A DNA stretch of 55,535 nucleotides from Bacteroidia bacterium (GCA_026391215.1 JAPLDX010000078.1:1-55535); one strand, 5' to 3'. Shown: positions 1 to 55,535, counted from the stretch's first letter. The notes: a model not told the origin generated them from the sequence alone. Numbers and translations are program-made.

Positions 1-124
1 GATCAGGTTTGGGAAACCGGAAAGGACCGTCCTGGAACCATGGCCTTGTTTCCTGGGCTGTCAGGTTCTGAAGACATAACAACGCTATCAGAACCGGCAT
101 TACAAAAAAAGTTTTCATTTTCAT
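1..124 (-). CDS. 5' part of a secreted protein, runs off the left edge
   Basis: Manual translation from ATG 124/118: MKMKTFFVMPVLIALLCLQNLTAQETRPWFQDGPFRFPKPD, a Sec signal peptide ending in A-Q; frame open to position 1. Confidence 0.6.
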   Translation of the reverse strand, partial: MKMKTFFVMPVLIALLCLQNLTAQETRPWFQDGPFRFPKPD

Positions 125-248
125 GCTTATTTTAAAATTTAGATTATTTCGCTTTTCATGTCGGGTCTTACATGGATGAAAAGTAATGTGAATATACAAC
201 TCTGGTCTGATTTTTGAGAAAGAAATGACTGGTTCTTTTACAATATTG

Positions 249-256
249 TATCTTTG
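249..256 (+). promoter_or_regulatory. Bacteroidota housekeeping promoter -7 element for tmRNA
   Basis: TATCTTTG matches TAnnTTTG, about 15 nt upstream of the tmRNA 5' end. Confidence 0.65.
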
Positions 257-271
257 CAGGACATATCACAT

Positions 272-663
272 GGGGCTGACATGGTTTTGACAGCATGAGG
301 GGTGGTATGTAAGCATGCAGTGCGTGGTGGCGCGTCACTTAAACAGTGTCACAAAACAACAAAAGGCGAATCTAATTACGCTCTCGCTGCTTAAGCGAAC
401 AAAGTAGCTTAGGCTTTATCCAGGCACATGTGCCGGGACGAGACGTCTCCCGGGCGGTCAAGCCCTGATCCAACCCGACAAGGAGGCGCGAGCAATCCGG
501 GGCTAGCCTGAAGATCGTTCCGCTCGGATGGTGAAGCAAACAGGAAATAAGGGCCGTTTAGGTTGTTCTGCAGCTGACCGGTCACGAAAATCAAGCAGGA
601 CTAAGCATGTAGAAAGCATATGGCTTCCGTGTTTGGACCGGGGTTCGAATCCCCGCAGCTCCA
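272..663 (+). ncRNA. ssrA: tmRNA
   Basis: 5' GGGGCTG pairs with 3' CAGCTCC-A; T-arm CGGGGTTCGAATCCCCG; tag frame 365-394 = GESNYALAA*; CCA tail not fully encoded. Confidence 0.97.
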
Positions 664-664
664 C

Positions 665-692
665 AAAAAATGCCGCAGGTGCGGCATTTTTT
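665..692. terminator. Bidirectional intrinsic terminator
   Basis: AAAAAATGCCGC-AGGT-GCGGCATTTTTT between convergent ssrA and the 693-2309 gene. Confidence 0.85.
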
Positions 693-2309
693 TCAGAGTT
701 CAATCACAACCTCTGTTCCTGAACTTTTTGATATCTTCAGTATGCCGCCTTCCGGTAATGCATCCCATGTCCAGCTATTATCAGTCATGACCTCTGTTTT
801 ATTTAGCTTTTTGCCATCCGCCATTACGCTTTTCGGTTTTCGGGTAGTCCTTAACACTTCCGATGATCTTTCATCAAATGTTCTGTATGCGACTGCTGTT
901 TCAGAATAATATGCAAAAGAAATGACCGATGTGCTTCGCAGTATATGGTTTTCTGCCGCTGGTGCCAGCTCAGGCATTGCTGCCATGGCCCGGATATAGT
1001 GGCGGATATAATCCCCATAACCATCTGTGAGCCAGATATCGTCGCGGATATACCTGTTACGTCCGTCGGCAGCAACGGTATAGGTTGCCCAGTTGAGGGT
1101 TCTGACAGCGTTTGAAACGAAGGTTGTGTCACCAGATAATTCAGTATACATTAATTCCACCGAAGCCTGCCGTGAAGAATGTCTGTTGCCGGGAACCCTG
1201 TAAACTGTTTGTTCATTCATGACAGTCACCTTGTATTTTTCATATTCATGATTCCCCAGCTCCCTGTATGTCCAGTCGATTATACCCTTCACATCCTGTT
1301 TCCATGACGGGAACATATCCCTGTGATCCAAGATGAACATGGCAAAGCTTATGGCATTTGTCTGGGTATCGCTCCATCCCGGTATATCTTCAAAGAAAGG
1401 GCCCCATTTATTAGTTTTAAGCGGATAATTTTTCATCCATTCATAAAATACATTGAAGGCTTTTTCATAAACTTCTTTTTCATCCTTCTCAAGTTCCTGC
1501 ATAGCTTCAAAGAGTCTCATGGTGCCGGTCCAGTTCGAGGTATATAATGCTGATTCTACGGCTTTTCCTGAAAAGTCATTCCTGAAGAGCAATCCGGCCT
1601 CGCCTGTCTCCGCATTAACCCTGAAGGGAAGAGGTGACTTTTCAGCGTTACCAGGCTGAATATGTTCTGCGAGGATTTGTGCAATTCGTACTGCGGCATC
1701 AAGGTACTTTCTTTCACCTGTCATCCTGTATAAATTAACCAGTTCGAATCCGAAGCTTCCGGCCTTGTCGGGCTGGGTTATTCCTTTTCCGTTACGCATA
1801 TCGCCATCATACTTCCCTGAATGAATATCTGTGTTGTAAGGATAAGGCAGAAACGGCCACCTGTCATCAGGCGATGATAATGAGCGTTCCAGGTATGTAT
1901 CAGAAATATAACGCATGTTTTCAACAATTTCGGAATAGCCTGTATAAGCATAAAGAAGACCCCATGATGAGAGAGCCATATTTATCTGGTCTCCGCCAAG
2001 TCCGCGCATATCATGCTCCTGTTTCCAGACCTGGTGATTCATATAATACTTTAAACCGTTGGAATCAGTCTCCATATTCTTCCAGAAATTCCATACCAGC
2101 ATCAGAACTGTATCATACGACTTTCCCCTGTCGGCGGAGAACCACGGAAGAATGGATCCGTCGCTCCTGCTTATACGCACAGGGTGATACTGGATCGTAT
2201 CGCTGTAAAGGATAGTGTCGTTTGACGGCATATTTTGCTGATCTTTTATAGAGCATGAAGCCATGAATAATGCTGTGACTGTAATGAAGATGATTGGTCT
2301 TTTTTTCAT
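693..2309 (-). CDS. Hypothetical lipoprotein, possibly six-hairpin glycosidase-like (alpha/alpha barrel)
   Basis: Lipobox FMASC; aromatic-rich helical repeats such as LYAYTG and LYRMTGERKYLDAA typical of (alpha/alpha)6 folds. Confidence 0.6.
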   Translation of the reverse strand: MKKRPIIFITVTALFMASCSIKDQQNMPSNDTILYSDTIQYHPVRISRSDGSILPWFSADRGKSYDTVLMLVWNFWKNMETDSNGLKYYMNHQVWKQEHDMRGLGGDQINMALSSWGLLYAYTGYSEIVENMRYISDTYLERSLSSPDDRWPFLPYPYNTDIHSGKYDGDMRNGKGITQPDKAGSFGFELVNLYRMTGERKYLDAAVRIAQILAEHIQPGNAEKSPLPFRVNAETGEAGLLFRNDFSGKAVESALYTSNWTGTMRLFEAMQELEKDEKEVYEKAFNVFYEWMKNYPLKTNKWGPFFEDIPGWSDTQTNAISFAMFILDHRDMFPSWKQDVKGIIDWTYRELGNHEYEKYKVTVMNEQTVYRVPGNRHSSRQASVELMYTELSGDTTFVSNAVRTLNWATYTVAADGRNRYIRDDIWLTDGYGDYIRHYIRAMAAMPELAPAAENHILRSTSVISFAYYSETAVAYRTFDERSSEVLRTTRKPKSVMADGKKLNKTEVMTDNSWTWDALPEGGILKISKSSGTEVVIEL

Positions 2310-2521
2310 AAAATATGTTAAATAATTGATTATCTATAAATTATAATTAAAAGTCATCTATTCTTAAAAATAAGGTTGAACGGCATTGCACGCAACTCGC
2401 TTATTTGTCTATTAAAGGTAACCATAATCGACCAATTATGGAGTTATTGAGCACTTAAAGAGGTTGTATTCTAATGCTCTTGCCCGTCTGCTTTTGTGAG
2501 TAAGGTATATGTTTTCGCAAG

Positions 2522-2608
2522 GGCGCAACGGTATAACGGTACGAAGGTACGAGGGTTCGAGGGTACGAGGGTACGAGGGTACGAGGGTACGAAAGTCAAC
2601 GATCGAAC
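2522..2608 (+). repeat. 8-bp tandem array (GGTACGAG type, ending in CGATCGAAC)
   Basis: ggcgcaac ggtataac ggtacgaa ggtacgag ggttcgag (ggtacgag)x3 ggtacgaa ... cgatcgaac. Confidence 0.9.
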
Positions 2609-2630
2609 TAATCTAATTAATATTTCATAA

Positions 2631-2680
2631 TGTTAAATATATTTTACATAAATGATTATATTTGTAAAATATAGTTTACA
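2631..2680 (+). promoter_or_regulatory. TA promoter with two 18-bp palindromic operators
   Basis: TGTTAAATATATTTTACA (2631-2648) and TGTAAAATATAGTTTACA (2663-2680), each 1 mismatch from the perfect palindrome TGTAAAATATATTTTACA; -7 element TATATTTG at 2657-2664. Confidence 0.75.
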
Positions 2681-2682
2681 TT

Positions 2683-3012
2683 ATGGAACCACGAAATACA
2701 ATATTGCTGCCAAAAAGCCAGAAAATTGTTTCTGTTCTGGGAGAAAACATAAAGCTTGCCAGACTGAGAAGAAAATACAGTACACAGCAGGTTTCAGAGA
2801 GAGCAGATATCAGCAGACCTACGCTGGTGTCAATTGAAAAAGGAAATCCAAATGTCAGAATTGGAGCCTATGTTAAAGTACTTTCTGTTCTTGGGTTGGA
2901 GAAGGATTTTCTTGAAGTTGCCAAAGATGATGCTTTGGGACGAAAGCTTCAGGATGCAAAATTAATCGTCAGGGAGCGGGCCCCGAAGAAATCTGTTTCA
3001 AAAGACAAATAA
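2683..3012 (+). CDS. XRE-family HTH protein, HipB-like antitoxin
   Basis: LGENIKLARLRRKYSTQQVSERADISRPTLVSIEKG HTH; stop abuts the hipA ATG. Confidence 0.88.
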   Translation: MEPRNTILLPKSQKIVSVLGENIKLARLRRKYSTQQVSERADISRPTLVSIEKGNPNVRIGAYVKVLSVLGLEKDFLEVAKDDALGRKLQDAKLIVRERAPKKSVSKDK

Positions 3013-4287
3013 ATGGAAACAAGAAGCAATTACAGGGATATATCTGTTTATGCCCAGTGGACCGGAATGAAAGAGCCGGTATACATGGGGAGACTTCAGG
3101 CAGAATATGTCAGGGGAAAGGAGATCTTTTCTTTTAGCTATTCTGACAGCTGGCTTAATTCATCATATTCGCAAATCCTTGATCCTGAATTACAGTTCTT
3201 CTCCGGATCACAGTATGCCAGTGATGAAAAACCGAATTTTGGAATCTTTCTCGATTCATCACCAGATCGCTGGGGACGCCTGCTTATGAAAAGACGTGAG
3301 GCTGAAGCAGCGAGATCAGAAAGCCGGACTGAAATAACTCTCAGAGAATCCGATTACCTGCTTGGAGTATTTGACAGTCACAGGATGGGTGCATTAAGGT
3401 TTAAAGAAAATCCGGATGGCCCCTTTCTGAACAATAATGAAGAACTTGCTTCACCTCCATGGACATCAATTAAAGAACTTGAACAGATAAGCCTGCGACT
3501 TGAAAATGAAGAAGCTGCTGATGATCCTGATTATCTGAAATGGCTATCAATGCTGATAAATCCTGGTTCATCACTGGGCGGATCCAGACCCAAGGCAAGT
3601 GTTCTGGACAATAAAAACAACCTCTGGATTGCTAAATTCCCCAGCAGAAATGATATTAAGAATACCGGAGGATGGGAAATGGTGGCTAATGAACTTGCAA
3701 TTAATGCAGGAATAAATGTTGCACTGTCAATGGTCCGGAAATTCTCAAACCCTCATTATACTTTTCTGACAAAACGATTTGACAGAACCAGTTCCGGCGA
3801 CAGAATACACTATGCTTCCGCTATGACCATGCTGGGTTATAATTACGGTACAGATTTTCATAAAGGGGTCAGTTACCTTGAGATAGTCAATTTCTTAACA
3901 GAGAACGGAGCATATGTTGAAAACGATCTCAAAGAGTTATGGAGAAGAATAGTTTATAATATATTTATTTCCAACACAGACGATCATCTCAGAAATCATG
4001 GATTTATCCTGACTGAAAAAGGATGGATCCTTTCACCGGCATTCGATATTAATCCAAATGAAGACGGATCAGGATTATCTCTGAATATTTCACTGGATGA
4101 TAATTCCCTGAATCCAGACATACCACTGGAGATTGCTGAATATTTCCGTTTAAATAAAGAGAGCGGAGTAAAAATAATTGAGCAAATAAGAAAGTCGGTT
4201 TCAAGATGGAGAACAGCAGCTGACAAATATAAGCTTCCCAGATCGGAGCAGGAGATTATGTCCAGAGCGTTTGACAGGTTCCTCTAA
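3013..4287 (+). CDS. hipA: HipA-family kinase toxin
   Basis: GSSLGGSRPKA P-loop, WIAKFP, NTDDHLRNHGF catalytic loop, LSPAFD. Confidence 0.92.
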   Translation: METRSNYRDISVYAQWTGMKEPVYMGRLQAEYVRGKEIFSFSYSDSWLNSSYSQILDPELQFFSGSQYASDEKPNFGIFLDSSPDRWGRLLMKRREAEAARSESRTEITLRESDYLLGVFDSHRMGALRFKENPDGPFLNNNEELASPPWTSIKELEQISLRLENEEAADDPDYLKWLSMLINPGSSLGGSRPKASVLDNKNNLWIAKFPSRNDIKNTGGWEMVANELAINAGINVALSMVRKFSNPHYTFLTKRFDRTSSGDRIHYASAMTMLGYNYGTDFHKGVSYLEIVNFLTENGAYVENDLKELWRRIVYNIFISNTDDHLRNHGFILTEKGWILSPAFDINPNEDGSGLSLNISLDDNSLNPDIPLEIAEYFRLNKESGVKIIEQIRKSVSRWRTAADKYKLPRSEQEIMSRAFDRFL

Positions 4288-4450
4288 GGCGCAGCGGTGA
4301 AAAGGTAAAATGGTTCGATGGTTCGATGGTTCGATGGTTCGATGGTTCGATGGTTCGAAGGTTCGAAGGTTCAAGGTTCAACGATCGAACGATCGAACGA
4401 TCAAACGATCGAACGATCAAACGATCAAACAATCAAACGATCAAACGGTT
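4288..4450 (+). repeat. Two-block 8-bp tandem array (GGTTCGAT then CGATCRAA)
   Basis: Starts immediately after the hipA stop; run of GGTTCGAT/GGTTCGAA followed by 8 CGATCGAA/CGATCAAA-type units. Confidence 0.95.
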
Positions 4451-4526
4451 GCAATCCATAATTCAGAAAACTTTACTAACTTGCTAAATCAGTTTCATCA
4501 TTTATCAAAACTAAAATACCGGAAAA

Positions 4527-5054
4527 ATGGTTGAGGAAATAAAAGCTCAATGGCAACTTGATGAAAACGGGTACGTTACATATCCAAAGGTTGTTGATTG
4601 TCCGGAGACAGACAAAACGGAGCTTTATAAAAGAGCAATGGATTATTTTGCTGACAACTACAGTGATGTCAATTCAGTCATCCAGGAAAGAGATGTCGTT
4701 AATGGTATTATAATCGGGAAAGGAGTTTTTAAGAAAGTTCAGGTTCATACCTCTGTACTAAAAAATTCTATTGTTGACACCTGGCATATTTTAAAAGTGG
4801 AAGTCAGAGACGGCAGGGCAAAGATCACCTTATCATTGACTCAATATGATGAATCAGTAAGAGGAAGTGAGCCGCCTGATATTCATTATCTTTATCCGAT
4901 AACAAAACAATATCCATTCAATCCTGCCGGCTACGAGAAAGATCTTTATGAACAAGCCTTCAAAATATCACTTCAGAAAGCTGTTGAAGCAATAGCATCT
5001 GTTGAAAGAGCCCTGTTGGAAAAGAGTACAAAAGAAAAGAAGGATACCTGGTAA
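4527..5054 (+). CDS. DUF4468-like hypothetical protein
   Basis: KTELYKRAMDYF...SVIQ..D...GIIIGKG and LKVEVRDGRAKI resemble DUF4468-type proteins. Confidence 0.6.
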   Translation: MVEEIKAQWQLDENGYVTYPKVVDCPETDKTELYKRAMDYFADNYSDVNSVIQERDVVNGIIIGKGVFKKVQVHTSVLKNSIVDTWHILKVEVRDGRAKITLSLTQYDESVRGSEPPDIHYLYPITKQYPFNPAGYEKDLYEQAFKISLQKAVEAIASVERALLEKSTKEKKDTW

Positions 5055-5059
5055 TACCT

Positions 5060-5142
5060 GTGCGAAGGTAAAATGGTACGATGGTACGAAGGTTCGATGG
5101 TACGAAGGTACGAAGGTTCAACGATCGAACGATCGAACGGTT
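5060..5142 (+). repeat. Two-block 8-bp tandem array, same family as 4288-4450
   Basis: ggtaaaat ggtacgat ggtacgaa ggttcgat ggtacgaa ggtacgaa ggttcaa cgatcgaa cgatcgaa cggtt. Confidence 0.9.
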
Positions 5143-5144
5143 AT

Positions 5145-6245
5145 TCACTTTATTTTAATCCTGGTACCGTTTGAGAGATTCTTATAAAAAGAGCCGTTCA
5201 CGTACATGAGCATCTCTTCGGGTTTATGATACATCATGCCGGTATCTGTTCCAAGGATCTTATTGTGGAATAATAATGTTATCCCGTCATGTGGAGTATG
5301 CCCGACTACGATATGTTCTTTCCCATAGAAATCCAGGATGGGATCAATCATATTTTCATGGAGAGTTGTATCGCTGAAATAGCCCCGGTACCAGACTGGG
5401 CCCATCCCTGAATCAAGGAAATCAAGCTCTTCATTATATTTAACCTCACCAGCGGTTTCAGCTGTGAAATTTTCAGAGAATTTACTATTGATCTGCTCAA
5501 TAGTCAGATTCCTCTGGACCATCTCAGGCGAAATTCCTGCATGCACAAAAAGGATGTTGTCCACGGTTATCATGACCGGCATGGAACGCAGCCACCTGCC
5601 CAGGACAGAACTGTCGGAATACAGATCACCGTAACGGGTGCCTGTAATTTTTTCAATGTTCTGATATTTTTCATTTATGTACCGCACATCGTTGTTGAGT
5701 ACCATAAATTCATGATTCCCAAGCAATATATGTACCTTCCCTCCTGCCTTTTCCGCCTGTTTTTCCAGGCCAAAGAGATGCCACAGAATTTCTGTAACCA
5801 TATCGCCCCTGTCGAACATATCGCCAAGTATCACCAGATGTCCGCTGCCGAATTTCCAGTTCAGTTTGCTGTCAATGATACCCATTGCTTTCAGGGAACT
5901 TATATAGCTCCTGTATTCTCCATGAATATCCGTAAGCATGCCAATGCTGTCAGCCATGGTGTAAGATTGCCTGTAATCAGGCTTTACTGAATAAACGCTT
6001 TTCAGATCATCGTAACTGAACGACAGCCTGAATTTCTTCTTATATTTTTTAAAGTTATCCGGTGTGAGGAGCTTTTCCCTTAAGTTATTGTCATGGACCC
6101 ACTTTACCTTAAGTTCATTATTAACCATAAAAATATAGGGACCGTCAATTATTAAATCAGGATTGCCTGCCTGAGGATTAAAAGCTGCAAAAGCATTCTG
6201 ACTCAGGATTATGAATATTACCAGGTAAAAAAGCTGTTTCTTCAT
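5145..6245 (-). CDS. Exported PPP-type metallophosphoesterase (Shewanella-like phosphatase)
   Basis: DIHG, GDMFDRG, GNHE, HAG, GHT and DTG motifs; signal peptide from MKKQLF (ORF track start 6284). Confidence 0.85.
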   Translation of the reverse strand: MKKQLFYLVIFIILSQNAFAAFNPQAGNPDLIIDGPYIFMVNNELKVKWVHDNNLREKLLTPDNFKKYKKKFRLSFSYDDLKSVYSVKPDYRQSYTMADSIGMLTDIHGEYRSYISSLKAMGIIDSKLNWKFGSGHLVILGDMFDRGDMVTEILWHLFGLEKQAEKAGGKVHILLGNHEFMVLNNDVRYINEKYQNIEKITGTRYGDLYSDSSVLGRWLRSMPVMITVDNILFVHAGISPEMVQRNLTIEQINSKFSENFTAETAGEVKYNEELDFLDSGMGPVWYRGYFSDTTLHENMIDPILDFYGKEHIVVGHTPHDGITLLFHNKILGTDTGMMYHKPEEMLMYVNGSFYKNLSNGTRIKIK

Positions 6246-6353
6246 GACATTAAAAGAACAAAATATAAGGATCATTTGTTTCATTCGTTGTTATAAAAGT
6301 GAATAAAAATTCATATCTATGCTAAAAATAGCTTGTGTAAAATAATAATTCTG

Positions 6354-7421
6354 ATGAATCTGATTTTCTCTATAAAATCCAATTTCCTGAAGATCTCCGT
6401 TTTTACGCTATCATTAATTCATATAACAAATTCAGTATCGGCAGCAAGGATTGACAGCTTGTTCCGGTCGGATGAAATAATTAAAATGGAATTAAGATCT
6501 GACTTTTCGGCAATCCGGGAAGACCGGACAGAAAATCCTGAATATCACGATGGTGAATTGATTTATTATACTCCGGGCAGTGCCCCGGTTAAGTTATTCG
6601 TAAAGGTGATGGTCAGAGGAAATTTCCGTCTAAATCCGGTAAATTGTAATTTTCCGCCCTTGTTTGTGGATTTCAAGAAAAGTGAAGTAGAAAATACAAT
6701 ATTCGAAAACCAGAACATCCTGAAGTTAGTCACACCTTGTCAGCTTGAAGAAGATGTAATCGAAGAATACACTATTTATAAATTATATAATCAGGTTACA
6801 GATCTGAGTATGAAAGTAAGACTGGTAAAGATATTGTACTTTGATTACGGCCGTAATAAACAGGTTTTTGAGAAATACAGTTTTTTTATTGAAGATAAAG
6901 ATCGTTTTGCTGAACGAAATAATGCTTTTGTAAAGGACAGATTTTTAACACCTTTTGATTTAAACAAGGAGAACTTACAAAGATTATCATTTTTCCAGTA
7001 CATCATAGGAAATAAAGACTGGTATATCTCTTCAAGAAAAAATATAGTGATTTTGCAGTCTAAGGATACCACTCAGGAACTTTATGCTGTTCCTTTTGAT
7101 TTTGACTTTTCAGGTTTTGTTAACGCTGAATATACTAAATCCAAAGGAGAACCTGAGGAATTTTTCATTGAAAGAAGAGTTTATAAGGGATTATGCTATA
7201 CGGAAGATGAGCTACTGGAAATTTTTAAATTTTATCGGGAAATAAGGCCGGTTTTCGAATCCGTAATTAATAATCAGAAGCTCATATCGAATTCCGACAG
7301 AAAGCAGATTCTCAGATATATTAACCATTTTTATAAAGTTCTTGAGAATGGCGAACTTATCAAACAGGAATTTATGAGTGATTGCGAAACCAGGAAGGAC
7401 TACAATTTAAGGGAGAAATAG
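6354..7421 (+). CDS. Exported hypothetical protein with CotH/atypical kinase-like motifs
   Basis: RGNFR, LKLVT, EEYTIYKLYN, FFIED, GNKDW..KN, PFDFDFS; probable signal peptide ending VSA; start uncertain (6333 TTG or 6354 ATG). Confidence 0.6.
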   Translation: MNLIFSIKSNFLKISVFTLSLIHITNSVSAARIDSLFRSDEIIKMELRSDFSAIREDRTENPEYHDGELIYYTPGSAPVKLFVKVMVRGNFRLNPVNCNFPPLFVDFKKSEVENTIFENQNILKLVTPCQLEEDVIEEYTIYKLYNQVTDLSMKVRLVKILYFDYGRNKQVFEKYSFFIEDKDRFAERNNAFVKDRFLTPFDLNKENLQRLSFFQYIIGNKDWYISSRKNIVILQSKDTTQELYAVPFDFDFSGFVNAEYTKSKGEPEEFFIERRVYKGLCYTEDELLEIFKFYREIRPVFESVINNQKLISNSDRKQILRYINHFYKVLENGELIKQEFMSDCETRKDYNLREK

Positions 7422-7452
7422 GTGTAAAGGCATGAAGGCGCATATTATCTTC

Positions 7453-7573
7453 ATGTACCCACCCCCTCCTGTCCCCCTCCCTGCTTCGCAATGAGGGGGA
7501 AACATACTGATACACAAAAACATAAGCCCCCTTCCTTACGAAGTAGAGAAGGGGGTTGGGGAAAGGGTTCATG
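7453..7573. repeat. GC-rich REP/MITE-like double-hairpin element
   Basis: C-rich left arm and G-rich right arm with two internal hairpins; ends CATGTACCC / GGGTTCATG are near-inverted. Confidence 0.75.
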
Positions 7574-7578
7574 CAGTT

Positions 7579-8526
7579 TTATCCTTCCAGCATCTTTATT
7601 ATGCTGCTGTAGCTCGAAGCAACATCTTCGAATGATTGCGCCGTATCCTGCTCGTAGAAATAGTATTTCATCCCGGCCAGTTTTGCATTGGCGAACGCCG
7701 GACCGAAATCAATATTCCCCTTTCCTACAGGTACGATCATATTGCTGGCGAGATCGAAATCCTTAACGTGGAACAACGGGAACCTCCCCGGATTGCCTTT
7801 GAAAAGCTCAACCGGATCCTTCTTTGCTGTGGCAACCCATCCCAGGTCAAGCTCCAGTTTGACCAGGTGCTTATCTGTCTGGGATAATATCATATCATAA
7901 GAGGTCGTTCCTTCAATTGGAACCCATTCGGTTGCATGGTTATGAAAGGCAAACTGAAGCTCTGCTTTTTTACATGCTTCACCAGCCTTGCTGAATGTGC
8001 CAATTGCTTCTTTGATATTGTCAATTGTGGAGACGGCAGTTGAAGCACATATCAGGTACTCTAGACCTCCTTCTGCAGCATCATCAACAAGTTTCTGCAG
8101 GTTGTCTGTAAGATTGGGGGCTTTCATCATTTGGGCATACTGCATCATCATATCATACTGTGCCTGCTGTTCAGGAGTAGGATTATCCGGCAGCGCAAAA
8201 AGCTTTGTGATTGGCACGCCCATAGCATGATGACCGATCCATTTCATCCCAAGGTCGTCGATAATGACCTTTAATTCCTTTGGCCTCATGCCATAATATT
8301 TGTCATCGGTGTAGGTAGCAGTCTCGATGTTCTTAAACCCGATATCAGCCAGTTTTTTGAATGCTGCGGCGACATCAGTGCCCATGAAATTGTTGATCGT
8401 AAAGGTCTGGATCCCGACTCCGGCAAGTTTACTGCCTTTACAGGATGCTGTTAAAAATGAGGGCGTAACCATGCTCCCGAGAGCAGCTGCACCTGTGATC
8501 TTCAGAAAGTCTCTTCTGTTCGTCAT
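7579..8526 (-). CDS. Tat-exported sugar-phosphate isomerase/epimerase-family TIM barrel (AP_endonuc_2)
   Basis: NRRDFLK twin-arginine; FHNHATE, ELDLGW, HVKD, YEQD motifs; likely start MTNRR (track start 8586). Confidence 0.85.
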   Translation of the reverse strand: MTNRRDFLKITGAAALGSMVTPSFLTASCKGSKLAGVGIQTFTINNFMGTDVAAAFKKLADIGFKNIETATYTDDKYYGMRPKELKVIIDDLGMKWIGHHAMGVPITKLFALPDNPTPEQQAQYDMMMQYAQMMKAPNLTDNLQKLVDDAAEGGLEYLICASTAVSTIDNIKEAIGTFSKAGEACKKAELQFAFHNHATEWVPIEGTTSYDMILSQTDKHLVKLELDLGWVATAKKDPVELFKGNPGRFPLFHVKDFDLASNMIVPVGKGNIDFGPAFANAKLAGMKYYFYEQDTAQSFEDVASSYSSIIKMLEG

Positions 8527-8596
8527 TGTGGTGTGATTTAGGTACGCGATTATGAATGCTAATATTACAAAATTATATTTATTCATTTAATCCCAA

Positions 8597-8710
8597 GTAC
8601 TCACCCCCCGCCCCCTCTCTGCTAAAGCAAAGAGGGGGAGAATATTGGTTTACAACAACTTAGCCCCCTGCCTTGCTTCAGCAGGGAAGGGGGTTGGGGG
8701 AAGGGTACAT
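8597..8710. repeat. GC-rich REP/MITE-like double-hairpin element
   Basis: GTACTCACCCCCCGCCCCCTCTCTGC...AGAGGGGG spacer AGCCCCCTGCCTTGC...GGGGGTTGGGGGAAGGGTAC; same layout as 7453-7573. Confidence 0.75.
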
Positions 8711-8719
8711 ATAATAACT

Positions 8720-9217
8720 CTAAAACTTATATCCAATCCCTAAATTTACTAAAGTCGGAATATTTATACCAAACCTTAAGACAAGTTTTCCATCAGGCTT
8801 TTCGTGACGATAGCCAAAATACAGATCAGGCAAATAAGGATAACCAAACGTATTCATTACTTCATCCCTGCCGGTAATAAAATACTTGATCCCAAGAATC
8901 AGTTCAAAGTGGGCTGTCCTCTTTCCTATCAGATGTACAAGACTGGCATTCAGGTAATTCCCTCCGTAACCATATTTTGTGGGTTCATCTTTCCATAAGC
9001 CAAAACCAAACCTGAGATTGGTATATGATCGTGGCCGCTGGAAGATATTCCTTTCATAATTAAGGTTCCACTCAAATATCCCGACATACGCGCCGATATA
9101 GTTGCGCTTGTATTCAATAAAAGGATTTTCATCCCATGGTTTTATATCCTCCTTGCCCTGTGCAAATGAGATAAGTCCGGATAGTAGCAATATCGATGTC
9201 ACAAGTGCTTGTTTCAC
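8720..9217 (-). CDS. Hypothetical small outer-membrane beta-barrel-like protein
   Basis: Signal peptide from GTG 9217 (..ISFA-Q), amphipathic strands, C-terminal LGIGYKF; track start 9280. Confidence 0.55.
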   Translation of the reverse strand: MKQALVTSILLLSGLISFAQGKEDIKPWDENPFIEYKRNYIGAYVGIFEWNLNYERNIFQRPRSYTNLRFGFGLWKDEPTKYGYGGNYLNASLVHLIGKRTAHFELILGIKYFITGRDEVMNTFGYPYLPDLYFGYRHEKPDGKLVLRFGINIPTLVNLGIGYKF

Positions 9218-9376
9218 CTGGAAGGTATTAGTTTGTAACCTAATACTAATAAAGTTACGAAAGATTTTGATAAGTTTCAAATAAGGTTCTTAGTTTTAAT
9301 GTAATCATATTTTCCAATAAACTAATTAATTGCTATATTTCGTTACAAACTTTACAATGGTTTTCTAAACCTATCC

Positions 9377-9982
9377 ATGATGAAACCAATTATACGATTT
9401 ACATTTACAATCGCTATTCTGCTCGCAGGAATAACCAGGGCTGCGGGTCAGACTGCCATTCCGGAGGTACTTGAAAAAGGAACTATCACCGAACAGATGA
9501 ACTACCTCGAGGAAAAGACAAGGATATATGAGTATTACCGCGCCATACGCGAGGATATGTTCCAGATGATTAAAAGAAATGCTGTTGATTCTCTCGTGAA
9601 GGTTAAAAACCAGGTGAACATGCTGGCCGGTATGAACAGTAACCTTGTCTTACGATTTGATTCCCTTACAGCAACTCTCTCTGACAGGGAAGCACAGCTT
9701 GATGAAGCTATCAGGACAAAAGACGGAATAAAGGTTTTCGGGATGAATCTGAACAAGAAAGCCTACAATTCAATAATGTGGATCATAGTTGTCGGCCTGC
9801 TCTTCCTTCTTGGACTGGGATTCCTTATATTTAAAAGAAACCTGTCAGTAATGCTCAGAACAAAGAAGGATCTTGAGGAGATGAAGACTGAGTTTGAATC
9901 ATACCGACAGAAGAAGCGCCTCGAGATTGAAAAATTAGGAATGGATCATTTCAATGAGCTCAAAAAGTTAAAGGGGGGATAA
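9377..9982 (+). CDS. Hypothetical coiled-coil protein with signal peptide and one C-proximal TM helix
   Basis: Signal peptide, heptad-rich middle, IMWIIVVGLLFLLGLGFLIF helix, charged tail. Confidence 0.75.
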   Translation: MMKPIIRFTFTIAILLAGITRAAGQTAIPEVLEKGTITEQMNYLEEKTRIYEYYRAIREDMFQMIKRNAVDSLVKVKNQVNMLAGMNSNLVLRFDSLTATLSDREAQLDEAIRTKDGIKVFGMNLNKKAYNSIMWIIVVGLLFLLGLGFLIFKRNLSVMLRTKKDLEEMKTEFESYRQKKRLEIEKLGMDHFNELKKLKGG

Positions 9983-9994
9983 TAAAAAATGAAT

Positions 9995-10033
9995 GGGAGA
10001 TGGCGAGAGGGAGATAGGGCGAGATGGGGAGAA
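9995..10033 (+). repeat. Degenerate purine-rich 8-bp array (GGGAGA/GGCGAGA type)
   Basis: gggagatggcgagagggagatagggcgagatggggagaa just after the stop at 9982. Confidence 0.65.
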
Positions 10034-10064
10034 AAAAAGACTAACCTATAATCAGATATATAAT

Positions 10065-12647
10065 ATGAAAACGAAGAACCTTTATTTTATCAGCTTTATT
10101 GCGGGAGCCCTTTTATTCTCCTGCAACAGTAAGATCAACCAGCAGGAGAAGATGCTTCTCAGAGATAACTGGGCCATTCAGTCTTCAAAAGATATAGCGG
10201 AAGATGGCAAAACAATCTCAATGCCGGAATATACACCTGAGAAATGGTACCCCGCGACAGTGCCATCAACAGTACTGGGAACTCTTGTCGAAAACAAGGT
10301 TTATCCTGATCCGTACTACGGAACTAACTTCGAAAAGCTGGCAGGCTACTTCGAAAGGCACAGCTCTGAAATACCAGACGACAGTCCCTATAGACATGCC
10401 TGGTGGTACCGTACAGTGTTCACATTGCCTGAAGGTTTTGAAGGGATGACCACATGGCTGAAATTTCACAGTATAAACTATAAAGCAAACGTGTGGCTGA
10501 ACGGTAACCTGATCGCCGACACTATAGCTATTGAAGGTGCCTATCGTCTTTATAACCTGAATATTACAGAATATGCTCAGCCCGGGAAGGAGAATTGCCT
10601 TGCTTTGGAAATCTTCCCTCCCAGAGGACTTGACCTCACCATAACATGGGTCGACTGGAACCCTACACCTCCCGACAGGGGAATGGGCATCTGGTATGAT
10701 GTGTCTCTCCTCTCTACCGGACCGGTAGCTATAGGAAAACCTTTCGTAAAGACGAAGCTTAACCTGCCGTCAACAGATACAGCAAGGCTTACAATAACTA
10801 CCGAACTTGTCAATGCCTCGGACAAGAAAGTAAAGGGAATCCTTAAGGGTAAAATAGAAGATATAGCCTTTGAACAGAAGGTGACACTATCTCCGGGTGA
10901 GACAAAGTTTGTTAAAATTGATCCTGACAAATACAGTCAGCTTGTAATAGCATCTCCCAGATTATGGTGGCCGCACAATGTTGGTCCTCAGAACCTGTAT
11001 GATCTTGAGCTTTCATTTGAAACAGGGGGCAGCATATCAGATGTAGAGAATGTACGCTTCGGCATTCGCGAAGTAAGTTCATGGATGAATAGTTTCCGCA
11101 GGAAGCCAACGAGGATCTTCCAGATAAATGGGCAGAATATTGTTATAAGGGGTGGCGGATATGTTGAGGATCTTTTGCTGCGTCCATCAAATGAAAGGAT
11201 AGATACTGACATTGCTTATGCAAAACATATGGGCCTTAATGCATTGAGGATGGAGGCTCCGCGCGGACCTGATTATATATTTGAAAAATGCGATGAAGAA
11301 GGCATAATGCTCATGGTAGGATGGTGCTGCTGCAGTTCATGGGAGGAGTGGGAAAAATGGAACTCACATGTGGAAACCATTGCCCAGAAAAGCCTGATGG
11401 ACCAGGTAATCCGCCTGAGAAACCACCCCTCAGTTTTTACCTGGCTGACAGGAAGTGACAATATCCCGTCACCCGAAGTTGAGAAGGTGTACGTACAGGT
11501 CCTTAACGACCTCGATGGTACAAGGCCCTGGGTGGCATCAGCGACAAATGATTCAAGCGTGGTCTCAGGGAACACCGGCGTCTGGATGGGCCCGTGGCCT
11601 GATGTTTATGCCTACTTCCCTCCATCCTACTGGTACACAAAGCTGGAGTTCAATACTGAAGCTGGTCCAGGAGGGGAGCAGATACCTCCGATGGAGACAA
11701 TGAGGAAGATGATGCCTGCAGAAGATCTGTGGCCGATGAGCCGCTCATGGGATCTCCGCCTGCATAAGGCTTTCTACCCGCAGCCCCGCAAAGCACTCTA
11801 TTCAAGATACGGAAAACCAACTGGTGTCGAAGAGTATAGCATGAAGTCGCAGGTGCTGCAGTATGAAGCTACAAGAGCAATGATGGAAGCTTTTGCAGCA
11901 AATAAATACAAATCAAGCGGCATAATTTACTGGATGTACAATTCAGCCTGGCCATCGTTGTACTGGCAATTCTATGATTATTTCTTTGCACCAAACGGTT
12001 CTTTCTACGGGACAAGGAAAGCTTGTGAGAACCTGCATATCCAGTACTCCTATGATGATCACTCAATCAGGATTGTGAACGGCAACTATTTGCCTTTCAA
12101 CGAATTAAAAGCAACTGCAAAATTATATGACTTCAATCTAAAGGAGGTCCTTTCAAAAGAAGTAATAGCAGACGTCAAAGCAGATGATAGTAAGAAAGTT
12201 ATTATGCTGGATCCTCCAAAAGGCGCTGTTTCATTCCTGAAACTGGAATTGCTGGATAATACAGGCAAGGAGATTTCATCGAATTTCTACTGGCTGTCAG
12301 GCAAGGGTGATGAGAAAGCAGATTTCACTGCACTGAACAGGCTTCCGAAGGTTAACCTGAATTATTCTGTTTCAGAAAAGGTGAAAGTAAACGACAAATA
12401 CACCCTGACGGTTGACCTTGAAAATCCAACAGCTTCACTGGCATTTTTTGTCAATCCTAAAATCATCATGCAGAATTCAAAGGATCTTGTATTGCCGGTC
12501 TTCTGGGAAGACAATTATTTCTCACTTCTCCCGGGCGAAAAGCGGCAGGTGAAAGTTGAATTCAATGAAAAGAATCTTAACGGGGAAGCTCCTGTATTGG
12601 CAATTGATGGATGGAATATTGTGCACGTTGAACAGGAACTAAAATAG
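10065..12647 (+). CDS. GH2 lipoprotein, exo-beta-D-glucosaminidase (CsxA)-like / beta-mannosidase-like
   Basis: Lipobox LFSC; WVDWNP, LRNHPSV..W..GSD (Asp instead of the usual NE acid/base) and FNTE as in CsxA-type GH2; upstream 24 codons of the track ORF are repeat-derived. Confidence 0.85.
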   Translation: MKTKNLYFISFIAGALLFSCNSKINQQEKMLLRDNWAIQSSKDIAEDGKTISMPEYTPEKWYPATVPSTVLGTLVENKVYPDPYYGTNFEKLAGYFERHSSEIPDDSPYRHAWWYRTVFTLPEGFEGMTTWLKFHSINYKANVWLNGNLIADTIAIEGAYRLYNLNITEYAQPGKENCLALEIFPPRGLDLTITWVDWNPTPPDRGMGIWYDVSLLSTGPVAIGKPFVKTKLNLPSTDTARLTITTELVNASDKKVKGILKGKIEDIAFEQKVTLSPGETKFVKIDPDKYSQLVIASPRLWWPHNVGPQNLYDLELSFETGGSISDVENVRFGIREVSSWMNSFRRKPTRIFQINGQNIVIRGGGYVEDLLLRPSNERIDTDIAYAKHMGLNALRMEAPRGPDYIFEKCDEEGIMLMVGWCCCSSWEEWEKWNSHVETIAQKSLMDQVIRLRNHPSVFTWLTGSDNIPSPEVEKVYVQVLNDLDGTRPWVASATNDSSVVSGNTGVWMGPWPDVYAYFPPSYWYTKLEFNTEAGPGGEQIPPMETMRKMMPAEDLWPMSRSWDLRLHKAFYPQPRKALYSRYGKPTGVEEYSMKSQVLQYEATRAMMEAFAANKYKSSGIIYWMYNSAWPSLYWQFYDYFFAPNGSFYGTRKACENLHIQYSYDDHSIRIVNGNYLPFNELKATAKLYDFNLKEVLSKEVIADVKADDSKKVIMLDPPKGAVSFLKLELLDNTGKEISSNFYWLSGKGDEKADFTALNRLPKVNLNYSVSEKVKVNDKYTLTVDLENPTASLAFFVNPKIIMQNSKDLVLPVFWEDNYFSLLPGEKRQVKVEFNEKNLNGEAPVLAIDGWNIVHVEQELK

Positions 12648-12650
12648 GAA

Positions 12651-12713
12651 TGAGGGGGAGACCTCCTTCGCCAAGGCTTCGGAGGCCAAAGGAGAGGGCG
12701 AAGAGGAGAAAGA
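12651..12713 (+). repeat. Purine-rich repeat units with an embedded short hairpin
   Basis: gagggggaga [cctccttcgccaaggcttcggaggcc] aaaggagagggcgaagaggagaaag. Confidence 0.5.
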
Positions 12714-12726
12714 ATGATTCTAATAT

Positions 12727-12760
12727 AAAAGAAGGCTCCCGTTTTTGCGGGAGCCTTTTT
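12727..12760. terminator. Bidirectional intrinsic terminator
   Basis: AAGGCTCCCG-TTTTTG-CGGGAGCCTT with A-tract before and T-tract after, between convergent genes. Confidence 0.85.
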
Positions 12761-12789
12761 ATTAAAGGTAGTCTATAAAGGTCTGATTT

Positions 12790-13647
12790 TTATAGATTGT
12801 CTGGATTAAACGCAACGCTTGCGCGTCCAAATGCACATACCATGGAATTACCGGCAAATGACTTGTATTCCTTGCGTTCCAGGGTACTGTCAAGTATGCC
12901 TTTTACACAGGCGATCTGGTCGTTAATGAAATCTGACGGCATCGGTACACCATGACCCGGCATCAGTGTCGTGAATTCAGATATTCCTGCCAGTTGCTTT
13001 TCAAGAGTCACGAGATATTCATGTAAAGGTTTGCAGTTTCCCAGGAAGAGCCATACCAGGGTATTATTATTATCTCCGGTGAAAAGAATCTTATTCTTTA
13101 TGTCAAGCAGACATATGCCTCCGGGTGTATGACCCGGTGTTTCAATCACCTGGATTTTCCGTCCGCCAAGGTTGAAGATTTTACCTTCAGAAACAGGAAT
13201 AAGTTCTGTTTCAAATATTTTACCTTTATACAGTTCACCCTCAGCAGGAGCATTGCCAGCCTGCATGGTTTTTGCTGAAGCTGCTCTTGAATCCGGCCTG
13301 TTAAATGCCTTTGCTGCTTCCGCATCTGCCTGATGAATATATACCTTCTCAAACTGGTAATCTGATCCTGCATGATCAGGATGACCATGGGTTATAACTA
13401 CTATCAGCGGCTTTGAGGTGAGGGTTTTGACAAATGATGCCAGATCAGCGGTTCCAAGACCGTTATCTACAAGCATTGCACTCTTTTTACCCTCAACCAG
13501 GTAGATATTGTCGGATCCGTGATCACTGATCTGCCATATCTTTGGTCCGACCTCCTTTGCCGTGAACCATGAGGGAGTAGTCTGTGATATGGCCAGGCTC
13601 ACTGAAAAAGAAGCCAGGCAAAACAACATTAATATTCTTTTATTCAT
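12790..13647 (-). CDS. Exported MBL-fold metallo-hydrolase
   Basis: THGHPDHAG, PGHT, TGD, PGHG motifs; signal peptide. Confidence 0.88.
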   Translation of the reverse strand: MNKRILMLFCLASFSVSLAISQTTPSWFTAKEVGPKIWQISDHGSDNIYLVEGKKSAMLVDNGLGTADLASFVKTLTSKPLIVVITHGHPDHAGSDYQFEKVYIHQADAEAAKAFNRPDSRAASAKTMQAGNAPAEGELYKGKIFETELIPVSEGKIFNLGGRKIQVIETPGHTPGGICLLDIKNKILFTGDNNNTLVWLFLGNCKPLHEYLVTLEKQLAGISEFTTLMPGHGVPMPSDFINDQIACVKGILDSTLERKEYKSFAGNSMVCAFGRASVAFNPDNL

Positions 13648-13658
13648 TGTGATTCTTT

Positions 13659-15203
13659 TTATTTGGTGTTGGTTATGAATTCAAGCTGGTCGCTGTACGG
13701 AAGAGGTACAGCCTTTACCTCCTCTCCAAATTCAATTACTTTCCGATTTTCCTGGCTGAAAGACGGCCATTCAGGCAAACCTTCACCATTAGGATCGCCG
13801 TTTCTTGCAAAATTAACCCAGTATGATGACATCATCTCCGAGAGGTCATAATCCCATTTTACAAATGGTCTGTTCCATAATTTAAGAGTCTTCAGTGCAT
13901 AACCGAACTCTGAGGAGTGGAATGCCCCGTAGTTGGGTTCCCCGGGTGGTATATGTTTGAAATAGTAAAGGTATGATTTGCTCTGACCTTTTGAACTCTG
14001 GGTAAGAGCCCAGAAATAGTTCTGCCAGCCAAAGAACAACTGTGACTGCAGTTTCTGCGATTGTTTTAATTCCTCGTCATTGCCTGCAGGGAATAGCTTT
14101 AGATATTCTTCAGCCTTTTCTCCATAGGTCTTTATCGCATTCGCCTTGTATACATCCTGTTTGGGGGGTGATCCGAATGAAAAGCCATCATCAGCGTTCC
14201 AGCCTGTGATGAGAGGTACATCGTTTTGCTTTCCGGCATCGAATGTTTCTGTGACCTGAGGTATCACAACACCATCGATAACAAGTCCCGATCTGGCACC
14301 TGCTTTTTGAAGCTCCTGAGCCGGTTTGGATCTCAGATCAGTAATCGATGAGATTCCCATCTTTTCACAAAACCTGACTCCTGCTTCTTCAGCGTCTTTC
14401 AGACCGAATACAAGTGACTCTCCCCTGGGGAACATCCCTCCGCTCTGGGCTATAGCTCTGTGGAACAGACCTTTAGCCAAAGGTGAAACAACCAGTGCAT
14501 TTACGCTGAAGGCTCCTGCGGATTGTCCGGCAATAGTCACGTTGCCAGGATCGCCACCGAAAGCTTCTATGTTTTTGCTGATCCATCTTAGAGCTTCAAT
14601 CTGGTCAAGGATGCCATAATTACCTGATACCTTGTTTGGTGATTCAGCTGAAAGTTCCGGATGGGCAAAGAATCCGAATATACCAAGCCGGTAATTTATT
14701 GTTATAAATACAACTCCTTTCTTTGCCATCTCCTCTCCATCATACAGCGGAACTGTTCCCGATCCTCCTGTAAAGGCTCCGCCATGTATCCAGACCATAA
14801 CCGGACGTTTCTCTGCAGATGTTTGTGCAGCGGTCCATATATTAAGGTATAGGCAATCTTCGCTGAGAGGCTCCAGGGGGGCCATGAATTCCTTTGTCCA
14901 CATCATAAAAGGATTTGGAGGATTCTGTATGGCGGATGGAGGAGGAACATCGCATTTGCGGACCCCCTGCCAGCTTTCAACAGGCTGGGGGGCTTTCCAG
15001 CGCAGTTCTTCCACCGGAGGGGCAGCAAAAGGAACTCCCATGAAGATCTGTACGGCTCCGTCTCCCCCGGTTTTCCCTGAGATCAATCCTGATTCAATCC
15101 TGACACTGTTGACATCAATTTTCTTACCTGCAGTCTTGTTGCCTGATGCACAGGCAGTAAGAACAAGCATGGGAATGATCATAATGAAAAGTAATCTCTT
15201 CAT
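13659..15203 (-). CDS. Type-B carboxylesterase lipoprotein
   Basis: SEDCLYLN, WIHGGAF, GQSAG nucleophile; lipobox LTAC. Confidence 0.92.
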   Translation of the reverse strand: MKRLLFIMIIPMLVLTACASGNKTAGKKIDVNSVRIESGLISGKTGGDGAVQIFMGVPFAAPPVEELRWKAPQPVESWQGVRKCDVPPPSAIQNPPNPFMMWTKEFMAPLEPLSEDCLYLNIWTAAQTSAEKRPVMVWIHGGAFTGGSGTVPLYDGEEMAKKGVVFITINYRLGIFGFFAHPELSAESPNKVSGNYGILDQIEALRWISKNIEAFGGDPGNVTIAGQSAGAFSVNALVVSPLAKGLFHRAIAQSGGMFPRGESLVFGLKDAEEAGVRFCEKMGISSITDLRSKPAQELQKAGARSGLVIDGVVIPQVTETFDAGKQNDVPLITGWNADDGFSFGSPPKQDVYKANAIKTYGEKAEEYLKLFPAGNDEELKQSQKLQSQLFFGWQNYFWALTQSSKGQSKSYLYYFKHIPPGEPNYGAFHSSEFGYALKTLKLWNRPFVKWDYDLSEMMSSYWVNFARNGDPNGEGLPEWPSFSQENRKVIEFGEEVKAVPLPYSDQLEFITNTK

Positions 15204-15209
15204 CTCTTT

Positions 15210-16454
<1,245 letters not shown>

Positions 16455-16519
16455 TTAGGATTTACTCTATTAGACATTTATTAATTACTTTTTATTTCAA
16501 AATTGATTGTTAAATAAGG

Positions 16520-18214
16520 TTATGATACAGGAATTGATTTTCTTGCTTCCCTGTCGGGGTCATTTTTCGCTTCACTGATATCATTTAGTACCATTATTTC
16601 GCCGTTTTCGGATGTGTATTTCGGCCATGCCGGAAGACCTCCGCCATCAGGATTGCCGGTTCTCATGAACTGAAGGAGAGCCCCGGCCATCTTTTCCGAC
16701 AGCTTTCTTGGTCTGGCTCCGCCACCTGTATGTGTCAGCATCAGGTCGGTATTATAGTACCAGAAACAAATATCGACGCAATGGAAAGCCCTCATGCGGT
16801 TATCGAACAGAGGAGGCTGCCAGCAGAACCATGCAACATAGACAGGTGCCGGTTGCTTTACTTTTGCATCTGCAAGAGTTACAACTCCCTGTCGGTTAGC
16901 ACTAACCAGTGACCAGATCTCTACAGGCTTCAGATCAGGAAATGCTTTTGCATAAGCATCTATAACCTCCCCGGCCTTATCTCCGAAACCGGCTCCGAAT
17001 CCAGCCCGCTGCTTAACCTTTTCCTTTACTTCGTCAAGAGTTATATTCTCCAGTGAAGCATCTGTGCGGCTGGGGGCCATTTCATTCATTGTGGAGCAGA
17101 TGATCATCGGAACTTCAGCTGCTGCAGGTGCTGCTTCGGGGAAATAAGGATGCTGAGGAATATAAACTCCATCTGCACAGGGGCTGAATCCCCTTCTGTA
17201 TCCACCGGTTGCCGGGCCTAAATCTTCAGCCAGTTTTGATGCTGCCGAGTTTGCCAGCGTCAGATATTCCTGCCATGGCATCTCCTGAAGCTTACTGATA
17301 TCTTCAGGTTTAAGACCTGCTTCCTTAAGAACATAGCCACCAAGCTTTTCGGCATATTCTTTTTCACCAGTCTTCACCCCTGCGCCACTCAGGACAACTG
17401 CCTTATGTATCAACCCTTTAGCTGAAGGCATAGCAGTCAGTGTTGTGACTTTTGCTCCGCCCCCCGATTGACCCATGATAGTAACGTTATCGGGATCACC
17501 TCCGAAATTTGTTATATTATCTCTTACCCATTCCAGAGCAGCTACAAGGTCAAGCATCCCTACGTTGCCGGATGCAGCAAATTTATCTCCTCCAACACCC
17601 GCAAGGTTTGTAAATCCCAACGGACCGAGTCGGTGATTGACTGAAACAAAGACTACATCATACTTCCTGGAGAAATTCTCACCATTGTAACCATCTTGTT
17701 CTATTCCGTTACCATTGACAAATCCGCCGCCATGAAGCCAGACCATCACAGGTCTTTTCTTCCCGTCATTTATTGCCGGAGTAAACACATTCAGCCTGAG
17801 ACAATCCTCGCTTACATCGTCATAGTTCCAGTGGTCGGCAAATGATTGATAGGCATTTGCATATCTTTTCTCCATACTCTGGGGAGCTGAATTGCCCCAC
17901 CATACTGCAGGGAATACATCGGTCCAGGGTTTGGGCTTCTGAGGAGGCATGAACCTGTTGGCTCCTGAAGTATCAGCGCCATACTGGATCCCAAGAAAAT
18001 AATTTATGCCCCTGAGGATATATCCTTTTACTTTCCCGTATTGAGTATCCGCGAGAGCTAAATTATCTCCGATAAAAAGTTTCTGGCCGTCATCTTCTAC
18101 TTTTTTTGCATCTGCTGATGCACATGATGCCGTCGGAATAATTGCTGCTCCAATGGTGAGCCCTGTTGCTCCGACTCCCATTGTCCTAATGAAATTACGT
18201 CGGTTGGATTTCAT
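16520..18214 (-). CDS. Tat-exported type-B carboxylesterase
   Basis: NRRNFI twin-arginine; SEDCLRLN, WLHGGGF, GQSGG. Confidence 0.92.
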   Translation of the reverse strand: MKSNRRNFIRTMGVGATGLTIGAAIIPTASCASADAKKVEDDGQKLFIGDNLALADTQYGKVKGYILRGINYFLGIQYGADTSGANRFMPPQKPKPWTDVFPAVWWGNSAPQSMEKRYANAYQSFADHWNYDDVSEDCLRLNVFTPAINDGKKRPVMVWLHGGGFVNGNGIEQDGYNGENFSRKYDVVFVSVNHRLGPLGFTNLAGVGGDKFAASGNVGMLDLVAALEWVRDNITNFGGDPDNVTIMGQSGGGAKVTTLTAMPSAKGLIHKAVVLSGAGVKTGEKEYAEKLGGYVLKEAGLKPEDISKLQEMPWQEYLTLANSAASKLAEDLGPATGGYRRGFSPCADGVYIPQHPYFPEAAPAAAEVPMIICSTMNEMAPSRTDASLENITLDEVKEKVKQRAGFGAGFGDKAGEVIDAYAKAFPDLKPVEIWSLVSANRQGVVTLADAKVKQPAPVYVAWFCWQPPLFDNRMRAFHCVDICFWYYNTDLMLTHTGGGARPRKLSEKMAGALLQFMRTGNPDGGGLPAWPKYTSENGEIMVLNDISEAKNDPDREARKSIPVS

Positions 18215-18254
18215 GGGTTTAGTATTAAATTGAAATTATTTTTGTTGTTTTCCT

Positions 18255-18299
18255 CTTTGTGTTACTTTGTGTTGTACTTTGTGCGCCTTTGTGGTTAAG
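18255..18299 (-). repeat. CACAAAG-core tandem repeat, 9-11 bp period
   Basis: Minus strand: aaccacaaag gcgcacaaag tacaacacaaag taacacaaag agg, just after the stop at 18315. Confidence 0.75.
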
Positions 18300-18314
18300 C
18301 TTTCATACTAAAAC

Positions 18315-20027
18315 CTATTCCCTAACAGTTATTACTCCGGTTGCCTTCATAATTGCTGCCGCTTCTGACGGCAGTTTCCAGTTATTGTCAAAAATTCCCT
18401 GGGTGATGATATTATCTGATGTCTCTTTGAAAAGTACAAAATCCTTGTCTTTTTTCAGTGTTTCTACCTTTGATCCCATGAAAGAAAATCCTTCCTGGGA
18501 ACTAGTTTGTTTGGCAGGAGTCCACCACGGAAGTCCTGAATTAACAACGACATAATGGTTATTGAGCGGGAAAATATAGACCAGCCCGTAATCTTTTGCA
18601 TCAGCGTTAAGGTGCACCGGCAGCTTGTCAGCGAATTTTTCAATTATTGCATTAGTTTCTTTTGTTCCGAACAGCACCAGGTTTGAAGTTTCATAATCGC
18701 TCTGCCGTATCTCTTTATCAGATATAACACGGGGGAATACCATAATCCTCCCTCCCATTCCTGACCAGTCAGCAAGGGAAGCAACCTCAGCCTGTCTTGC
18801 TGCCAGTTCCTCCCTGGAAGGATTTCCTCCTGTACCATAGACATATACATGATTGCTGCTGACAGCAGCATACATCGGGCCTTCTGCTCCAGTCTGCTTT
18901 GAAGTCAGATTCGGAGCAAATTTCTTATTGCTCCACGTCCCGTTCACCTTCATGAATGAAACTGCATCTGAAGTCTTGAAGGTGAATGATTTCCCGTCAA
19001 CTTTTGCTGTTGCTTTCTGTGCAGGATTGAACATTGAATGTCCTGCAAGGCTGAGGGTAAATGCTTCAAGGCCGTTTGTTGTTATCTCGATATTGTTCGT
19101 TCCTGTGAATTTTGCATCAATTGTTGCAAGAGTTCCGGGGATCAGGTTATCAAATTTGACCCAGTATGCTTTATTGTATTTGAACCACTTTGTGCTGAAT
19201 TTCACCTGCTGGGGGAAGAGATCCCTGGTAAATTGTGAGAACCATTCGAAGATAAATCCGTCCTTATAGGCATATTCCCAGCTGTTGTGTCCGATACCCG
19301 GGTATTCTGTATAGTTGAACCGTGGTGTAACGGCCTCAAATTTTGCCTTCCATTCCTGCGCTGTTTTATAGAGAAAATCCTTATCCCCCACAAAAAGATG
19401 TACCGGAAGGTTACATGCATTTCCTGTCAGATCGGTTGAACCGTCAGGAGGCGCCGGACAACAGGGGGCAATTGCTGCCCATATATCAGGACGGGTAAGT
19501 CCGAGCCATATTGTTCCGCCACCGCCCATTGACAATCCCGTAAGATAAATGCGATCTTCGTCAATTGAAAAACGGCTTTTGATATCATCGAGCATTTCAT
19601 AGACATCCTGTTCGGGGATTCCCTGGTAACCGGCAGTACCTCTGGCATATGGTGCTGCAACTATATAATCTACATCTTTAAGGACAGGAAAGTATCTTGT
19701 TGCTTCCAGGTCATCCTCCACAGGGACATTACCCGGTTTTATAAAGTCAGTTCCCTGGCTGTTGCCCTGTCCGAAAGCGCGGCGTAAACCAAGCCGGTGA
19801 TTCGACCAGGCACCATGCAGAAATACTACCAGCGGGTATTTTTTTGACTCGTCAAAATTTTTCGGAATATAGATGGCATATGGCTGATCAGTTTCATCAA
19901 CCTTTGAAAAGAAAGAAAGGTCCTGCGGTCCCGGTTTCAACTTCTGGGCACATGCATTACCGGGAATCATCGTAAGAATGGCAATTACCATTAAAACCTG
20001 GCAAAAAACAGATGTAATCTTTTTCAT
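18315..20027 (-). CDS. Exported alpha/beta hydrolase (esterase/peptidase S9-like)
   Basis: PLVVFLHG, YLTGLSMGG, GDKD, GHNSW. Confidence 0.85.
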   Translation of the reverse strand: MKKITSVFCQVLMVIAILTMIPGNACAQKLKPGPQDLSFFSKVDETDQPYAIYIPKNFDESKKYPLVVFLHGAWSNHRLGLRRAFGQGNSQGTDFIKPGNVPVEDDLEATRYFPVLKDVDYIVAAPYARGTAGYQGIPEQDVYEMLDDIKSRFSIDEDRIYLTGLSMGGGGTIWLGLTRPDIWAAIAPCCPAPPDGSTDLTGNACNLPVHLFVGDKDFLYKTAQEWKAKFEAVTPRFNYTEYPGIGHNSWEYAYKDGFIFEWFSQFTRDLFPQQVKFSTKWFKYNKAYWVKFDNLIPGTLATIDAKFTGTNNIEITTNGLEAFTLSLAGHSMFNPAQKATAKVDGKSFTFKTSDAVSFMKVNGTWSNKKFAPNLTSKQTGAEGPMYAAVSSNHVYVYGTGGNPSREELAARQAEVASLADWSGMGGRIMVFPRVISDKEIRQSDYETSNLVLFGTKETNAIIEKFADKLPVHLNADAKDYGLVYIFPLNNHYVVVNSGLPWWTPAKQTSSQEGFSFMGSKVETLKKDKDFVLFKETSDNIITQGIFDNNWKLPSEAAAIMKATGVITVRE

Positions 20028-20150
20028 TTCATTAATAATTGGTTTAACAAGTGAAGATACAGATTAATGTCCATTTTTCACAGAACCGGTTTGCCCTGTC
20101 TCAAAATAGTTTTGTAACTTAGATGATCTAAAGCGCTTAAAGATGATTTT

Positions 20151-21059
20151 ATGAGTGATAAAGCGAAAAAATGGATTTTGTGGGGAAGCATCTTCATCCT
20201 GTTACTTTCGATTGGCGGAATAGTTTATTCTACTATTATTCCATATTCCGATACTGTTGATATTTTTCAGATAACCTCTATCATGGTGGTAATCGCATCA
20301 GTACTTAACATGATATTCCTTTTAGCAAACAAATTCCAGAGCAGGAAAGGATTCAGGAAGGTCATATGGATTATGACCTGTTTTCTCCCTGTAGTGATAC
20401 TTCTCTTATTTGCCTATGATTTTAAATGGATAACTATAAATTCTGATCTGCTATATAGTCTACTATTGTCTGGAATATTAATTCTTATACCAGTAGCTAC
20501 TATGTACCTGTTTGTCCTTGACGATACCAAAACAATTATGGGAATATCAATTATTCTGTTTTATACCATTTTGAGCCTGGTATTGAAACGTTTCAATTTG
20601 GGAGATGCGGAATCACTTCTAAACATTGGACTTTTATTGATCAGCTGTGGCATGTATTTTTTTGGACTGAAATGTTTCTTTTCCATCAAGAAAAACCGGT
20701 TTCTTAAAGCTGTTTCGATTATTGCTTGTTTGCTCATTTATTTCGGCTGTTTTATAATGATGTACTCTTCTTTTACTTATACAAATACCATTCTGATTAT
20801 TTATAGTATCTCTATATTCCTTTTAACATTGATTGTCCTTATATCGTTGCCGGTATCAGGTTATATTCAATGGAGTACACAGCACAAAAGCCTTCTGAGA
20901 AAGATATTGATACCCTGGATCTTCTTCTTGCTGCTTATTTCAATCAGGTTTGTATTCCCTGATCTTAACAGCCTGTTTTTCCGAGAAGTACGGGGAGGAT
21001 TCCAGGAATTCAGGATGAATGATTATCCAGTAATCAATAAAAACGGACTGGAACCTTAA
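20151..21059 (+). CDS. Hypothetical polytopic membrane protein
   Basis: About 9-10 hydrophobic segments; AT-rich coding; no recognisable motif. Confidence 0.75.
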   Translation: MSDKAKKWILWGSIFILLLSIGGIVYSTIIPYSDTVDIFQITSIMVVIASVLNMIFLLANKFQSRKGFRKVIWIMTCFLPVVILLLFAYDFKWITINSDLLYSLLLSGILILIPVATMYLFVLDDTKTIMGISIILFYTILSLVLKRFNLGDAESLLNIGLLLISCGMYFFGLKCFFSIKKNRFLKAVSIIACLLIYFGCFIMMYSSFTYTNTILIIYSISIFLLTLIVLISLPVSGYIQWSTQHKSLLRKILIPWIFFLLLISIRFVFPDLNSLFFREVRGGFQEFRMNDYPVINKNGLEP

Positions 21060-21063
21060 TAGT

Positions 21064-23871
21064 TCACAGAAGCAGCCACATCAGGTTTCCTGATCCCGGA
21101 TCACCAAAAACTTTCTTTTCAAAGACAAATGAGTAAATCTCATTCAGACTTACAATTAGTCTACCAAGTTTCCTGTCATTTATATAATAGAGGTATTTCC
21201 CGTCAAAAGAGAACATTGGATTTGAACCTTTCAGGCTTAACATCTGGTATCCATTAGACATTGACACTATGATATCGTTCCCCAGGCGAGGAACTGCAGC
21301 ATAGAACTGACGATCGGGGGATATCTCCCAGCAATTAATGTATTGTTGTGACCAGTCAGAGTATTTGTTTCTTGCTTTTGTCAGGTAATAATCGTATAGT
21401 GAATAATTGTTATAGCTTTGTCCGAAATAAACAACTTCTGTTCGAAAAATTCCTTGTGTTTTCTCACATCCTGGCATATCATAACTGTAGTTCGAAGAAA
21501 TAATTGCTCTGTCGTTGGATGCAAACCTGGCATCGCAGATTTTTTTATTATGTGCATCCAGATTTAGACTTGTATCTGCCCATAAATACTTTTGCTTGGT
21601 ATCATTTGAGGATTCTGAAGGTAAAAAAAGTGTCGAAAGCCTGCTGCCAGAAGTATTTGTAGTGAAAGTCAAAAATCGTTCCCTCTGATAACCATTAAGA
21701 TCGCTTATCCTTAACATGCTGTCCCCTGAAGCAGTAATAATATACTTGCCGGTTTTATTAAATTCACATGACCAAACTGTATCGAGATGACCTTCAATAG
21801 TGTCATAAGGAGTAAACTTAAAAATCCTGTTATTATAATTCCAGATCAGTGCATTCTTATCCGAGGAAGCAGTGACAACAAAACGTCCGTCAGGTGAAAT
21901 ATCCAGGGAATTAACACTTCCGGTATGGCCTTCAAGCCTGTAAATGACTGTGCCGGTTGAATCATATATTTCAGCTGTATTGTCTTTTACTACAGCCAGA
22001 AAGTATTTGCCGGGAGGAAAGAAGCGGACCAGCCGGTTGTTCATCAGGTGATTTGGTGATGTTTGAAAATCAAAGATCTTTTCACCTGAACTCGTAAATA
22101 CTTCTCCTGTGCTGTTCTTGTAAATGACTGCAAAGTATTTCGCATCGTCGGACATCTCTATGACTAACACCGGATCCGGTACACTGAAAGTTGTGACGCG
22201 AGAATCCTTCAGGTCCAATAAAATAATTTCATTTCCGCTGCTCCATCCATAAAGGTGAGTGCCTGATCTGTTCATCCTGAAGGAACAGATTGAATCCTTC
22301 ACCGGGATGGAGACAGGCAGAAATTCCTGTGGTACAGAGGAATCGCCTGCAGAAATTTTCCCGTTCAAAAGTGAATGGAAGCTCCTGATAATAATTCCCT
22401 GAACAAGAGATGACAGTGTATCTTCTTCCCTTATCTTAAAAGCCGTATTTATACTAGTCAGAGGATCAACTTTCTCCTGCAAAAGTGCAAATACCGTGTT
22501 TTCCCTTATCTCCTGTGTATTTTTCTGCTTGAAGTAATATCTTATCCCTAGTCCGATTAAACCAATAAAGATTATAGCTACAATTCTTGTAAGACGTTTC
22601 AATGCTCTCTGTTGTGAATGGAGCTTTTCCTTGCTTTGTTTTACAAACTGAGTTAATGCAGGCGACAAAAATAGACTTTTTTCATATGGGGCAAGGTACT
22701 CAAGATCTTCATTGTTAAGCCAGGTTTTCCTTGTACTGAAAGCCTGGTAAGCATTTTCAACAAACTGTCGTACTTCCAGCAGTTCTTTTTCTGAAAGTGT
22801 AAATTTCTCATAGATCTTGGCAGCAAGTGCATCATGCCTCAACTCAAAATGTCCCGCTTCATCTCTCTCTCTGAGTATCCGGAGATCAACAAATTTTTCC
22901 AGGTATCTGATCAGATCAGGCTCTGATATTCCTGTGCCAAATGCTTTGATCGATTCCCCTATCTCCTGTGCGGTCATCTGTTTCTTAGTACCCTGGACCG
23001 ATACAAACGATTTAAGGATAGACATTCCTGTTTCAGGGACATCCATTTCATATACCTGCTCCTCAAGGAATTGCCCAAGCAGGTCTGATACGCTGCCGGC
23101 CCGGGCCAGCAAATCTCCGGAGAACTTAACGTTTTCTGATTCTATTTCTGCAGTTGCCAGACGGAAGATCCTGTCAAGATATATCTGCATGTAAGTAAGT
23201 TCAATTTCATTCCCTCCCGGACAAAGCTTATCTATCAATTCTTCTGAAAACCCTGTTTCTGTCTCAATCCCATATACTTTACATGGACCTTCAACTGCGT
23301 TTATGGCATTTGCCCTTTTCATCTTCTCAACCCTGAAACGATTGATAAAGATTTCGGGGAGCTCTGATTCAAACTCTGTCATCCCGGCCAGAAACTCTTC
23401 CCTGATAACGAAGATGATCCTGCATTGGGTTTCAGATTCAGATATCTCTTTTATGATCTTTATGAAGCCTTCTTTTTCTTCCTGGCTTCCGAAAATGAAG
23501 AGCTCTTCAAACTGATCGAATATCAGGAAGACCGGCTTGAAATGATCCAGGTATATTGATTGTAATCTCTCACTGACAGACTGGTTCTTCTTAAGCTTTG
23601 TGAGAGCCTCTTTATTAAATGCATCATTCAGACTGTCAATGATATTGCTCCCTCTTCTCACACTCACAGGCAGCCAGTCGCTTTCATCAAACCTTGATGC
23701 AAGTCCGCAGTTCACAAGTGATGATTTTCCTGTCCCTGAGATCCCGTATACAAGAAGCATCTTGCCCTCGAAAACCCTCCGGTAGAGTTCCGTTATTTCC
23801 TGGTCGCGGCCGAAGAAGACTTCGCGGTCGTTTATTGTATAAGCATCAAGAAACTTGAACGGGGACTTCAT
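21064..23871 (-). CDS. nSTAND1-like P-loop NTPase + TM helix + WD40 beta-propeller
   Basis: SPFKFL..Y...D..FFGR, Walker A GISGTGKS, Walker B LIFDQFEELF, FELRHD, TM IVAIIFIGLIGLGI, WD40 repeats GHTGSVNSLDISPDG and GHLDTVWSCEFN. Confidence 0.9.
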   Translation of the reverse strand: MKSPFKFLDAYTINDREVFFGRDQEITELYRRVFEGKMLLVYGISGTGKSSLVNCGLASRFDESDWLPVSVRRGSNIIDSLNDAFNKEALTKLKKNQSVSERLQSIYLDHFKPVFLIFDQFEELFIFGSQEEKEGFIKIIKEISESETQCRIIFVIREEFLAGMTEFESELPEIFINRFRVEKMKRANAINAVEGPCKVYGIETETGFSEELIDKLCPGGNEIELTYMQIYLDRIFRLATAEIESENVKFSGDLLARAGSVSDLLGQFLEEQVYEMDVPETGMSILKSFVSVQGTKKQMTAQEIGESIKAFGTGISEPDLIRYLEKFVDLRILRERDEAGHFELRHDALAAKIYEKFTLSEKELLEVRQFVENAYQAFSTRKTWLNNEDLEYLAPYEKSLFLSPALTQFVKQSKEKLHSQQRALKRLTRIVAIIFIGLIGLGIRYYFKQKNTQEIRENTVFALLQEKVDPLTSINTAFKIREEDTLSSLVQGIIIRSFHSLLNGKISAGDSSVPQEFLPVSIPVKDSICSFRMNRSGTHLYGWSSGNEIILLDLKDSRVTTFSVPDPVLVIEMSDDAKYFAVIYKNSTGEVFTSSGEKIFDFQTSPNHLMNNRLVRFFPPGKYFLAVVKDNTAEIYDSTGTVIYRLEGHTGSVNSLDISPDGRFVVTASSDKNALIWNYNNRIFKFTPYDTIEGHLDTVWSCEFNKTGKYIITASGDSMLRISDLNGYQRERFLTFTTNTSGSRLSTLFLPSESSNDTKQKYLWADTSLNLDAHNKKICDARFASNDRAIISSNYSYDMPGCEKTQGIFRTEVVYFGQSYNNYSLYDYYLTKARNKYSDWSQQYINCWEISPDRQFYAAVPRLGNDIIVSMSNGYQMLSLKGSNPMFSFDGKYLYYINDRKLGRLIVSLNEIYSFVFEKKVFGDPGSGNLMWLLL

Positions 23872-23875
23872 ATTC

Positions 23876-23939
23876 TTAAAACTTTAAACCTTAAACCTTA
23901 AACCTTAAACCTTAAACCTTAAACCTTAAACCTTAAACT
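23876..23939 (-). repeat. 7-bp tandem repeat (GGTTTAA)n
   Basis: Seven perfect TTAAACC copies at 23884-23932 plus degenerate flanking copies; fills most of the intergenic gap. Confidence 0.97.
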
Positions 23940-24970
23940 TCAATCCCCCCTATGGCCAACATCAGTGCCTTATACTCCTCTAGCAGAATATTGTAATTAC
24001 TCAGTGCCCTCAGATCACATTTTTCGGTAACCTCCGTTCCGAGATACATCAGATGCCCGCTCCTGTATTTTGTGTACATAAAGATGTCTTTCCTTATGTC
24101 AAATTTCTCCTTTGCATCAATTACTTCTGAGTTGGTATCAATTATCAGTGGCGACAGGTTCAGGTAATCGTCGAACGATTTGATCGACTTCATTAATAGC
24201 ACTGACTGGCTGTCGGAGAATTTTGTCTCATCAATCTCTTCGCCTTTGAAATCGGAATCGGAGCTGTTCAGGAGGTCGATAATATGATGGAACTTAGCTT
24301 CATGTATCCTTGGCTTTATGACTTTTATGTCTCTCACCGAAACAAGCCTGTATTTTGCAAAAAATGATATCCGCTGAAGTATCATTGTAAGCTTCTCCTC
24401 ATACTCGACGCACCTTTTTTCAATCTCTCCCTCATCGAGATTGATCTGGTAGTGGCCTATTTCATTCCTTTCCGGGACCCAGAAATCAATAGCAGCAAAG
24501 AACTTCTTATCGAACTGTTCATTCATCTCCGGAAGGAACCATTCAACTTTCTGTTCACTGTAGGCTGTGGCAAGCGCTCTTATCAGCCAGCAGAAGTTGC
24601 CCATTGTCAGTACCTGGAACCTGTCTGCAAACTCTTTCCTTACCTGGTCCGGCAGAACAATTTTTTTATTTGTCACATCGTACCATACCTGGCAAACCAT
24701 TACGAAACTTACAAACTGGATTGTCCGTTCGATTGTCTTAAAGATCTGGTCGAGCCTTTGCCGTCCCAGCTGACGCATTGAACCGGAGAAGAGCCTTCTG
24801 AGCTCCACTCCTGCCGGCCATGGAAAATTCTTGATAACCAGATCGGCAATGATCCGGAGGTCTATCTCTTCATTTTCATCTTTATCAGGCATATACTTTG
24901 CCAGAGCAGGACGGTATTTAACCATTTCGACAAATACCTTCTGGATAAGATCCTCATTTATAACAGCCAT
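23933..24970 (-). CDS. Hypothetical cytoplasmic protein with RxxxxH (HEPN-like) motif, partner of the STAND NTPase
   Basis: 345 aa, largely helical, no signal peptide; TMGNF...ERNEIGHY; co-oriented 61 bp upstream of the NTPase gene. Confidence 0.7.
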   Translation of the reverse strand: MAVINEDLIQKVFVEMVKYRPALAKYMPDKDENEEIDLRIIADLVIKNFPWPAGVELRRLFSGSMRQLGRQRLDQIFKTIERTIQFVSFVMVCQVWYDVTNKKIVLPDQVRKEFADRFQVLTMGNFCWLIRALATAYSEQKVEWFLPEMNEQFDKKFFAAIDFWVPERNEIGHYQINLDEGEIEKRCVEYEEKLTMILQRISFFAKYRLVSVRDIKVIKPRIHEAKFHHIIDLLNSSDSDFKGEEIDETKFSDSQSVLLMKSIKSFDDYLNLSPLIIDTNSEVIDAKEKFDIRKDIFMYTKYRSGHLMYLGTEVTEKCDLRALSNYNILLEEYKALMLAIGGIEV

Positions 24971-25025
24971 AATCAGGAGATTCTACCTTTCAAAACCGGA
25001 ATTATGATCAGGTGTATATGTAAAG

Positions 25026-25913
25026 TTATTCCTTTTTTGAATTCGCAACCATCGTATTGAACAATTCAAGCTGCTCTTTCATGGCAGCAACCCTGTCAGC
25101 CGGTTCTGTGCGGCCTTCAAGCAAGATCCATCCTGAATAGCCTATACCTACAAGCAGGTCAAACAACTGCTGGTACGGGTAAGTACCTTCATTAAGCTCC
25201 CGGATATGAACAGTGTCGCCAAACCACTTGCATACACTGTTGAAGTTGGCTTCGAGTCCCGGAGGCAGCAGATCCTGCTCATTGCAGTTCCAGCACATCT
25301 TTACGTTATCCTCTGTAACCTGGTCAAATATGGCTTTCATATTTGGGATTTCCTGAGTGATATCTCCATGTACTTCCACTCTTAACAACTGACCGTAATC
25401 TTGGGCAAACTTTCCGACTTCATTCAGCGAATCAGCTATCTGTTTAATTGTTTTTACATTTGGCACCTCAGGAGGCATGTAATTTGGTTTAACCTTAAGA
25501 CCTGTTGCCCCGATATCCCTGCAGAGCTTTATGTACTCTTTTGCCTGGTCTATATTTTCGCGAAGCTTTGCCGGATCAGGACTGTGGAACTCAAAGTTGG
25601 AACCGTAGCCAATACAGATAACTGAACTGTCAGCAAATCTCTTTCTGACCTCACCACGCTGATCTGCAGTCAGGTTAATTTCAACCTTATGTGCATGTTC
25701 TGTTCTCAGTTCCACACCCATGTAACCTGCTTTTTCACAATTGGATATGAGAGTCGGAAGATCCCAGTCACTGCCCCACTGATAAGTTACCAGGCCGAAT
25801 TTCATCGCTGCCGGAACAGATCTTGCAAGCTCCGGAAAATCCCTGAAAAATGCCAGAGCTACTCCGGCACCAAGGCTGGTTTGAATAAACTGACGTCTAT
25901 TAATATATTTCAT
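25026..25913 (-). CDS. Tat-exported AP_endonuc_2 TIM barrel (sugar-phosphate isomerase/epimerase family)
   Basis: NRRQFI; GVELR, VEVHG, HIRE, GYSGWILLE. Confidence 0.82.
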   Translation of the reverse strand: MKYINRRQFIQTSLGAGVALAFFRDFPELARSVPAAMKFGLVTYQWGSDWDLPTLISNCEKAGYMGVELRTEHAHKVEINLTADQRGEVRKRFADSSVICIGYGSNFEFHSPDPAKLRENIDQAKEYIKLCRDIGATGLKVKPNYMPPEVPNVKTIKQIADSLNEVGKFAQDYGQLLRVEVHGDITQEIPNMKAIFDQVTEDNVKMCWNCNEQDLLPPGLEANFNSVCKWFGDTVHIRELNEGTYPYQQLFDLLVGIGYSGWILLEGRTEPADRVAAMKEQLELFNTMVANSKKE

Positions 25914-25945
25914 AATCTTAAATTATCATGCAATCTTGCATTTTT

Positions 25946-26105
25946 CGTTTGATCGTTTGATCGTTTGATCGTTTGATCGTTCGATCGTTCGATCGTTTTA
26001 ACCTTCAAACCTTCAAACTTTCATATTTTCTCCCCTTCTCCCATTCTCCCATTCTCCCATTCTTTCTTGTACCGTCGCACCTTTGTACCGTTGTACCTTT
26101 GCACC
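25946..26105 (-). repeat. Four-block composite 8-bp tandem array
   Basis: Minus strand blocks: GGTRCAAM, GGGAGAAT, GGTTTGAA, CGATCRAA. Confidence 0.92.
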
Positions 26106-26125
26106 ATTAATAAGTTATGCCATGC

Positions 26126-27493
26126 TTAAACTTCTTCGGGAACTATGTAAGGTTTTCTATACTCGCGGGTGAGCAATTTATCTGCTTCCTTATCCTTGAC
26201 AAACTTTTCCGTTGTACCATCGAATGTCAGCTGCCTTCCGACCTTGTACGAGATATTTGCAAGTGCCGGAAGTGCCGATGACATATAACCTTCAAGAATG
26301 TCGCAATGCAGCGTTTCATTTTTCCCAGACCGTATAGCATCAATGAAATTGGCATAATGTGCCGAGTCGCCGGGAGGTGCCATAAATGTCGGATCAGAAG
26401 TCTTCGGACTCATATCCGATCCGGCAAACGGTTTGTCCTCACGTTTGCGGTAAGCTTTCCAGTTTCCTTCATTGATCTCAAGGTAACCTTCCGTACCATA
26501 GAACATATTGCCTATTCTGATACCAAGGCCAGCTTCTGCATGTGTATACCTTCCGCGTGTTTCAAATTCGAGGATTTTTCCATCCTTATACCTGAAGACC
26601 GATGTCTGCGTGTTCGGTGTCTCCTGCGAACATTCCTTTGGATCGATCCCGAAAATATTTCCCATGGAATAAATTGTAACAGGATGTTCATTCTTGTTCA
26701 GTCCCCAGCGGGCTATATCGAACTGGTGAGGTCCCTGGTTTGCAGTATCACCGCCGCCGGTATTCCAGTGCCAGTGCCAGTTATAATGGGTACGTTTTTC
26801 ATTATATGGCTGCCATGCTGCAGGACCAAGCCATAAATCATAATGGAGTGATGGCGGTGGTGTTCCGTCTGGTGCAATTCCAAATGAATCACGCGGTTTG
26901 AAGCATAATCCCTTTGCCATGAACACTTCACCTATGCCGCCTTCGTGAAGGAATTTAATTGCTTCCATTACACCCGTGATTGAACGGTTCTGCATTCCGC
27001 ACTGGACACGGACGTTGTATTTACGCGCTGCCTGAACCATCCGGCGTCCTTCAAGTACTGTATGACAGGCAGGCTTCTCAACATAAACATGCTTGCCTGC
27101 CTGGCAAGCCCATATTGTACCAAGTGCATGCCAGAAATTAGGAACGGCAAAAGAGACAGCGTCTATCTCCTTGTCATCAAAGACCTTGCGCATATCCCAG
27201 ACTGTTTCTGGTGTCTCTCCCGTTTTATTTATCACCTGATTGATCCGGTCAGGGAAGAATTGTTCATCGGCATCACAGAGGGTTTTTATCCAGACGTTCT
27301 TGCTTTCTTTTATAACAGACCAGTTGTCTATATGTGTACCACCCTGACTGCGGATGCCGATAACGGCAACATGAATACGATCATTTGCCCCCTGTATCGA
27401 CCTGTACGACCTGGCGCTTAATGCCATACCCCCAATGGCTAAACCTGCAGTGCCCAGAACGCTTTGTTTGATAAATTCTCTTCTTTTTGTCAT
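26126..27493 (-). CDS. Tat-exported Gfo/Idh/MocA oxidoreductase
   Basis: KRREFIK; GKHVYVEKP; WHWHW..GGGD..NQGPH. Confidence 0.92.
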   Translation of the reverse strand: MTKRREFIKQSVLGTAGLAIGGMALSARSYRSIQGANDRIHVAVIGIRSQGGTHIDNWSVIKESKNVWIKTLCDADEQFFPDRINQVINKTGETPETVWDMRKVFDDKEIDAVSFAVPNFWHALGTIWACQAGKHVYVEKPACHTVLEGRRMVQAARKYNVRVQCGMQNRSITGVMEAIKFLHEGGIGEVFMAKGLCFKPRDSFGIAPDGTPPPSLHYDLWLGPAAWQPYNEKRTHYNWHWHWNTGGGDTANQGPHQFDIARWGLNKNEHPVTIYSMGNIFGIDPKECSQETPNTQTSVFRYKDGKILEFETRGRYTHAEAGLGIRIGNMFYGTEGYLEINEGNWKAYRKREDKPFAGSDMSPKTSDPTFMAPPGDSAHYANFIDAIRSGKNETLHCDILEGYMSSALPALANISYKVGRQLTFDGTTEKFVKDKEADKLLTREYRKPYIVPEEV

Positions 27494-27608
27494 CTTATAA
27501 TAGTTTTATTTAATACCCTTCTTTTGATAATATAAATTTAACCGTTTTTATTATACGGTTACCGATAGTTATGAAGAAGTTCTTAATTTTACTATAACAA
27601 AAGCAAGG

Positions 27609-28751
27609 ATGCCGTATAAACTGAAATTTTCCGCTATCATCGCTTTTAGCCTTCTAACCCTTCAGGGAATTCATGGTCAGCTGCTTGACTTTAACGGGCA
27701 GGTTGCAGGATGGATGACAGCTAACTATTCAGGCGGTTTCGGATTTCAGACGGGACTCAGATACATCCCGCAGCTTTTGCTGAAAGTTCCTGAAAGCGGG
27801 AAATACACAATCGACGGTGAATTCTCAGCTGATTCATATCTAAGCTATTCAATCCTTCAGGATACGGATAATTCTTTTGATCTGGATGCGCGCCTGTACA
27901 GGTTCTGGTTAAGGTTCTCAGGGGATAGGTTTGAAGTACGTGCAGGTCTGCAAAAGATCAATTTCGGATCTGCTTCCATGCTCAGACCCCTGATGTGGTT
28001 CGACAGGATAGATCCCCGCGATCCCCTGCAGCTTACCCGGGGAGTGTATGCCATCCAGGGGAAGTATTATTTTGAGAATAACGCAAATATCTGGTTATGG
28101 ATCCTTTATGGCAATAAAAGCATAAAAGGATGGGAATTAATCCCTTCAAGGCGCTGGAGGCCTGAGCTTGGGGGGAGAATACAACTTCCGGTACCGAAAG
28201 GTGAGCTTGCTTTCAGTTATCATAACCGGGAAGCCGAATTTCCCGATGATTGGCAGCCTCCTGTAACAGAAAGCTCAAGGTTCCCCGAAAACCGTTTCGG
28301 CTTCGATCTTAAACTGGACCTTGGACCAGGAATATGGGTTGAAGGATCTGTCACCCATCAGAAACAAGACGAGATACCACCGTTCACAACGGCAATTACT
28401 ATAGGCGCAGACTATACAATAGGCATTGGTAACGGTCTGAACATAACTGCCGAACACATGTTTTTCAGCTCCTCTGAAGAATTGTTCAGAAGCGGAGAGG
28501 ATTTGTCATTTACAGGCATCTCAGCCGGAATTCCACTTTCAATAATTACCAGGGTAAGCGCAATTGTTTTTTATGACTGGAAAAACAATGGTTTCTACCG
28601 TTTTACCAATTTATCATTTACCTTTGATAAGATAGCTGTCAATATGATCGGATTCTGGAATCCTGAGACGTTCAGGATATTCAATTACGACTCGGGACCA
28701 AATATGTTTGCAGGAGCAGGAGGACAGGTGATGGTGGTTTATAATTATTAA
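27609..28751 (+). CDS. Putative outer-membrane beta-barrel/porin
   Basis: Signal peptide, RAGLQKINFG motif, amphipathic strands, C-terminal VVYNY; first gene of the ABC operon. Confidence 0.7.
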   Translation: MPYKLKFSAIIAFSLLTLQGIHGQLLDFNGQVAGWMTANYSGGFGFQTGLRYIPQLLLKVPESGKYTIDGEFSADSYLSYSILQDTDNSFDLDARLYRFWLRFSGDRFEVRAGLQKINFGSASMLRPLMWFDRIDPRDPLQLTRGVYAIQGKYYFENNANIWLWILYGNKSIKGWELIPSRRWRPELGGRIQLPVPKGELAFSYHNREAEFPDDWQPPVTESSRFPENRFGFDLKLDLGPGIWVEGSVTHQKQDEIPPFTTAITIGADYTIGIGNGLNITAEHMFFSSSEELFRSGEDLSFTGISAGIPLSIITRVSAIVFYDWKNNGFYRFTNLSFTFDKIAVNMIGFWNPETFRIFNYDSGPNMFAGAGGQVMVVYNY

Positions 28752-28760
28752 AGAAACAAG

Positions 28761-29459
28761 ATGAATAATTCAGAGATTATCTCGGTAAAGGATTTAACGA
28801 AGAAATTCCCGATGGGTATGGGGGAATTTACTGCCCTCAATGGTATCAACCTTGAATTTTCGAAGGGTGAATTTTCGGGTGTTGTGGGACCATCAGGATC
28901 AGGGAAAACGACATTGCTCAACATAATTGGATTGCTTGATAACCCAAGCGACGGTGATGCAATTATCATGGGAAGCTCGAGCAGGGATCTGTCTGTCAGG
29001 GGAGCAGCTCTCCTTCGCAGGAAACACATGGGTTTTATCTTTCAGACATACAACCTGTTGACTGTATACACCGTTTTTGAGAATGCCGAATTTCCTCTTC
29101 TGCTTCTAAGAATGACTGTAGGCGAAAGAAAAAAAGCAGTGCTTGAAGCGCTTGAATGGGTCGGCCTTACAGACAAGATAAAATCAAAGCCTGCCCAGCT
29201 GTCAGGTGGTGAGTGCCAGAGAGTTGCAATTGCCAGAGCAATGGTAAAAAGGCCGGAGATAGTGCTGGCCGATGAGCCAACCGCCAACCTTGATGCTGAC
29301 AATTCGCATCATATCCTGCGGACCATGGAGAAGCTGAACCATGAGCTTAAGACTACTTTCATCTTTGCCACACACGATGATAAAGTGATCAGTTATCTGA
29401 GGAGAAAGATAACCCTGATAGATGGTAAAGTATCACGCGATGAAATTGTAAAACAATAA
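28761..29459 (+). CDS. ABC transporter ATP-binding protein (LolD/MacB-like)
   Basis: GPSGSGKT, LSGGECQRVAIARA, ADEPTANLD, ATHD. Confidence 0.95.
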   Translation: MNNSEIISVKDLTKKFPMGMGEFTALNGINLEFSKGEFSGVVGPSGSGKTTLLNIIGLLDNPSDGDAIIMGSSSRDLSVRGAALLRRKHMGFIFQTYNLLTVYTVFENAEFPLLLLRMTVGERKKAVLEALEWVGLTDKIKSKPAQLSGGECQRVAIARAMVKRPEIVLADEPTANLDADNSHHILRTMEKLNHELKTTFIFATHDDKVISYLRRKITLIDGKVSRDEIVKQ

Positions 29460-29471
29460 AACAGGGCAAAG

Positions 29472-30644
29472 ATGCTTGCATTTAAACTTGCTTTAAAGAA
29501 CCTCATAGGGGCAGGACTCAGGACCTGGCTTAATGTCTTTGTCCTTTCACTTGCACTCTTCATGATAGTCTTTCAGTCAGGTATAATTGAAGGATGGAAC
29601 CGCCAGGCAAAGGCCGATATGATTGACTGGGAAGTAGGCGGCGGTGAATACTGGCATGAACTTTATGATCCGTATGACCCCCTGACTCTGAACGACGGAC
29701 ATGCCGTATTGCCGACAGAGATAAGTCAGCTCTGTATGGACGGACAGGCAGTTCCTGTTCTGGTAACCCAGGCATCAGTCTATCCTGAAGGAAGAATGAG
29801 AAACATCCTGCTGAAAGGCATTGATCAATCCCAGAATATAATTAAGATGCAGACAGCTGATCTCAAAAATGATTCTTCAACAATAAATGCAATGATCGGG
29901 ACCAGGATGGCAAATGCCACCAAACTTAAAACGAACGATCTTGTGACAGTAAGATGGCGTGATGCAAACGGGACCTTTGATGCAACAGAGATAAGGATTG
30001 CAGGAATATTCCACACAAACGTTCCCAGTATTGATAACAACCAAATATGGGTATCGCTTGATAACCTTCAGAGAATGACCGGTATGGACGATCAGGCCAC
30101 TTATATTATCCTTAAACAGGGCATTACGTCGACCCCGACAGTTCCGGGATGGATCTATAAGGGTTATGATATCCTTTTCAAAGAGCTGGATACTATCATC
30201 AAAGCAAAGGGTGTTGGAGGAATTGTTGTTTATATCATCCTCCTTTCGCTTGCGTTGCTTGCAGTATTCGACACACAGGTGCTTTCTATTTTCAGGAGAG
30301 AAAAGGAGATTGGGACATACGTTGCCCTTGGAATGACCCGCTGGCAGGTGGTTTGGCTCTTTACAATTGAAGGAGCTATGCATTCAATACTGTCAGTGAT
30401 TGCAGCAGCTGTATGGGGTACGCCAATATTATACATGGTGGCAAAGAAAGGCTTTGGAATGCCAAAAGGGATTGAAGGATATGGCCTTACGATAGCAGAA
30501 AAGATATTTCCATATTATGCAGCGGGGACTATTATTACAATGACTTTGATTATCCTGATAACAACAACAATAGTGAGCTTTATTCCATCAAGGAAAATTG
30601 CAGGGATGAAACCAACTGAAGCGCTGAGGGGGAAAGTACAATGA
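29472..30644 (+). CDS. FtsX/LolC-E-like ABC permease
   Basis: TM1, large periplasmic loop, RREKEIGT..ALG, C-terminal P..ALR. Confidence 0.9.
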   Translation: MLAFKLALKNLIGAGLRTWLNVFVLSLALFMIVFQSGIIEGWNRQAKADMIDWEVGGGEYWHELYDPYDPLTLNDGHAVLPTEISQLCMDGQAVPVLVTQASVYPEGRMRNILLKGIDQSQNIIKMQTADLKNDSSTINAMIGTRMANATKLKTNDLVTVRWRDANGTFDATEIRIAGIFHTNVPSIDNNQIWVSLDNLQRMTGMDDQATYIILKQGITSTPTVPGWIYKGYDILFKELDTIIKAKGVGGIVVYIILLSLALLAVFDTQVLSIFRREKEIGTYVALGMTRWQVVWLFTIEGAMHSILSVIAAAVWGTPILYMVAKKGFGMPKGIEGYGLTIAEKIFPYYAAGTIITMTLIILITTTIVSFIPSRKIAGMKPTEALRGKVQ

Positions 30645-31763
30645 TAAAATTTCTCATAAAAGGTTTACTAAGGGATAGCCACAGGAGCAGGCTTCCCCTG
30701 ATAGTAGTTGCCTTAGGTGTCATGCTGACAGTCCTTCTGACAACATGGATAAACGGCGTTCTGGGTGATTCCATTAATATGAATGCCAAGCTTTCCACAG
30801 GCCATGTCAAGGTGATCACAAAAGCATACATGGAGAGCATGGATCAGATCCCTGTCGATCTTTCACTTACGGGTACATCTGAGCTTCTTGGTGAGCTGAG
30901 AAGAGATTATCCGGATGTATCCTGGGTTGAAAGGATTCAGTTTGGGGGACTGCTTGATGTGCCTGATACTTCCGGAGAGACAAAAAGCCAGGGGCCTTTT
31001 GCCGGGCTCGCAGTTAATTTCTTCGATGCTGAATCTGGTGAAGCTGAAAGGCTTAACCTGAATAAAATAATTGTTGAAGGCAGGTTGCCTGAAGGTCCTG
31101 GTGAAATACTGGTCAGTCATACGTTCGCACAGAAGCTGGGCATCAGCATCAACGATAAGGTTACATTCATCGGCTCTACTATGTTCGGGGGTATGACAAT
31201 ATGCAATTATACTGTTTCAGGGACGATAAGGTATGGCATTTCATCTCTCGACCGCGGATCAATTATTATGGATATCTCAGACGCAAGGAAAGTCCTGGAT
31301 ATGGAAGATGCCTGCAATGAGATCCTTGGGTTCATCACAGTTGATTTTTATGATGATGCCAAAGCGACAGAGCTGATGACGTCGGAATGCCGGGCTGGTC
31401 GGGGGTTTGCGCAGGTACGGGGAGGTAGGGCTCAGGCTGGCTATGGGTGAAGAAAAGGGACACATATACAGGTCAATGATTGCTGAATCACTTTTTGTAG
31501 GAATAGCTGGTTCGGTAATTGGTGTTGCTGCCGGAATAGCTCTCTCTTATATGCTGCAACAAAAAGGCCTTGATCTCAGCGGCGCCATGCAGAATGCAAC
31601 AATGCTTATGCCGGGAGTCTTCAGGACAAGGATCACGCCGGAAGCATGGTATATAGGATTTATTCCCGGGATATTGGCAACCCTCATCGGGACAATGCTT
31701 TCGGGAATAGGTATTTACAGAAGACAGACTGCAAGACTTTTTAAGGAGCTGCAATTACAATAG
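30641..31763 (+). pseudogene. Second FtsX-like permease disrupted by an internal deletion with frameshift near 31383
   Basis: Frame 1 is permease-like to ...AKATELMTS, then another frame resumes NAGLVGGLRRYGEVGLRLAMG to stop 31763; the TM helix expected before this motif is missing. Confidence 0.8.
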
Positions 31764-31782
31764 AAGATTAAAAGAAACAAAA

Positions 31783-32514
31783 ATGAAAACATTTTTTTCT
31801 CTGTTAATTATATGTCTGACAACGTCATTATTTTCCCAGCCTTCTGGTAAAGAGATTATAAATCTTATAGATAAAAACCTGTCGGCCAAAACAAGGATCG
31901 CGTCTGCCAGGATGATCATTAACGGCGCAAGGGGAAGCAGGACAATTGAATTCAAAACATGGGCTGAAGGTGAAGACAAATCATTTACGGAATATACAAA
32001 CCCTGCCAGGGAGAAAGGCACAAAGATGCTCAAGCTTGAGGACAAGCTCTGGATCTTCTCCCCTTCCACAGACAGGATCATTCAGATCACAGGACAGATG
32101 CTCCGCCAGTCGGTAATGGGTTCGGATCTCTCCTATGAAGATATGATGGAAGATGCTGATCTCACCAGTCATTACAGTGCATCAGTTACCGGATCCGATA
32201 CTTTGCAAAACAGAAAATGCTGGATTCTTCAGCTTAATGCCCTGGCAGAAGGTGAAGCGTACCAGGTAAGAAAGATCTGGGTTGATCAGGAAAGGTATGT
32301 TCCTCTAAGGGAGGAGCTGTTTGCCAAAAGCGGCAAGCTCCTGAAGAGGACACAGTTATCGGAAGTTGAAAAGATTCAGGGCCGCTGGTTCCCCATGAAA
32401 ATTGTTTATAAGGATATGCTGAAACAAGGCGATGGCACTCAGTTTGTATTCGAAACCCTCAGCCTTGATGAATTAATTCCCGAAAATATTTTTTCGAAAG
32501 CATCGCTGAAATGA
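31783..32514 (+). CDS. LolA-like 'outer membrane lipoprotein-sorting' protein
   Basis: PAREKGTKML, LW.FSP, MGSDLSYED, F..ASL motifs; signal peptide. Confidence 0.85.
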   Translation: MKTFFSLLIICLTTSLFSQPSGKEIINLIDKNLSAKTRIASARMIINGARGSRTIEFKTWAEGEDKSFTEYTNPAREKGTKMLKLEDKLWIFSPSTDRIIQITGQMLRQSVMGSDLSYEDMMEDADLTSHYSASVTGSDTLQNRKCWILQLNALAEGEAYQVRKIWVDQERYVPLREELFAKSGKLLKRTQLSEVEKIQGRWFPMKIVYKDMLKQGDGTQFVFETLSLDELIPENIFSKASLK

Positions 32515-32532
32515 GACCAGGAAGTAATTTAT

Positions 32533-33771
32533 TCAATGATCATTTGAACAATCATAAACCAGGTTTCCGCTTACATAGGTTTGTTTGATGACCAGCTCAT
32601 TATCAATAATCTGAAACAGGATCAGATCGGCTCTTTTCCCTGGCTCAACAGTCCCTCTGTCATCAAGATTGTAAAGTCTGGCAGGATTTGTGCTTGCCAT
32701 CTGAATTGCATCCCTCAGGCTACATCCGGTAACTTTCATCACATTCCCTACTCCTTTCTTAATCGGTGAAGCCGATCCGTATAACACATTCTGTGCCGGA
32801 TACCTGAGCATTCCTGCCGTTGTCAGCTCTATTGAATCACCTTCTTCGGTAACATATTTTCCCGGTGGCAATGAACCATAACCTGTTACATCAGAGGTGA
32901 TAATGGTTTTCTCCGTCCCCTTGACTTTATAGAAAACCTTTAGTTCTTCTGCATTCAGATGAAATCCGTCACCAATAATGCTGATCATCAGGCGATCATC
33001 TGAAAGCTGCGGCCACAAGGGATTCAGATGCCGGTTGATCATATTGGCGCAACCGTTCCCGAGATGGGTAGCTATCCGGGCACCGTGGTCGGTTGCTTCC
33101 GTAATCTGTGCGGCAGAAGCATTATGATGACCAAGGGCAACAACAATTCCCTTTTCAACACATTTTGAAATAAATTCAATCGCGCCTTCTGTTTCAGGGG
33201 CAACTGTAACCTGAATAATATTGTTTCCTGATGCTTCATAAAGTGAAATGAATTCATTCCAGTCAGGCTTCCTTACAAATTTCAGCGGATGAGCCCCCCT
33301 GTAGCCATCCACCGGGGAGATATAAGGTCCTTCCAGATGAAATCCCGCTATAGAACCAAGCAAAGACGGATCATCCTTCATTCTACCAAGGATTATGAAA
33401 TTCTTTTTAAGTACCTCAAAGCTGTTGGTTGTAAGCGTCGGAAGGTATGTTGTCACACCTGTTTTCCATAATTCCTGAGTTGCTTTCTTCACACCTTCAG
33501 CAGTTAGCTCACCCCCTCCGAAAGTGAATGAGATACCTGCGAATCCGTTTACCTGATTATCGATCAGTCCGGGAGCAATATACAATACTGTGTTTTTTTT
33601 AGCAGGCTTTCCGATCCTCATTATTCCTGATATTTTCCCATCCTTTATGGTAATCAAGACTGGCGTTCCGTCGGAATACAGCAGTCCTTCAATGCGGGGC
33701 TGGTTTTGATTACAGGATATAAGTGTAATAATAACACTTATAATCAAAAAGTGGAATTTCATTAATCTCAC
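32533..33771 (-). CDS. nagA: N-acetylglucosamine-6-phosphate deacetylase-like amidohydrolase with lipoprotein signal
   Basis: PGLIDNQVNG, HLEGPYI, GAHP, VAPE, THLGN, DGFH; N-terminal TLISC lipobox. Confidence 0.85.
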   Translation of the reverse strand: MRLMKFHFLIISVIITLISCNQNQPRIEGLLYSDGTPVLITIKDGKISGIMRIGKPAKKNTVLYIAPGLIDNQVNGFAGISFTFGGGELTAEGVKKATQELWKTGVTTYLPTLTTNSFEVLKKNFIILGRMKDDPSLLGSIAGFHLEGPYISPVDGYRGAHPLKFVRKPDWNEFISLYEASGNNIIQVTVAPETEGAIEFISKCVEKGIVVALGHHNASAAQITEATDHGARIATHLGNGCANMINRHLNPLWPQLSDDRLMISIIGDGFHLNAEELKVFYKVKGTEKTIITSDVTGYGSLPPGKYVTEEGDSIELTTAGMLRYPAQNVLYGSASPIKKGVGNVMKVTGCSLRDAIQMASTNPARLYNLDDRGTVEPGKRADLILFQIIDNELVIKQTYVSGNLVYDCSNDH

Positions 33772-33867
33772 GGTCAGGTAAACTCTAAAATTCTTTTAAA
33801 AATAACACTTAAATAGTTGAATAGTGCATGCAACTGCTTAAATTTAACAATGATTAATAAGAGAACT

Positions 33868-35340
33868 ATGGACCGCAGGAATTTTTCAAGAAAAATGATG
33901 ATGGCAGGACTTGCCTTGCCTGCAATGAACTTAAATTCAGAAACTATTCCCGGAAAAACTGAATACGTTAAAGAAGATGTTAAAAAGCTTCCTTCCAGGG
34001 AATTTGATGTAGTTGTTGCCGGAGGGGGGACCGCCGGTGCCGTTGCAGCAATGGCAGCAGCGAGAACCGGAGCAAAAACTGCTCTGATTGAAGGAAAAGG
34101 ATATGTCGGAGGAACAGTTGTTGAAGGTGGAACAGCACTTCACAGTTTCTTTAACCTGTGGAAGGCATTTCCGGGTGTGGAAAAACGCCAGGTAGTCAAA
34201 GGAATAGCTCAGGAGATAATCGACCGGCTGCTCCTGGTGGGAGGCACGACAGGACATGGAGATGTGACCGGTAAAATAGATTATGACTGTGTCTGCACCG
34301 CAATTGATACGGAATTGTACAAACTTGTTGCCATGGAAATGCTTGCAGAGGCCGGGGTTTCGCTCTTTACGAATACACTGGTCGCAGGGGCAAAGAAAAA
34401 AGGTTCATTAATTGAGGGTGTAATCACTCAGAGCAGGATGGGCAGAGAGTATTTCAAGGGTAAATGCTTTATAGACAGTACAGCTTATGGGGATCTTTCC
34501 GCCTGGGCCGGAGCCGGATTTGTTGAATTGAATGACCATCCGGTCTGCAACAGTATGGGACTTGGCAATGTAAACATTGAAAAACTGTATGCATACCTCA
34601 CGAAAAACAATGCATTGGGCGACCTTGGATGGGGGCTCCGCGACGGAAAAGAAGGGCAGATAATAAGATTCGGCAGCGAAAGCGGATATACTATCAGGGG
34701 CAAGCTGCCACAGGAATTTGTTGATGGAGTTGTAAAGCTGGGATCAGGACTCATCACAACAACAGTTCATGATAATTACCTGATGTTTATCAAGGTGAAT
34801 TATAAAATGCCGGTAAGTCCGACAAACAGGGATGAGGTAGCAAAGGCTGAATTGCTGATAAGGAAAAACCAGTATAAGACCCTGGAATTATTCAGAAAAT
34901 ATCTGCCCGGTTGTGAAAATGCCTTCATCGCACGAACCAGCCCTTCGTTGAATATCAGGCGTGGAAGGACTATAACATGCGATTATGATATTTCCCTTTC
35001 CGATATTATTGAAGCAAGACATTTTGATGATGAAATAATGGTATATGGTTTCCATGATTCTGCTCCGCGTTACCAGGTTAAAAACGGCGGGACGTATGGT
35101 GTACCCTATAAAGCACTGCGTGTCAAAGGTATTGATAACCTCCTGGCAGCTGGGATGCTTATAACAACTGATTTCCAGGCACATATGTCGACCAGAAATA
35201 CCGTTTGCTGCATGGGGCAGGGACAAGCTGCCGGTACTGCTGCGGCATTATGTGCTTCAAAGAATATCGGAACACGCGATCTGAAATATCCCGAACTCAG
35301 AAGTGCTCTTGAGAAGGGGAATGTATATTTTGAAGGTTAG
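33868..35340 (+). CDS. Tat-signal FAD-dependent oxidoreductase (FAD_oxidored family)
   Basis: DRRNFS; DVVVAGGGTAG, IDSTAYGD, MGQGQAAGTAAAL; track start 33817. Confidence 0.85.
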   Translation: MDRRNFSRKMMMAGLALPAMNLNSETIPGKTEYVKEDVKKLPSREFDVVVAGGGTAGAVAAMAAARTGAKTALIEGKGYVGGTVVEGGTALHSFFNLWKAFPGVEKRQVVKGIAQEIIDRLLLVGGTTGHGDVTGKIDYDCVCTAIDTELYKLVAMEMLAEAGVSLFTNTLVAGAKKKGSLIEGVITQSRMGREYFKGKCFIDSTAYGDLSAWAGAGFVELNDHPVCNSMGLGNVNIEKLYAYLTKNNALGDLGWGLRDGKEGQIIRFGSESGYTIRGKLPQEFVDGVVKLGSGLITTTVHDNYLMFIKVNYKMPVSPTNRDEVAKAELLIRKNQYKTLELFRKYLPGCENAFIARTSPSLNIRRGRTITCDYDISLSDIIEARHFDDEIMVYGFHDSAPRYQVKNGGTYGVPYKALRVKGIDNLLAAGMLITTDFQAHMSTRNTVCCMGQGQAAGTAAALCASKNIGTRDLKYPELRSALEKGNVYFEG

Positions 35341-35357
35341 GGCCAGGAGGGCTAAAA

Positions 35358-36119
35358 TTATTTAACAACATTCACCCACGCTTCTGCCATAAGCTGGGCA
35401 CCGGCAAGAGACGGATGAACCCCGTCGCCGGTCCAGTATGAGCCGGGAGCCAGCTTCTGCGCTTCATCAAAAACACTCTGATAAGGGATGAAAACTGCAC
35501 CAAACTGAGCTGCAATATCCCTTGCTGCCTTCTGGTAATCATAAAATTCAGGATACCATTTTTCATCGACGGCTTTTACTCCATTAACTGCAAATGGCTC
35601 ACAAATAATGAGTTTCACATTCGGAAGAACGGTTTTTGTCCTTTCAAGAAGTCCGATATAATCATTCCTGTATATTTCGACTGTTCCGTCATACCTTCCG
35701 TTCAGCTTATGCCAAATATCATTAACTCCGATAAGAATGCTCAGAATATCCGGTTTGATCTCAAGGCAATCTTTATCCCATCGCTCTGCAAGCTGGAACA
35801 CTTTATTCCCTGATATACCTTTATTATATATCTTCAGGTCAAGGGATGCATATTTTTTAAGAAGAGATGCTGCGGCAAGTACCGGGTACCCTGATCCAAG
35901 GTGTCTTGCAGTGTTGTAGCTCATATCTTCCTTATTCCTGCCGGCATCAGTAATCGAGTCACCCTGGAAAAGGATGGTCTGACCTTTCAGCAGTGTTATT
36001 CTTTTCACACTGCCTTTTGTCATAGCAGCCGAGAGTATCTCGGGGATGCTCACAGTTGCTAATGTGCCAAGAGCAGCTTTCTTAAGGAAACTGCGGCGTG
36101 AATTGTTCTGATTTTCCAT
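35358..36119 (-). CDS. Tat-exported SGNH/GDSL hydrolase
   Basis: SRRSFLK; GDSITD, GISGN, GVND, DGVHP. Confidence 0.92.
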   Translation of the reverse strand: MENQNNSRRSFLKKAALGTLATVSIPEILSAAMTKGSVKRITLLKGQTILFQGDSITDAGRNKEDMSYNTARHLGSGYPVLAAASLLKKYASLDLKIYNKGISGNKVFQLAERWDKDCLEIKPDILSILIGVNDIWHKLNGRYDGTVEIYRNDYIGLLERTKTVLPNVKLIICEPFAVNGVKAVDEKWYPEFYDYQKAARDIAAQFGAVFIPYQSVFDEAQKLAPGSYWTGDGVHPSLAGAQLMAEAWVNVVK

Positions 36120-36137
36120 ATTGAAAAATATAAATTG

Positions 36138-37670
36138 CTATTTCTTAAACTCAATTTTAAATCCAGGTACCTGCCATGATGGAAGTTTAACGGGTTTACT
36201 TATTATCAAACCAGATCCTTCCTGTTTCCATTGAAGGTTCTCATTGCTTCCTAACAAGGAAACAGATTTTACTATTTTATTAACCAGTGTTGAGTTTTTA
36301 CCAAGTGAAGATATAATAATATCATCAGTTGGTGAAACCATACAAAAGGCATACAGAGTATCGCCTTTGGAAGTGAAACGGATATCAGATGCCTCATAAG
36401 GCCTTACATCTTTCACGCCTCCGAAAGTTCCTTTTTCCTGTTTCTTCATTGAGGGCCCTTCGCCAAATACTTTCCAGGGACGGGTACCATAAATGCCTTC
36501 ACCGTTTACCGGTGTCCATGCTGCAATCTCATCCAGGATTGCAAGAACATCGGGTTCAAGATCTCCTTCAGGAGTTTGTACAACATTCAGCAAAAGGTTG
36601 CCATTTTTACTAACTATATCCACAAGCATCTGGATAACTTCGGTCCCGGTCATATATTTCTGGCCGGTACGGTAATACCAGTCGCCTATCGAGGTATCTG
36701 TCTGCCAGGGATCAACGCTGATCGAATCCATTGCGCCCCGTTCAATATCCCTGACCCATCTTCCCTCTGAAATAAGATGCTTGCAGGTATATACAGCTTC
36801 AAGGTTACCCCCATTCTTCAAAATATCCTGATTGTAATAATGAGCGAGCATAGTTCTTCCCACTTCTTCGAAAGGCAGTTCGCCATCGGAATAAAGAAGA
36901 TCGGGATGATACATATCAATAAGTTCGGTAATGCATGCCAGCCAGTTTTGCTTGTTTGTAGAATCTTTTGTCAGCCACTGAACATCTTCCGATGCTGTTT
37001 TCGGATGGTAAAGGTCCTGATACTCAGGATTGGCTCCGTCGTATAGAACTCCCTTCATAGGTCCGGTCTTATCAGCACCATGGCTTGGCTGAAACCAGGT
37101 GTAGCTTGCACCAAGGTGTTCACTCAGTCCAAAACGGAGCCCTTCCTTTTTTGCAGCCTGCTGCCATAGTCCTACAACATCTTTCATCGGACCCATATTT
37201 ACTGCATTCCACCTGTGTATCTTCGAATCCCAGAGGAAGAAATTGTCATGATGCGTTGCCATGCTGACAAAATATTTTGCTCCCACTCTTTTATAAAGCG
37301 CCATCAGCTTTTCAGGATCCCATTTTTCAGCTTTCCAGAGAGGAATTATATCCTTATATCCGAATTTTGAGGGGTGGCCATAATGTTCCAGATGGTATTT
37401 ATAGGCTGGATCTTTTTCGAGATACATCCTTCTGGCGTACCAGTCGCCCTGACGCGGTACGGCCTGAGGTCCCCAATGTGCCCAGATGCCGAATTTGGCA
37501 TCACGGAACCACTCGGGATAGATGTACTGTTTAAAGGATTCAAGCTCTGGTTTGAATGAAGCAGTAAACAGGGTTTGTTCCTGTTTTGCCGGTTTACTTG
37601 TACAGGATACGGCAAAGGCTGCAACTACAATAAATACCAGAACTGAAATGAATAATCGGTTGGTTTTCAT
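36138..37670 (-). CDS. GH29 alpha-L-fucosidase-family lipoprotein
   Basis: PEWFRDAKFGIWAHWG, HHDNF.LWDS, LLYSDG, VSKNGNLLLN; lipobox AVSC; track start 37721. Confidence 0.92.
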   Translation of the reverse strand: MKTNRLFISVLVFIVVAAFAVSCTSKPAKQEQTLFTASFKPELESFKQYIYPEWFRDAKFGIWAHWGPQAVPRQGDWYARRMYLEKDPAYKYHLEHYGHPSKFGYKDIIPLWKAEKWDPEKLMALYKRVGAKYFVSMATHHDNFFLWDSKIHRWNAVNMGPMKDVVGLWQQAAKKEGLRFGLSEHLGASYTWFQPSHGADKTGPMKGVLYDGANPEYQDLYHPKTASEDVQWLTKDSTNKQNWLACITELIDMYHPDLLYSDGELPFEEVGRTMLAHYYNQDILKNGGNLEAVYTCKHLISEGRWVRDIERGAMDSISVDPWQTDTSIGDWYYRTGQKYMTGTEVIQMLVDIVSKNGNLLLNVVQTPEGDLEPDVLAILDEIAAWTPVNGEGIYGTRPWKVFGEGPSMKKQEKGTFGGVKDVRPYEASDIRFTSKGDTLYAFCMVSPTDDIIISSLGKNSTLVNKIVKSVSLLGSNENLQWKQEGSGLIISKPVKLPSWQVPGFKIEFKK

Positions 37671-37717
37671 AGTCATTTTACTTTTATCTTTTATCTTGCC
37701 TGACGCCTGTAGCCGAT

Positions 37718-38854
37718 TCAATATCTCACCTTTATTTTAATAGCACCCTCCACTGGTTTATCTGAAACAACAATCACATATCCCCCTCCACTGCCTGATG
37801 TAATAGCACCGGGATAATTAGAAAAATATTTTGTTTCAAGTTCATTCATGACCCAATCCGGAACTGTAAGTGGAAGCATCTTTTCCCAGGCTAATAAAGT
37901 ATCAGTCATTGATCTTCCAAGTCCTTTTATGTCTCTTTTCAGAACAGACGCCCAGCATCTGTCTCCCGCCTCTCCAAGTTCCTTTACCAGGGATTTTTCG
38001 AGATTCATTATCTTCAGAGGATCATATCCCTCTGGCCGCGGCTCAAGCGGGACAAGATGAATAACTTCCGACAGCCAGTCACAGGTTTTCTTATCTGTAA
38101 CTGATTCTATTTTCTCCGGCCAGTATTCACCCCTGTAACAGAGCCGGTTAATTCCAGGGTAAAGCAAACCTATCTGATCCTGTGAACCGGATACATACTG
38201 TTTACAGGGTGGATTCTCTGCACCAAACAGGAGCCTTGCGTTTTCTTTATAATCACCTGCCGGGTAATTGTCGCCCCAGAGCTTAATTCCGATTTTCCTG
38301 GAGCTTGTCGCCAGCCCTGACCGGTCGTTGAAATCCATCGTCGGCCATATCTGGGCAACCACCACAGAACCGGGGTGGATCTTTGAAACCCAGGGCTGAT
38401 CGATCCAGCCACCGGCAAGACACAATCTGTATGGAAACCTCATATCTCTTTTTGTTTCTGAACTCGATCTTGCCGTCAATCCCGGCTCCGGAATACGTTC
38501 AAGAACAAGATATTCTATCCCAAGTTTTTTGCAAAGCTTCTCTTTATCTGAGGTATGTCCGTCGCGGTTGACAATGAAAATATCTGGTTTTAACCTCTTC
38601 ATGTCCGGTTCAAAGTCGAGCATCCCTGTACCTGAAGCAAGAAAGGCATCATGAACATATCTTATCGATTTTACTATATATAATCGCTCTTCTTCAGAGA
38701 AGACAGGCTTCTTCCCTTTCAGAGAAAGAAGGTTTTCATCTCTTCCGATGCTGACATATAAATCACCATAAGTTGAGGCTGTTTTAAAAAAAGCTATATG
38801 CCCGCCATGAAGCAGGTCATAACATCCGCTGACAAGAACTTTCTTAACCTTCAT
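37718..38854 (-). CDS. HxGH nucleotidyltransferase fused to a GHMP-type sugar kinase domain
   Basis: GCYDLLHGGH and RSSS; then RLCLAGGWID, SGLATSS, SGSQDQ, GSGGGY resembling fucokinase/HddA motifs. Confidence 0.78.
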   Translation of the reverse strand: MKVKKVLVSGCYDLLHGGHIAFFKTASTYGDLYVSIGRDENLLSLKGKKPVFSEEERLYIVKSIRYVHDAFLASGTGMLDFEPDMKRLKPDIFIVNRDGHTSDKEKLCKKLGIEYLVLERIPEPGLTARSSSETKRDMRFPYRLCLAGGWIDQPWVSKIHPGSVVVAQIWPTMDFNDRSGLATSSRKIGIKLWGDNYPAGDYKENARLLFGAENPPCKQYVSGSQDQIGLLYPGINRLCYRGEYWPEKIESVTDKKTCDWLSEVIHLVPLEPRPEGYDPLKIMNLEKSLVKELGEAGDRCWASVLKRDIKGLGRSMTDTLLAWEKMLPLTVPDWVMNELETKYFSNYPGAITSGSGGGYVIVVSDKPVEGAIKIKVRY

Positions 38855-38866
38855 ATACAGTTGAGG

Positions 38867-39865
38867 CTACTTGTTGAATCTCTCTTTCTTCTTTTTATCC
38901 TGCTCTGTGACAATCTGTTCCCTGATCCAGTCGTATGTCTTCTTCATGCCTTTTCTGAGAGGAATAGAAGGTTCCCACCCGAGATATTGCCTTATAAGTG
39001 TATTCTCGCTGTTTCTTCCCCTTACCCCTTTAGGAGCATTAAGATCATATTTTCTTTCCAGCTTATAGCCTGCGATATCTTCAACAATATCAACAAGTTC
39101 ATTAATTGAGACCATTTCGCTGCTCCCCAGGTTGATAGGTTCAGTAATGTTGCTGTACATGATATCCTGTATTCCTTTGATACAGTCTTCAATATACATA
39201 AAGCTCCTTGTCTGTAGTCCGTCTCCCCAAATAACAATCTCCTTATTCCCTGAAATTCCGGCTTCAATTACTTTACGGCAGATCGCTGCCGGAGCTTTTT
39301 CCCTGCCTCCGTCATAAGTGCCATAAGGTCCATATACATTATGGAATCTTGCTACTCTTGTGGTAATTCCGAAATCTTCCCTGAAGTGCCTGCACATACG
39401 CTCGCTGAATAGTTTTTCCCAGCCATAGCCATCCTCTGCAAGCGCAGGGTAGGCATCCGATTCCTTCAGACCCGGATTATCGGTATCTGTCTGTTTATCA
39501 CCATTATAAACACATGCTGATGACGAATAAAAAAATCTATCTATTACGTTGTCACGCGATGCAATAAGAAGATGAGTATTGATCAGGACACTTATCATAC
39601 AAGCAGCCTTATTGTTCTCAATAAAACCCATTCCCCCCATATCAGCAGCCAGGTTGAATACTTCATTAAAGCCATTCACTGCCTTATAACAGTTTTCCCT
39701 GAGACGCAGGTCAAGGGTCAGGTTTTCTGATTCATCTGAGATCTGGTACCAATCATCCAATTGTTTAATGTCGACAGCTCTAACACTGTGCCCTTGTCTG
39801 ATAAGCTGTTTAACGAGATGCCCTGCTATAAATCCACCTGCTCCTGTTACAACTATTTTTTTCAT
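38867..39865 (-). CDS. GDP-mannose 3,5-epimerase-like extended SDR
   Basis: TGAGGFIA, NLAADMGGMGFI, SSACVY, YGWEK, GGREKAPAAICRK, GVRGRNS match the GME subfamily. Confidence 0.88.
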   Translation of the reverse strand: MKKIVVTGAGGFIAGHLVKQLIRQGHSVRAVDIKQLDDWYQISDESENLTLDLRLRENCYKAVNGFNEVFNLAADMGGMGFIENNKAACMISVLINTHLLIASRDNVIDRFFYSSSACVYNGDKQTDTDNPGLKESDAYPALAEDGYGWEKLFSERMCRHFREDFGITTRVARFHNVYGPYGTYDGGREKAPAAICRKVIEAGISGNKEIVIWGDGLQTRSFMYIEDCIKGIQDIMYSNITEPINLGSSEMVSINELVDIVEDIAGYKLERKYDLNAPKGVRGRNSENTLIRQYLGWEPSIPLRKGMKKTYDWIREQIVTEQDKKKKERFNK

Positions 39866-39902
39866 ATTATGAATTACAAAAGTTTGTTCTTAATAAATAA
39901 AA

Positions 39903-42251
39903 TCAATGAATTTTATAAAGTCCTGCACCGTGACTTTTTATTGACCGGCTGAAAACATCAGAAAACTTCCCTATTTTCTTACCCGTCCACATATCTGTAA
40001 CTGTATGAGTGCCTGTCAATCCAAGCTGCTCAAATTTTACTGATATTTCAGCTTCCGGAAGATCAGAAGCATTAAAAAGGGCAACATACTTATCAGCGGT
40101 ATGAGGATCATCAGCTGTCCATGCAATAAGATCATCCTCTCTGAAAAGCTGCCTGTTGTTAATGCTTTGCTGATTTACTTTAATCACATTTTTATTGGTT
40201 ATCAGCAGGTTTGTAAACTCATCATTGTCCGGAAGATTGCCGCCGAACATCAAAGGCGAGCGGAAAATGGCAAAAAGAGTCATCAGGGTATATTGTTCAT
40301 CTTTTGTGAATAAGCTCATCCTTGGCTGGCCTCTTTCAGCCCTGATTCCTATTCTTCCCAGAGGGAGCATATCAGCATCAGGGTAATAACCGGGTCCTCT
40401 GCAGGAAGTCCATTTGTCGCATACTTCAAACTCCTGCTTAAGGTCCGTCCACCTGTCCCAGAAATCATCGGTAGTACGCCACATGTTTGCATGATTCTTG
40501 AGAAATTCAGCATCATCTACATTGTTCCCCCTGGGGGAAATGCTTAGTACGATTGGCCTTCCGCAGTTGTCAATAGCCTTCCTTATCAGTGCAATTTCTT
40601 CAAGCCTGCCGGAAAGATCATCAACCTTTACAAAATCAATTTCCCATGAAGCATAAAGTTGAAAAATAGAATTATAGTATTCCTGAGCTCCTGCTTTCCC
40701 TGCAACAATTGTGTACATATCACTCAACCAATTGCACTGATTTTCTGTTGAGTAAATATCCGCAGCTTTTGCACTACTGCCTAAAATTGGCGTATTTTTC
40801 TGAACGGCGATTACCGGGATCCCGCGCATAATATGTATTCCGAATTTCAGTCCTTTACTGTGTACAAAATCAGCCAGCGGTTTGAATCCGTTGCCATCTG
40901 CTGCTGACGGAAAACGATTTACAGCCGGTGTAAAACGTCCATACTCATCCATGACATAAACAGGATCTATTTGGTTATAACCTCCCGCCTTATCGTTCTC
41001 AACAAACCAGCGTATATCCACCACTATATATTCCCATCCAAATTCCTTTAAATGCTTTGACATGTAATCGGCATTTGCTTTTACTTCATCTTCAACAACA
41101 GTAGGACCAAAACAATCCCAGCTATTCCATCCCATTGGTGGTACTGGTGCCCAACTATAAAATGCAAGTTCTTTGTTTACAGGTAATTTATACCATCTGA
41201 TCGCGTTTTCGCTATAAATCTTGTTCACCACCTCTTCAGGAAGTTTCAGTCCCTGGAATTTCCCCTTAAATAAATCTGAAGCCATTTCACTATCCGTCAC
41301 AAAGTATTTCCAGTCATTGATCCAGGTATTGTGTAAATCCTTTTTAAAATCCTCCGGATTATCAGAGCATCCATATTCAGAATCAGTTCCATAAATCAGC
41401 CTGTCCTGGTACTTCATTATGAAATCACGCACTCGTTTCCTGTCTTGCGCTGACTGGTACTGAAGATGACAGATCCTTGCAGTCATATCGACAGCCATAT
41501 TCGGGTATCTGTCAAGTCTTGAGGCAAGCGAATCAACATTCCATTCCAGGCTTCCAAGATGACATCCTATGAATACAAGATCCGGATTTTTTTTCAAAAG
41601 GTTATCCCGTGCATTTATCTGGTCCTCATAGGATGGATATTCCGGATGAATGAACATATGATATTGCGGGTTTTGCGCAAAATAGCTGCTATCGCTGCTG
41701 ACTGTCATCTGATCAAGAGGAAGCCAGCAGTTCCGCGGTTCACCAAGATGCCCGGCAATTGGAAGACCTTTGCTTTTAATAAACTCCACGACAGGATCAA
41801 GTTTCTGATCATCAACCATTATGAATTTCCCGGATCTGTCACGCTCACTCATTCCAATATTCTTCCAGATCTTAACACATACTGCTCCGGCAGAAATGTC
41901 TTTTTCAAGACTGGATATCACTTTACCGGCCCAGTCATCCGTACCCCATCCTGCAGTATCAAAATAAAAAGAAGGTCCGTAAAAAACCCTGCCCGGATAA
42001 TTGTGCACCGACGATAAAGCAAGATTCTGCCTCTCTCTTATATTAACAGAATCAGAATGATCAACACTCATGGTGATCAGCAAAAAGTTATCCTTTTCTG
42101 CCTGTTTTTCAAATGTCCCGTCACTGCATTTGATATGAACATGCGAATCAATTTTTAGAACTGATTGAAAATCTTCTTCTGAATAATACTTACTGTTACA
42201 TCCTATCAGAAGAAATGCTAAAACAAAAGATAGCAAATATGTCTTCTTCAT
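39903..42251 (-). CDS. Lipoprotein fusion: amidohydrolase_2 domain + GH27 glycoside hydrolase
   Basis: Lipobox LIGC; DSHVH, CHLG, YGTD; then PPMGWNSWD, VVDIRW, FVKVDD, WRTTDDFWD, PDADML. Confidence 0.85.
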   Translation of the reverse strand: MKKTYLLSFVLAFLLIGCNSKYYSEEDFQSVLKIDSHVHIKCSDGTFEKQAEKDNFLLITMSVDHSDSVNIRERQNLALSSVHNYPGRVFYGPSFYFDTAGWGTDDWAGKVISSLEKDISAGAVCVKIWKNIGMSERDRSGKFIMVDDQKLDPVVEFIKSKGLPIAGHLGEPRNCWLPLDQMTVSSDSSYFAQNPQYHMFIHPEYPSYEDQINARDNLLKKNPDLVFIGCHLGSLEWNVDSLASRLDRYPNMAVDMTARICHLQYQSAQDRKRVRDFIMKYQDRLIYGTDSEYGCSDNPEDFKKDLHNTWINDWKYFVTDSEMASDLFKGKFQGLKLPEEVVNKIYSENAIRWYKLPVNKELAFYSWAPVPPMGWNSWDCFGPTVVEDEVKANADYMSKHLKEFGWEYIVVDIRWFVENDKAGGYNQIDPVYVMDEYGRFTPAVNRFPSAADGNGFKPLADFVHSKGLKFGIHIMRGIPVIAVQKNTPILGSSAKAADIYSTENQCNWLSDMYTIVAGKAGAQEYYNSIFQLYASWEIDFVKVDDLSGRLEEIALIRKAIDNCGRPIVLSISPRGNNVDDAEFLKNHANMWRTTDDFWDRWTDLKQEFEVCDKWTSCRGPGYYPDADMLPLGRIGIRAERGQPRMSLFTKDEQYTLMTLFAIFRSPLMFGGNLPDNDEFTNLLITNKNVIKVNQQSINNRQLFREDDLIAWTADDPHTADKYVALFNASDLPEAEISVKFEQLGLTGTHTVTDMWTGKKIGKFSDVFSRSIKSHGAGLYKIH

Positions 42252-42281
42252 TGATCAATTATTAGCCAGATATTAAAATTA

Positions 42282-42333
42282 CAAAAAAATCAGGGAAGAT
42301 TGCTTAATATACAATATTAGCGATCTTCCCTGA
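42282..42333 (-). terminator. Intrinsic terminator after the 42368-43264 gene
   Basis: TCAGGGAAGATTGCT...AGCGATCTTCCCTGA stem followed by a T-tract on the minus strand. Confidence 0.75.
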
Positions 42334-42367
42334 AACTATTTTCGCTTCCCGGTTTGTCCGGAAGATT

Positions 42368-43264
42368 TTATTTTTTTGGCATTTTAACATAAGAAGCAGC
42401 ATTCAGAAAATCGATGCTCTTCTTGCAGCTGGTGAACTCATCAAAGTCATATCTTTCTACCTCAACAACGCCATATTTCATGCCTGATTTTTTTCTTGCT
42501 GCCCATATTGATTCAAAGTCCATTTTTCCACTGGCACCTATTTCTTTTTCGTCCTTAATATGCCATGATAAAAAGCGGCCCGGATATTTGTTGAAATAGT
42601 CTATAGGATTGCCGCCTCCTTCAACACACCAGTAGAGGTCGATCTGGAAAAACACCTTGGCAGGATCGGTATTCTTAAGCATAAAGTCATATACTGTTAT
42701 GCTATCTGATACTGTCTGGTCTTTAAGTTTGGTTGAAAACTCTCCTGAGTGGTTATGATATCCGAATTTTATTCCTTTGGTGTTGCATTTCTCACCAATA
42801 GCATTGAAATACTCGCAATACTTTTTAAGAGTCTCGAGGCTTTTATAAGCATCTCCGCCCATTGTGGGTTGAACTATGTATTTTGCACCAACAGCTGCAT
42901 GGGCATCTATACATTCATCCCACCATTTCATGGTCTTTTCCCTGTTGGCATCACTCGGCAGCATCTGGCTGGTGTGCGAGCTTAAAACCGTCATCCCGTT
43001 CTTCAGGCATAGATCTTTAAATGCGACAGGGTCGATACCATAGAATTTGCCGTTCCCATAACCGGCAGGTTCAACAAAAGTATAACCCATCACAGCTACT
43101 TTTTCAATAGCGGCCGGGACGTTTTTCCTGATTGAGTCGCGGATTGAATAAAGCTGAAGTCCTATATTCTTGTTTTTAGGAGGAGTAAAGGAAAGCAAGA
43201 GTGTTGAGAGAGTGCCTGTTATGGCAATCAATAAAACAATAGTAAGTAAATTACGTTTTTTCAT
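42368..43264 (-). CDS. Exported AP_endonuc_2 TIM barrel
   Basis: GLQLYSIR, GYHNHSGEF, QIDLYW, WHIKD, VEVE; signal peptide. Confidence 0.88.
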   Translation of the reverse strand: MKKRNLLTIVLLIAITGTLSTLLLSFTPPKNKNIGLQLYSIRDSIRKNVPAAIEKVAVMGYTFVEPAGYGNGKFYGIDPVAFKDLCLKNGMTVLSSHTSQMLPSDANREKTMKWWDECIDAHAAVGAKYIVQPTMGGDAYKSLETLKKYCEYFNAIGEKCNTKGIKFGYHNHSGEFSTKLKDQTVSDSITVYDFMLKNTDPAKVFFQIDLYWCVEGGGNPIDYFNKYPGRFLSWHIKDEKEIGASGKMDFESIWAARKKSGMKYGVVEVERYDFDEFTSCKKSIDFLNAASYVKMPKK

Positions 43265-43349
43265 GTTGTCAGGGATTTTAAATTTGACGAAATATACAAA
43301 TTAATTTATAAGTCACAACCTGACATATGTTATGTAAGATATTGCTATT

Positions 43350-43801
43350 ATGAACGCATATAAAAGATTCTGCTTATTTTTGCCGGACTACCCGGGTGTA
43401 AGAACATTAAAGGTGAAAAAGTTTATCAAAGCTGGACTGATAGTATACTTATTGCTTTCTGTTAATTATTTAACAAAAGGTCAGATGCCTTATACCAGGG
43501 AGTCGTGGCAGTATATTGCAACGAAGATGCCGGATGAATGGTACGGTTACGAAGAATCAAAAGCTATTGCAGAAAATGTCCTTTTATATCAGAGGGATCT
43601 TGGGGGATAGCCAAAAAATATTGCTGTTCACAAACCTCTCACTGAAACCGAGAAAGCCAAGATTAAGGATGAAAAGGGATTGAATGATGCGATTTTCGAT
43701 AACAGCGCAATTACAGCTGGTATATTGATGCCCCCGGGGATGTAATTGATAAATATCCTGCCTGGAAAGTTAAATGGTCGAAAACGATCACTGAGAAATA
43801 A
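43350..43801 (+). pseudogene. PL10 (PelA/Pel-15E-type) pectate lyase remnant
   Basis: AENVLLYQRDLGG*PKN (TAG at 43608 where Trp is expected) ...FDNSA, then a frame change to YSWYIDAPGDVIDKYPAWK, which resembles the PL10 C-terminus; the catalytic core is absent. Confidence 0.8.
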
Positions 43802-46403
43802 ATTTCAGCAGCGGGATGAGGATCGGCTTCCCTTTTTCGGCTCTGTAAATGATTCCTGCGTCTCCAGATTCCTGATGAACATAAGGATTCATCTTACCGA
43901 CAAATGTCAGCGCTCTTTCCCTGGCTTCGTCACTGTATTTGATAAATACAGGATAAACAGCAGCTATCAGATCCGGAAGTTCATCCTTGTCGGTAACGAA
44001 GGTTCCTTTTGGCCAGGAAGTACTGCTGCCATCCTGAGATATTACCACTGTCCCTCCCGACGGGATCCAGTTCATCCAGTTCATCTCGTCGCCTGCATTC
44101 TTTTCGCTCCCATTCGTAATAATAGCATCTGAATAGTATTTCTTTAATCCTTCCTTAAATAAAGGCGGGAGCTTTGTAGCGTTTATATAGCTAGAGATCA
44201 GCCTGCAGTTATTGTAATAGGAAATGCTGAAATTAAAATCACTGCTTGCAAGAATGCCGTTATTATTGACCATGTATGACGCAAAAAGATCAGCAAGCGA
44301 TCTGAATTCAATCGTTGCTGTATCGACTGCAGAATTGTTTCTGTAAATATATTCCCTTACTGCTTTTTTATACCCCTGTCTGTCTGAAGGACCCTGATTC
44401 AGATCCGTGGTTGTTGTCTTCAATTCTGACGGTACTTCCTCGAGCCTTTCAATAACCAGAACTGCTCTGGCAACAGGCCTGCGGCCCTCATCGTTCAGTA
44501 CCGGCTCGGTAAAAGCAGAATTGTCTGGTTTTATTTCCTGTGCATCAATTTCAAAAGTACCGGAAGCCAGACCGCTTGCTGATACTGTGACACGTATCTT
44601 CCCGGATTTGCCGGTAGATCTTATCACATTTGAAACAGGTATTTCCGTATACCTTGCACCTTCAGGAGAGCGGAATTTGTTTTTATCTGACTCAAATAGT
44701 GATGGCCCTGTCAACCTGGCCGGTCCTGTTACCTCCCATTTTAATGTATTCGTAGCTCCGTAAACCCGGTTCCCTTTTGAGTCTGTGATTTCTGCATTTA
44801 CAATAGTTACTGAACCCCGGTCTGCATTAATTTTTTTATGAGAACCGTTCAGGACAATCTTTGCAGGTTCTCCGGGCTGAACCTGCTGCCCGGAAACTGG
44901 TTTCATTTCCTTCCCGGCCAAAGGATAATGATTAAGGTCAGAAAGTACCAGGTTATCATATTCATGCCTGACGTAATCACCTGCAGATCCGTCGGTTACC
45001 CGGTATGCAGTAAGTATCCTGGTAGTATCTTCATCCCTGGCATATTTTGAATCGGCAGCATGATTTGTCTCTCTTCCCATACTCCAGAACATGATGGAAG
45101 GATGATTCCTGTCCCGGCGGATCATTTCCTTCACCTGTTGTTCCTGCACCTCAGCAGAAAATGACTGGCTGCCAGTGCTGGGTGATTCCTCAATAACCAC
45201 AAATCCATATTTATCAGCAAGATTATATACTTGTTTGTCATTTGGGTAACCGGCAGTGAGGATGAGGTCACACCTTTTACTTCCATAAATATCCTTGTAA
45301 TCCATTTCAGCAAGCCATTCTGGTATTGCTGCACCAAGCCATGGATATTCCTGCCCGAGCTTACCACCGCTTATTGCCAGCTTCTTGCCATTGACATAGA
45401 GGGCCCCCTCCTGATAATCCCATTTGAGCCATCGGAAACCCAGCGGACTGGTATAGCTGTCAGTCACCTTTGTCCCGTCTGTCACTTCCGAATAAACCTT
45501 ATACATGTACGGATTTTCAGGAGACCACAGATGTGGATTTTTTACCGGCTTTGAGGTCTGTTCAAATTTGTACAATTGTCCCGGGTTGATTGTATATTTT
45601 GATTTTATTACCTGGACAATCTTGTTTGTTGCATCAATTATATATGTATTCAGCATACAGCTTTTTGGCTGTTCATAATCATTCTTCACCCAGGTCTGGA
45701 TCTTAACAACAGCCTGTTTGTCAGATATTACCGGGGTTGTTATAAATGTACCGCCTTCATGTGATGCTGAACCCTGCATTGGTATATAAAGCTTGTCCTT
45801 TATTACAAGATTCACATCGCGGTATACGCCACCATAAACGTTAAAACCGGTTACGTTCATAGGTGGTATTTTATACTGGTCGTCCTTCCGGTTATTAACT
45901 GCAATTGTTACAACATTTTCTTTACCCGGAACAATTAAACCTGTCAGGTCAAAATCAAATGACCCGTATCCGCCTTTATGGTCACCCAGGTACTTGCCGT
46001 TCAGCCATACTTCGCAGTATTTCTGAACCCCTTCAAACTCGATAAATACCTTCTGCCCTTTATATTTTTCATTTACAGTGAAATGCTTACGGTACCATCC
46101 CCATCCTTTCCACCAGTAAGGATCATCGTTTTCCGAAATGTTTTTTATAAAAGGATGTATATCGCCAGTGGTTTCATAAGTCATCCATGTATGGGGTATG
46201 CTTATTACCGGCCAGTTCAGATCATTGTAACCTGCTGCTTCATATCCCATTCCCGGTTCCTCTCCCGGGAAATAATTAAAGGTCCAGTTTGAATTGATGG
46301 TCTTTTCAATCCGCGGGCTTTTCACAAAAACTGTGGATTTCTTCTTTGCACCAAGAAATAATATGCAGGATGCCAGTAAAATAAGAGTTAAGAATTTTTT
46401 CAT
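43788..46403 (-). CDS. GH2-like protein with degenerate, shortened catalytic domain and unknown C-terminal domain
   Basis: GWYRKHF, FEGV, GGY.SF, RDRNHPSI; but GGKLGQE, TAGYP and WSMGRE replace the usual NRH, AHYP and GNE. Confidence 0.8.
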   Translation of the reverse strand: MKKFLTLILLASCILFLGAKKKSTVFVKSPRIEKTINSNWTFNYFPGEEPGMGYEAAGYNDLNWPVISIPHTWMTYETTGDIHPFIKNISENDDPYWWKGWGWYRKHFTVNEKYKGQKVFIEFEGVQKYCEVWLNGKYLGDHKGGYGSFDFDLTGLIVPGKENVVTIAVNNRKDDQYKIPPMNVTGFNVYGGVYRDVNLVIKDKLYIPMQGSASHEGGTFITTPVISDKQAVVKIQTWVKNDYEQPKSCMLNTYIIDATNKIVQVIKSKYTINPGQLYKFEQTSKPVKNPHLWSPENPYMYKVYSEVTDGTKVTDSYTSPLGFRWLKWDYQEGALYVNGKKLAISGGKLGQEYPWLGAAIPEWLAEMDYKDIYGSKRCDLILTAGYPNDKQVYNLADKYGFVVIEESPSTGSQSFSAEVQEQQVKEMIRRDRNHPSIMFWSMGRETNHAADSKYARDEDTTRILTAYRVTDGSAGDYVRHEYDNLVLSDLNHYPLAGKEMKPVSGQQVQPGEPAKIVLNGSHKKINADRGSVTIVNAEITDSKGNRVYGATNTLKWEVTGPARLTGPSLFESDKNKFRSPEGARYTEIPVSNVIRSTGKSGKIRVTVSASGLASGTFEIDAQEIKPDNSAFTEPVLNDEGRRPVARAVLVIERLEEVPSELKTTTTDLNQGPSDRQGYKKAVREYIYRNNSAVDTATIEFRSLADLFASYMVNNNGILASSDFNFSISYYNNCRLISSYINATKLPPLFKEGLKKYYSDAIITNGSEKNAGDEMNWMNWIPSGGTVVISQDGSSTSWPKGTFVTDKDELPDLIAAVYPVFIKYSDEARERALTFVGKMNPYVHQESGDAGIIYRAEKGKPILIPLLKFISQ

Positions 46404-46594
46404 GGCCGGTATTTTACTCCAATAAAATTACAAGAAATCCCCCGTATAAATGCAAATCATTATTGAATAACTTCAGCTTTAATAAGACTTAGGTTGTTTA
46501 TTGTGCTGAAAGTTAATCTTTTGCTTGTTTAAACTTTAATTTTTGAAATTATCCATGGAATAAGTAAATTAACACAAATTAATTTTAATATGCT

Positions 46595-47593
46595 ATGAAT
46601 TCCAAACGCTTTTTAATCATACAAATACTGGTAATTGCGCTTTTCAGCAATGCTTATTGTCAGAAAACGCCAACCGGTGATGCAAAGGATTTCAGGGTAA
46701 AAACATGCCTCCACTCAGTGAGTTATATGGGAGTCTGGCGGGGACAGGCAACCCTTACTGTCGATGAGTTCCTTGTTAAAGCAAAGGAGCTTGGTTTCGA
46801 CGGTGTAATGCTTGCTGCCAAACGTCCGCATATTTCACCGGTAGATTATGATGATGCTGCACGCCAACAGCTCCGTACGAGAATAAAAGAGCTTGGACTT
46901 GAACTTGTATGCCTTGCAGCGTATACAGATTTCACAGCAGGTATTGACAAGGCCGGGATACCTAATATTGAGATCCAGGCGACTTATATCGGGGAGATCG
47001 CACGTCTTGCACACGATCTCGGCACCAGCATGGTAAGGGTATTCACTGGATATGAGCGCCCTGATATGCCTTATGATAAACAATATGCTCTGGTTGTAGA
47101 AGGTCTGAAGATGGCAGGGCAATTTGCTGCAAAATATGGAGTTACCCTTGCTGTCCAGAATCATCACGATATAGCACTGCACCACGAGGCTATGAAATGG
47201 CTGCTCGATGAAGTCAATCTGCCTAATGTCAAAGCTGCCTTCGACTGCTGGTCGCCTACACTTGAAGGATTGACATCAGAAGAGATAAGACAGGCTGTTC
47301 TGACCATGAAGCCATATATCGTACATACAACAACCGCTGACTACAAAGAGCTTCCAAGATTTAGATATGAGATCAACCAGACCAATTATACACAGCTCCA
47401 GTCGCAGATGAGGGCAGTACCCATAGGTGAAGGATTCCTTGATTACAAAACCTTCATCAATGCACTTAAGGAAATTGGCTATCAGGGATATATATCCTAT
47501 GAAATGTGCGAGGTGCTTGAAGGAGGAGGATCGATTGAAAACCTCGATAAATGCGCCAGGAAATTTCTTGAGTATGTCAAACAGTTTAAATAA
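46595..47593 (+). CDS. Exported AP_endonuc_2 TIM barrel
   Basis: LGFDGV, VQNHHD, FDCW, GYQGYISYE; signal peptide. Confidence 0.82.
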   Translation: MNSKRFLIIQILVIALFSNAYCQKTPTGDAKDFRVKTCLHSVSYMGVWRGQATLTVDEFLVKAKELGFDGVMLAAKRPHISPVDYDDAARQQLRTRIKELGLELVCLAAYTDFTAGIDKAGIPNIEIQATYIGEIARLAHDLGTSMVRVFTGYERPDMPYDKQYALVVEGLKMAGQFAAKYGVTLAVQNHHDIALHHEAMKWLLDEVNLPNVKAAFDCWSPTLEGLTSEEIRQAVLTMKPYIVHTTTADYKELPRFRYEINQTNYTQLQSQMRAVPIGEGFLDYKTFINALKEIGYQGYISYEMCEVLEGGGSIENLDKCARKFLEYVKQFK

Positions 47594-47709
47594 CAGCCTG
47601 CCGTCTGCCGCTCCTGATATTATAGCTTCAGTGGTAAAAGTCGAAGTAAAAGGAAAAGTGGACGGAAAAGAGTCTGGAAATAAAATATAAATAAAAAATG
47701 CACATTTTC

Positions 47710-47739
47710 TTTGAAATATTAAAAATATGCATACATTTG
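47710..47739 (+). promoter_or_regulatory. Bacteroidota promoter of the ilv-leu operon
   Basis: TTTG (47710-47713), 18-nt spacer, TACATTTG (47732-47739). Confidence 0.7.
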
Positions 47740-47761
47740 TCCCTCAATTTGTAATTTAACT

Positions 47762-47821
47762 ATGAGAAAATCTTTAATACTTATTATTGCCCTCATCCTT
47801 ATTATTGTGCCCTGCACATGA
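47762..47821 (+). CDS. Ile/Leu/Val-rich attenuator leader peptide [19 protein letters not shown]
   Basis: 19 codons, 11 of them I/L/V, between the promoter and a terminator upstream of ilvD; absent from the ORF track. Confidence 0.85.
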
Positions 47822-47853
47822 TCCGGGAATAATATGTATTACTATAACTATAC

Positions 47854-47887
47854 AAGCTTTCCGGGGAACCCGGGAAGCTTTTTTTTT
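47854..47887 (+). terminator. Attenuator terminator
   Basis: AAGCTTTCCGG-GGAAC-CCGGGAAGCTT followed by a T run; TCCGGGAA (47822-47829) can pair with the 5' arm as antiterminator. Confidence 0.85.
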
Positions 47888-47906
47888 AAAAGGGGAAATA
47901 TTAAAT

Positions 47907-49733
47907 ATGAAAAACCAGCTTAGGAGCCTGAAGACGATCAGCGGCAGGTATATGGCAGGAGCCAGGAGCCTCTGGCGTGCCAATGGCATGAAGGAAAAGC
48001 AGTTCGGCAAACCGGTAATTGCAGTGGTAAACTCATTTTCCCAGTTTGTTCCCGGTCATGTTCATCTTCATAATATCGGTCAGATAGTTAAGAAAGAAAT
48101 TGAGGAGCTCGGTTGCTTTGCAGCTGAATTCAACACCATTGCTATTGATGACGGTATTGCAATGGGACACCTGGGGATGCTCTATTCTCTGCCATCACGG
48201 GAGCTGATTGCCGACAGCGTTGAATACGTCTGCAATGCACATTGCGCCGATGCAATGATCTGCATCAGTAATTGCGACAAGATCACCCCGGGGATGCTTA
48301 TGGCTGCAATGAGACTTAATATTCCTTCAGTTTTTGTGTCTGGGGGCCCGATGGAAGCAGGCATTCATGGGAAAAGGCAGCTTGACCTTGTGGATGTCAT
48401 GGTGGATGGGGCCGATAATAATATAAGCGATGCCGAACTGAATGATATCGAGAGATCAGCCTGCCCTACATGCGGCTCCTGCTCGGGCATGTTCACGGCA
48501 AACTCAATGAACTGTCTGAATGAAGCTCTTGGCTTTGCCCTCCCTGGCAACGGGACTCTCATTGCAACACATGCCGGCCGGATAGCTCTTTTCAGAAAAG
48601 CCGCAAAGCTGATAGTTGAACTGGCAAATAAATATTATTATAATGGCGATGATAGCGTCCTCCCAAGATCAATAGCAACAAGAAAAGCATTTCTAAATTC
48701 CATGTCGCTCGACATTGCAATGGGAGGTTCCTCAAATACGGTTCTTCACCTTCTTGCTCTTGCCCATGAAGCAAAGGTTGACTTTTCGATAAGGGATGTA
48801 GATACACTTTCACGTAAGGTTCCCAATTTATGCAAAGTGGCGCCCAGCTCACATTACCACGTCCAGGATGTCCACCGTGCAGGAGGGATCATGGCAATAC
48901 TGGGAGAACTTGAACGCAGCAGGCTGATAGACACATCGGTAAAACGTGTTGATTACCAGTCACTTCACCAGGCTATAGGATGCTGGGATATTACGGGAGG
49001 CAAAGCTATTCCTGAGGCTTATTCTCTTTTTAAGTGCGCTCCTTCGATGATGAAAACAATAGAAATGGGCACCCATAATACAATGTATGAGAACCTTGAT
49101 ACAGACAGGAATAACGGGTGCATAAGGGATATAAAGCATCCTTACAGCACTGATGGCGGGCTTGCTGTGCTCTATGGGAATATTGCACCCGACGGCTCAA
49201 TTGTAAAGAGCGCCGGAGTTGACAAAGAATTATTACAGTTTTCCGGTCCGTCTGTGGTATTTGAATCCCAGGAAGATGCGGCGGAAGGAATTATCGATGG
49301 GAAAGTCAGGGAAGGCGACATAGTTGTTATTAGATACGAAGGACCAAAAGGAGGTCCGGGTATGCAGGAGATGCTCTACCCTACCTCCTATCTGAAATCA
49401 AAAGGTCTTGGCAAAAAATGCGCACTCGTCACAGACGGAAGGTTCTCAGGAGGAACATCAGGATTGTCAGTCGGGCATATATCACCTGAGGCGGCAGCAG
49501 GAGGCGCACTCGCACTTGTCAGAACAGGCGATATAATAGAAATTAATATTCCGGAAAGAAAAATAAATGTCAAACTATCTGATAATGAACTAAATATCAG
49601 ACGTGATAAAGAAATAGCAAAAGGTGATTCAGCATTCCATCCATTAAACAGGAAACGTGAAATTCCGATTTCACTCAAAGCCTATGCACGATTTGTCAGT
49701 TCTGCAGATAAAGGAGCAGTGAGAATTTTATAA
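47907..49733 (+). CDS. ilvD: Dihydroxy-acid dehydratase
   Basis: [36 protein letters not shown]; true start MKNQLRS (track start 47787 runs through the attenuator). Confidence 0.96.
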
Positions 49734-49742
49734 AAATAAGGT

Positions 49743-51488
49743 ATGAAGAAAGAGAAAACTGTTGAAGAAGACAGACCTCAGTCCAATGGACAGGAACAGA
49801 TTACGGGTGCGGAAGCTCTGCTAAGATGCCTTGTCGAAGAAGGTGTCGATACAATTTTCGGATATCCCGGCGGTGCAATAATGCCTGTTTATGACAAGCT
49901 GCTTGACTATGAGGATAAGCTGAGACATATTCTGACTCGTCATGAACAGGGAGCAGCTCACGCAGCACAGGCTTATGCTATGGTAACTGGCAAGCCGGGA
50001 GTCTGCTTCGCGACATCAGGTCCCGGGGCGACAAACCTGATAACAGGAATTGCCAACGCCTATCTTGATTCGGTCCCCGTAATATTCATAACTGCCCAGG
50101 TAGTATCTTCCCTCATAGGCTCAGATGCCTTCCAGGAAACTGATATCCTGGGTGTATCAATGCCAGTCACAAAATGGAACTGCCAGGCCAAAAAATCAGA
50201 AGATATTCCTGCAATGGTGGCCAAGGCCTTTTATCTGGCAACAACGGGCAGACCGGGACCCGTACTGATAGATATTACAAAGGATGCACAGATGGAAAAC
50301 CTGTCATTCAAATATAAGAAATGCGATTACCTGAGAAGCTATAATCCGCATATCCCATTGCATACCAGGGCAATAGAATCGGCTGCAATAATGATAAATC
50401 ATGCAGAAAAACCCCTTATCCTTGCCGGACACGGAGTCTTGATTTCAGGTGCCGTGAATGAGCTGAAAAAATTTGCTGAGAAAACAGGGATACCTGTAGC
50501 TGTAACTCTGCTGGGTCTTTCATCATTCCCGTCAGGACACAGGCTATTTACAGGTTTTCTTGGAATGCATGGCAACTATGGCCCGAATCTGCTTACCAAC
50601 GAAGCTGATCTTATAATCGCCATCGGGATGCGTTTTGATGACCGTGTCACCGGAAATCTTAAGAAATATGCAAAACAAGCAAGGATTATACACATCGAGA
50701 TCGATGAAGCCGAGATCAATAAGAATGTACAGGTCGATCTTGAAATACATAATGATGCAAAAGAAGTGCTTCAGGCTATGATCCCTCTGGTGAAACAAAG
50801 ATCTTATGATTCATGGATAAGGGAATTCAGGATCTGCGATAAAACAGAATATGAGAAAGTCATCCGGTCCGAAACAAAGCCTGAAAAGGGCAGCATCAGG
50901 ATGGGCGAGGTTATAATGAATGTATCCGAGCTTACTAAAGGGGAAGCAATAATCGTTACCGATGTTGGACAAAACCAGATGTCAGCCGCCAGGTATTATA
51001 AATTCAGGGAGCCGTACAGCCTGGTTACATCCGGAGGAATGGGAACAATGGGTTTTGGACTTCCTGCTTCAATTGGAGCAAAAATCGGAAAGCCAGAAAA
51101 GCAGGTCATTGCATTTATCGGGGACGGAGGATTCCAGATGACAATCCAGGAGCTCGGCACAATCCTTCATTATAAAATACCTGTCAAAATAGTAATCCTG
51201 AATAACGGATTCCTGGGAATGGTCAGGCAATGGCAGGATATGTTCTACAAAAAGAGATATGCATCAACAGAGCTTGTCAATCCCGATTTCGTCAAGGTTG
51301 CAGAAGGATTCGGTATCCCGGGCAAAAAGGTTCTGAAAAGGGAAGAACTCAGGAGATCCCTTGTAACAATGCTTGCTGCAAAAGGCCCTTATATTCTTGA
51401 TATCCACGTTGACAGAGAAGGCAATGTCCTCCCGATGGTGGAACCGGGCGCATCAGTATCAGAAGTAACATTAAACTATAAATCATGA
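49743..51488 (+). CDS. ilvB: Acetolactate synthase large subunit
   Basis: FGYPGGA, RHEQGA, GMRFDDRV, GDGGFQM, LGMVRQWQ. Confidence 0.96.
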   Translation: MKKEKTVEEDRPQSNGQEQITGAEALLRCLVEEGVDTIFGYPGGAIMPVYDKLLDYEDKLRHILTRHEQGAAHAAQAYAMVTGKPGVCFATSGPGATNLITGIANAYLDSVPVIFITAQVVSSLIGSDAFQETDILGVSMPVTKWNCQAKKSEDIPAMVAKAFYLATTGRPGPVLIDITKDAQMENLSFKYKKCDYLRSYNPHIPLHTRAIESAAIMINHAEKPLILAGHGVLISGAVNELKKFAEKTGIPVAVTLLGLSSFPSGHRLFTGFLGMHGNYGPNLLTNEADLIIAIGMRFDDRVTGNLKKYAKQARIIHIEIDEAEINKNVQVDLEIHNDAKEVLQAMIPLVKQRSYDSWIREFRICDKTEYEKVIRSETKPEKGSIRMGEVIMNVSELTKGEAIIVTDVGQNQMSAARYYKFREPYSLVTSGGMGTMGFGLPASIGAKIGKPEKQVIAFIGDGGFQMTIQELGTILHYKIPVKIVILNNGFLGMVRQWQDMFYKKRYASTELVNPDFVKVAEGFGIPGKKVLKREELRRSLVTMLAAKGPYILDIHVDREGNVLPMVEPGASVSEVTLNYKS

Positions 51489-51491
51489 GAT

Positions 51492-51977
51492 ATGGGGAAA
51501 CAGGAATTTACAATTTCAATCTTTAGTGAAAACCACATCGGACTCCTTAACCAGGTGACGATAATCCTTACCCGGAGGCAGATTAACATCGAAAGCATAA
51601 CTGCTTCTGAATCTGCGGTTAAAGGAGTTCATCTGCTTACAATGGTGGTCAAGACAACTCCGGATATGATAAGAAAAGTCGCAAAACAATTCGAAAAGCT
51701 TGTCGATGTCCTTAAGGTATTTGTGCACACTTCAGATGAGATCATATACCAGGAGATTGCACTGTACAAGGTTACGACAAAAGGTCTGATGTCAGGAAAT
51801 ATCATAGACCATGTCGTCAGAACATTCCACGCACGGATACTCGAGGTCTCTCCTGAATATATGGTTATAGAAAAGACCGGTCATAAGGCAGAAATAGCTG
51901 ACCTGCTTGATCAGCTGGAACCATATGGCGTTCTCCAGTTCGTCCGGTCCGGAAGAGTATCGATTTTGGCGGAGTAG
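51492..51977 (+). CDS. ilvN: Acetolactate synthase small subunit (C-terminus possibly altered)
   Basis: ACT domain ENHIGLL..RRQINIESI, EIALYKV, VRSGRV. Confidence 0.92.
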   Translation: MGKQEFTISIFSENHIGLLNQVTIILTRRQINIESITASESAVKGVHLLTMVVKTTPDMIRKVAKQFEKLVDVLKVFVHTSDEIIYQEIALYKVTTKGLMSGNIIDHVVRTFHARILEVSPEYMVIEKTGHKAEIADLLDQLEPYGVLQFVRSGRVSILAE

Positions 51978-53014
51978 TGGAAAATATTGTCACAAGAGAA
52001 GAATTTCCGCTTTCCAAAGCACGTGAAGTCCTTAAAAACGAAGTAGTTGCAGTTATAGGGTATGGCGTTCAGGGTCCGGCCCAGGCAATGAATATGAAAG
52101 ATAACGGCATTAATGTCATTGTCGGACAGGCTCCTGAATTTAAAGCCGACTGGGATAAAGCTCTTAAAGATGGTTTTATTCCCGGAACTTCTCTTTTTCC
52201 TGTTGAAGAAGCAGCAAAAAAAGGAACAATAATCCAGTATCTTGTTTCGGATGCCGCACAGCGTATTCTATGGCCCGCATTAAAACCATGCTTGCAGAAA
52301 GGTAATGCACTCTATTTCTCACACGGCTTTTCTATTACCTACAAAGAACATACAGGAGTCATCCCTCCTGCTGATATTGATGTAATACTCTGTGCCCCAA
52401 AAGGTTCAGGCACCAGTGTAAGACGCAATTTTCTTGCAGGGGCAGGGATCAACTCTAGCTATTCGGTATTCCAGGATTTCACGGGTCATGCCGAAGAGCG
52501 CACCATTGCTCTCGGCATTGCCATTGGTTCAGGTTACCTTTTCCCGACAACCTTTGAGATGGAGGTTTACAGTGATCTTACCGGTGAACGGGGTGTTCTG
52601 ATGGGTGCACTCGCCGGAATAATGGATGCACAATACCAGGTATTGCGTGAAAACGGTCACACTCCTTCCGAAGCATTCAATGAAACTGTTGAGGAGCTTA
52701 CCCAGAGCCTTATTCGTCTCGTTGATGAAAAAGGTATGGACTGGATGTACGCAAACTGCAGTGCCACGGCTCAAAGAGGAGCTCTTGACTGGAGGCCTCA
52801 ATTCAGGGACGCGGTTCTCCCGGTATTCAAAAAGCTTTATAAAAGGGTGAAATCAGGAGAAGAGTGTAAGAGAGTTCTTAAATCTACAGGTGCGCCAAAC
52901 TACAAGGAAATGCTCGATGCAGAGCTTAAAGAACTCGGTAATTCGGAATTGTGGAGGGCAGGTGCAGCAGTAAGAAATCTCAGACCGGAAAAAATAATTA
53001 AAAACAATCAGTAA
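51977..53014 (+). CDS. ilvC: Ketol-acid reductoisomerase
   Basis: [30 protein letters not shown]; starts at a GTG overlapping the ilvN stop. Confidence 0.95.
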
Positions 53015-53015
53015 A

Positions 53016-54509
53016 ATGGACGATAAGATTATAATTTTCGATACAACCCTGAGGGACGGCGAACAGGTGCCGGGATGCCAGCTGAATACAATTGAAAAGA
53101 TACAGGTGGCTAAGGCTCTCGAAGCTCTTGGAGTTGATGTGATTGAAGCAGGCTTCCCTATTTCAAGTCCCGGTGATTTTAAATCGGTGGTTGAAATATC
53201 CAAAGCAGTCACAGATCCAGTTATCTGTGCACTGACAAGGGCAGTCAAAAAGGATATTGAGGTAGCTGCCGAAGCTCTTCACTATGCAAAAAGAGGCAGG
53301 ATACATACTGGCATTGGCACTTCTCCTTTTCACATTAAATATAAGATAAGAACAACCCCCGAGGAGATATTGAAAAGAGCCGTCGATGCTGTAAAATACG
53401 CAAAGAAATTTGTTCAGGACGTCGAGTTTTATGCAGAAGATGCAGGACGGAGTGACAACAAATATCTTGCAAAGGTAATTGAAGCTGTAATAAAAGCCGG
53501 CGCAACAGTTGTTAATATACCTGATACGACAGGTTACTGTATGCCTGAGGAATACGGAGCCAAAATCAGGTACCTGAAGGAACATGTTCCTAATATTGAC
53601 AAGGTAGTCATTTCCACACATTGCCATAATGACCTTGGAATGGCAACTGCCAATACAATGATGGGGGTCATAAATGGTGCCAGGCAGGCAGAGGTTACTA
53701 TAAACGGCATAGGAGAAAGAGCTGGCAATACCTCCCTTGAAGAGGTTGCAATGATCATAAAAAGCCATCATGATCTTAAGCTGACAACAGGTATTAATTC
53801 CAGGCTGATATTCAGCACAAGCCGCCTTGTATCAACTCTGATGAGCATGCCCGTACAGGCAAATAAGGCCATCGTCGGACGAAATGCCTTCGCTCATTCA
53901 TCAGGCATCCACCAGGATGGAGTGCTGAAGAACAGGGAGAACTACGAAATAATTGATCCTGTTGAAGTAGGTATCCGTGAATCTTCTATTATCCTGACTG
54001 CACGCAGCGGAAGGGCAGCGCTTAATCACCGCCTGGAACTGCTGGGATTTAAATTCGGCAAGGAGGAGCTCGATGAAATCTATCATCGCTTCCTCTTGCT
54101 GGCGGATAAAAAGAAGGAAATAAATGATGAAGACATCAGGATACTTACAGGCGAGGTCACCCAGGGCGAGAAGGCTCTGAAGCTTGAGCTGCTGCAGGTC
54201 ACATGCGGTAAATCGGCAATTCCTGTAGCCACTGTCGGACTCCGGGTTAATGGTGAAGTGCACTCATCAACTGCATCCGGCAACGGACCCATTGATGCAG
54301 CATTTACTGCAGTTAAGCACCTCATCAGCAAGACAGTACATCTTGAAGAATTCCTGATACAGGCTATCACCAGGGGAAGCGATGACCTGGGAAAAGTCCA
54401 TGTGCAGTTGGAACATCAGGGACAGATCTATTATGGATTTGGTACAAGCACCGATATAATAACCGCCTCAGTGGAGGCTTTTATTGATGCTATTTCAAAG
54501 ATAAAATAA
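53016..54509 (+). CDS. leuA: 2-isopropylmalate synthase
   Basis: [33 protein letters not shown], regulatory GNGPIDA. Confidence 0.96.
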
Positions 54510-54603
54510 CCCCCCTGCCCCCCTGAAGGGGGGTTAAAACCCATCTTAAATTCAACGAAGAATTGTGTGGGTTTATAGCCCCCCTTCAGGGGGGGTGGGG
54601 GGT
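54509..54603. repeat. GC-rich palindromic REP/MITE-like element
   Basis: CCCCCTGAAGGGGGG ... CCCCCCTTCAGGGGG inverted pair, inner AAACCCA/TGGGTTT arms. Confidence 0.8.
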
Positions 54604-54631
54604 CGACAAGAAGGGATGTAACATAAAATAT

Positions 54632-55535
54632 ATGGAACCAAACACATTATTTGACAAGATATGGGACAGCCATGTAGTACGCTCCATTGAGGGAGGACCC
54701 GATGTTCTCTATATCGACCAGCATTATATTCATGAAGTAACCAGCCCACAGGCTTTTGACGGACTGCGGCAAAGAGGAATTTCAGTATTTCGCCCCGGGA
54801 AAACAATTGCCGCGGCTGATCATAACATTCCAACGGTAAACCAGCACCTGCCAATCAGGTATGAGCTTTCACGCCTGCAGGTGGAAAAACTGGATGAGAA
54901 CTGCAGGGAGTTCAAAATTGAACATTTTGGTCTTAATGATCCAAAAAATGGGATCGTTCATGTGATCGGACCGGAGCTGGGTTACACCCTGCCGGGCATG
55001 ACAATAGTTTGCGGCGACAGCCATACCTCAACTCACGGGGCATTTGGAACAATAGCATTCGGGATAGGAACAAGCGAGGTTGAGATGGTACTCGCATCCC
55101 AGTGCGTACTACAGTCCAGACCAAAAAAGATGAGGATCAAAGTCAATGGAACGCTTCAGCAAGGAGTTACTTCCAAAGATCTGATATTGTACCTGATCTC
55201 ACAGATATCTTCAGGCGGGGCTACAGGATATTTTATTGAATATTCCGGCAATGCAATAGCATCCCTGAGCATGGAGGGAAGAATGACAGTCTGTAATATG
55301 AGCATTGAAATGGGCGCCCGCGGCGGACTGATAGCTCCTGACCTGACAACATATCAGTATCTTAACCGGATACCTTCATTGTCCGCCCGCAATGATTTTA
55401 AATCATTATTGCTGAGATGGAGAGCTTTGAAAAGCGATGAAGGAGCCCTCTTTGACAGTGAAATGGAATTTGATGCATCAATTATCAAACCTATGATTAC
55501 ATATGGCACAAATCCAGGGATGGGCATGGCAGTTG
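54632..55535 (+). CDS. leuC: 3-isopropylmalate dehydratase large subunit, 3'-truncated by the window edge
   Basis: Manual translation [50 protein letters not shown]. Confidence 0.95.

Follow-up and report, generated by a model that had tools for sequence, protein, structure and literature searches.

Bacterial NLR-like receptors such as the Avs proteins combine a STAND NTPase, a variable repeat sensor (WD40 propellers included) and a cell-death effector that is activated on oligomerisation, and in these receptors effector, NTPase and sensor form one cytosolic polypeptide that senses phage proteins in the cytoplasm (see 10.64898/2026.01.04.697583 and 10.64898/2026.10.19.760177). Conflict systems built on NTPases of the nSTAND1 clade (Pfam PF20703) share a logic in which TIR, caspase and other effectors are swapped, and the versions in section 7 of the source carry N-terminal EADs or effectors and C-terminal FGS lectin domains (Kaur, Iyer, Burroughs, Aravind 2021, PMC8195603). 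A HEPN RNase as the output of a STAND NTPase is listed in Table 1 of Anantharaman et al. (2013, PMC3710099), where HEPN is fused to STAND-ATPase-TPR-S1 proteins in a single chain. The EACC1-caspase system pairs a small constant 5' gene with a large variable 3' gene, is membrane-associated and sometimes contains nSTAND1; EACC1 itself is a small domain with one TM segment (Kaur et al. 2020, PMC7159879), shown to be pore-forming in 10.1101/2025.11.14.688446.

The two genes studied here, encoding P0001 and P0002, lie in a stretch of 55,535 nucleotides from a Bacteroidia bacterium, hereafter the window (Table 1). P0001 belongs to the same NTPase clade as the nSTAND1 conflict systems; section 7 of PMC8195603 describes neither a HEPN-plus-beta partner gene nor a TM-WD40 layout. 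Unlike Avs and related receptors, the pair has its candidate effector in a separate gene and a TM helix between NTPase and sensor; it departs from the canonical tripartite STAND/NLR in one polypeptide, although the WD40 repeat sensor is present. The single-chain HEPN fusions of PMC3710099, so far as its Table 1 goes, share the HEPN output, whereas P0002 is a separate protein that has no Pfam model, carries a beta domain and has a membrane-anchored partner. The two-gene, membrane-associated layout with nSTAND1 recalls the EACC1 system, but P0002 is a soluble protein of 345 aa with neither a TM segment nor a Pfam match to EACC1, and the pair was therefore ruled out as an EACC1 two-gene system.

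Table 1. Positions, in window coordinates, of the features discussed in the text
Feature	Position	Strand	Basis
P0001, 935 aa, nSTAND1 NTPase + TM helix + WD40 region	21064..23871	-	ORF, Pfam, hydrophobicity scan
nSTAND1 NTPase domain, residues 4-352	22816..23862	-	Pfam PF20703
Single predicted TM helix, residues 427-445	22537..22593	-	Kyte-Doolittle scan
Predicted extracytoplasmic region, residues 446-935	21067..22536	-	Topology; WD40/beta-propeller Pfam matches
P0002, 345 aa, cytoplasmic HEPN-like + beta-domain protein, proposed effector	23933..24970	-	ORF, AF2 model
Helical domain, residues 1-207; HEPN-like core ~47-207	24350..24970	-	Domain model, VIA-align
Beta-rich C-terminal part, residues 208-345	23936..24349	-	Secondary structure of model, VIA-align
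RNEIGH (R168, N169, H173; residues 168-173), candidate HEPN catalytic motif	24452..24469	-	Sequence, model, conservation
7-nt tandem repeat	23879..23938	.	TRF + sequence
P0005, 302 aa, multi-TM	20151..21059	+	Convergent; end 4 bp from P0001 end

The gene pair and its surroundings

The original prediction described two co-oriented ORFs of 935 and 345 aa separated by 61 bp, and the coordinates bear this out. The spacer is occupied by a tandem repeat of a 7-nt unit in 8.6 copies (TRF score 113, 98% matches), and no run of at least four units of this repeat occurs elsewhere in the same genome. Neighbouring genes include four esterase/carboxylesterase genes (13659-20027), a xylose-isomerase-like TIM-barrel gene, a GFO/IDH/MocA oxidoreductase gene and ABC-transporter genes. 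These are metabolic genes without relation to the pair, as had been proposed, but they are not all sugar genes. P0005 had no match in the Pfam search, and its homologues abut the NTPase gene convergently in three of 16 loci of the genus (the window, L015 and L017); the homologue at L015 gave a weak match to CyanoTRADDas_TM (E 0.0048, below the cut-off). P0005 is a possible third component of the module.

P0001, a membrane-anchored NTPase

The nSTAND1 match of P0001 (E 4.1e-41; 142.3 bits against a cut-off of 27.1) begins at residue 4 and covers the protein to residue 352, a span also recovered by the genome search, and P0001 therefore has no N-terminal effector domain, in agreement with the original prediction. 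Walker A (GISGTGKSS, residues 43-51) and Walker B (FDQFEE, 118-123) are both present, with G43, S45, G46, G48, K49 and S51 of the former and D119, E122 and E123 of the latter invariant among 16 partner NTPases. No kinase domain was found in P0001 or P0002 in the Pfam search.

The single TM helix followed by WD40 repeats was likewise recovered: the Kyte-Doolittle scan gave residues 427-445 as the sole hydrophobic segment, and the region behind it matches WD40 (E 1.8e-21), with beta-propeller models over approximately residues 528-738. A TM segment occupies the same place after the NTPase in 14 of the 16 partners, and one of the two partners that lack it is a truncated ORF. The predicted extracytoplasmic region diverges faster than the NTPase: its identity is 46% to the closest orthologue and 22-31% to paralogues, where the NTPase has 77% and 51-57%, respectively. 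The propeller is the proposed sensor.

P0002, a HEPN-like protein with a beta-rich C-terminal part

No Pfam, NCBIfam or PADLOC model matched P0002, which has 1048 homologues at E<=0.001. It had been described as a soluble helical protein containing RNEIGH; the motif is present and TM segments are absent, but the protein is not all-helical. In the AF2 model (pLDDT 93, pTM 0.92) residues 1-206 are helical and residues 208-320 are beta, followed by a C-terminal helix. The beta-rich part begins with an OB-fold-like barrel at about residues 206-272, and the OB-fold proteins 3rd4 (Z 6.4), the Pf3 SSB 1pfs (Z 6.2), PriB, SSB and RecO appeared among the VIA-align matches. A YLNLSPLIID motif in this part is conserved throughout the family; across 68 sequences P274 never varies and D278 hardly does.

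When the helical domain was modelled alone (residues 1-207, pLDDT 94.9), the best VIA-align matches were HEPN structures with Z of 10.0-7.6, among them 4txa (10.0), 1wwp (9.0), 8xdj (8.8), 2hsb (8.2) and 7ae2 (7.8), and Csm6, sacsin HEPN, RnlA and LsoA also appeared. HEPN proteins made up five of the six best matches (Z 10.0, 9.0, 9.0, 8.8, 8.2 and 7.8), and the alignments covered 112 of 119 residues of 1wwp and 118 of 130 residues of another HEPN target. About 20 of the 50 matches listed are HEPN proteins; six are titled as such, and the remainder we take to be so, partly after PMC3710099. All of these Z values lie below the level of about 13, under which VIA-align warns of generic helical bundles, and GPCR structures are interleaved from rank 14. 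The model points to a four-helix up-and-down HEPN core at a Z below the caution level for helical bundles.

Foldseek against the PDB found no match at E<=0.001 for either the whole model or the domain model, sequence searches of the PDB returned nothing relevant, and P0002 matched no Pfam HEPN model at E<=0.1 or at E<=1. Four homologues matched three Pfam HEPN families in one and the same region, below threshold (E 5.5e-4 to 0.028): RiboL-PSP with 20.3 and 17.5 bits (cut-off 28.4), Swt1 with 17.0 (27.5) and Csm6_HEPN with 14.7 (23.4). No curated HEPN sequence model reached its cut-off with P0002 or the homologues scanned. With the RiboL-PSP HEPN family, hhalign gave a probability of 14.7% over 25 columns, covering the motif helix only; in this alignment R168 and H173 fall on two invariant positions, the catalytic R and H, of 11 RiboL-PSP HEPN proteins. 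The proposed HEPN fold is thus backed by the VIA-align matches but not by Foldseek or by Pfam models above threshold.

Conservation and loss of the RNEIGH motif

RNEIGH ends the helix formed by residues 155-172 of the domain model and is followed by a loop and the last long helix (180-200). This position, the polar residue (N) after the R and an upstream acidic residue fit the description of HEPN motifs in PMC3710099. A lone RxxxxH, which the original prediction took as a HEPN signature, is weak evidence, because it was found in 25% of shuffles of P0002, whereas RNxxxH was found in 1%. The weight of the motif stems from its conservation in related sequences: RNxxxH is present in 33 of 46 family representatives without an N-terminal extension (standalone forms) and in 12 of 14 standalone copies within the genus. 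E56, E81 and G124 are 97-100% conserved in sequences with RNxxxH and 2-18% in those without. E81, in the helix of residues 70-100, provides a second conserved acidic residue upstream of the motif, which 30 of 30 motif-bearing representatives have, compared with 17% of the 82 that lack RNxxxH; an Ex3[KR] arrangement is absent.

RNxxxH occurs in none of 67 representatives with an N-terminal CHAT, caspase or AraC-HTH domain (the last with or without a cyclase), and five of five fused forms in the loci examined lack it. CHAT was found in 18 of 33 and in 38 of 46 of the extended forms scanned, AraC HTH in 10 of 33 (three of these also with a nucleotide cyclase) and caspase C14 in two of 46; a TIR fusion was also found. 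The motif is also absent from 10 full-length unextended representatives; an Rx5H spacing survives in one of them, P0147. Two standalone paralogues of a single genome no longer have the R but are still paired with the NTPase. From sequence comparison the motif appears to have been lost where another effector-type domain was fused, and in a few standalone copies besides; the association with fusion comprises about two informative independent contrasts (sign test p 0.5). P50, L60, R72, Q75, F203, Y207, I215 and P274 are conserved both with and without RNxxxH.

Linkage and distribution

In 19 of 20 loci, at identities of 25-85%, a P0002-like gene is immediately followed by a co-oriented nSTAND1 gene. 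These are the window, 14 of 15 loci of relatives and four of four loci with CHAT-, TIR-, HTH- and HTH-cyclase-fused forms; one locus, L019, is rearranged. The co-occurrence of the two genes is thereby upheld. In six of the 20 loci the next gene after that of the NTPase encodes an outer-membrane beta-barrel protein.

The P0002 family is patchy and multi-copy. It was found in eight of 41 related genomes with up to six matches in one genome, and a CHAT-form query found it in four of 401 genomes of the phylum. Copies are disrupted in five of 15 loci, and in several loci (L014 and L023) the NTPase gene is disrupted and the P0002-like gene intact. Flanking genes vary among genomes of one genus, and one CHAT-form locus adjoins caspase, MoxR-like and vWA genes. 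In PADLOC-DB 2.0.0 (2023 library), P0002 matched no family and P0001 gave chance-level matches only (E 0.013 to 0.041).

Discussion

The pairing is built like a bacterial immune receptor and has not yet been described. At a probability of about 0.6, we read it as a split, membrane-spanning NLR-like (STAND) module with a HEPN RNase as effector and an abortive-infection-like outcome. The original prediction of a split NLR-like system could have failed on the conservation of RxxxxH, on the HEPN fold or on the co-occurrence of the two genes; all three were examined and none of them overturned it, and the PADLOC search gave no model match. The reading starts from the observed domain content, the placement of the TM helix, the gene linkage and the pattern in which the motif is retained or lost.

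In the proposed mechanism P0001 would sit in the inner membrane with the nSTAND1 NTPase on the cytoplasmic side and the rapidly diverging WD40 propeller region outside, and P0002, with its HEPN domain and a beta-rich part opening with an OB-like barrel, would be cytoplasmic and bound to P0001. An extracytoplasmic cue would be bound by the propeller and its signal would cross through the single TM helix, upon which the NTPase would exchange its nucleotide and oligomerise in the membrane. Docked copies of P0002 would thus be brought together and, activated by proximity, would become a metal-independent RNase through their RNxxxH sites and the residues E81, E56 and G124; cleavage of RNA would then arrest the cell in a manner resembling abortive infection and serve defence. 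In sister lineages the HEPN-plus-beta module, its catalytic residues lost, may act as a docking adaptor for the N-terminal CHAT, caspase, TIR or AraC-HTH domain, the last with or without cyclase.

A broader and tentative interpretation, to which we give clearly less credence, is that of a family of transmembrane NLR-like receptors, the first STAND switches to read extracytoplasmic events, with outputs swapped through HEPN-plus-beta docking. The events sensed could be phage adsorption or injection, a breach of the envelope or attack by a competitor. The standalone module, as in the window, would be the RNase effector itself and the fused module a catalytically dead adaptor; the outer-membrane barrel protein of some loci could extend the system across the whole envelope, and the heptanucleotide repeat of the spacer might switch it on and off.

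Among the alternatives, the strongest, though unlikely, is transmembrane signalling outside immunity, in which the propeller would sense a nutrient, a glycan or envelope stress and the STAND NTPase would relay this to a regulatory output. That output would be an AraC HTH or a cyclase in certain lineages, and here the controlled turnover of RNA by HEPN. The AraC-HTH and cyclase partners suit ordinary signalling as well as defence, and both HTH-form loci examined keep their NTPase partner. The window pair has esterase and sugar-metabolism genes around it on its own strand, with short gaps (55 bp to the upstream gene), which agrees with such a role, as does the linked outer-membrane barrel gene. 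Hybrid two-component systems of Bacteroidota also pair periplasmic beta-propellers, through one or more TM helices, with AraC HTH outputs, the output domain of sister lineages here; they relay through histidine kinase and receiver domains, however, whereas P0001 and P0002 have a STAND NTPase and no kinase domain. Against ordinary signalling, the other fusion partners (CHAT, caspase and TIR) are typical effectors of cell death and immunity, and the patchy distribution, the several paralogues per genome, the frequent disruption, the flanking genes that differ within a genus and the locus beside caspase, MoxR-like and vWA genes are likewise more in keeping with defence.

Less probable still is that P0002 is an adaptor or regulator without catalysis, RNxxxH binding RNA or the NTPase, with the effector elsewhere, for instance in P0005 or in the TM or periplasmic portion of P0001. 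In the CHAT, caspase, TIR and HTH forms the module is retained although the motif is missing, and it must therefore have a non-catalytic function; the eight residues conserved independently of the motif agree with this, and PMC3710099 describes a precedent in HEPN domains that are inactive yet bind nucleic acids. On the other hand, E56, E81, R168, N169 and H173, together with G124, are 97-100% conserved exactly where no other effector is fused, and this set is kept in 12 of the 14 standalone copies of the genus.

An arrangement like a toxin-antitoxin pair, with P0002 as a HEPN toxin inhibited by P0001 and freed when P0001 is degraded or titrated, appears highly improbable. The genes are tightly linked, and toxins of HEPN-MNT pairs rank high in the structural comparison (8xdj, 7ae2 and 5yep); with these, RnlA/LsoA and Csm6, P0002 shares the HEPN fold and an R-N/x-x-x-x-H site. 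P0002 differs from them, however, in its added beta-rich C-terminal part and in having an NTPase regulator instead of an MNT, Dmd-like or CARF partner: P0001 has 935 aa and a sensor region and is no small, labile antitoxin. In addition, intact P0002-like genes beside disrupted NTPase genes at L014 and L023 would be lethal for a classical pair unless they reflect assembly errors. Finally, the reading that unrelated neighbours carry RNEIGH by chance, to which the frequency of RxxxxH in shuffles lends some colour, is already contradicted by the adjacency in 19 of 20 loci across the whole range of identities and by the conservation of the motif in standalone representatives.

The known bacterial NLR-like receptors, such as Avs and bNACHT, reside in the cytosol and recognise proteins of phages that have already entered. 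If the preferred reading of a membrane-spanning NLR-like module is true, a STAND switch with its sensor outside and its output inside the cell would provide surveillance before or at entry, by a logic nearer to that of transmembrane pattern-recognition receptors in plants and animals. A natural experiment in effector exchange is also offered by the family, in which a single docking module occurs in two states, as a HEPN that is apparently active or as a degenerate one joined to CHAT, caspase, TIR or HTH-cyclase domains. Even as an ordinary signalling system, the pair would connect a periplasmic propeller with transcription or RNA decay in a way so far undescribed in Bacteroidia.

Gene pair and its surroundings

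The ORFs of P0001, an nSTAND1 NTPase with a transmembrane (TM) helix and WD40 repeats, and of P0002, its HEPN-like partner, share one strand and are separated by a 61-bp spacer. Both the ORF positions and their translation agree with the original prediction of two co-oriented genes (see the table).

Features of the gene pair and its surroundings (positions in the window)
Feature	Position	Strand	Description
Esterase genes (n = 4)	13659-20027		Downstream of the pair; two carboxylesterases (BD-FAE-like matches), one CBM48-esterase, one putative esterase
P0005	20151-21059	+	302-aa multi-TM protein, no Pfam family; convergent, ends 4 bp from the P0001 end
P0001	21064-23871	-	ORF, 935 aa
7-nt tandem repeat	23879-23938		8.6 copies, 98% matches; fills the entire spacer between the P0002 and P0001 genes
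P0002	23933-24970	-	ORF, 345 aa
TAT-signal xylose-isomerase-like protein and GFO/IDH/MocA oxidoreductase	25026-27493	-	Upstream of P0002, 55 bp from it

The spacer repeat begins within the final codons of P0002 and stops 8 nt short of the P0001 start codon (ATG), and a run of at least four of its units occurs nowhere else in the window's genome. It may act as a slipped-strand switch. Public contigs from four runs of one study end inside the repeat and none spans it, while the peak in read depth at this place is caused by look-alike repeats in other contigs. The equivalent spacer in L017, a locus from a relative, contains a different repeat of 14 nt in about four copies. Scans for sigma-70 promoters (9 found vs. 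10.2 expected, in a scan that excludes Bacteroidota-type promoters) and for terminators (5 found vs. 3.8 expected) gave numbers at chance level. When positions 23300-24500 of the window were used in a sequencing-run search, 93-98% of the sampled words were present in three runs labelled as freshwater sediment metagenomes, all from one study; the assembly may derive from two of them. Only small shares were present in other runs, and no RNA sequencing run was listed for this segment.

Distribution and linkage

In a collection clustered at 90%, 1048 relatives of P0002 were found at E<=0.001, and 591 were found among representatives at 50% identity; NCBI assigns one homologue, of 83% identity, to a Bacteroidia MAG as its source. 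Of 41 genomes sampled from around that of the window, the latter included, 8 contained the family, with up to six matches per genome. The seven other carriers all belong to the window's genus, of which 24 other genomes were sampled. A query with the CHAT-fused form of the family recovered it in only 4 of 401 genomes of the phylum, again counting the window's own. The window's genome harbors a second P0002 copy of 66% identity. This copy belongs to a second HEPN-like and nSTAND1 pair (66% and 52% identical), which is cut by a contig end. A third nSTAND1 protein of the same genome, of a more canonical type, is encoded in a 1031-aa open frame, and no P0002-like partner was detected for it. The regions concerned are G000:C28:7966-10824 and G000:C101:54232-55470.

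Fifteen loci were fetched from relatives and searched by tblastn with both proteins. In the window and in 14 of the 15, the gene immediately upstream of a co-oriented nSTAND1 gene was P0002-like. The only exception was the rearranged L019, where an AAA_14/DUF4143 ATPase gene and a gene remnant separate the two. An nSTAND1 gene also directly followed the CHAT-fused form in L058 and the TIR-fused form in L059, as well as the AraC-HTH and AraC-HTH-cyclase forms in L060 and L061; the last two were the only full-length relatives among 77 loci from a metagenome scan with the HTH-form alignment, which was seeded on the AraC HTH. Co-occurrence in other genomes, as the original prediction implied, was thus observed, with direct adjacency in 19 of 20 loci. 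This adjacency extends across 25-85% identity. The pairing is a conserved module and does not reflect a chance neighbourhood.

In 5 of the 15 relatives' loci (L015, L014, L023, L024, and L019) one or both genes were frameshifted, interrupted by stops or reduced to a remnant. These copies could be true pseudogenes or could be caused by errors in draft assemblies. In P0163, a metagenomic representative of 717 aa, nSTAND1 shares one predicted protein with half of a P0002-like module, the C-terminal one; either the two genes are naturally fused here or the gene call is an artefact. Beside the CHAT-fused pair of L058 (G411:C34, 398-13092) lie genes for a protein of 1283 aa that combines amidase_2, caspase, and GDSL-lipase domains, for another CHAT protein, for a MoxR-like AAA_5 ATPase, and for a vWA protein, a gene set that looks like a conflict-system cluster.

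NTPase partner

P0001 had been described as a STAND NTPase lacking an effector domain and followed by one TM helix and WD40 repeats, and this architecture was recovered: the Pfam nSTAND1 match starts at residue 4 (E 4.1e-41, 142 bits vs. a cut-off of 27.1), a single TM-like segment was found by hydropathy scan at residues 427-445, and WD40 and beta-propeller matches cover approximately residues 528-738. Across 16 aligned partner NTPases, the Walker A and Walker B residues and an N-terminal PFKFL peptide were invariant, and 14 of them carried a TM segment immediately behind the NTPase module; of the other two, one was a truncated ORF. Since the NTPase must be cytoplasmic, the approximately 490 residues after the helix, including the propeller, are by topology outside the inner membrane.

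Divergence is much faster in the post-helix region than in the NTPase, with 46% vs. 77% identity to the closest orthologue and 22-31% vs. 51-57% to paralogues. The length of this region varies among the other loci, some of which have it replaced, and one locus encodes LRR and TPR repeats as a separate gene. Moreover, the NTPase gene is followed in 6 of 20 loci (L014, L018, L023, L024, L027, and L060) by a gene for an outer-membrane beta-barrel of approximately 350-375 aa with a signal-peptide-like start (OMP_b-brl_2, E 7e-14 and 1e-4; OMP_b-brl, 1.9e-6), a linkage that fits an envelope-spanning assembly. No such barrel gene lies beside the window's pair, and a search with one protein query found none in the window's genome, which is 98.9% complete. 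In its place, the gene of the multi-TM protein P0005 convergently adjoins the NTPase gene in the window, and homologues are arranged likewise in two other loci, L015 and L017, the latter from a different paralogue lineage; the L015 homologue showed a weak, sub-threshold match to the TRADD-N-associated 2-TM domain (E 0.0048).

Fold of P0002

Searches of Pfam, NCBIfam, and PADLOC gave no match for P0002. Its AlphaFold2 model, based on an alignment of 68 sequences (pLDDT 93, pTM 0.92), is helical from residue 1 to 206 and beta from 208 to 320, and ends in a C-terminal helix; the earlier description of a helical protein therefore applies to residues 1-206 and fails for the beta part. Foldseek returned no PDB match at E<=0.001 for either the whole model or the helical-domain model, and sequence-profile searches of the PDB with alignments A1 and A2 gave three chance rows and none, respectively, with nothing relevant. 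When the whole model was compared by VIA-align, the helical part gave middling rows in which Roquin (Z 6.9), RnlA, and Csm6 were mixed with GPCR bundles, and residues 206-272 matched OB-fold proteins (3rd4, Z 6.4; Pf3 SSB, Z 6.2; PriB, SSB, and RecO).

With residues 1-207 modelled separately (pLDDT 94.9), HEPN proteins topped the VIA-align list, namely the Roquin N-terminus 4txa (Z 10.0), 1wwp (Z 9.0, 112 of 119 residues aligned), 4qik (Z 9.0), the HEPN toxin 8xdj (Z 8.8), 2hsb (Z 8.2), and the HEPN toxin 7ae2 (Z 7.8), at values below the tool's caution level for generic helical-bundle matches and with GPCR rows interleaved from rank 14. Lower rows included four Csm6 entries, the sacsin HEPN, RnlA twice, LsoA, 5yep, 1ylm, 1jog, 1ufb, and 1wol. 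Six of the listed HEPN rows bear HEPN in their own titles, and those recognized neither by title nor in the literature are presumably HEPN as well. Anantharaman et al. (2013; PMC3710099) name 1wwp, 2hsb, and 1ylm as HEPN.

The RNEIGH peptide occupies residues 168-173, at the end of helix 155-172 of the domain model, with a loop between it and helix 180-200, the last long one. This matches the position of the Rx4-6H site in PMC3710099; the same source mentions a polar residue after the R and an upstream acidic residue in HEPN. Four homologues gave sub-threshold matches, all around the motif, to three Pfam HEPN families (RiboL-PSP, E 5.5e-4 and 3.9e-3; Swt1, 7.6e-3; Csm6_HEPN, 0.028). When the standalone alignment was compared by hhalign with bona fide RiboL-PSP HEPN proteins, 11 sequences drawn from the phylum's genomes, R168 and H173 fell on the invariant R and H, over 25 columns only and at a probability of 14.7%. 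RxxxxH appeared in 25% of shuffles of P0002 and RNxxxH in 1%; a lone RxxxxH is unremarkable, and the motif was therefore judged by its conservation and structural setting. On the whole, the predicted HEPN fold is upheld, and residues ~47-207 of P0002 are judged, on the model and the alignments, to be a putative divergent HEPN domain of a family outside every curated model.

N-terminal fusions and motif retention

Many relatives are longer than P0002 and carry the P0002-like module at the C-terminus. Among the first 33 longer or unusual forms scanned, 18 contained CHAT, 10 an AraC-type HTH (three of them also with a nucleotide cyclase and one with a weak TIR match), one was joined to nSTAND1, and four had no family; 46 more comprised 38 with CHAT, two with caspase C14, and six with no family. 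A TIR-fused form was present in one genome.

Aligned to the family HMM, 118 representatives covered the motif region. R[NDHQ]xxxH was found in 33 of the 46 without an N-terminal extension and was absent from all five with an extension of 40-140 aa and all 67 with a longer one. Three further positions followed the motif, i.e., E56 (97% of motif-bearing sequences vs. 18% of the others), E81 (100% vs. 17%), and G124 (97% vs. 2%), while P50, L60, R72, Q75, F203, Y207, I215, and P274 were conserved in both groups. Likewise, in the fetched loci ERNxxGH was kept together with E56, E81, and G124 in 12 of 14 standalone copies, and the motif was missing in all five fused forms. Conservation of RxxxxH among homologues, on which the HEPN reading depended, holds for most standalone forms. 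Two standalone paralogues of 42% identity, L025 and L026 of genome G022, have lost the R (AVDEAGH and ELNEAGY), and an nSTAND1 gene still follows each.

In a FastTree phylogeny of the family built without the motif columns, one group included 27 standalone forms that bear the motif; the AraC-HTH clade was nested in this group and a caspase-C14 pair lay beside it. The other group consisted of 67 motif-less sequences, mostly CHAT-fused. Approximately two independent contrasts between extension and motif loss were informative, with none opposite, which is not significant in a sign test (p 0.5); the pattern is therefore coherent and suggestive but falls short of statistical proof. The standalone form reads naturally as a predicted active HEPN effector. 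Where an output domain was acquired, the HEPN site would have decayed and the module would have been retained for a second, shared role. Because the NTPase neighbour is invariable, this role would most simply be docking on the NTPase.

Proposed module and its role

No description of such a pair was found by term searches of open-access text, and supplements may list the architecture. Known systems touch on it at several points. Kaur et al. (2021; PMC8195603) named nSTAND1, in systems with N-terminal EADs or effectors and FGS lectin sensors, and HEPN fused to STAND-ATPase-TPR proteins was reported by Anantharaman et al. (2013; PMC3710099). A 2026 survey of defence STANDs (10.64898/2026.01.04.697583) mentions WD40 sensors and nSTAND clades and, in its accessible portion, no membrane-spanning or split HEPN form. 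The EACC1-caspase dyad is also membrane-associated and encoded by two genes (Kaur et al. 2020; PMC7159879). However, its 5' protein, EACC1, is a small TM domain (PMC7159879; 10.1101/2025.11.14.688446), unlike P0002, and identity of P0002 with EACC1 was rejected.

Based on the sequence comparisons and models, the pair is filed as a predicted split, membrane-spanning STAND module of NLR-like type, encoded by two genes, with an uncatalogued HEPN-plus-beta protein as the putative effector or adaptor. The domain layout, the placement of the TM helix, the linkage, and the retention or loss of the motif were established directly, and from them we infer every functional step. An extracytoplasmic cue would bind the propeller and the NTPase would oligomerise in the membrane; docked P0002 molecules would be brought together, and their HEPN sites would become an active RNase. 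HEPN sites generally act as dimers. A possible role for the OB-like domain is to hold the RNA substrate.

The main rival is that the pair serves ordinary transmembrane signalling, a reading favored by the AraC-HTH and cyclase forms and by the metabolic surroundings in the window. A putative conflict or defence role is supported by the patchy, multi-copy, and often disrupted distribution, by the variable sensor and the CHAT, caspase, and TIR alternatives, and by the one locus situated beside caspase, MoxR-like, and vWA genes. The suggestion of a defence system found no counterpart in PADLOC, which has no model for the gene pair. The architecture of the split, membrane-spanning module proposed here is unusual and directly testable.
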